DNA of 64,000 nucleotides. It comes from Piromyces finnis finn. Taxonomy: Eukaryota > Fungi > Neocallimastigomycota. Under the pieces are notes generated by a model. That model ran no database searches, was not told where the DNA came from, and saw only the letters and a program-made list of their open reading frames with translations. Positions 1 through 64,000 of this stretch are shown here, in pieces (position 1 is the stretch's first letter; each line of letters opens with the position of its first letter). The stretch covers positions 1,139,966-1,203,965 of the forward strand of contig MCFH01000010.1 of assembly GCA_002104945.1 (NCBI GenBank). The letters run 5' to 3'. The position numbers and the translations under genes were made by a program.

Positions 1-1328
1 TGTTCCTTCATTAGTACCAGATTGAATCTGACGCTTACAAAGTTCTTTCCATTCCCTTGAATTGTAATTGATATTGTTAAAACTTCTTCCCCCAAGAAGG
101 AATTTAAATATTTTACTGCACACACTAGAATAATCATACACATTAATATTCACCGGATTATTAGAACTATTACTATCATTAATTAAATTACTATCTAAAT
201 TAGAATTATTATCTTCACTATTGCTATCATTACTAGTATTATTATTTCTATAACTACTATTGTTATTATTACTATTTCTATTACTACTATTGTTATTATT
301 ACTATTGTTACTATTACTATTGTTATTACTACTATTGTTACTATTACTATTAATGTTATTGCTATCTCTACTGATATTATCAATTTCATTATTATTGATA
401 GGACTATTGGAATTACGTTGACTGAAAAAATTAAGTAGCTGGACTATGGAATCATAATGTTTAATACGGATATCTCTAAATGTTGGACAATCTAATAACC
501 AATGTTTAATACTTTGAACACCACACTTGCAACATGGACAGTAGTTAGGACAAACTGGATCAACAAATTTAGCAGCTTTGGCAACTCTAGCATCCAACTT
601 ATATCCGCTTCTTGCTTTCAATAGCCAGTAGAAGCCATAGGCAAACTCTGGGTATTCATAACATAATTTAATAAAATCTTTAGTTTCAATAAATTTATTA
701 TCATCATAATATTGCGCTTTGATTGAATTCCCTTTGAGATCTTTCCAATAAAAGTTTTTAACTGCTTTAACATCTCCATGTTTCTTTAGTTTTTTATCAA
801 GTGTCCTACTTGATTTGCACCACGTGTATTTTCTAAATTTAGGAATGTAATTGACAAGGTGTGAGATAATACAATTTGAGTTTTTCCATTTGTTAAAACA
901 TCTAACCTGAGCTAACGCACATTTGGCTGACAATGGAGGAATATTCAAATCTTTTGAGATAGAGTATAAAGATATAAACGATACAGCTTTATGAACTCCG
1001 GCAACCCATCGTATTCCTTTGTTAACATGCTTCTGAGCAATCCTAGACCTAGCTTTGTTGGATCCAAGTAATGGTGCAAAGTATGAAACTCTGCTAATCA
1101 CTTGAGAGTTAAGTACTAGTTTTTTGAAAGGAATAGGAATATTAGGATTTCTTAAGAATTTACTGACTGAGAAAAGTCCTTTCAAAACCTTGTTATTAAG
1201 AACTTTAATTACTGGTTTAAGGGACAAATTCTTATCAAATGGAACACCAAGATAAGTGTAGCAGTCAGTAGTTGGAATGGGTTGTCCTGCTAAGTAAAAT
1301 GTTGGATCTCTCTTGTTCTGATTTTCTA
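1..1328 (-). mobile_element. Non-LTR retrotransposon (LINE) copy 1, 5'-truncated; 3' end lies outside the window
   Basis: Reverse complement of the element at 38818-41404, covering the end of RT, the CCHC finger and the Asn-rich tract. Similarity stops abruptly after ...GTTCTGATTTTCTA at ~1328. Confidence 0.95.
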
Positions 1329-2064
1329 CTCTTGGAAACTAGAATAATTATACACATTTATTTTAAATTATTACAGTTATTATTAAACTCTATTAGAATT
1401 ATCATTTTCATTATTACCTCCCTAAATGTTAAAATATATTTTTTACTTTTATATAAAATTATCGTTATTTATTTAAACTCTCGCAATTAATGTTATAACA
1501 CCCACTTAAGTTTGAGAAAATATTTACTAAAATTTATCTTTCTTTTTAAAAAACTAAATTCCTCCATAATACATTCTTAATGTTTTAAAACAAATCTTTG
1601 CAATAAAACGATACAACCTACTAATAAAATATAATATTTCCTTATTTCTACTTTAATAATATAAAAATATTAATCTTAAAAACTCAAAAATATTCAAAAT
1701 TTACTTTTCTAAACCATTCTATTTTTTCTACTTCATTTTGTTTCATTATTCCAACTATGTTATATATTTTATTAATATATATTACCATTTCATTTCAAAA
1801 TAATCTTTTTTCATTCTAATTTAACCATTTTATAATACAAATTATTATTAAATAACATTTTCATTTAATAATATTGACTAACATATCAAAAACATGCTTA
1901 TTTGGATTCATTAATGTGTATCATAAACTCAATTTGATCCATATAAAAGTACATAATATACATATTGAAAATCTTTTATACTGATAAACTTAAATCCAAT
2001 ATTCTTTAATAATTAATAGTGAACAAAATTTGTTATTTTATTTATTTGTTTTAATAAATACAAC

Positions 2065-2792
2065 TTAAATTTCATCCTTAACAACGGTTCCCTATTTAAA
2101 TTATTATATATAGTATTTATATTATTATATTGTTTTATATAATAATATATTTAATTATATAATTTAATTACCTTTTCAGAGACGTAGATACCATCAAGGA
2201 ACTTACGGATATCCTTGTTCTTGACTAAGCAGGCTTGGTGGATGTTGGCAGCAGATTGAGAAACATTTTCAAGATCGTTACCAGAAATGATGATTTCATC
2301 CTTTTGAGCAGCAGAGTAAGCAGCTTCAACACCATCGAGCATGTTGACTCTACGGATGAGCTTTTCACCTAAGAAATTACGGATTTCAACTAATTTACCT
2401 TCATCAGTGATGTTAACGTTAATTGGAAAGTGAGCGCTTACTAATCTCATCTTGTATTCGTAACCCTATATTTAACAACAATGTTCACATTTAATTCTCA
2501 TTTTTATTTAAAAGTGATATTAAATAATTTATATATATACCTTGGTAACACCCTTCATGAGGTTTTCAATGTGAGTACAGACAGTACGGATGCAAGCAAC
2601 TTGCTTACGGTTACCGTGCCATAAGATAACTCTGAGCTTGTCAGCAGCAATACGCTTCATTTGGAAGTTAATGTGCTTGAAATCCTTGTAGAGGACACCA
2701 CGTGGACCCTTAACACGGACCTTACGGGCCTTAACATCAATGGTAACACCTTCTGGGATGGTAATATCTCTGGTCTGGCAGATTTGCTTCAT
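2065..2792 (-). CDS. RPL9: 60S ribosomal protein L9 (uL6), 3 coding exons: 2792-2541, 2465-2172, 2091-2065 (190 aa)
   Basis: Motifs [32 protein letters not shown] and [18 protein letters not shown]. The GT-AG introns 2540-2466 and 2171-2092 join the exons in frame to 573 nt. Codon bias is strong. An AG at 2807-2806 suggests a possible 5'UTR intron. Confidence 0.97.
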
Positions 2793-3073
2793 CTTTCTGT
2801 CAAGCCTATTTTATAATTTTATATAATATTGCGGTTAATTAACATATTCATCCATCCGTTTTAATTTCATAAAAATAATTCATTTTATTACTTTAAAAAT
2901 ATACATTATAATAATTTAAACATTTAATTCATCATAATAAAAAATATTCATTCATAATATACATAAAAAATCAACACACCTAATTAAAAAAACTTGATTA
3001 TAACTAAAAGAGAGAGAATAATTAGCTCTAGATGAATAACCATACATAAAGCAAAAGCTATTTCTAATCTATG

Positions 3074-3094
3074 ATTGGATATTTATTTGATTGG
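3074..3094 (-). promoter_or_regulatory. Tandem CCAAT boxes upstream of RPL9
   Basis: ATTGG at 3074-3078 and 3090-3094 (CCAAT on the RPL9 strand), ~290 bp upstream of the ATG in very AT-rich DNA. Function is inferred. Confidence 0.4.
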
Positions 3095-3856
3095 TCAATT
3101 TTTCACAAATAAATTTTGTATTTTTTGTATAATAGTATATTTTTTTATAGGAAAGAGTAATAATTAAGTTGTATACATTAAGGTTGTACTAAAAAATTTC
3201 TTAATATTTAATATAACATAACCCTTTATTTAAATTTAAAAAAATATATTGAAATTTTTTTAAGAAATTTTAATTCATATTAGTATTTTATTTTATTTTG
3301 TTTTATTATTAATAAAATAAAAATAATTCTATTGAAATAAGCACTCTTTTATATACAAATATAGAAAATATTTTTTAAATGATTATATATGTCTAAAATG
3401 GATCATCCATATTTTGAAAAATAGAAAAATAGAATTATGCAACTATAAAAATTTAAAATTATTTATAGTTTTATAATATAATAATAAATTTAATATATTT
3501 ATAATATTTTGCATTTTAGTTTTAAAAAATTCTTTTCTAATTTATATTTTATAGTTATTTTTAATTTAAAATAATAAAATGCATTTTAATAAAACAAATC
3601 AAGTGCTATATCAAAAAAATAAGATCAAAAAAAGAAAGGATCGATTAATATAATAAAAAAAATATTGTTAAAATTATTCAACAATAATTAATGGGAGGTA
3701 TTATTAAATTCAATAATTAATTAATCAAAAAATAATAATGGAATTCATAAAATCATAGTTAATTAATTAGCAGCAATAGTAATTTAAATATATTTTTAAT
3801 TTCTACTTTAAAAGGGATATAAACATAATGAAATAAAAGGAATTTTGCATAAATTA

Positions 3857-3898
3857 TTGCTATTTGATTTAAGATAATTATCTTAAATCAAATAGCAA
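3857..3898. repeat. Perfect 42-bp palindrome
   Basis: TTGCTATTTGATTTAAGATAA|TTATCTTAAATCAAATAGCAA, with 21-bp arms and no spacer. Confidence 0.95.
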
Positions 3899-4100
3899 AA
3901 GAATTAAAATAGAAATAAAAACAATAATTTTTGCATAAATTTATACATTTTATATAAATCAATTCTTTCAAAATGCGATTTTGGAAAACAATTTTTCGCC
4001 ATTATAATAGATTAGTAATATTTTTTAATAAAATATAGAAATTAATTAATTAGATTAATAAATAATCAAAAGAACAAAAATAGAGAGAGATATAAAGTTT

Positions 4101-4135
<35 letters not shown>

Positions 4136-4551
4136 AAGAAATTATTGTTTAATACAATTTATATTTAAATATATATTTTTTTAAATTTATGACATTAAAA
4201 TGATTTTAAAAAAGTTATAAATAAGTATTTAGTAATATATTATGAAATTGATAGAATTAAAATACATTGGCATTTAATGAATTTTAAATAAATATATATA
4301 ATATTAATCTATTCATTATAACAAATTATAAGAAAATTAATATAAATAATTAAATTAAGTTATTTTATAATAAAATAAATAAATAAATAAATAAAAATAA
4401 TAAACTAATTCTTATAACATTTATAACATATATGTATATATAATAAAATGAAATATAATAATAAGCATTAAATAAATATTCATATTTTTGTTAATACATT
4501 ATATTATTATATAAATCTATACATCTCTAATTGTTCTATTGCAAGTTTTAT

Positions 4552-10654
<6,103 letters not shown>

Positions 10655-11895
10655 TATAATTGTCGACAATGATATCGATTAATTTGAATAAGAAATAAGT
10701 AAATAATTTTTAATATAAAGTTAAAAATGCTTATACTTTTAAATTATTTAATATTGTTTTTTAAAAAAATAATAAATTGAATATTCTTTAATATAGTTGA
10801 ATTCATAAAGTTATTAAATAACGATTGCAATTTCGAAATTTTTAAAATACTATTAAACATATTTTAAATTCAATATTGCGTTTTTAGATTATATATAAAA
10901 ATTAAATATTATTAGATGTATCTACATATATAAAATTTAATAAATTTTGAATTATATTTATACTTTATAAATGAATTTATTTAAAAATAAAATAAGTTTT
11001 AAAGAAAAATTCATCTATATATATCATGAAATTATCAATAAACTTTTTTATTTAATTAAGCATTAATTATAAATTATAGTTATAATCTAATAAAAATAAT
11101 ATTTATATATAATTGATATATTACCATTATAACATAATAAATTTTGTGTTACTCTAAAAATAACATAAAAAATCTTTTTTTTTATTTTGTAGTATATTCT
11201 TATATATAATCATTATATAATAGTTTTTAAAATGAAAGTCATAAAGTACTCCAAAATTGTTAAATATTACAAATTAAAATTATAATTTTTACTCTTTAAA
11301 CAATTTATATTCATATAAGTAATATGGAGAAAAAATAATGACATATAACATTTCTATATTTTATTTTTAATATATTTATATAAGATGTTTATGTATCTTT
11401 GTTTTTATTTATTGATAATATTTTCGTTTATTATTTCTATTTGGAAAATCAATAATACATAAATAAAACTTTTTAAATTTATATATATATTATATTAAAA
11501 TGTATTAATACAATATAAAAATTATTTATCTGAAATAATTTCTTTTATATATAAAAATTTAAATTTAAGATAAGAAATAATTAATCTGCATCATCTTATT
11601 TTATTTTTTTTTTATTTTTTATATATAAAGATGAGTAGTTGGAATTCAGTTTTTCGAATAATTTAATAGTAAATCTATAAAAACAAAAAAAAAAAAAAAA
11701 ACACTTAATAATTCGTTTATATTAGATTTTTATTTAAAATATTTCATTTTGTATAAATATTATACAATAATTTAACTTTCACAAATTTGAGATTAACATC
11801 TTAATAATTATTATTTAAGTATATTAAAATAAATTTAAATAAAATTCTTGTTAAACTTTAAATTTCTACATCTTTTATTACAGATTATTTTAATT

Positions 11896-12434
11896 ATTAA
11901 TTTAAAAATGTCGTTCCAGTTTCTATCCTGGTTGTTAAGACCCCCGCCATTGACAGTTCTTTAGTGATTTTCCTGTTTCAGGTTTGCGCTTAAAATATAG
12001 GGGTTAAAGGTCAATTCAGGTAAGTATAACTATACCACCGGACTCTACCCTAAGCAGTTAATTCAGATTGGTAGTTTTCTCCGTATCAAGCGGTTTTCCC
12101 ACTGAAGTTTAGAGTATATGTAGGAAGGGGTATCAATTAATTCACAGATTACTAACTATGGTCTTTGAGGGTTGTTCTCATCGTTAATCATCCTTCGCCA
12201 ATAAAGGTTCAGGAGATCACTGGTGTTGGTAGCTCGGTCTTTGTGTGATAGGATCGTTAAGAGCAATAAGCCATTCCATATTAGCCCTGCCCGGAGGGAT
12301 GATTGTGCCGACGTCGTTCTGATATGGCAATGTACAATAATGTACAATCACATACCATATATAACTCAGGGGGTTAGATGAGGATATATGGAAGTCTAAA
12401 AAAAAAAAAAAAAAAAAAAAATTAATTTAAAAAT
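11896..12434 (+). mobile_element. Retroposed non-coding element (SINE-like, unknown LINE 3'UTR or ncRNA retrocopy): body 11910-12397, poly(A) 12398-12420, TSD ATTAATTTAAAAAT
   Basis: About 41% GC island in far more AT-rich flanks, followed by A23. An identical 14-mer flanks it at 11896-11909 and 12421-12434. There is no substantial plus-strand ORF. Confidence 0.8.
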
Positions 12435-15400
12435 AAGTCGTTTTTGGATAAAAATTTTTTTAAATAAAATTAATATTTTAATTTTAAAATTTCTATATAT
12501 TAAAATATATTAAAATTTTATAAATTAATCAGATATTAATTTCATTTTAAATTTCAAAATTAAAATTTTTAAAGTTTTTTTTTTCATTTAAATAATTATT
12601 TAAATATTTATAATTAAAAAGGTTAGAATATACAAATAAGTTATTTTAATTTTAATAAAAAAAATAAAAATCATTGTTCTTTTTAATTGCTGTATATAAA
12701 CTCCATTAAAAAATCAGATATATATAAATAGAAAGTTGATATTATATTATTAATAAATTTACAAAAAAAAATTACAATAATAAGAAAATACTATGAAAAA
12801 CTTTATGTACAAAAATATTAATGAATAAAAACTTCAAGATTTCATATTTGTTATACATTTTATAATATTTATAATCCTAAGATGTAATAAATGATAGAAA
12901 TATATTTTATAACAATTTAATTTATTGTATTAATAGAAATATACTTTTAATAAGAAGACTTATAATCTAATCTTTTAAAATAAAAAGGTAAAGTTTCTTT
13001 TAAATAATTAGTTAAAAGCCAATAATATTATTATTTTTTAATTTTCAGCTTATTTTAATTTTAATTTTATTTATTATTTATTTATTCCATAATAAAATAT
13101 AGTTGATAAACATTAAAATACTCAAAAATTAAAAACGACAAGCCACAAATATTAATATATAATAAAAGAAATAGAAGTGCTACATTAATAGTTATTTATA
13201 TTATTTCTGTAAATATATAAAGGTTAGAATTTTTATTATAAATAATATTTATTTTGATATTTGTGATAATAAGATTAATAATTTTTTTTATCTATATTTA
13301 TAATCATAATTGTTTGTAACTCTTTAATAGTATCTATTTTGATGAAATAATAATTAATAATAACCGATATTGCAAGAAGATAAAAAAAATTTTATTAAGA
13401 GTAAAACTAATCAACCAACCTGCATGTATGTCAAAAATGCTTGAATTTCATTTTAAAAGTTATTTTTTTTTTAATATCAAGATCAAGATAACCATTTTAT
13501 GTAGTTCACCATGTTATAATTTTTTAGATAATTTTAATTTTTTATTTTTTAAGACAATATTCTATTTGAAAAATACAGAAAAAAAAACCTAAATACTTTT
13601 TTTTAAATTATTCAATTAAATTGTTGGCTAATTTATATATTTAGATAAACCTTTTTTTAATAATATTTAATATTTATATATTTTTTTTTAAATAAAATAC
13701 TTAATACTACTACTAAGTTTATAAGTTTATTCTTTAAAAATTTCTTTTATAGATGTATATATTTTTTAAAATAATTTAAAATTTTACTTTTTTTTGTAAT
13801 ACCTTTTAAATAAAAATGGAAAAATATGTAAATTAAGATATATTATGAATTAAAATATATTAAAATATCTAAAAATATAAACTCTCCAAAATTTAAATTT
13901 AATATTAAATTAAAATTTAATTATTTGAGGCTTTATATCTAATGTATTTTGTTTTTGTATAAATATTTTTTATGAAACATATAATAATTGAAAAATATTA
14001 GTATCCATAAATAACCATTTATGGATGAAAAATCTTAAAATATCAATATATAGATATATTAAAATTTAATATTCTTCTATTCTTTTTATATAAAAGGTAT
14101 TAGTTTATAGAGTGAACCAATCATTTAATTATGTTTTATATATTGAATTTGTTACCTATTGGATTTATTTTTTCTTTCATTTTACTGTTTATATATAAAC
14201 TATCCAATAATACTTAAATATTTCTCTTTTTCCAATCATCTTTATTACAAAAACATTATAATAATCTATATAAATTATATTAAATCAGATAATCAACTTT
14301 AAATTTATTAATAATATATGGTATTAACTTTAATATATACTTTAAGTAGTATGTTTTTTTCTTTCATTAATATGTTTTTTATAATATAGTAATTTTTAAC
14401 TCAATAATAGAATATAGTTTTTATTTTTATTAGTATGATGTATTTTCATTTATAATAATTATCACTGCTATTTATTATAAATGTTTTATAATATTTGAAA
14501 AAATCGATAGAGTTATTGTTTTTTCTTATATATAAATTTTATTTTTTTTACATTAATTGTTAATATTTATGTATATTATATTGTTAAATATTATAAAACT
14601 ATAAAATTTTTAATATATATGAATTGTTTAAATTTAAACAGAATATATTAAAATTGACTGGATCTAATATATTAATATCAACTGGCTTTGATATATTAAT
14701 AAACAATATACATTAAAGTTTATATTATTATATATTACTCACTACTATTTTAATATAATAATTTAATTTATAATATTTTCCAAAAAAAAAAAAAAAATTA
14801 TCTATTCCATATATTATTTAAATTCAATTTATAAATATATAATGACTTGTTTTCCTCAAAAAAATAAAATTTTTTTTCTTTTAAACCTTTTTACCTTTTT
14901 TATTATTATTTAGTATTGTCTTAGTTATAAAAAAATAAGTATATAGGGAATAGAGAAGTAAAGAAAGGCGATTTAATAGTTTTAATAACATAAAATTTAT
15001 TTTATACTTAATAAAATAAATTAAAATATATAGATATATTTAAATTTAAATTGAAAATAATAGAATACATAAGTAGGATTTAATAAAGGTGGATATAGAA
15101 TAATTATAACTAGTGAATAAAGTAAAAATTATAATAGCAATAATATAGTAAATAAAAATATTATAATTTAATATAATTTAAATTCATAAGAATATTTTTT
15201 AAAAATAAAACCAATCAAAACAAAAAGTGAAACTTGTAGTTATAAACGTTGCCAAAAACTGAACTAAAGATTTATCTAATTTGTGTTTAATCGATATTAA
15301 ATTAAGGCTTGAATTTTGTAAATAAGAAGGTCTTGTAAAGAGCTTAATCTTATTAAAAGGTTAATATTAAATTTTGATATATATAATGTTTTTAAATTAT

Positions 15401-15794
15401 ATAGTTATGATATATTAATGCTTATATGAAAGAATATTGTTGAAAAATTAATATTTGATTAAAATTGTTATTTTTTAAAAATTTTAATATTAAAATGAAT
15501 GTGTATAAATCAACTTTATAGAGAGGATTTATGCATCTTTTTCTATAAAAATATATTTTTAATACTAACTATTATTTTATGTTATTATATAAATCCGTAT
15601 TTAGAAAAAAAGACAATAAAGCAACAAATAAAATCTAATGAAATAAAAACATAATATTTTATATGCATATTAATTTACAACTTTAGTATAATTTAATTTT
15701 ATTATTTATTTATTCAATAGAAACAATCAATAAGTATATATTTAGTTTTTTTTATCAATTGGGATAATTTAATTATTTTAAAAAATAATGCATC

Positions 15795-17999
15795 ATGCCT
15801 ATAATAAATAATCAAACTGATGAATGGCAAATTCAAGGTTCAAAAAGAAAGAAGAATAATCAAAGAAAAACTAAGAAAAATCAAAAATATTTATCAAAAG
15901 ATCAAATAGTAAATAAAAGTAAACGTGAAAATGCATGTTATTATCAGAACACAAAAAAGAGTAAAGATCAAAATGGAAATAAGAATAAGAGTGGTAAGAG
16001 AAGTAATAAATTTGATAACAAAATAAAAAAACAAAATAGAGAAAAAGATAATATTCTTGATTCTATTCCAATAGAAAGAAATAAGAATTTAAATATAATA
16101 AAATCAACATCTCTTTTAAAAATTCAAATAGAGCAAAAACAAAATTGTGAGAAAGATGTTTCATTAGATTTAAAATCAAAAGATTTATTGCTTCCAAAAA
16201 AGACTATTTCTGAAATGTCAGATGTTACAGCTGTATCTATTACTTCATTAGCGTCAGATTCAAATTCTATTACATCATCTACATTAACTCAAACAAATAG
16301 TTTGAAAGATAATATTGTTGAACATAGTCAGGATGCTGAGGTAATTGAAAAAAATAATTCAACAAAGAATAAATATTCAGAAACAACTTTATTAAAAAAA
16401 TGTTTTAATACTGAGAAGGTTGAAGTAGCTGATGCTGATTTAAAAACTGAAAATTCCAAAGATAATGAAGAATCAAAGGAAAAAGAATTGCCAAAGAATA
16501 GTAAAGAAATTCAAAGTGTTGAAGAAGTTAAAAAATTAGAAGATCAATGTTCGGTATCTTCTTCTTCATCTGTAACTAGTTTTGACTCAAGTACTTCTTC
16601 GAAATCAAGTAATAATCATTATGGTGATGACAATGAATCAGTTATTACAGCAAAAAATGATGCAGAGGATTTAAAAATAACAGAAAATAAGAATAAGGAA
16701 ATAGCAAAGAATTCAGAAGAAAAGAAAGTAGATAATAAAAAGGATGATATGACAAAAAAAGTTTTGGAATTTAATTTCAAAAATTATACGGATGTTCAAC
16801 CATTTATTCCAAAACATTTAAAAGCTCAAAAAGAACAAGTAAAAGTAGAAATAGTTGCACCAAAACCACAAAATGCAAAACAAAATACTAATACAAAAGG
16901 GATTATTGAAAGAAAACATGATAATGAAAGCATAACATCAAAAAGAAAGACTAAGGAAATTAATAAAATCATTAGAATCGATCCATCTTGTTTACATCAA
17001 AAGGATGGACATATTGTTCCAATAGCTGCAGTAATGAAGAATGGTAAGAACTTCAATAGTAATAATGTTCAAGAAATTCTTCAAAGAAATATACAACAAA
17101 AGACTAATGAATTACAGGAAAGTAAAAAGAAAAAATATGAAGAATTAAGAAAATTATTAGATCGTAGTGATAAAGATAAAAACAATAAAGGTACTCAAAG
17201 TTATCAATCTTTACCTGTAAGTGAGAACAACACTAATAATGGTATCAAAAAAGAAGTTACTGAAAAACCTCAGGTAAGAAAAATAATGAGTAATTCAGTA
17301 TTGGAGGTCTCTAGTACTAATAAAATCAAAAAAGTGCATCAAAGAACCTCCTCTTATACCATGAATCGCATGAATTCAATGCAAAAGAATATACCAAATC
17401 TTGTTGAAAGCAAGGATGATTACTTATGTAGTGTAATTTCACCATTAGCAGTAAGCAATAGAATTGAGAATGAATATAATAATGTTAAATGCTATAATGA
17501 TCCAATGGAACAAAGTTTAACAAGAGTAAAACCAGCTAGTATTAAAAGATCTAGATCTGTTCAAAATATTACAACCCTTTCAAGAAAGGGATCTAATCAT
17601 CAACTTTTATTGGGCGGAAATGGAAGTATGACAGTGACAAATACAATAACAACCTGCAAAACTACACCAAGATTACGTTCATCCAAATCATTTTCGTTAT
17701 TAAGGAGAGTACGTAGTGGTTTAGAAAATACACATGTTACAACCATTAATACAACCACCACAACTTCTCATTCTAGTACATTATATACCAATTTAGTTGG
17801 TTCTTCATCTTATTATCCAATTGTTGTTTTACCAACTGCAAGTGTACAGGAAATGTCTGTTGAAACTACTACAAGAAAATTAAGAACTTCAAATAGTTTA
17901 CCAAATATGATGGGCAAATTAATTAGAAAGTTGGCTTGGCCATTTGGTGGAAGTAATCTTGAGTCAGAAGTTCCATTATCCGTTGAATCTGCAAAATAA
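15795..17999 (+). CDS. Hypothetical 734-aa single-exon, K/N/S/T-rich, probably disordered protein
   Basis: Long uninterrupted ORF with GC above the flanks. No domain was recognised. Confidence 0.75.
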   Translation: MPIINNQTDEWQIQGSKRKKNNQRKTKKNQKYLSKDQIVNKSKRENACYYQNTKKSKDQNGNKNKSGKRSNKFDNKIKKQNREKDNILDSIPIERNKNLNIIKSTSLLKIQIEQKQNCEKDVSLDLKSKDLLLPKKTISEMSDVTAVSITSLASDSNSITSSTLTQTNSLKDNIVEHSQDAEVIEKNNSTKNKYSETTLLKKCFNTEKVEVADADLKTENSKDNEESKEKELPKNSKEIQSVEEVKKLEDQCSVSSSSSVTSFDSSTSSKSSNNHYGDDNESVITAKNDAEDLKITENKNKEIAKNSEEKKVDNKKDDMTKKVLEFNFKNYTDVQPFIPKHLKAQKEQVKVEIVAPKPQNAKQNTNTKGIIERKHDNESITSKRKTKEINKIIRIDPSCLHQKDGHIVPIAAVMKNGKNFNSNNVQEILQRNIQQKTNELQESKKKKYEELRKLLDRSDKDKNNKGTQSYQSLPVSENNTNNGIKKEVTEKPQVRKIMSNSVLEVSSTNKIKKVHQRTSSYTMNRMNSMQKNIPNLVESKDDYLCSVISPLAVSNRIENEYNNVKCYNDPMEQSLTRVKPASIKRSRSVQNITTLSRKGSNHQLLLGGNGSMTVTNTITTCKTTPRLRSSKSFSLLRRVRSGLENTHVTTINTTTTTSHSSTLYTNLVGSSSYYPIVVLPTASVQEMSVETTTRKLRTSNSLPNMMGKLIRKLAWPFGGSNLESEVPLSVESAK

Positions 18000-20900
18000 A
18001 TTTGTTTTATAGGAAAAATGCGTTTTACATTAAATTTTATTAAAAGTTAACTTAAAGAATCGTACTCATTAAAATTTTGATTATTTTTTTTTAAATTTAA
18101 TTTATTAAAAATTACCAAAAGTAATTTTCTTACATTATTCTTTTTCATTAAATATTATGAAAAAATCAAAAATTATAACAAAGTCAATCATAAAAATCCA
18201 AAATTTAAGTAACAAAAGATGAAAAGTGAAATACGTTAAAGCTATTGGTATTTTTATATTTAATGAAGATAATGGGTTTATTTTATTTCGGGATTGAATG
18301 AAAAAAATATTTTATTTAGTACAGTTAAATGGATTACTTATATTAAAACAAACTTAGACAATTACATTATATCCACAATAATTATTTATTATTATATTTA
18401 TCATATGATATACATTTTCCATTTATTTTATTTCTATATAATTTTATTATGATCATTAAACTATCTTTGCATTTGAATTTTTATGATATAAGAATGTAAA
18501 GATAAATAATATTTATTCTATTTATAATTTTAGTATATATTTATATTATGAAATATTAAATGCAATACTTTGATTCCTTATTTATAAAAATAATAAGAAA
18601 CAAATTTATTTAAATAGAATTATAATATTTTCTTATACATTTATAATATTATAAAATGTTATAGCATAAATACTGAAATTAAACGTAATACAAGTAATGC
18701 ATAATAAAAGCATAAAAGCCTTATATACTTATAAATTTTAAAATAATTTTTAATGGTTAAAAATTATAATTTAATGATTGAAACCTTCTAATTATAATTG
18801 AAGGCTTGGAATCAATTCTTGAATAATGTCAAAAAAAAAAAATATATATATATATATTATTATTAACATTTGTGATATTTAATAATTTTATGGCAATATA
18901 TATATATTAAATAATATTAAATTAAAATTAATTGGAATAAGGAAATAATTAATTATTTATATAGTTTCATTTTCATTTTTATTATTATTTCCCTTAAAAA
19001 TCTAAAATTGCAGCAGAAATATACCATATAACGTTATTCATATTGTAATAAATATGTTTTAAAGTTTTAAAATATAATAAAGTATAAGAATTTTTAATAA
19101 TGATGTTTAATTTTTTTTTTTTATATATGGCTCAATAAATAAAATTTTAATTATAATATTTATATAAAATGTTAATAAAATCTGTTTTTATAGTTATAAT
19201 TTTTTTTTTCTTTTTTCTTTTTGGCATATTGTTCTTGGTTAAGGCATTTGTAAAATTTATATATATATCAAATCTCCTCAAAATTATTTTTGTTTGAGTA
19301 TTAAAGTTTTTACCAATATATATGAAATACTATTTAGTTGGATTAAATATTTTTTCTTATAATTAACGAGCTAACTTTTCCAATAAGAAATACTATAACT
19401 TAAATTAGTAGTGATGCTATATATATTTTTAAAGAAAAAACAAATTAATTTAATGTTTATATGTATTTATTTAGTTTTTTACAATAAAAGCTTTGGGAAT
19501 CGAACAGCATTTTATTGTCACCCATGAACTCATAAGGATGTTAAAGACCTTTTTGGTTTTTTTTATTATCTTATTTGAGCTTGTACCTTAACATATAGAA
19601 TAAAACTATAATAAGAGAGAAAATCCTCTTGCACAAATTAACAATTATAAATAATAATAATTTTAATTTTTATTAGTAATTCTGTTAATATGAACTAAGC
19701 AAAGAAAAAAATTTAACTTTTATTAGTAATTAATTATTATTTTTATATTTTTATTTTTTATTCTATTTTATTAGTTACATTTTAAATAATGTAAATATTT
19801 TTTCATAAATAAATTAAGAAATTAATATGTACTTAATATGTACTAAGTGCTTAGTTCATATTTTTTTCCACATGTTTACAAAAAAATTATTTTGTTTATT
19901 TAATAATTCCTTTTATTTTACAGAATTTTTTTTTTTAAATATATTAATAATTTTTTATATATATATATATTAAAAATTATTTTTTTTGAAACCAATAATA
20001 TAGATATAATCTAAAATTTCTATTTAAAAAAAAAAAAAAACTATTTATTTATTATTATATCATAATTATAATGTATAATTATTTTTTATATTTATTTGAG
20101 TGTTTTATTTATTTTTAGACTTAAAACATATATATTATTATAACAAACCGGTAATATATAATACAGAAATATTGAACAATTTAAAAATGAAGGTGATTAT
20201 ATAATATTAATATTTAGATTTCAATAAATCAAATAATTAAGTATTTTAACCAATAAATCTCATTTGAAATTAGATAATATAAATTTAATAATTTATTATA
20301 TTTAATATAATTTTTTTTTTTTTTTTTTTTGATTTAAGGACAACGAAAATTTTAATTTTTTTTTTTATTTGATATTTTAATTATTTTTATTTTGAGAATA
20401 ATATTTTATGTATATTATTTATTAATAATGTATTACAAATAATATATTATTTAATTTATATTTTTTTATACAATCATTTAATAAATATATTTTAGTATGT
20501 AATTTTTTAGATATTTTTTATTAAAAAAAAAAGAAATCGAATCTTTTACATTTAAGATATTTCCAAAAATAAATATATTATTCTTATTATGCAATAATAT
20601 TTATTATATATATTCCTAAAGAAAAGGATCATTACTCATAATATAACTTAATTGTTAAATAATAATATAATTTTATTTTTGCAATTTTTTTAATTGTTTT
20701 TGTCAATTAAAAAATTTAATTATAAGAAAGGAAAAAAAATATATAAAATTTATAATATATACTCATATACGATAAAATTTAGTATTTTATAAATATATAA
20801 ATATATATATTTATATAGAATTTAATTTGCAAAGTGAATTAAAATCACTTTTGAGAATTACAGTATATATATATTTATAAAAACAATTTGATTAAGGAAA

Positions 20901-21008
20901 AAACAATGAATTTAATTTAAGAGAAATTAAAGATTATTTTATTTAAAGACTTTACTTTTTTTTTTTTTCCTTTTTCCCTCATCTCCTTATTATATTATTG
21001 TAATTATT

Positions 21009-25190
<4,182 letters not shown>

Positions 25191-26625
25191 TCAAAATAGT
25201 TATCAGATTATTATTGTTTTATTATCGTTAATCCTATTAATATTCTTTTTAAATAATATTTAAATCAGTAAATTATTATGTAATAAATAAATTATGTTTT
25301 AAATTTATAATTTTATATTTTATTTATTTTTATTTTTATTTTATTTTTAAATGAGTTAAAGACTTAGAAACAAGTTAATAATAATATTCTCTAGTTTAAT
25401 TCAAATTAAAGTTTTTATTTACTTTTTTTTTTAATTACATATTTCTTTTATATACCAATGTAATATTTTTATAATTTCATATAGTTATTATAAGTTAATA
25501 TAATTATGCAAACAAAGAAAAACAAGAAAAAACAAAAGCAAAAACCAAAAATAAAAGTAAAATAAAATTATATACCAAATTAATAATATATCATTTGTTC
25601 ATTTAGCTATATAACTAATAACTAAAAAAAAGGGATAATTAATAATATAAATTTACTGTACTTTTTTTTTTTTTTTTTTTTTTTTTTTATATTAATAGTA
25701 TAATAAATTAATTATTTATAATATTTATTCTAATTTATCCCAAATTTTTGAGATTTTAGCCAGACTTTTTAACCAGACTTTTTTCGTTTTTTATTTTATT
25801 TATCAAGTTCAAGTTTAGCTTTTAATTTCACTTTGGGCCCTTACTATTAAAAATACTTTATTCTATTCTAATAGTGAGTTAGAAATAGTAAAAATAGCTG
25901 AAGTAAGCGCTATATTTTCCTATTAAATTAGTATATTTATACCCAAGCATTAATTATATTGTATTTCTTTTTTCCTATTCTGATATTTTCACCAATTAAT
26001 ATAGATTATTTTTATGTAGAAGGATTTTAACTTCAAATAATATAAATATTTATTAATAATTTTATTATATTTCAATATTTCTCTTCTACTTTAAAACGTC
26101 TAGTCTTTAGTCTTGAACTTTATACACCTAACTAAAACAAGAAATTTTTTTAATAATAAATTCACTAGTACAACCAGAATATATAGATATAGATATATTT
26201 TTTTTTCATTATTACTCTTACATTACATATTTTTGTATTTACATTTTCATTGCATTTTTTTTATATTGTAGATATAATTAATATTATAGTAAAATTATAT
26301 AAATTAAATATTAGAAAAATTGTTAATATTACAATATGTTCAATGTACATATGCACATATATCAATATATTATGATTTATATATTCAATTTTTTTTTTTT
26401 TTTTTTTTTTTTTACATAAAAAAAAAATAAAAAATAATATAAAATGTTAATTTAGAATTTAGTATTTTCAAAGACATTTATAAATATCAGTATATATATA
26501 TATATATAATATTTTATATAGTTATTTTAGTATTAAAAGTATATTAATTATAAGGGGAATATTATAAATAAATAATAATAAAAATAAAAAAATAAAATTA
26601 TTCAAAATAAATTAAAACATTCTGT

Positions 26626-26659
<34 letters not shown>

Positions 26660-26660
26660 A

Positions 26661-28466
26661 ATGGACCAAACTAATTCTACAATTGATAATGATGCTGCAG
26701 CATCTAGTTCAACTAAAATTAATTTACCACAATTAACTGATGAAAGAAAACAAGAAATTAGGAAAAAATTATTAGAACGTCAAAGACAAGCAAGATTAAA
26801 AAATTCTAGTATAAATGCTGGTTCAACCAATTCAACATCTGCTTCATCATCATCTTCAAATATTACATCAAACTCAATAAATTCTAATACAACTAACATA
26901 TCATCTAATAATAATAATGTAATAAATGATTCAAATGAAAAAGAAAAGGAAAAAGAAAATGAAAAACCACCAAATCAAGAAATGATAAAAAAAGCAATAG
27001 CATTTTTAAGTTCACCAAAAGTTCAAGGTTCTCCTACTTCAAGAAAACATTCATTTTTATTATCTAAAGGTTGTACTAAAAAGGAAATTGAATTAGCTGA
27101 AAAAGAAATTGAAGAAAAAAGTTTATATTCAAGGTAATTATTAAATATTAGCATATTCATTGTTATTTTAATTATTTTGCTGTTTTCGTTTTTAAAATTA
27201 AATTAAATTTTATTTTAAAAAATGAAATTGGAATTTAAATATACATGTTTAAAACTATTTTTTAAAATATCTATATAAAAATTATATATATATTTAAATT
27301 TCTTATTAATTTAAAATATTGAATCGTTTAACTATGATAAGTGCCCAATCATTAACATCACCACCAGCTTCATCAACATCTAGTACAAATGTATCTCAAG
27401 GACAAGCACCACCTCCATTACCACCAAGAAACTATCAACAACAAAATATTCAAGTTATTTACCGTAATCCACCATTAACTCGGATACAAAAAGTAAGACG
27501 TGGATTGTTAATTATTTTATTTAGTGCTTCAATTTTGAAGGGTATTTCTATTATAGTAAAGGTAGTTTTTTTTTTTTTAATTTTTTTTAAATATAATTTT
27601 GAAAAAAAAATAATTGTTAAGATACAGTCATACTAATGCATATAATTTAATTTGTTTTCATGGTATTTTATTCATTATTTATTTAATTAACAAAATAATA
27701 GAAGGAAATTATGAAACCACTTAGAGAACTTTATCTTCAATATTCAAAATATTTAAAAACAAGAAATAATATATTAAATACATACATGCTTCAAATTGTC
27801 GAATATTGTAAATTATTTATTAACGACAAAACTAAGGATAAGGTTAAGCAAGTAAAAACAATTGAAGAAATTAATAAAGAAAAAGAAACAGAAAAAACCG
27901 AAAAAGAAAGTGAAGAAAATGAAGTTGAAGAAGAATCTTCAGTGGAAAAGGAAAAGAAATCAGGTCAAAGAAAAGCTATTAAATTAAAAATCCACAGAAA
28001 GAAGGAAGTTGACAATGAAATAGTAGATGAAGAAACTCAACTTGTTAAAAAAGACTCATCAGAAGTAAGAACTCTTTCTGCTGCCGTTCAGGATTATATC
28101 GATTGTACAAATAGTTTTGAAACCAATTGCAAAGATGCTGTTGACACATATACTTATGATATCGAAAGAAATAGTGATCTTTTCAGTGGTTCTCTTGGTC
28201 AAACAATGAAACTTTCCAGTGAAGTATATCAAATGGTTTCACGAGAAGTTTATTATAATTCGGCAAATTCATCTTTTTATATGGATTCCTATCAAGCTTC
28301 TAATGAAGATGAAGGACCTGTCTCACTTTATTCTCGTGTCAATAACATTAAGAGTGAAATTCGTAGATTAAAAGGTATGCTCTTGAACCATAGAAATTTC
28401 CCAAAATACAAGCAAAGAGCTTTAGTTAATGTTACCTCTAATACTGCCGCTTCATCATCGTCATAA
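26661..28466 (+). CDS. PEX14: Peroxisomal membrane docking protein PEX14, exons 26661-27133, 27342-27561, 27702-28466 (~485 aa)
   Basis: Pex14_N-like segment NQEMIKKAIAFLSSPKVQGSPTSRKHSFLLSKGCTKKEIELA, then Pro-rich PPPLPPR, hydrophobic GLLIILFSASILKGISIIV and a charged coiled-coil region. The introns splice in frame (1458 nt total). Confidence 0.85.
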
Positions 28467-31421
28467 TTTTTTTTTACTATAAAGAAAACAAGATAAAAAA
28501 TAATACATAAATAAAATTTCAATTAAATTATTATTAAAGAATATAAATAATAAAAATAATTACAATAATAAATATAATAAAAATAAAACAAATAAATAAT
28601 AACGAATAAATACTATAGGGAATTTTAATAAAACCTATGGTATTCATATAGAAATCATTTTTTTTAATTATTAATTATCGTTAGTAGTAAAAAAATAAAA
28701 TAAATAAGTAAATAAAAAAAAATAAAATAATAGAATAAATAAAATTAAAGATAATTCATTTATTTAAAAAAGAAAAAAAAAAAAATTTATATAAATATAC
28801 TTCTTTTTATATATATATATATAGTATTGTGTAAATTTGTATTACGGAAGAAAAAAAAAATTAAACATAATATTTACATTTTTATAAATTTTAAAACATT
28901 TATAATCATTTCTATTTCATTATTATTTTCTTGTTTATATATATATATAAATTTTAAATTTAAAATATTCATATCTTACTAAATTATATAAGAAAAAAAA
29001 AAAAAACAATTAAATAGTCTTTATATATATGAACAAAATATTATTTTCCATTAATAACAGTATATATAATTGGATAATAATATTTACATGACTATGTATT
29101 TAATAAAGTGAATTGCTTATTTAATATTTACATATATATATTTTCTGATGTTATTTCTTTTTATTTAAAGAACTAAATGAATACAAAATCTAAGAATATT
29201 AATAACTTTATTATAATTTATATTTTAATTAGAATTTTATATTTTAATTATGTATAGATTTATTAATAATTGATAAATTTTAAAACTATTATTTTCGATT
29301 ATCCATGTTTTAATAATTTCTATTATATATATAGACCACCTAATTTCGTCAATTATTTGAATTAAGATACTATAATATAAAAAAAGGTAAAAAAAAATAA
29401 AAAATAAAAAACAATTTTTAAAATTATTGTAAAAAAATTTTTTTGTGTGACATATTTTGTATTTTAAAGTTTTAATCATAAAATATTACCACTTTTTAAT
29501 ATGCAATTTGTAATATGTACCTTTTTATTTACCTAGTATCTAGTATATAAAATAATTATATAATTTTTATAAATTTATTCATTTGATCTATACTCTTTAT
29601 CATCTAACACTATGAGATTATATATATATATAATGAAATATATAATGCTTGTTTTTTTATAATTCTAATTATCTTAACTATTTTTAATTTCCCTACAATA
29701 CTTTCATTTTCATGCTATGTTTTATTCATTAATATATTATGCAAAGAAGCTCTTTAATTAATAAATATTGATTTATGTTCAATTCATAGATGAAATAAAA
29801 GAATAAAATGAATATAATAGTTTTTATGTTAAAAGTTCATTATTATGTAATAAAGAATATTTACAATTTAATCTCTTATTTTATTAAAACTTTATATATT
29901 ATTGTGCACATTTGTATCAATCGCTTTTCAATAATAATATAAATTTTATTAATTATATAAATGAATAATGAATGAAAAAAAATATATTTTTTACTATTGA
30001 ATCTTGGATTTTGATTTATTCATTGGTTATAGAAATTAATATATTAAATAATATTATAATTAGAAAAGAATTTAATTATATACAAAAATAGAAATTATTA
30101 ATTATTTAATATTTTAAATAAATTGAAGGTGTATATTTTATTATTAAATTTTTATATTAATAAAATATTTTGTATATGTTAATTATTATATTTATCTTAA
30201 TATTTTTTATTATTAAATAATGTATAATACATTTTTATTATACTGTTAAAGTATTATTACATATTTTTTAACTGTAATTATCAAAAAGTTGAATAATACA
30301 AAATTTTCTTTATATAGAGGTTTTTTTTTTTTTCTTATTTAGTTGAGTCAATCTTAAGAATTTTAATTAAATATTTAATTAAAAAAAAAAAGGTAATACA
30401 ATTTTGGTTTGAAAAAAATACTATATACATTAATTAAATTGAAATTTAATGAATAAATAACTAATAAATAGATAAATAATTAAAATATATATAATATTAA
30501 TTAGTCAATATATAAAAATAAATCAATAAGTATAATAAATTAAAATTTTTACATTCTCTAAATATAGTAATATTAATATATAACGAAAAAAAAAATTAAA
30601 AAATAAAAATTAAAACAACATGAAACGAAAATAAAAAAACTAATTTGTGTTTAATATATTATCCTAACCTTATCACCTAAAATTTAGAATGAGTTATTAT
30701 GTTAAAGGTCAGCTATCGAGATTACTTAGTTTTTCTCGAGTTTTTCTCGAGTTTTTTTTTTTTTTTTTTAAAAAAAAATCAGGATACTTCCAAGAAAAAA
30801 ATTACACATTGAATAATCAATGATATCTTAAAAAAAGTGTAAAATTTATTGTTTATAAAACAAAATTAAAGTTTAACTTTTTCTTAATAGTATAAAAATT
30901 AGTATTTTAACAAAATAAAATATATTAAATATCTTAGTATAGACATTCAGTTATACATATAAAAATTTTTATATAGATAGTATAGCTTAATCAAAATTAT
31001 TTAGTATCCTACATTTTTCAATGATAAAAGTAGTATAATAATAATAATTCTTTTTTAAAAAATTGAAAGTTAGAATATTTAGTTATGCTTTTTAATTTTA
31101 ATATTGTATATACTTTTTTTTTCTATAATTCTAATCTTTTATAATGAAGTATAAATTAGAATATTTAGTTTAAAGTTAATAGAGTTTTTTAATTAAACTA
31201 TTTAATTAATTTTTACTTTCCATAAATAAAATAAAAAAAAAAAGGTATTACAAGCATTTAATTAAATTAATCTTTTTTTTTTATAATTTAAAATCTTAAT
31301 GTCCTACCTAATAACTTAATATAAAAATTAAAGTAGATTAATTCGAAATAAAAAATATTTTTTTTTTACTATACTATTAAATCTTAAAGTAATTAATGTA
31401 TAAAAATTTAATTTATTAATT

Positions 31422-31459
<38 letters not shown>

Positions 31460-34253
31460 CTAAACCCCGAAAACACTATAATAATTTTATTCGATAGTTT
31501 ATAATTATGAAATTTTTTATTCAATATACTTTGTTATATTTAAATTAAATAGTATGATTAAAATAAGACTAATTATTAATTTATATTTTTTCATGATTTA
31601 ATAAATAAAGTTCTATTAGTTGTTTCGAGCTACTTGTAAATATTGTAGTAGATTGTGGTATTGATTTAGGGTTAGTATATATTTTAAAAAAAGATTATGA
31701 GAAGTTATAATTGTTATATTTTGTTATTATATTTATCTGTTTATTTATATATTATTTTAATTAAAAATAAAATATCAATATCAATATAATAATGGAAAAT
31801 ATTAACATATATAAATAAAGATTAAATAATCTATGATATACTTTTTTTTTCTTTTTATTAAATTCATAAACTTTATAAACTTTAATTAATTTAAGTAATA
31901 ATATTAAAAAGTTTCTGTCAATATTTAATAAATGCAATACTCTTTTAGTAAGAAATATATTAAATATATTATTATTATTTTAAAGTTAAACAACTAAACT
32001 ATTTTCTCCTATTTTTTTTTTTTTAATTTTTATTACTATTAAAAAATGTATGTTCTAATTTTAAATTGAATAAACTTTTATAGATATCATAAATATAAAT
32101 GATAAATGTATATATTTTTATATAATTTAACTATAGTAATTATCCAAATTAGTCTTCTTTTATTTATCAAAATACATTAAATATATACAAATGTTATTAA
32201 CATACCACTAAAAAAAGGAAATTATTTTTATTAATTAAAATTTTATATATCAATATATCAATATTTAGAAAAATGTTAAATGAACATTTCTTTTTATAAC
32301 TTTTCTATTTATTAAAATAATGAAAATTAGTTAATATTAAAATTAAATCATATATAACTAATATTTTAATTTGTTTTATCCATAGATAATAAATGTAATA
32401 GATTATTAATATATAAATTGAAATGCTTTATAATTTTGATAAATAATATTCGTTAAAATTTAATAATGAAGAAAGGATCTTATTAAATATGCTTCTATAG
32501 CAGTGATTATTTAATTTTCTAGATATGACTATTATATTGAGCAATTATATGTCATGTATTTTAAATTTTTATAAAAGAAAAATATTTTAATAATTTTTTT
32601 TATTAATTGTTAATTCAGTTTTTATATATTAAAGTATTTCTTCTAATCCATAGTTACTTGTATATCTTATATATTGAAAATATATATATTGATCTTTTAT
32701 ACTTTTAGAAGATATAATCGAAAGCTTATTTTTAATCATGATAATTTTTTTTTTTAAAAATTAAATTTGAAAAATTATATTTATTTAAATAGTGAAAGAT
32801 ATAAAAATAGATTATTAATATTATTTTTATTTATGTAGTACAACTTGAAAAATATAAATATTAAAAAAAATATATATTTTATTGTTAAAATAAGAAAGGA
32901 GTTATTATTGAAACATATTACATATGGCACGTTCTTTTTTTTTTTTTTTTTTTTTTTAAAATTAACTATTAATAAATTTATGGAAATAAAGAAATAATTA
33001 TATTTTTTATTGAATTTTTATTAGATTATTGTAAAAGTAACATTTATAAAACAACTTAATAATATATATAATGATTGAAATAATGATACTAAATTTATAT
33101 TTTTCTTTCAAAGTATATTAATTTATTTTAAATAATATTAATATTACTATTTTTGACATTTATTAATCTTAAACGATTAATTATTTAATAAATATATGAT
33201 TTATTAAATAAAGTATTAATTATTTATTTAACAAAAAATAATGAAAAGATACCTGACGAATGTATCATTTAATATTTTATCGATTTAAGCATAATAAATT
33301 TTAATATTATTATAACTATTCTATTATATAATGATATAATGTATGCCAAATAATGTCAACAAAATATATAGATATATATAATATTATTATCTATATAGTT
33401 AGCAATCAAATAGCCTTGATATTTTCACTACTTTTTAATTTGTAGTATCTGAAAGGAAAGAAATGAAGAAAGTTTAAGTCATCATAAAAATAATAATTAA
33501 TTAAAATAATATATAGTTTTGTATACTTTATTTTTTTTTGGTACTATTATTTTATTATATGGTATATGATTAATTTCATATATTATAATACATTATTTTT
33601 TACGACTCTTAAAATAATTTATTTTAATTAATTTTTATTAGTATGTTGAATACCATTGATAATATATAGAAACATATTGAATTTTTTAATTAAAATTTAA
33701 ATTTAAATATTATAGTATTATTTTTAATATATTATTATATAGATAATACATTTTTTGTGAATATATAAAGTTTATTTAATATATTATCCATTTGATTTTA
33801 TTATTTTTTATATTATAGCTTATTTTTTTAATACTTCCCTTTTTTATTTTCATATTAATTTATGCTAATTCTTTAAATTTTATATATAATAAAATCAATT
33901 GTAATATACGAAAGTTTGGAAGATTTTAATCAAACCATAATAGTAAATAATATAAAATTTCGAGTCTTTTTTAATATGAACTTTTTATTTTTTAAAGTGC
34001 TAAAGCAACAAAAATAGTATATATAATAATAATTAATTCTTAATATATATAAACAATATCTTTATTCATATATTGACTTATTTTATAATATAGAAATTTA
34101 AAATTGAAATTAATATGAATGAAAATATTTAATTAGAAAATCTTATTAAAAATTAGATATATTTAATTACCAAAGGTTATTAACAATATTAATTACAAAA
34201 ATGTTAATTAATTATTATTATTATTTTCATTATATAGTTTAAAACAATAATTA

Positions 34254-34336
<83 letters not shown>
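34254..34336. repeat. (AAT)~27 intergenic microsatellite
   Basis: Pure AAT run seen directly. Confidence 0.95.
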
Positions 34337-34339
<3 letters not shown>

Positions 34340-35362
34340 TCTACAAATACTATTTTAATAGTATGTATAAAAAATTAAAAAAAAAAAAAATGTAAATTCA
34401 CTTGGATATATTAAAATTAATTATAATAATAATCTATTAAGCAGAAAACTTTATTAATTAATAAATTAGTTAAAATTATCTTTTAAAAATCAATGACTAT
34501 AAAATAGAGAAATTTTCACTTTTTTTTCTTTTCTTTTTTTTTTTTTTTAATTACTTATCAAGTTAAGCATTTTAAAGCTATTTAAAATATATTTTCATTT
34601 GAAATAATTAAAAATAAGATTTATTAGTTAATATTATTTTATTAAAAGTAGTTATATATAAGTTGTCATAAGCAAGTTATATATTATCATAAAATAAAAG
34701 TTTAATTACCTATAAATATAATTTTTGCTAAAGTAAATTTCACTTCTTTTTTTTTTTTTTTAAAAGAGAGAGACTAATAGTCGATATTAAGTAAAAAATT
34801 TTATTCATTAACAAATATTTAATATTAACTACGAATAATTGATATAAAAGATTAAAATATTATTATTAATAATTGCAATGAAAAGGAAATATATATAAAA
34901 TATAGTAATTTAAAATATATAATATTGATAAAAATAATATCTGTATAATTAATATTTATTAAATAGTAAAATAAGTAATATTTATAAACAAATAAAATAT
35001 AAAAATTTTATAATTTTGTTATGATATAAATTTACTTCTTTTAAACATTTACATAATAATAATCACTCTATTAATTTCAATAATAAGAATTTTTTTTTTA
35101 CTTTTATTAAAGTTAAATATAGCATTTTAATTGTAAATAATTAAAACATTTCATAATAATAATAACAAAAATAATAAAAGAAATAGATATTTCTAAATAA
35201 AAGAGTAAATATTATTTCTTTATATATATGTATATAATTGATATTTATTAAAATAAAAAAAATATTTCAAGAACGTAAAGCTTTTTAAAGCAACATTTTT
35301 AAAAGTAAGGAAAAAATTAATATACCAATAAACTAATACCAAAACAAATATTTAAATAAATA

Positions 35363-37894
35363 ATGAATTCTTTATATAGAACTGTACCAAATATGTCTTA
35401 TCAAAATAATTATTCTAATGTAAGTTATTATATCGAAAAAATTTAATATAATCAATAATAATGAAATTGAAATTAAATATGTTTTTTTTTTATATTATTC
35501 ATTAAATAGGACTATTCTGAATACGAATGTTCAGCTATTGGACTTTATATTATAAATATTTCACCAATTTTACTTACAAAAGATTTAATTAAAGTTCTTT
35601 CAAAGTATGGTCCAATTACAAATGCTGCTATTATTGGTGGATTAAATGTTAATCATATTTATGCCTATGTTGAATTTGCTGATTGTGGATATGCTAAGAA
35701 TTGTTATGATAATTTAATTAATAATGAACAAGATATGGCAATCATTGGTGTGGGTAGTGAAAAGAGATACAGTACCAAATTAAAGTTAAAGTGGAAAAGA
35801 ACTGAAGATGATCATGAAATATCTTCTATTGTAGCAAGAAGACCAAATAAAAGTAGATATAATTATAATTCTTATGTTCCAAATAATTCAGCCAATAATA
35901 CAATGATAAATGAAAAGAGTGAAAATGAAGCTGATCAAACTATTGACATAAAAACTACTAATGAACCAAATCCAATTGATGCTATGAATCAAAATGAAAA
36001 CAGTGAAGGTCAAAATGAACCAGAAACTGAAAATGTTGAAGAAATTAAAGATAGTAAATTAAACAGAGAATTATTGAAAACTGAAAGCGAACATGCTGAA
36101 TCTACTGAACCAATAATTGAACAAAATACTACCATTGAAGATAATAATGAAGAATCTACAGAAATGGACGAAACCAATTATAATAAGAGTTATCGTAGTA
36201 ATTCTTACTCCAAGCGTAATAATTATAAGAATAATGGAAGAAAAATGTCCTATGCTTCCAGTACTTCTTCTACATACTACCAAAGCGGTACTGTAAAAAC
36301 TCCAAAAATTAGATCTACTTTAAATGGCGCTGCTGCTGAATTTGAACCACAATCTTTCCAATACAAGACTCAAAATCCATATTCTCAACGTAATAGAAAT
36401 AGAGATGGTGATTATTCTACTAATAAATTAACTAGTACTAATCAATGGTCTACTTCTAATGATATTATAGGAGATAATAGTCAATCAAATATATTAGATG
36501 ACAAATTTGAAAGTTTAATGAAGGATGATAACAGTGTTTCTGGAAAGTATTGGGGCGATATTGTTGAAGATGATAATCAAATAAAGTCACCAGTCAGAAA
36601 CAGTGGATATCAATATAACAATAACATTAGAAATGCTTATATGAATACCCCAACAAACATTCCAAACTATGCTGTTACTCCAAATTATTACAATAATACT
36701 ATGAATACCTATAATCCATCTATTCAAACTACTATGATGGGAACTACCAATCTTATGTCCTACCGTCATGGTAGTATAAATTCCAACTATTCAAGAGGTA
36801 GAGAAAATTCCTTCTCCTCCACCTCTTCTCCATCTGTTCATGCTGCTCCATTTATTCCACAGCAACAACGTAATTACTCTTCAAATATGAGCTACAATAC
36901 CAATGATATGTCAAACATGCCATCAACCATGAATACTAATTGTATAGGAAATGAAAGTAAGGCTAATAACACTTCTTTCCCTGAATACCAATGGACAAAA
37001 ATTAATGTTTCTAGACTTCCATGTAACATTACTACTGAACATATTCAAAAATTATTCTCTCAATTTGGTACTATTAAGAGTTTATCTATGAAGGATGCCA
37101 AGGTTGGTAATGTTGTCTTTTTAGAATACGAAAATGCTGAAGATGCTGAAGCTGCTGTTCGTGAATTAGATGATGTTCATCCAGAACAAAAATACCCAGA
37201 ATATGGAATTCCACAAACAACAGATACCATTTGTGTTGATTTTGCTTATCATAAATCCGCTCCATCTAGAAATGTTCGTGCTCAAGTTACTCCAGTTAGA
37301 ATTCAAGGTCTTTCTTTGGATACTAAGCGTGGTGAAATTAAGGTTGCTTGTGTTAAGTTTGGTGATATTGCTAGAACAAGATTATTAAAGAGTGAAAATG
37401 CTCATGGTGCTAAATGCAGTGCTATGGTTGAATATGTTTATCCAGAATCTGCCAATACAGCCTTAGCTGAATTAGCAGGCCATCTTAATACCTTAGGTTA
37501 TCAAAACATTAAGGTCGAAGAATGGAATTATTCAAAGATTGGAAATACTAAGCCATCTCAATACCATGGATTCAACAATCATGCTAATACAAATAATGAT
37601 AATATGGGAAGTGGTTATACAACTTTAAATAATTCTCCAGTTCATTTAGATAGTTCCATGCCTTCTTCTCCATCTTCAACATCCACTTTGAATGAAAACA
37701 AAGAGGAAAAAGATGAAAAGAATAGTTATTCTAAGACCAAAACTCAAAAATCTTATAAATCAAAAATAAATAATGATAAGATAAGTAAAAAGTCATCCTA
37801 CAAAATGGTTAACGAAAACAACAACAGTAGTAACAACAATTCATTAGATACAGTTGTTAATAATTCAATAAATGCTGTTGCTGTATCTGAATAA
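35363..37894 (+). CDS. RNA-binding protein with 3 RRMs and PAM2 motif(s), exons 35363-35419 and 35510-37894 (~813 aa)
   Basis: The listed 719-aa ORF extends upstream in frame to an acceptor at 35508-35509, adding an RRM (LYIINI...IYAYVEF). The C-terminal RRMs have INVSRL...VVFLEYE and VRIQGL...AMVEYV. The donor GTAAGT is at 35420. Confidence 0.85.
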
Positions 37895-38802
37895 ACACTT
37901 GATGAGTGAGCGGAAGAAAAAAAAATTTATTTAAAACTTTTTATTGAAGGGATTATTTAATCAAAACTACTAATATTAGCTACAAAAATTATCATTACTT
38001 TTTTTTTTTTCTTATATCATTTAGTATATAATACCTAGTTAACATAACAGGAGATTATTGTTTAAACAAAATATACAATATAAATCAATTTATTTAACGA
38101 TGAGAAAAAAAAAATATAATCATTATTAGTGTATTTTTCTTATCATTTTAATTATTTAAGTATTTAAAATCATTATTTACTATTCTCATTTTTCATTTTA
38201 TCATTTTTAGTAAATATGTTTATATATTATCTATAATTAATAATTCATATATATATTATAAAAGCATCTAGTTATAATATGTTATATCCATTGTATAATT
38301 AGATTACTTTAAAATTTATTCAAATAGTTATGTAATTTTATATATATTATATATATTTAGTTATCAAAATTTTCAATTATTTTTTATTAATTAATTTTTT
38401 GTAAAAAAAAAAAAAAAAAAAAAGAATTAACAAATAACAAAAAAATAATAATAAAGAAATAAAATGAAAATAAAATAAATAATAAAAATTTATTTAAATA
38501 ATTGAAGAAAATAAGTTTTTTAAATAAATATTTTTTTTATATAAAAAGTATGTATAAACAATAATAAATGCATATATTTTAACAAATATTTTTTTTTTTA
38601 TTTTGAAAAATTTATATAAATTTTGAAGATAGAACTTTATTTTTATCTCTCTTTTTTTTTTATAATAAATTGATAAAAATATTGAATTATCAGTTTATGG
38701 TTCTTCTAAATAAAATTATTCTTATTAAAATTATTTAGTAGTGTTTCATATTCAATATAGATTAAAGATGACAACCAGGAATATTAATATTATTGGAATA
38801 AT

Positions 38803-41370
38803 AAGATGGATTAATAAGTAATGATTCTAATAATGCTACAGATAATAATTCTTCCGGTAATACTACTTCAGATAATGATGCTCATGGTTTAAATTTTATT
38901 CTTAAATTATTCAACCGTATTTGGGATGGAGACTTCCCCAACTCATGGAATGAATCCAGTATTGTTTCTATTCCTAAGAAGGGAGATTTGACAGATTGTG
39001 ATAACTATCGAGGTATATCACTTATCAATAATGGCATTAAGTTGATTTCCAAAATTGTCACCACTAGAATCTCAGAAAATGGTCTAAAGAATAATTTCAT
39101 TAGACCTGAACAATTTGGTTTTCGAAAAAAGGAAGAAAGTATCAGTCTTTTCATTTCAATCCAAGAAATATGCCGTAGACGTCAATTAGATAATAAAGAG
39201 ACATATTTGGCCTTTTTAGATCTCAGGAAAGCATACGATTCAGTCCCAATCGGTAATATTCTCCATAAATTAGATTGTTTAGGAATCCGAGGTAAGAGTT
39301 TACAATTTATCAAAAATTTATATTTAACATCTAAGGCTAATGTCAAATTAGATGGACAATTCTCGAAATCTTTTGATGTGAAGAAAGGAGTCCGTCAAGG
39401 ATGCCCTCTTTCTCCTATTCTCTTTAATCTCTTTATTAATGATATATTTAGAGAGTGCGAAGATCTAGGAGTCAGTTTAGGTGACACTCGATGCTGTGGT
39501 GGACTTTTTGCAGATGATATAGTTATTTGTGCTCCAACAAGAGGATGCTTAAAAAAGATGCTTAGAAGAGTTAATGAATGGGCATTGTATAATGAAATGG
39601 AATTTGGTATCCAGAAATGTTCAACGATGGTGATTCGTCCTGAATCAATAGAAAATCAGAACAAGAGAGATCCAACATTCTACTTAGCAGGACAACCCAT
39701 TCCAACTACTGATTGCTATACTTATCTTGGTGTTCCATTTGATAAGAATCTGTCCCTTAAACCAGTAATTAAAGCTCTTAATAACAAGGTTTTGAAAGGG
39801 CTTTTCTCAGTCAGTAAATTCTTAAGAAATCCTAATATTCCTATTCCTTTCAAAAAACTAGTACTTAACTCACAAGTGATTAGCAGAGTTTCATACTTTG
39901 CACCATTACTTGGATCCAACAAAGCTAGGTCTAGGATTGCTCAGAAGCATGTTAACAAAGGAATACGATGGATTGCCGGAGTTCATAAAGCTGTATCGTT
40001 TATATCTTTATACTCTATTTCAAAAGATTTGAATATTCCTCCATTGTCAGCCAAATGTGCGTTAGCTCAGGTTAGATGTTTTAACAAATGGAAAAACTCA
40101 AATTGTATTATCTCACACCTTGTCAATTACATTCCTAAATTTAGAAAATACACGTGGTGCAAATCAAGTAGGACACTTGATAAAAAATTAAAGAAACATG
40201 GAGATGTTAAAGCAGTTAAAAACTTTTATTGGAAAGATCTCAAAGGGAATTCAATCAAAGCGCAATATTATGACGATAATAAATTTAGTGAAACTAAAGA
40301 TTTTATTAAATTATGTTATGAATACCCAGAGTTTGCCTATGGCTTCTACTGGCTATTGAAAGCAAGAAGCGGATATAAGTTGGATGCTAGAGTTGCCAAA
40401 GCTGCCAAATTTGTTGATCCAGTTTGTCCTAACTACTGTCCATGTTGCAAGTGTGGAGATCAAAGTATTAAACATTGGTTATTAGATTGTCCAACATTTA
40501 GAGATATCCGTATTAAACATTATGATTCCATAGTCCAGCTATTAAATTTTTTCAGTCAACGTAATTCCAATAGTCCTATCAATAATAATGAAAATGTTAA
40601 TATCAGTAGAGATAGTAATAACATTAATAGTAATAGTAACAATAGTAGTAATAACAATAGTAATAGTAACAATAGTAATAGTAACAATAGTAATAATAAC
40701 AATAATAGAAATAATAATATTAGTAATGATAGCAATAGTGAAGATAATAATTCTAATTTAGATAGTAATTTAGTTAATGATAGTAATAGTTCTAATAATC
40801 CGGTGAATATTAATGTGTATGATTATTCTAGTGTGTGCAGTAAAATATTTAAATTCCTTCTTGGGGGAAGAAGTTTTAACAATATTAATTACAATTCAAG
40901 GGAATGGAAAGAACTTTGTAAGCGTCAGATTCAATCTGGTACTAATGAAGGAACACCATTCTTGACGGTAACCGCGGAACTTCTAACCAAAATCATGCCT
41001 TTTGCTATTGGCCAGCAATGGTCAATGTTCAAAAGGTTTGAAGCAACATCCAAGAGCGTCAATGCTGAAGAAACAGTAAGACAGGCCAGGAGGGCCAGCG
41101 CAACCAATGGAGATCATAATTTTGTTCCATGATAAAATTTCGATCTTTGGCTCGGTGTCCCATTGGAAGTCAAATACAATTATTATACTTTAGTATGATA
41201 GTGGCTTTCTTACTTTAATTAAAATTACTAGAATACATTATACCCAATTTTTATTCATTTGTGTTTAATTAAACATATTTTTTTTTATTTTTATTTTTAT
41301 TTTTAAATTTTTTATTACATGTATTATAATTTTAATTAAATTAATAATAAAGTTTAAAATATTTGATGCC

Positions 41371-41408
<38 letters not shown>

Positions 41409-41419
41409 TGGATTAATAA
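38803..41419 (+). mobile_element. LINE copy 2: 5'-truncated, body 38818-41404, 15-bp TSD AAGATGGATTAATAA, poly(A) tail
   Basis: TSD at 38803-38817 and 41405-41419. The 3' end is TTTGATGCCGTT followed by the A run at 41374-41406. Confidence 0.97.
38820..41132 (+). CDS. LINE ORF2 (partial): reverse transcriptase plus C-terminal CCHC zinc finger; no endonuclease in this copy
   Basis: NYRGISL, QFGFR, FLDLRKAYDSV, GVRQGCPLSPILFNLFI, LFADD, YTYLGV and CPCCKCGDQSIKHWLLDC. The frame is open from the truncation point to the stop. Confidence 0.95.
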   Translation, partial: NDSNNATDNNSSGNTTSDNDAHGLNFILKLFNRIWDGDFPNSWNESSIVSIPKKGDLTDCDNYRGISLINNGIKLISKIVTTRISENGLKNNFIRPEQFGFRKKEESISLFISIQEICRRRQLDNKETYLAFLDLRKAYDSVPIGNILHKLDCLGIRGKSLQFIKNLYLTSKANVKLDGQFSKSFDVKKGVRQGCPLSPILFNLFINDIFRECEDLGVSLGDTRCCGGLFADDIVICAPTRGCLKKMLRRVNEWALYNEMEFGIQKCSTMVIRPESIENQNKRDPTFYLAGQPIPTTDCYTYLGVPFDKNLSLKPVIKALNNKVLKGLFSVSKFLRNPNIPIPFKKLVLNSQVISRVSYFAPLLGSNKARSRIAQKHVNKGIRWIAGVHKAVSFISLYSISKDLNIPPLSAKCALAQVRCFNKWKNSNCIISHLVNYIPKFRKYTWCKSSRTLDKKLKKHGDVKAVKNFYWKDLKGNSIKAQYYDDNKFSETKDFIKLCYEYPEFAYGFYWLLKARSGYKLDARVAKAAKFVDPVCPNYCPCCKCGDQSIKHWLLDCPTFRDIRIKHYDSIVQLLNFFSQRNSNSPINNNENVNISRDSNNINSNSNNSSNNNSNSNNSNSNNSNNNNNRNNNISNDSNSEDNNSNLDSNLVNDSNSSNNPVNINVYDYSSVCSKIFKFLLGGRSFNNINYNSREWKELCKRQIQSGTNEGTPFLTVTAELLTKIMPFAIGQQWSMFKRFEATSKSVNAEETVRQARRASATNGDHNFVP

Positions 41420-41520
41420 TTATAGATGATGGATGATGCTTATAATTTTGTCTTCTGACAATTTTTAAATTTTTGGAAAAATTATTTATTTATTACTAGA
41501 AAATAATATATATAACAGGA

Positions 41521-41729
41521 AATTTAGTATAGTCCTAGCCCATTTTTCTGGCCCCTGCCAGAGTCTAGGATTTATACTAAATTATCATAATATAATTAAG
41601 TTTTTTATTATTTCTTTTTTTTTTTTTTTATTTTCAGATGATTTAATATAAATCCTAGATTTTTGGCAATTTTAGCCAGAAAATTTAACCAGAAGAAATT
41701 CAACCTCTGTCAGACTTTTAACCAGAAAA
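41521..41729. repeat. Cluster of nested inverted repeats and TTARCCAGA direct repeats (possible DNA-transposon or MITE end)
   Basis: AATTTAGTATA/TATACTAAATT (41521-31/41573-83), TCCTAG/CTAGGA, CTGG/CCAG and TCTAGGATTTATA/TATAAATCCTAGA (41564-76/41647-59). TTARCCAGA occurs three times in 41670-41726. Confidence 0.55.
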
Positions 41730-44555
41730 ACTATTTAAAAAAATATTTTTGTTAATAATAACAGTAATATATATATATTCATTTTTAATTTAGTGTGAGA
41801 AGATGAATTAATTAAATTTTACTATAATATTTTCGAATATAATATGGTTTTAATAAAATTTTTAAGGAAAAAGTATAATTATTTGAGAATCTTCTTGTAA
41901 AATAGAATTATTATAAATATTAAGTTCTTTTATTTTTTTTTTTTTCATTATTATAATTAGGAAAAGCAACAGTATCATCACATTAATTATTTTCATTTTA
42001 ATTATTTTCTTGTTTATTCATATTCTTAAAGGATTTATTGATTATATATTATTTAATTTAAATATTTTTAAATAGCTTAATAATATATAATTTTACATGG
42101 TTTCTAATTAACTATTTTATCTTTTTTAATTTATTTTATTAAATTAATGCGTAGAGCAGAATAATGCATTTTAAAAATAAAATAACATTTAATTACCTTT
42201 TTTAATAATATAAATATTAATAATATAAATATTATAAATATATAACTATTTATACAACTATAGATATATTAATCATTAATCATTGATCATTAAAACTAAA
42301 ACCATTAAATTAGTTTTATTTTCGCTTTTAAATGAAAATATATAAAAATGTTCAGTATTAGAAAGAATTAGATAAAAAAAAAAAGTAAACGAAAATAAAT
42401 AAAGAATAAAATATTGTTAACGGAAATAAACGGGAATTATATGTATTATTAATATAAATTAATGAAAAGTAGGAAAGTTTGGAATTCATATGTATATTTT
42501 TTTATTAGCTTTTATAATTGAGATTCTAATTTTAATAATATAGATATCATATATCATGTTATTTATTATATGATATAACATAATTAATGATATATTACTG
42601 TTTCTGAGATTCAATTCATAGGTATGAAGCTGTATAACAAGCAAATAAATCTATAAAAAAATCATATTTTATAAATCGCAAAAGTTAAATACATTAAATA
42701 CTGAATAAAGAAAAATCTTTACTACTATTGGTTGTTAATTAAAATACATTTTAAACATTTTTTTAATTTTGTGTTAATTATGTATTTTATTTAATAAAAT
42801 TTTGTTATCATGGTATGTTAATTTCTTTATTTAATAATGAGGAACAACACATTATTTTTTCATATAATAGTTAAATTAAATCATATAAAATTTAAAAGAT
42901 TAAATAATAAATTAGCATAAAGGTATTATGACAGAATTTATTTGTTTAGTTTTTTTTTATTCAGTAATTTTGTTAAAACCTTGTAATATTAATACATTAA
43001 CAATTATTGAGTTGTGCTACACCAATTGTTACAGAATGGAATTAAAAAATAACAAATAATATTTCTTAATAAAGTGTAATTAATTTAATATGACTATTTA
43101 TTTATACTACTATTAACCATTAATTTTTATGGTAGAATGAAGAGATGTATAAACTATATTTATTAATTTTTGATATATATCATCAAGAAAAAAAAAAACT
43201 AATTAAATGCTATAAATCTATATCATATTAATTAAATTATTTTTTAATAATGCTTTATATATATTAATATATAATGAATATATAATCATATATTTTAAAT
43301 CATAATTGATCCTTTGATCTGATTGAATAATATCAAATTAATATATTTATAATTAATACATAATAATATATTATATAAATGAGTGATAATAAAATACTAT
43401 GTGTTTAATACATTATTTTCTAATTTTGGATTTATATTAATAATTGTATAATACATAAAGTATTTATATTTTAAAAATATACTATTTTTTATTTTTTTAC
43501 TACATTATTATAATAAAAAGTTCTTATATTAATATAATAAATAATAAATAACAATTATTAAAATTTATAATCCTTAATATATATTATTATAACATTATTT
43601 AAATCCATTACATTTTATTATTCATTCATATAGTTTTGTAATGAATTAAAATTTCTTAATTGTTAATATAATAAAATAATAATAAAAATTAATTTATCAT
43701 ATATAATTAATATATGGACTATTTATTTTCTCCACTAATAATATTTGATTAATAAAAAATTTATTATTAAAATAAAACAAGGATTTTGTAATAATAAATT
43801 TTTTCTTTTACAAATTTTTACAAATAAAATTTTACCTAATAAATTATTATATTTTTTTAGGAAAAATATCAATAATTTTTTTTCTATATTACATATATTT
43901 ATAACTATAAATTATAAATAAAAGAAGGTAATGTATAAAGAAGCCGTTAATAAATAATAATATACTTTAATGTTACTTATTATTGATTATTGTCTGCATT
44001 GTTGAAATATATTAAGCATTAAATAATTCATAAATTTTTAAAAGTTATTATTAATTATTAATCATCTATGAACAATAATTTCAAAGATTCCAAAAAAAAA
44101 AGAAATTAAATTTTTTGTGAATATCAGACAACAAAGTAAAAAAAAAGTAAAGGAAGAAACAAATATTAAGTAGATAAAGATTACAAATATACTAATAATA
44201 ATAATAAAAAAAAAATCCAATATTTAATGATAATCTATTTTTTCTTAAAAAAAAAGTAGTAATGAAAAAAAAAAATAAATAAATATAAATAAAAATTAAT
44301 ATTTAATAGCTTGTAAAAATGAAGTATTAAAAAAATAAATGATAGTAAAATCAACAAAATTATAAAATATTGATGAAAATAAATCGAATTATATATTAAA
44401 TCTAATAAATGAAAAAAAAATAATAATTGGAAAATAATGGCCAAATTAAATAAAAAGAAAAAAAGAAAAGGAATTAATTTTTTATTTTTTTTATTATATA
44501 TGTGATATATTATTACATTACATATATTTTAATTATATAATATTATAGGAACAAA

Positions 44556-46079
44556 ATGACTTCATTCAAGGTTGACTCAAAGAATGTTCAATACACAGAT
44601 GATGCTATCATCTCTACTTACGTTTACCAAGATACCAGAGTTTCTAAGAAGGACGGACAATTAATTGTTAAGCCAATTGAAGAAACTTACAACTTCAAGA
44701 CCGAAACCAAGGTTCCAAAGTTAGGTATTATGCTTATTGGTTGGGGAGGTAACAACGGTACCACCACCACAGCCGGTATTCTTGCCAACCGTCACAAGCT
44801 CACCTGGCAAACCAGAACCGGTACCCAAAGTTCCAACTACTTTGGATCCGTCACACAAGCCTCTACTTTAAAGATTGGTGTTGATGAAAACGGACAAGAT
44901 GTTTTCATTCCATTCCATGAAATTCTCCCAATGGTTAACCCAGACGATATTGTTGTTGGTGGATGGGATATCAGTTCCGTCAACATGGGAGATGCCATGC
45001 GTCGTGCCAAGGTTCTTGAACCAGATCTTCAAAACCAACTTTACGAAGAAATGTCCAAGATGAAGCCACTTCCAGCTCCATACTACCCATCCTTCATTGC
45101 CGCCAACCAAAAGGACAGAGCCGACAATGTTCTTAAGGGTAGCAAGCAAGACAACTTAGACGAAATCCGTAAGCACATCAGAGACTTCAAGAAGGACAAT
45201 GAATTAGACAAGGTAGTTGTTCTCTGGACAGCCAACACCGAACGTTACGCCGATATTCTCAAGGGAGTTAACGACAATGCCGACAACCTTCTTAATGCAG
45301 TCAAGAACAACCACGAAGAAGTCTCACCATCTACTATTTTTGCACTTGCCTCCATTTTAGAAAAGACACCATTCATCAACGGTAGTCCACAAAACACACT
45401 TGTTCCAGGTGTTATTGACTTAGCCATCCGTGAAAACGTCTACATTGGTGGTGATGACTTCAAGAGTGGACAAACCAAGATGAAGTCAGTTATGGTTGAT
45501 TTCTTAGTCAATGCCGGTATTAAGCCAGTTTCCATTACCAGTTACAACCACTTAGGTAACAACGATGGTAGAAACCTTTCATCACCAGCACAATTCCGTT
45601 CCAAGGAAATTTCCAAGAGTTCAGTTGTTGACGATATGGTTGACTCCAACAAGATCTTATACAAGGAAGGAGAACACCCAGATCACGTTATTGTCATTAA
45701 GTACACACCAGCCGTTGGAGATAGTAAGCGTGCCTTAGATGAATACCAAAGTGAAATTTTCATGGGAGGTCGTAACACCATTTCCATGCACAATGTCTGT
45801 GAAGATTCACTCTTAGCCGCACCAATTATTATTGATTTATGTATTCTTACTGAATTAATGACTCGTATTACCTGGAAGAAGCCAGAAGACAGTGAATTCA
45901 AGAGATTCCACTCCGTTCTTTCCGTTCTTTCCTACCTCTTAAAGGCACCAGTTGTTCCAGAAGGTACACCAGTCATTAATGCCTTATCTAAGCAACGTAA
46001 GTGTATGGAAAACATCTTCAGAGCTTGTGTTGGTTTACCACCACAAAACGATATGATGTTAGAATCTAAGGCTTTCTAA
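44556..46079 (+). CDS. INO1: Myo-inositol-1-phosphate synthase, copy A (507 aa, intronless)
   Basis: [71 protein letters not shown] and LSYLLKAP. Confidence 0.98.
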
Positions 46080-47619
46080 ATGTCTTAATGATGTTTATAT
46101 TATTCTTAATTCTATTTCATATTAGTTATGCAATTAAATATGTGTAATTATGAAATTATAAAAATTCCTATTCAATATCATTTTTATGTAAAAAATCGAT
46201 ATGTATATTTTAAAATTAACTAATTAATCAACATATAAGGCCAAAAAAGTGGAAATTAAAACATTATTGGTATGAAATGATTAAACTAAAAAAAATAATA
46301 ATAATTTATAAAAATCAAAACAAAAAGAACATTTTCTATAAATTTAAATTTATAATTAATAACATCAAAAATTATCAACCATCTATTAAAACAAACAAAC
46401 GACAACACTACATTAATAATATTTATTTTTTAAAACGAAAATAATAAAACTACTTTTTATTAAATTAATGAAGGAAGTAATACAAATAAAACATAGAGGA
46501 ATTAAATAATAATACACATAAGTAATATTATTTCAATAAATATAAATTAAAGAATTTAAATAATAATTCATTAAAGTAATATAATCTCAAAAAAAAAAAA
46601 AAATAATAATAATAATTAATAATTGAATAATTTTTTATATATTTATATAAAATAATTTAATTATAGCAATAAAAAAAATAATAAAATTATATAAAAATAA
46701 TAAAAATACATTTTATATTATTTATTTGGTGTAAAATTCCCCATTATTTTATAATGTTATTTAGTGAAAAATTTTCAATAAAATAAATATATTTGTTATT
46801 TATAAAAAGACTAAATAGTGCCTTTAAAAAAGAAGAATAATTTATTCATTGTGATAATTAATCGTAGTATTTCATTTTATCAATAAAGGTATTAAATTAT
46901 ATTTTTTTAAGGTATTAGAGGAGTAAGTATTGATGTCAAAATAGATGGATACTATTTAAAGTCTTTTGAATTTTTAATATTAATAAAAAAGTATATGTCA
47001 AGGATATTTCTACTTTCTTCAATTCCTTATTAATTTTTTTATAAATAATTTTTTTTCTTTAAAAAGGACTCTATATATAATTTTTTAAAAATTGTTCAAA
47101 AAAAAAAAAAAAAAAAAAAAAGAAAGAAATTAAAGCATGGAAATAATAAAACCGTTAAATAGACTTTATTGGAAAGATTTCATAGGAATATTAAATAGTA
47201 TTAATAGATTCAAACAAAAAATTGTTATTTAATTATGCTATGATTATGTTTAGATCTAAAGTTTTCCTATAAATTCTATTAGACATTGAATGTAAGAAAC
47301 CAATATAAACCGATAATAAACTTGCTAAACTTGTTTGAATTATTCCATCCATGTGTCTATTTTGCAAGAGCGATAATTATACTTTTTAATACGTCTTATC
47401 CAAATTGTCAAATAATAATAATTAAGAATATTTTATTATTAATTACAACAACAATAACAATAATAAATAAATAAATAAATAAATAAATAAATTTCTACTA
47501 AAATTCATGAAATTTAATTTATGTTTAAGATTAGTATTTATAAAATTAATATATTCAATTTAAAAAGTAATTAATATTAATATTTTTTATATCTATTTTT
47601 TCTATAATTTAAAGAATCA

Positions 47620-48780
47620 TTGGATTAAAGTATTTTAGATTTGTAAATCATCTAAATTACTTTTATATTTTTTTGTTTATTAGGTAAATAATATTCATCC
47701 TTATTAAAGAATAAATTATTAAGACATTTTTGGTAACCTGAACGAGGACCACATCCATAATAATTATCATCTTGAGAATAAACTATGTGTTTACCATTAT
47801 TAATAAAAATGTTTGGATTTCCTTCTAATATTCCATTAATAATATTCTTTTCTCCAATTTTATTTAAATATTTAAGCATACTCTTGGAATCGAATTTCTT
47901 ATCAGGATGTTTACTCATAATAGTGGCTGCAACACCAACAACAATTGATGAAGAATATGAAGTACCTACATCAATTTCATTATAATCATCTCCTAGTTTG
48001 TCTTGATATGAAACAGTAACATAAGCTGGTGCATGAATATTAACCTTTTTACCATAATTACTAAAGTAGGCAACTTCATAATTACTTGAATCCATTGTTT
48101 TATTTAAGAAAATTTTTGGTAATTCGGATTTAAGTGTCATATAGTTATTGTAAAGTTGACTTCCTTTCATATATAATTCATCATTAAATTCAACTCTTAA
48201 TTGATTAGTGATTTCGGTGATTTCTATTTCAAGTTTATGAAGTTTATTCTTTCCATAATTATCAACAGCTCCAACACATATAACATTTTCATATGAACAT
48301 GGATAGAAGAATGGCTTATTATCTCTATCAACTTGAATACCTTCATTACCTGCTACTCTACTTGGATAGTAATAGGTTTTATTATATTCATCAATTAATT
48401 AATCATCGTATTTAACTTGAGAAATTAAGGAAAAATGAACACCGGAATCTTCTTTAGTAGCAACACCACTTCAATTTGTTTTCATTTCTATTTTTTTAGA
48501 TTATTATTAGCAACAGAGGTACGGGTTAATTTAACATCAGGAACACAAACCATTACATATGATAGTTTTTCGATAATATCAACAATATCTTTATATCTTT
48601 AGATAAATATGAATAAGTAATAGAAATGGGATAAGCAAGATTAGATTCATTTTCGTCATCACTTCTTTTCAAGACTTCTTTTTTCTAATGCTATATTTTT
48701 TATTCGAATTCTTGTTAATTTTTTTGCATCTTCATCATAAGTTTCCTTGTTTATCAATGATAATACCACTAATTTTATTT
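47620..48780 (-). pseudogene. Degenerate subtilisin (S8) protease with truncated Cys-rich C-terminal module
   Basis: Retains VAGNE, YPCSYENVICVGAVDN, AYFSNYGKKVNIHAP and the catalytic-Ser motif GTSYSSSIVVGVAA. It has in-frame stops and frameshifts upstream, and no Asp or His catalytic motifs are visible. GCGPRSGYQKC resembles the start of a chitin-binding module. Confidence 0.8.
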
Positions 48781-50405
48781 TATTGATAATAAACTAATTA
48801 ATAATTTATTTTCTTTAAAATAATAGTTATATTTAATTATTTTCTATATTATATATATTATTTTATTTTATGGTTTCACTTATATATTTTTTGTTTGTTA
48901 TTATGGATAAATTTAAAATATTATATATAAATTAAAACTATTTAGGAAATATAAATTAATAATTTCATACTTTTTTAAAAATATTATAAATTAGTACAAT
49001 ATATAAGGAATATTAGGATTTAAATAATAATATTATGTAACTATTATCATTAATTATTAAAAATTAATATTATCCACTGTATTATTATTGTTGCTATTTA
49101 AATATTTAATTTTCATAATTTAAATAGTTTAAATATTTCCCACATTTAATAAGTAACATATGAAATTTAATTTAGTAAAACCTAATAAATATAAACAAGG
49201 AACTATTAATAAGTAAATATTCCATTTAATAAAATATAATATTTACGTCAAATAGTCAAATATTAATAGGAATAAAATGGAAAATTTAGAATGTCAGTTG
49301 AATGTTAAAATTTTATATTGAGTTTGCAAATTATATATTTTTGAATTTTTTAAATAAAATTTTGTGTAATCCTTTTTTTTTTTTTTTTGTTTCATGAATT
49401 TTTAATATAGTATAAACCCTATTAAATTAAAATTTAATAAAAAATAAATCATTATTAATATTAATAGATAAATTATTGAATATATCTAATTGGGTATAAA
49501 TTTAAATTTATATAAATAATATAAATATTTATTTATAAAGCATTTAAAAATATTTTAATAATATTTATATCTTACTATTTAGAATTATTTTATTATAGTT
49601 TAATAGTTCTTTTTAATAAAAAATAAATATTAATTATATTTAAAAAAATGTATTATAATTATATTTCTATAATTTAAATGCATAATATTATAAAAAATAA
49701 GGATAAAAAAAAGCAATTATAAATTTCCATAATAAGGCATAATTCTATTTATTCTTAATTTATTCATGTATATTATTACACAAAATATATTAAAAATCAA
49801 AAACTATAGTTTAAAGGAAAAAAAAAAAAAAAAAAATTAAATTTATCCAAATAAATTAATTTATTATCATCCAATAGCAATTTAATCATTTCACTTTATT
49901 TTTATACAAAAATATTACACAAAAAATAAATTAAAAAAGTAAGTATTCTTTTTTTTTTTTTTTTAAATAGATACTATTTAATTTTTATATATCTATATAT
50001 ATTTCATAAAATGATTATGTATATAATTGCCGTTTTTCTTTATTTTCTTTTTATATGGTAAAAAATTTATTTATTATTCAATTCTTTTTAAATTTTTATA
50101 TATATATAATGGCCAATAAAGAACAATTAATATAAAAGTAAATATAACTTATTAGAAAATAATTAATTTTTAATATTAAAATTACCATTATGTTTTATTA
50201 TATAAAAAAACAAAATAAATGATCTGATTGAATGAAACAGTAATTAAATAGGTTTAAAATTATTATAAAAATAGAAAACAAGATCTTTTTTTTATATACA
50301 TATATATTTTTTAAAACTAAATATACTAAATAATTAGATAATAATAAATATTGTAATATTAATAATTTGTTACCTTTTTTGTAAATAATTAGTAAATAAA
50401 AAAAA

Positions 50406-51704
50406 ATGAAGATTTTAAATATATTTTTTTTGGTAGGAATTACCATTATTAGCTCTTATGCAATGAAAGATATACCATCAAAAGAATTAGTCAAGAATCT
50501 AAAAGTTGGTTGGAGTTTAGGTAATACATTAGATGCACATTGTCTAGAAAATTTAGATTATTCTGAGGATCAATTAGCGTCAGAAACATGCTGGGGAAAT
50601 GTAAAAACAACACCTGAACTTTATTCAAAATTAAATGAACTTGGTTTTAATGTTTTCCGTATTCCAACAACTTGGACTGGGCATTTTGGCGAAGCTCCAG
50701 AATATAAAATCAATGAAGAATGGATGAAAAGAGTTCATGAAGTAGTTGATTATGCAATAAATACAGGTAGTTATGCAATATTAAATGTTCATCATGAAAA
50801 TTGGAATTACGCTTTTTCTGATAATGTTGAAAATGCAAAAATCATCATTAATGCTCTTTGGACTCAAATTGCTAATGAATTTATTGATTATGATGAACAT
50901 CTCATTTTCGAAGGATTAAATGAACCAAGAAAAGTTGGAACAGATGTTGAATGGAATGGTGGTGATAAAGAAGGATGGGATGCTGTTAATGAAATGAATG
51001 CTGAATTTATTAAGACTGTTCGTGCTACTGGTAGTAATAATTCTCTTCGTCATCTTATGATTCCTACTTATGCAGCAACTGTTAATGGAGGTGCTATCAC
51101 AAATTTCCTTTTCCCAAGTGATGATAATAAACTTATAGTTTCACTTCATGCCTATACTCCATATAATTTTGCATTAAATACCGGTGAAGGGGCTACTGAT
51201 AAATTTGAAAATACAAAGGAAATTGATTCCCTTATGAATACAATAAATACATCATTTATTAAAAAAGATATTCCGGTTATATTAGGTGAATTTGGAGCAA
51301 TGAATCGTGATAATGAATCTGAACGTGCAAGATGGATAAAATATTATGTGAAACAAGCAGCAGCTCTTGGTATTCCATGTGTTTTATGGGATAATGGTCT
51401 TTTTGAAGGAGAAGGTGAATTATTTGGTATAATTGATCGTTCTTCATTAGAAGTTGTATATCCGGTTTTACTTAAAGGATTAATGCTTGGTTTAGAAGAA
51501 GCAAACACTGATATTTCATCAAAAGATGAGCAAAACATAAATTATAATTCTTGTAAAACTAATGACTTCTTATGCAAAGCCAAAATGGCTGAAAAATGTT
51601 ATGATGAAGTTTTTAAATGTTGGCTTGACAAAAAGAAAGCTAATGTTTGTCGCAAATTAAATGAAACTTGTGGAAAAATATGGATATCTAATAATAAAAT
51701 CTAA
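50406..51704 (+). CDS. Secreted GH5 (subfamily 4-like) endoglucanase, intronless, with C-terminal six-Cys module
   Basis: Signal peptide, GWSLGNTLDAH, FRIPTTW, ILNVHHE, acid/base EGLNEPR, SLHAYTPYNF, nucleophile ILGEFGA and VLWDNG. It resembles known gut-fungal GH5 cellulases. Confidence 0.95.
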   Translation: MKILNIFFLVGITIISSYAMKDIPSKELVKNLKVGWSLGNTLDAHCLENLDYSEDQLASETCWGNVKTTPELYSKLNELGFNVFRIPTTWTGHFGEAPEYKINEEWMKRVHEVVDYAINTGSYAILNVHHENWNYAFSDNVENAKIIINALWTQIANEFIDYDEHLIFEGLNEPRKVGTDVEWNGGDKEGWDAVNEMNAEFIKTVRATGSNNSLRHLMIPTYAATVNGGAITNFLFPSDDNKLIVSLHAYTPYNFALNTGEGATDKFENTKEIDSLMNTINTSFIKKDIPVILGEFGAMNRDNESERARWIKYYVKQAAALGIPCVLWDNGLFEGEGELFGIIDRSSLEVVYPVLLKGLMLGLEEANTDISSKDEQNINYNSCKTNDFLCKAKMAEKCYDEVFKCWLDKKKANVCRKLNETCGKIWISNNKI

Positions 51705-51919
51705 AAAAAAAAAATAGAATTATATTACTTTGTATCAAAATAATTGTGATATATTAAATTAATATATATAAATTAATATATATAATGTTATTAATGTTGT
51801 AATTCTTTATGTATTACTTTTTTTTTTATCTATTAATTAAATAAACCATGTTATATAAAATTAATAATACTTCATGTAAATAAAATAATAATTAAAGTTC
51901 AATGAATGAATATAAATAT

Positions 51920-53109
51920 ATATATTATTAATTTAATTAAAATTATAATAAATGGTATAAAAAACAAAATTAAAATGAAAATAAAAAAATAAAAATTAAA
52001 AAAAAAAAATATGTTTAAATAAATACAAATGAATAAAAATTGGGTATAATATATTCTAGTAATTTTAATTAAAGTAAGAAAGCCACTATTATACTAAAGT
52101 ACAATAATTGCATTTGACTTCCAATGGGACACCCAGTCAAAGATCAAAATTTTATCATGGGACAAAATTATGATCTCCATTGGTTGCGCTGGCTTCCTGG
52201 CCTGTTTTACTGTTTCTTCAGCATTGACGCTCTTGGGTATTGCTTCAAATCTTTTGAACATTGATCATTACTGACCAATAGCAAAAGGTATGATCTTGGT
52301 TAGAAGTTCCGCTGTTACCGTCAAAAATGGTGTTCCTTCATAAGTGCCCGATGGCACTTGCAAAATTCTTTCCATTCCCTTGAATTGGAATTGATATTGT
52401 TAAACCTTCTTCCCCCAAGAAGGAATTTAAATATTTTACTGCACACACTAAAATAATCATACACATTAATATTTACCGGATTATTTGAATCATTGCTATT
52501 ATTAACTAAATAATTATCTAAATTAGAATTAATATATATATTTCTAGCATCTAACTTGTATCCGCTTCTTGCTTTCAATAGCCAGAAGAAACCATAGGCA
52601 AACTCTGGGTACTCATAATATAATTTAATAAAATCTTTAGTTTCAATAAATTTATTATCAACATAATATTGCGCTTTGATTGAATTTCCTTTAAGATCTT
52701 TCCAATTAAAGTTTTTAACTGCTTTAACATCTCCATGCTTCTTTAATTTTTTATCAAGAGTCCTACTTGATTTTCCACTTGTTAAAGCATCTAACTTGAG
52801 CTAATTCGCATTTGGCTGACAATAGAGGAATATGCAATATTCAAGTCTTTTGAAATGGAGTATAGAGATATAAACAATACAGCTTTATGAACTTCTGCAA
52901 CCCATTGTATTCCTTTGTTAACATGCTTCTGAGCAATCCTAGACCTAGCTTTGTTGGATCCAAGTAATGGTACAAAGTATGAAACTCTGTTGATCACATG
53001 TGAGTTATTTGAAAGAAATAGGAATATTAGAATTTCTTAAGAATCTACTGACTGAGAAAAGTCCTTTCAAAACCTTGTTATTAAAAACTTTAATTACTGT
53101 TTTAAGAGA

Positions 53110-53144
<35 letters not shown>

Positions 53145-53361
53145 GGCATCAAATATTTTAAACTTTTAAGAGACAAATTCTTATCAAATGGAATACCAAA
53201 ATAAGTGTAGCAATCAGTAGTTAGAATGGGTTTTCCTGCTAAATAAAATGTTGGGTCTTTCTTGTTCTAATTTTCTAATGATTCAGAACAAATCACCATC
53301 GCTGAACATTTCTGGATAATTCCATTTCATTATACAAAACCTATTCATTAACTCTCTTTAG

Positions 53362-53363
<2 letters not shown>
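51920..53363 (-). mobile_element. LINE copy 4: old, degenerate, internally deleted; host of two younger insertions
   Basis: Diverged homology to ORF2 and the 3'UTR of copy 2. The zinc-finger and Asn tract are deleted (KLDAR joined to NIYINSNLD), and there are many substitutions and stops. The left boundary is approximate. Confidence 0.9.
53100..53176 (-). mobile_element. 51-bp LINE micro-insertion (22 nt of 3' terminus plus A29) with 13-bp TSD TTTTAAGAGACAA
   Basis: T29 at 53113-53141, then AACGGCATCAAATATTTTAAAC, which is identical to the family 3' end. TSD at 53100-53112 and 53164-53176. Confidence 0.92.
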
Positions 53364-53405
<42 letters not shown>

Positions 53406-56052
53406 GGCATCAAATATTTTAAACTTTATTATTAATTTAATTAAAATTATAATACATGTAATAAAAAATTAAAAATAAATAAAAATAAAAAAAATATGTT
53501 TAAATAAACACAAATGAATAAAAATTGGGTATAATGTATTCTAGTAATTTTAATTAAAGTAAGAAAGCCACTATCATACTAAAGTATAATAATTGTATTT
53601 GACTTCCAATGGGACACCGAGCCAAAGATCAAAATTTTGTCATGGAACAAAATTATGATCTCCATTGGTTGCGCTGGCCCTCCTGGCCTGTCTTACTGTT
53701 TCTTCAGCATTGACGCTCTTGGATGTTGCTTCAAACCTTTTGAACATTGACCATTGCTGGCCAATAGCAAAAGGCATGATTTTGGTTAGAAGTTCCGCGG
53801 TTACCGTCAAGAATGGTGTTCCTTCATTAGTACCAGATTGAATCTGACGCTTACAAAGTTCTTTCCATTCCCTTGAATTGTAATTAATATTGTTAAAACT
53901 TCTTCCCCCAAGAAGGAATTTAAATATTTTACTGCACACACTAAAATAATCATACACATTAATATTCACCGGATTATTAGAACTATTACTATCATTAACT
54001 AAATTACTATCTAAATTAGAATTATTATCTTCACTATTGCTATCATTATTAATATTATTATTTCTATTACTACTATTGTTATTATTACTATTTCTATTAT
54101 TACTATTACTACTATTGTTATTATTACTATTGTTATTATTATTATTGTTACTATTACTATTACTGTTATTGCTATCTCTACTGACATTATCAATTTCATT
54201 ATTATTGATAGGACTATTGGAATTACGTTGACTGAAAAAATTTAATAGCTGGACTATGGAATCATAATGTTTAATACGGATATCTCTAAATGTTGGACAA
54301 TCTAATAACCAATGTTTAATACTTTGATCTCCACACTTGCAACATGGACAGTAGTTAGGACAAACTGGATCAACAAATTTGGCAGCTTTGGCAACTCTAG
54401 CATCCAACTTGTATCCGCTTCTTGCTTTCAATAGCCAGTAGAAGCCATAGGCAAACTCTGGGTACTCATAACATAATTTAATAAAATCTTTAGTTTCAAT
54501 AAATTTATTATCATCATAATATTGCGCTTTGATTGAATTCCCTTTGAGATCTTTCCAATAAAAGTTTTTAACTGCTTTAACATCTCCATGCTTCTTTAGT
54601 TTTTTTTCAAGTGTCCTACTTGATTTGCACCACGTGTATTTTCTAAATTTAGGAATGTAATTGACAAGGTGTGAGATAATACAATTTGAGTTTTTCCATT
54701 TGTTAAAACATCTAACCTGAGCTAAAGCACATTTGGCTGACAATGGAGGAATTCAAATCTTTTGAGATAGAGTATAAAGAAATAAACGATACAGCTTTAT
54801 GAACTCCGGCAATCCATCGTATTCCTTTGTTAACATGCTTCTGAGCAATCCTAGACCTAGCTTTGTTGGATCCAAGTAATGGTGCAAAGTATGAAACTCT
54901 GCTAATCACTTGAGAGTTAAGTACTAGTTTTTTGAAAGGAATAGGAATATTAGGATTTCTTAAGAATTTACTGACTGAGAAAAGTCCTTTCAAAACCTTG
55001 TTATTAAGAACTTTAATTACTGGTTTAAGGGACAAATTCTTATCAAATGGAACACCAAGATAAGTGTAGCAGTCAGTAGTTGGAATGGGTTGTCCTGCTA
55101 AGTAAAATGTTGGATCTCTCTTGTTCTGATTTTCTATTGATTCAGGACGAATCACCATCGTTGAACATTTCTGGATACCAAATTCCATTTCATTATACAA
55201 GGCCCATTCATTAACTCTTCTAAGCATCTTTTTTAAGTATCCTCTTGTTGGAGCACAAATAACTATATCATCTGCAAAAAGTCCACCACAGCATCGAGTG
55301 TCACCTAAACTGACTCCGAGATCTTCACACTCTTTAAATATATCATTAATAAAGAGATTAAAAAGAATAGGCGAAAGTGGGCAACCTTGACGGACTCCTT
55401 TCTTCACATCAAAAGATTTCGAGAATTGTCCATCTAATTTGACATTAGCCTTAGATGTTAAATATAAATTTTTGATAAATTGTAAACTCTTACCTCGGAT
55501 TCCTAAACAATCTAATTTATGGAGAATATTACCGATTGGGACTGAATCGTATGCTTTCCTGAGATCTAAAAAGGCCAAATATGTCTCTTTATTATCTAAT
55601 TGACGTCTACGGCATATTTCTTGGATTGAAATGAAAAGACTGATACTTTCTTCCTTTTTTCGAAAACCAAATTGTTCAGGTCTAATGAAATTATTCTTTA
55701 GACCATATTCTGAGATTCTAGTGGTGACAATTTTGGAAATCAACTTAATACCATTATTGATAAGTGATATACCTCGATAGTTATCACAATCTGTCAAATC
55801 TCCCTTCTTAGGAATAGAAACAATACTGGATTCATTCCATGAGTTGGGGAAATCACCATCCCAAATACGGTTGAATAATTTAAGAATAAAATTTAAACCA
55901 TGAGCATCATTATCTGAAGTAGTATTACCAGAAGAATTATTATCTGTAGCATTATTAGAATCATTACTTGATGGAACTAATGCTTTGTAAAATTCAATTG
56001 GAATACCATCCGGACCTGATGCTTTATAATTTGGAGTAGACTCTCTTTAGCA
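53351..56052 (-). mobile_element. LINE copy 3: 5'-truncated, body 53364-56039, 13-bp TSD ACTCTCTTTAGCA, ORF2 frameshifted
   Basis: T39 at 53364-53402. TSD at 53351-53363 and 56040-56052. A 2-bp deletion (GAATATTCC to GAATTCC near 54750) splits ORF2 into the listed 361-aa and 367-aa ORFs. The 5' end reads STPNYKASGPDGIPIEFYK. Confidence 0.96.
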
Positions 56053-56883
56053 ACTTTTTTAAATATATCAATCTTTAAAATATAAATAATAAAATATACT
56101 AAAGTAATAATAAAACATATTAAAACTGGTTTTAAAAACATTCATCATACAGAAGAAAAAACTAAAATGTATAATAATCTATTACTTTTTTAACAACAAC
56201 AAATAAATAATAACTTTTGGTTTAATTTTTTTTTATTATTATTTTTTTTTTCTTTTTATTTTTATATATATTACATTATGTTTAAACGTGGATTTAAAAT
56301 ATATTTTTTAATAAAGTGAAAAAATATAATTTACTGATTCTAAAAGATAATAATACTTTTTTTAATAATAATCTCGAAATGTTTTCTGTTCTATATCTTA
56401 CTCTCATTTCAAATTACTTTAGACTAATAAGGGTTATTATATATTATAATCAAGTTAGTTTTTAAAAAGAAAAAAAAAAAAGTAATAAAAAAATTACAAA
56501 TAAAATTATTAATTTTATTTATATAATTTTTTTATCAAGGATTAAATGAAAAGTTTCTTTTTACAATTTGTTTATATAGAAAATTATGATATATGTATAT
56601 TAATTATTTAATTATATAAATTATTAAAGTAGATTATTAAAATGTAATATGCTAATAATATTATTAGGATGCTTTAATTTTTGTTTAAATAGAGGTAAAT
56701 TATTAATTATTATCTATAAATTCTATGTGTGTTGTTTTGTTTATATGTTGATTATAATAGGTTGATGTATTATCATTTCCTTTTTTTTCCTTTTTAATTT
56801 TCTCTTTACACACTTTTTTAAATATATGCAAGATACTAATCATGGAATATTAAAAGAAATGAATTAATTTAATATTAAGACAT

Positions 56884-58407
56884 TTAGAAAGCCTTAGATT
56901 CTAACATCATATCGTTTTGTGGTGGTAAACCAACACAAGCTCTGAAGATGTTTTCCATACACTTACGTTGCTTAGATAAGGCATTAATGACTGGTGTACC
57001 TTCTGGAACAACTGGTGCCTTTAAGAGGTAGGAAAGAACGGAAAGAACGGAGTGGAATCTCTTGAATTCACTGTCTTCTGGCTTCTTCCAGGTAATACGA
57101 GTCATTAATTCAGTAAGAATACATAAATCAATAATAATTGGTGCGGCTAAGAGTGAATCTTCACAGACATTGTGCATGGAAATGGTGTTACGACCTCCCA
57201 TGAAAATTTCACTTTGGTATTCATCTAAGGCACGCTTACTATCTCCAACGGCTGGTGTGTACTTAATGACAATAACGTGATCTGGGTGTTCTCCTTCCTT
57301 GTATAAGATCTTGTTGGAGTCAACCATATCGTCAACAACTGAACTCTTGGAAATTTCCTTGGAACGGAATTGTGCTGGTGATGAAAGGTTTCTACCATCG
57401 TTGTTACCTAAGTGGTTGTAACTGGTAATGGAAACTGGCTTAATACCGGCATTGACTAAGAAATCAACCATAACTGACTTCATCTTGGTTTGTCCACTCT
57501 TGAAGTCATCACCACCAATGTAGACGTTTTCACGGATGGCTAAGTCAATAACACCTGGAACAAGTGTGTTTTGTGGACTACCGTTGATGAATGGTGTCTT
57601 TTCTAAAATGGAGGCAAGTGCAAAAATAGTAGATGGTGAGACTTCTTCGTGGTTGTTCTTGACTGCATTAAGAAGGTTGTCGGCATTGTCGTTAACTCCC
57701 TTGAGAATATCGGCGTAACGTTCGGTGTTGGCTGTCCAGAGAACAACTACCTTGTCTAATTCATTGTCCTTCTTGAAGTCTCTGATGTGCTTACGGATTT
57801 CGTCTAAGTTGTCTTGCTTGCTACCCTTAAGAACATTGTCGGCTCTGTCCTTTTGGTTGGCGGCAATGAAGGATGGGTAGTATGGAGCTGGAAGTGGCTT
57901 CATCTTGGACATTTCTTCGTAAAGTTGGTTTTGAAGATCTGGTTCAAGAACCTTGGCACGACGCATGGCATCTCCCATGTTGACGGAACTGATATCCCAT
58001 CCACCAACAACAATATCGTCTGGGTTAACCATTGGGAGAATTTCATGGAATGGAATGAAAACATCTTGTCCGTTTTCATCAACACCAATCTTTAAAGTAG
58101 AGGCTTGTGTGACGGATCCAAAGTAGTTGGAACTTTGGGTACCGGTTCTGGTTTGCCAGGTGAGCTTGTGACGGTTGGCAAGAATACCGGCTGTGGTGGT
58201 GGTACCGTTGTTACCTCCCCAACCAATAAGCATAATACCTAACTTTGGAACCTTGGTTTCGGTCTTGAAGTTGTAAGTTTCTTCAATTGGCTTAACAATT
58301 AATTGTCCGTCCTTCTTAGAAACTCTGGTATCTTGGTAAACGTAAGTAGAGATGATAGCATCATCTGTGTATTGAACATTCTTTGAGTCAACCTTGAATG
58401 AAGTCAT
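56884..58407 (-). CDS. INO1: Myo-inositol-1-phosphate synthase, copy B (507 aa, identical protein to copy A)
   Basis: Identical translation to 44556-46079. The off-frame shadow ORFs are also identical. Confidence 0.98.
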
Positions 58408-61003
58408 TTTTATTATATCTATTAAAAATGTTTATAAATAAAAATAAATATTATATTTTTATGGTTATTAATTAGTTTATTATATATTTTTTAAATTAAT
58501 TAGTTTATTATATATTTTTTAAACTTTGTTAAATGCATTTTTGTTTTTATCATTTAATTACTTATTCTTTCTTTTTTTATTTTTAATTTTATAATATTTT
58601 TATTTTTCAATTTATTTATTGTCACTTTTTTTTTATACTAATGCTATTTTCTATTACATTTTTACATTATACTCTTGTATATCTTGTATATATCTATATC
58701 TTTCACCATTTTTTTTTCTTTTATTTACTTTATTCTATATTAACTTTCTCTTAATATTTTATTTATTTTTATTTATATTTCATTTTTACTGTTTTTTATT
58801 TGATTATTTTTAATTTATACTCACATTATGTATAATGTATAGAAATGAGAATATATATGAAAAACTAAAAAAGTTTATAGATAATTGTTTGTTATGAAAT
58901 GCGTTTTATAAATAATTAAATTAAAATTTAATTATATTATTAGCGTTTTTATTGTATCTACTTCCTTTAAAAATAAAAAAAAAAGTGTGTAGTAAAAAAA
59001 AAAAAAAAAAAAAAAAAAGAAAGAAATTTATATGGTATTTATATTATCTAAAATTTTTTAGTACTGAATATCTTAAATCTTTATTAATACTTTTAATGTT
59101 ATATTATTTATTAATATTATATATGGAATAAATAATATATAAATTTAGTGTTATTTTAATCATCAATTTGTAATTTAATAAAACTTTAATAAATATTATA
59201 TTGTTATAATAAGAAACCCTTTTATTTCAAATACTAATTTAATGAATATAAAAATAATAATAATAATAAAATGAAATAATAAAATTTAAAAAAATAACAT
59301 AATAAATTTTATATCTAATTAAATTATTATATTAAATTTCTATATAATAGATTATTATAGAATAATAGATCTAAATCGGAAATTGTAATAAAATTAATAT
59401 ATCAAATATGATTTATATTTTATATTAAAATAAAATTAAATTAATTCTATAGAAATTTCATTTTTTAAATCAAGTTTTATATTATATTATATAATATAAT
59501 ACTATTAAGTTCAACCGTACAACCCTATTTATAAAAATAAGTATATTATAGTCTGTAATATATTAGTAATATATTCTCATTAAATGCTTTATGTTTTATT
59601 TTTTAAGAAATATAAATAATAGAATAGCATCTATAATATATAAAAAATATTAATAATAATTCATTCATTATTACCAATCTAGTTTGAGAAAGATGTTCAA
59701 TAGAATGTACTAAGAGCAATGATGAATTTACATGTATTTAAAAGAGATAATAAAATGATAGTAATTTTATATTAAAAAAAAAAGCAATAGCTACAAATTA
59801 TTTACCTATTTATCTTTTATACTTACATGTAATAATTAATATTGATATTTATCTTTCGTTTTGTTTGTAAGCAACAACACTACAATAAATTTATCTTTAT
59901 TCCTTGGGCAACTTTAATAAACTTTGATTTTTATTTTAATTAAAGCCACAAATAAAAATTATTAGAGTAAAAAAACGTTATTAAACTACACTAGTTATCT
60001 TCAATAAACAAAAGGAGGTTTTTTTGTTTTTTTTTATTTTTACATAATAAAGCCACGTTATAAATTGAAGGAAAATATGGATGTGGTAATTTCATATATT
60101 TTAATTTACATTTATAAATTATCATTCAATTCATAATAGAATAGCAATAAATTGGTTTATTTATTCTTTCAATTGTTTGTTTTAATTCTTCTATTCGTTG
60201 TAAAGTGGAGTATATTGATAATATAAATAAAGATTTTAATATATAAAAATAGTTTATAAAATATATTTATTCAGTATAAATTTTGTTGAATAATGGTAAA
60301 GATAATATAAAAGAGCATATATTGTAATAAAATCTATTACATACAAATGATTAATGTAATTTAATTGTAAACATTTGATTTAAATAGAAAGAACTATTTT
60401 AATATATGATTAAAAAAATAGTATGAATTAACCTTTGAAAAGTAAAAACAAAAAAGTAATTTAACATTTATATTAACAAGAGTAAAACTATTTATTAGCA
60501 GTATAAAGCAAATATATGGATTTCTATTATAATTATAAAAATATAATATAATTGAAGAAGTATAATAAATATAATAAAATCATTGTGATTATTAAATCTA
60601 TTGTTAATCTTCAAATTAATTTATCATTTAATTTTGTCAATTAAACCTGTTTTATATTTAATTAAATTAATATATGTATTGGTTTATATATAAAATTATA
60701 TATTTAGTATATATCTTGAATAATCTTGAATAATAATACCTAAGTATTCAATATATATAAATTCTAGTTTTATATATCAGAATATAATGGAAATATATCA
60801 AACTAATTTAATTTTGTTAGTATTGGTAACATATTAAAAAGCAACTTATGGATTATATGATTTAAAATAATTTATTTTAGAATCATAAGTTTTCGAATAT
60901 AAAATTTAAAATAATCTTGAAATATAGAAAATGCCAATGATATTTTTTAACCTCTTTTTTTTAAAAAGACCTCCGAAAATTACCAATAAAAAGTTGTCTT
61001 TAC

Positions 61004-61427
61004 TTTAATAAAATAAGTATCACATTCATCCTTTTTAAAATGAAAAAGTAGTAATGTGAATATTTAGAATATTTTATTTATTTATTTATTTATTTATTTA
61101 TTAATATATATAAATATATGTTAAAAATAGATTATAATTTTATATATATTTAATATATATTTATTCCATTTATTTCTTTTATGGGAATATAGATTTTAAA
61201 TTTTAAACGATTAATTTTAATAAAATAAGTATCACATTCATCCTTTTTAAAATGAAAAAGTAGTAATGTGAATATTTAGAATATTTTATTTATTTATTTA
61301 TTTATTTATTAATATATATATAATATATGTTAAAAATAGATTATAATTTTATATATATTTAATATATATTTATTCCATTTATTTCTTTTATGGGAATATA
61401 GATTTTAAATTTTAAACGATTAATTTT
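61004..61427. repeat. Tandem duplication, ~212-bp unit x2
   Basis: TTTAATAAAATAAGTATCACATTCATCC...AAACGATTAATTTT starts at 61004 and again at 61216. The copies differ only in (TTTA)n and (TA)n counts. Confidence 0.93.
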
Positions 61428-64000
61428 TAAAGTATTAAATAAAAAGAAATAAGAATTATAGTTAAAAGTTAGAGTTTCTTTTACTGTAATAAATAATAAA
61501 TAAGTGCATAAACATTTTTTTTAAATATTTATATTTTGGTGTTTTTTATTTTCCTACTCCTTTTTTATCTATATTTGCATATGATTTTTTTTAATTTTTT
61601 TTAATTTCATATTTTTTTTAATTTTTTCTTTATGGTATGATTAAATTTTATAGTTAAAATGGTCCAATAAAATCAAGTGTTTATTTAATATAATTTAATA
61701 TGTTGTTCAATACAATTAGATTAAATAATATATTGTTTAAAACAATTTAAATGATCCTTTATGAAATTTTTAGTGTTAATTTCATTTTAAATAATAGAAG
61801 GAAGTAAAATGATATTACTATTTCATACTTATTTTTATTTGTTTACAAATAAAAAAGTAGAAATTAAGGAAATGGAAAGGATAGTATAAAGCTAATCAAA
61901 CATTTATAGGAAATATGTATTAATTAATAGTCATATAATAGCTTTAATATAAAAAGTTTTTGAAAACTTTACTATAATATATTAAAGACCATCAAATATA
62001 ATGACATTCTTATTTTTTTATTACTAAATATGTATTGTTTTAATTTTATTGGCATATAATAGCAGAAAAGGAAACATAAACTTTATAAATAATTTACTTG
62101 TATTAAAAAAAGTTATTCTTACCTTTTTGTATTAATCAATAATACTTATGGAATGTTTTTTGACATTTAAATAAAAGTATATATTAATATAATAGAAAAT
62201 ATATTAAATAGTAATTTCAATTAGCTTCATTTTAATTCATTATATATAAATATAATAATTATACGATTTTGTTACATGTGTAAAATACTTCTGTAGTATT
62301 ACATTGCTTATTTATTATAATAAATAGAACGAATAATAGGGAATTACATTTTATATATATATAAAGATAATTCATTATATCATTATAATGATTGTTCAAT
62401 TAATATCATTAATCATAAATGATGAATAATATTTATTTGTTATATACTCAATATTATTTATTATATATTTAAAATATCCACTTTTTTATAATACAATAAT
62501 GTAATTATTATTATTATATTACTATTATTATTAATTTATCCATCCATATTGATTTTTATAATAATTAATACTTATTAATACATAGAATGTATATATTAAT
62601 ATTACATTTTGATTTTTTTAAAATATGTCCCTTTTTTTAAATTTTTCATCGGTGTTTTTTTATTAAAAATGAGGTTTATACTATTCTAATTAATATATAA
62701 TAAAAATATTTAATAGTATATATAGAATTAGATGGTTACATTAGAATATTTAAAATTTATATGATAAATTAAATATAGTAAGCTTTATAAACTTTTTTAA
62801 AGTTTAATACAAGTCAACTCTCTATTAATTTATTTTTTTAATTAATCAATAGAGCCAAATTATTGACTTTTATTATCCTCATTATATTAAAATCAGTTAA
62901 ATTTTTTATAATAAAAATAGTATTAAATATGTTTATATATTTATTCTAAACCCTAAATATTGGTTTTTAAACTATTTAGAATTTTAAATTTTAAAATAGA
63001 ATAATATTGAGTATATACATTTTTACGAAATTGTTGTTTTTAGTAAGTGTACATCTAAATTATCATATTTCATTCTATTAATAGCAATTTTTTTAAAAAG
63101 AAAATAGTTAATATTGTAAATTAAATGAATATATATATATGTAAATAAATAAACTTTTATTGATATTAATATGGATGATTTTTAATTTTCATTCATTGTA
63201 AATATAATTTAACCTTTTTTAAGCACACTTAATTACGTTATTGTACGTAATGTATATTTGATATATTATTAATCTCATAATAATTCTAGATATTAAAAAT
63301 TAATTTCCTGTGGCTTGATTTCTAATTAGATTTAATTTTAGAACCAACTATTTAATTTAAGTTTATTTTTTAATAACATTATGTGATTTATTAAAAATAC
63401 AGCCAATCATACTGGTTGATCTTTTTCTTAAAACTTCCATATAATTAAACATGTGATCCATTCATAATTATTTATATTAATGTAAAATAAATTAATTGAT
63501 GTTCATTTGATTATTTATATTTTGAAATAAGAAAAATATAAATTTATAAACAATTATTTCAATAAAAAAAAAATTTTGGGTTAGTTTAATTTATTAATTA
63601 AAAAATTTGTAAAGGGTTAATTTTTATAGCCTATATACTGTATTAGATATAAAATTACAAGATGGTTTTATTTTTCTTTTATTAATTTAATATTTAAGCA
63701 GGTAGGTTCAAGTAATAAATACTATAAAATTATTAAATAATTATTATATACAAAAAGCAACTACGAGAATAGTTATATATTTATTATTTATTTAAAATTT
63801 TAAAGTTTATTTTAAAAATGATTTGGTTTAATTTTATTTGATTTTAAGTTTTTGTGTACAATTTTATTTATTTTTTCATTAATATATTAAACCAGTTTTG
63901 TACTACCTAAAATTAAATTATAATATATTACAATTATACTTAATTCTATATGAGATTCTAAAATAAAATTTTAATATATAATTAAAACAAAAAAAGCCAT

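Follow-up and report, generated by a model that had tools for sequence, protein, structure and literature searches.

The GC-rich island and A tail at 11910-12420 of the window (the whole 64,000-nt stretch of Piromyces finnis DNA that was analysed, to which all unprefixed coordinates refer) are very probably a young insertion of a short, non-coding and non-autonomous poly(A) retroposon with the build of a SINE. The first-pass annotation had described the island as a retroposed, highly structured non-coding RNA of unknown identity; its retroposition is borne out, and its identity can now be given, as it belongs to a family of poly(A) retroposons with a 522-nt unit, designated family A. The family displays several of the features by which SINEs are recognized, being short (under ~700 bp), non-coding and dispersed, beginning at a constant 5' end and possessing an A tail and target site duplications (TSDs). 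Family A seems to be undescribed and is an ordinary kind of mobile DNA. A search of the literature, with Repbase and Dfam outside its scope, found no paper on SINEs in Neocallimastigomycota or on non-LTR elements in Piromyces finnis. What appears to be new here is the identity of family A, a head shared with a second family of the same genome (family B) and a metagenomic one (family C), and the covariation of this head, to which the absence of a LINE-derived module from family A and a 34-nt deletion in the window copy may be added.

The island proper, located on the plus strand at 11910-12397, comprises 488 nt with 202 G+C (41.4%, in agreement with the earlier hand count) within flanks of 15% GC. 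It is followed by a pure poly(A) of 23 residues (12398-12420, plus strand), and the whole is enclosed by the perfect 14-bp TSD ATTAATTTAAAAAT, whose left copy (11896-11909) is preceded by the T of a T|A nick site and is identical to the right copy (12421-12434), so that the A23 tail and the TSD reported earlier are both exact. Compared with the young consensus, the copy carries three substitutions, one of them common to the copies L002, L003 and L008, and a private 34-nt deletion. Read on the plus strand, it begins with the 5' part of the shared head (11910-11938, family positions 1-29, start GTCGTTCCAG, matched by the head 30-mer), which is followed by the deletion junction with a single GACCCCCGC (11939-11947) and by the rest of a ~150-nt 5' module common to families A and B (11948-12029; A1-154 versus B1-142, 75% identity). 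The latter contains a small hairpin, CCTG-TTT-CAGG (11972-11982), and is closed by the invariant, splice-donor-like ATTCAGGTAAGTATAA (12014-12029). The family-specific body (12030-12354), which resembles neither families B and C nor the LINE and includes TACTAAC at 12150-12156, leads to the 3' end (12355-12397), where a hairpin CCATATAT...ATATATGG, in which no covariation was seen, is succeeded by AAGTCT. The earlier statement that there is no substantial plus-strand open reading frame holds, the longest frame in the element being one of 63 amino acids on the minus strand that has no Pfam match.

Positions 1-488 are contiguous in the window copy only, all other copies having 34 extra bases, TTAGCATTCATAAGGCTTCTGGTTCGACCCCCGC; full-length copies possess two GACCCCCGC placed 34 nt apart, and the deletion is therefore private to the window copy and bounded by 9-nt direct repeats. 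With this segment went the B box GGTTCGACCCC and, from the head hairpin, its 3' half. No match to the B-box pattern exists anywhere in the 64-kb window, and folding of the truncated head is no longer significant (z=-0.5). The loss could have taken place by template slippage of the reverse transcriptase at insertion or by later replication slippage. Deprived of its B box and of one side of the head hairpin, the window copy most likely survives as an inert fossil and does not act as a source gene. Other internal deletions were noticed in the family: the copies L004 and L023 have their own, one of 6 nt, situated in the head, and one of about 10 nt, and at C46:608708-608911 and C162:345995-346171 large internal deletions join the family-A head to its tail.

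The first six bases of the element, GTCGTT, recur in the target 2 nt past the right TSD (12437-12442, plus strand), which had been read as the microhomology of a 5' truncation. The match itself is real, but the truncation is not, because all full-length copies of the family start canonically with GTCGTT and the window copy consequently retains its full 5' end. This hexamer occurs 5 times per 64 kb, giving p~5e-4 for its placement beside the TSD when judged after the fact, and no such match beyond the TSD was seen at the other family-A copies read. A simple microhomology-guided 5' join does not account for it, as such a join would have retained the intervening AA.

When the 488-nt island was used as the query against its own genome (56.46 Mb in 232 contigs), 62 matches were obtained, and all 43 candidates of the first look proved to be members of family A. 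Twenty-three near-full copies are 97-100% identical, a second set lies at 84-88%, and older fragments descend to about 71%. The family as a whole amounts to some 35-45 copies, at least 28 of them near-full and the rest fragments, most being 98-100% alike, while a 20-mer from its tail hits 36 sites in the genome versus 2 for the reversed control. The standard unit is 522 nt plus the A tail. About 20 copies share the exact first nucleotide, with the start GTCGTTCCAGTTTC (also given as GTCGTTCC and GTCGTTCCAG), and every intact 3' end consists of GGAAGTCT and a run of 9-50 A. At the other end, eight copies are truncated at differing points, 5' truncation being typical of copies made by LINEs, and each copy that was read is surrounded by its own direct repeat. 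Family homology was absent upstream of the full-length copies at the loci read. The abundance of copies that have poly(A) and a TSD, together with their common 5' start, supports the target-primed retroposition proposed in the first-pass annotation and, among the candidates it had listed, selects the undescribed SINE; a single retrocopy of a cellular non-coding RNA is disfavoured by the existence of a dispersed family with individual TSDs and common ends, in which Rfam finds nothing.

Among the 23 young copies, nine are identical to the consensus and the others differ from it by no more than 1.5%, and the copies of the family display a subfamily structure with diagnostic changes. Divergence in the older copies is unevenly distributed, reaching 6.4% in the head and 7.0% in the last ~80 nt versus 14.3% at body positions 155-300. 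Better-kept ends are the usual sign that ends matter for propagation, and the same may be suggested for family A.

The head of family A extends beyond the family. Its 30-mer is present at 209 genome sites and at 0 in the control, and the first 103 nt of a full A copy retrieved 225 candidates, mostly belonging to family B, a 535-nt element that ends in GGAAGTT-An and is likewise provided with TSDs. Families A and B are 88% identical over the first 69 nt and 75% up to A154/B142, where both close with the identical ATTCAGGTAAGTATAA; beyond this point their bodies are unrelated. Family B is several-fold more abundant, with A-type heads accounting for only ~11 of the first 100 matches listed. A metagenome scan with the head 20-mer yielded two contigs, L082 (Ga0138317_1110532) and L083 (Ga0138321_10010642), whose flanks have 20-30% GC and which carry family C, consisting of the same head (84%) on a different body, with poly(A) in L082. 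The body of family C is absent from the genome of the window, which indicates that the head has been conserved across genomes.

The part common to A, B and C is the first ~70 nt, and in full copies of all three families positions 59-69 form a perfect match to the B box GGTTCGAnnCC, a pattern for which 0.03 occurrences would be expected per 64 kb. The central hairpin of the head is formed by UGUUAAG:CUUAGCA in A and B versus UGUCAU:AUGGCA in C, amounting to two compensatory double changes; in the hairpin alignment 96.6% of cells are paired, and the observed covariation was reached by 6 of 500 shuffles. Further variants of this hairpin in the genome are confined to one mutated B copy. A small hairpin following the head is compensatory as well (CCUG/CAGG in A, CCC/GGG in B and C), and the 75-nt head folds better than its shuffles (z=-3.3 to -3.5).

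The earlier description of the island as highly structured finds no support for the element as a whole, whose minimum free energy of -120.2 kcal/mol compares with -124.1 +/- 6.2 kcal/mol for shuffles (z=+0.62; z=+0.15 for the minus strand). The longest uninterrupted helix in it measures 12 bp, the median length found in 60 dinucleotide shuffles (range 10-15). The complementary stretches listed in that annotation do exist, but they are no more than shuffled sequences offer. The 11-bp helix 12186-12196/12294-12304 stands at chance level, and the only change within it across the family, A to G at 12299, leads to a G-U pair, which is one-sided and not informative; the covariation check found no compensatory change in any of the listed helices in the family-A alignment. 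The contact between GGGGGTT and GACCCCC belongs to a 5'-3' panhandle of -26.5 kcal/mol, which surpasses all internal windows but is marginal versus shuffled tails (p~0.05) and has no counterpart in the sister families B and C. What lies at this locus is most likely a mobile element copy that is no longer active, rather than a structured RNA gene with a function.

The putative mobilising partner of family A is a 5'-truncated L1-like LINE in the same window (38818-41406, plus strand), in which a reverse transcriptase open reading frame (38988-41132, plus strand) is followed by the tail GATGCCGTT-A33 and which is flanked by the TSD (AA)GATGGATTAATAA (38803-38817 and 41405-41419), a repeat of 13-15 bp situated after a T (T|AA). 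Among solved structures, its reverse transcriptase is closest to human L1 ORF2p (E=6e-23). The LINE family includes at least 60 copies at 98-99% amino acid identity, many with an intact frame of 1512 amino acids, and can on its sequences be regarded as very active; a census of PF00078 is dominated by what look like LTR-type pol genes. The 3' end of the island differs from that of the local LINE, as stated earlier, the element closing with GGAAGTCT-An versus GATGCCGTT-An in the LINE.

The insertion sites provide the connection. Exact TSDs could be delimited for 17 family-A copies and measure 11-16 bp (median 14); in 15 of the 17 a T precedes the TSD, and in 15 of the 17 the TSD begins with A, then T. 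Ten family-B copies gave a median TSD of 13 bp at the same T|A. Family A and the LINE share the T|A target, the 13-15-bp TSD class and their youth. Since no link in sequence or structure between family A and the LINE was found, the partnership rests on these shared insertion signatures, from which the resident LINE is probably the driver of family A. In the loci L009:1-1500, L039 and L042, one 5'-truncated A copy was encountered about 100 bp downstream of a LINE poly(A) tail, and two B copies have inserted inside LINE reverse transcriptase coding sequence.

Family B is tied to the LINE by sequence. Its positions 401-450 correspond to the last codons of the LINE reading frame (41054-41106), with 85% identity over 53 nt, and this segment constitutes a ~50-nt two-hairpin module that occurs in the LINE, in families B and C, and in one old B copy (41054-41106, L037:901-947, and on the minus strand L082:157-201 and L005:425-471). 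The second stem of the module covaries (G:C, A:U, U:A). A covariance model (R1) built from the LINE, B and C sequences, run with filters off, recovered every LINE, B and C instance at E<1e-15; in the family-A copies to which it was applied, namely the window copy, L005, L024 and L031, it had no hit up to E=10, and a blastn comparison of A with the LINE returned no match below E=0.5. Without the module and without a blastn match, family A would probably be mobilised through its poly(A) tail alone, which fits its several-fold lower copy number, other explanations of that number being possible.

According to the mechanism proposed, the RNA of family A would be made from an internal promoter in the head, and its poly(A) tail would be used by the LINE endonuclease and reverse transcriptase for target-primed reverse transcription. 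The lack of both the LINE 3' end and the LINE-derived two-hairpin module in family A points to a relaxed, Alu-like mode of mobilisation. The window copy lost its 34 nt between the two 9-nt direct repeats through slippage of the reverse transcriptase or of replication.

The ancestry of the head was pursued with Rfam and ARAGORN. No Rfam match at E<=10 was obtained for the whole elements or for ~100-nt slices of the head, and the searches with the window copy, full A and B copies, the A and C heads and the whole window returned chance-level hits only (snoR69Y at 16 bits, CRISPR-DR3 and HgcG). ARAGORN found no tRNA in the A, B and C loci, and derivation from tRNA, 5S, 7SL or snRNA was not detectable by the two programs. 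The head also shows no resemblance to the tRNAs recovered from the genome, which represent four species (Arg, Glu, Gly and Leu). The A box in the head is a weak match read by eye. In family C, a 7-bp acceptor-like helix, GTTCCAG/CTGGAAC, stands right after the TTCGACA loop and appears in the centroid fold, and this is suggestive of a possible, degenerate tRNA ancestry of the head. In the course of the tRNA survey, tRNA-Glu(TTC) was found to be followed, after about 10 nt devoid of a T run, by tRNA-Arg(TCT) in L054, L056 and L081 (~position 1490-1501); these pairs, repeated on several contigs, look dicistronic.

Evidence on the polymerase is provided by T runs. Family A has three internal T4 runs and family B a T5 at positions 11-15 of its head, and in the tRNA genes of this genome that have a downstream T run the first run contains only 4-5 T in 13 of 20, tRNA bodies never exceeding T4. 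On these grounds RNA polymerase III might stop inside the elements, and transcription of family A by this enzyme is considered an even call. In view of the T runs that argue against polymerase III, the family is termed SINE-like.

A second set of motifs resembles splicing signals. CAGGTAAGTAT at 12017-12027 is perfectly complementary to U1, as a 5' splice site would be (0.06 occurrences expected per 64 kb); identical in A and B, it forms the end of their common 5' module. Family A has TACTAAC 130 nt downstream of this donor-like motif and an AG 13 nt further (12150-12169); in family B (L037:636-700), an AT-rich stretch of 53 nt containing CTAAT and TAG comes after the motif, and in family C CAGGTTATC takes its place. 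Spliced copies lacking the interval from the donor to TACTAAC were sought and none were found, the breakpoints of the two head-to-tail deletions on C46 and C162 being other ones.

A bolder reading of the head, which is regarded as a tentative and rather doubtful one, takes the ~70 nt as a new kind of SINE head that is not derived from tRNA, 7SL, 5S or snRNA and that came from a still unrecognized small RNA gene conserved in anaerobic gut fungi. If this were true, a head and a poly(A) tail would be enough for mobilisation, and two SINEs built on one head, the first stringent-like and the second relaxed, would coexist in a single genome.

Among the rivals to the retroposon interpretation, the one deserving most attention derives the A copies, as retropseudogenes, from a functional cellular gene for a small or non-coding RNA and sees in them by-products rather than selfish elements, in the manner of the pseudogenes to which 7SL, 4.5S and Y RNA give rise. 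It draws on the conservation of the head, whose hairpin shows compensatory changes, across three families and no fewer than two genomes, on the perfect B box and on the ~150-nt 5' module common to A and B. On the other hand, no parent locus free of a TSD was met among the about 45 loci read (of 209 head sites in the genome), Rfam recognizes no such RNA, the combination of three bodies with one head is the pattern of modular SINE evolution, and the subfamilies with diagnostic changes point to successive master copies, so that this explanation is judged improbable. The SINE-like retroposon reading is preferred also to the idea that the element is the 3' part of a second, unseen non-LTR family, either as a 5'-truncated LINE or as a long 3' untranslated region, the latter having been among the candidates of the first-pass annotation. 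A poly(A) tail, a TSD, some 5'-truncated copies and a 3' end unlike that of the local LINE would all be expected from such a source, but about 20 copies begin at one nucleotide, 522 nt from the tail, with no homology further upstream, and the 43 candidates of the genome search are all SINE copies. Moreover, the upstream frames scanned for three older copies revealed host-gene neighbours (a sulfate permease, an ankyrin-repeat protein and a subtilase) and no reverse transcriptase, a fourth older copy has upstream of it unassigned frames, a weak RRM match more than 2 kb away and again no reverse transcriptase frame, and none of the head 30-mer sites is nearer than 5 kb to the 5' end of any of the at least 20 intact LINEs compared. 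This second-LINE origin is very improbable and is in effect already refuted.

Least probable of all, to the point of being barely conceivable, is an origin from a viral or foreign RNA, or from a contaminant, which the LINE would have captured and reverse-transcribed a single time. The GC content so far from that of the flanks and the want of an Rfam relative could speak for it, but dozens of copies are dispersed over many contigs, each with its own TSD, neither an open reading frame nor a protein-family match is present, and the head is shared with an endogenous family of about 200 copies; the copy census has already refuted it.

As no paper on SINEs of Neocallimastigomycota was found, a curated set of families A, B and C would improve the repeat annotation of these AT-rich genomes, in which islands of 41% GC are easily mistaken for exons or non-coding RNA genes. 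The near-identical A copies could furthermore serve as insertion-polymorphism markers for strains, and the coexistence on one head of family A, without the LINE module, and family B, with it, constitutes a natural experiment on how the LINE recognizes its passenger RNAs. Elsewhere in the window, two inverted myo-inositol-1-phosphate synthase frames with identical Pfam scores (44556-46079, plus strand; 56884-58407, minus strand) enclose LINE fragments at 52.1-55.8 kb.

With respect to known systems, the closest comparison is with family B, which has in common with family A the poly(A) tail, T|A targets, TSDs of 13-14 bp and very young copies, the difference being the 50-nt LINE-derived two-hairpin module that B possesses and A does not. 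In stringent SINE-LINE pairs of the Okada-type model, SINE and LINE have a 3' tail or stem-loop in common. The LINE-derived covarying hairpin module of families B and C is in keeping with this model, whereas family A, having neither the module nor 3' identity to the LINE, falls outside it. Mg-SINE of Magnaporthe is an element of about 0.5 kb with tens to hundreds of copies, 5' motifs resembling A and B boxes, an A-rich tail and a resident LINE as its presumed driver, and it has been described with a tRNA-like 5' fold. By description only, family A resembles it in size, copy number, box-like 5' motifs, A-rich tail and presumed LINE driver, and departs from it in that its head is recognized by neither ARAGORN nor Rfam. 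The Alu/L1 pair exemplifies relaxed, poly(A)-dependent mobilisation of a SINE. Unlike Alu, family A has a head that is not derived from 7SL, is a monomeric element of 522 nt and contains internal T4 runs that argue against polymerase III; like Alu, it is non-coding, ends in an A tail without 3' similarity to its LINE and generates TSDs in the mid-teens at T/A-rich nick sites, and its putative partner LINE encodes a reverse transcriptase closest to L1 ORF2p.
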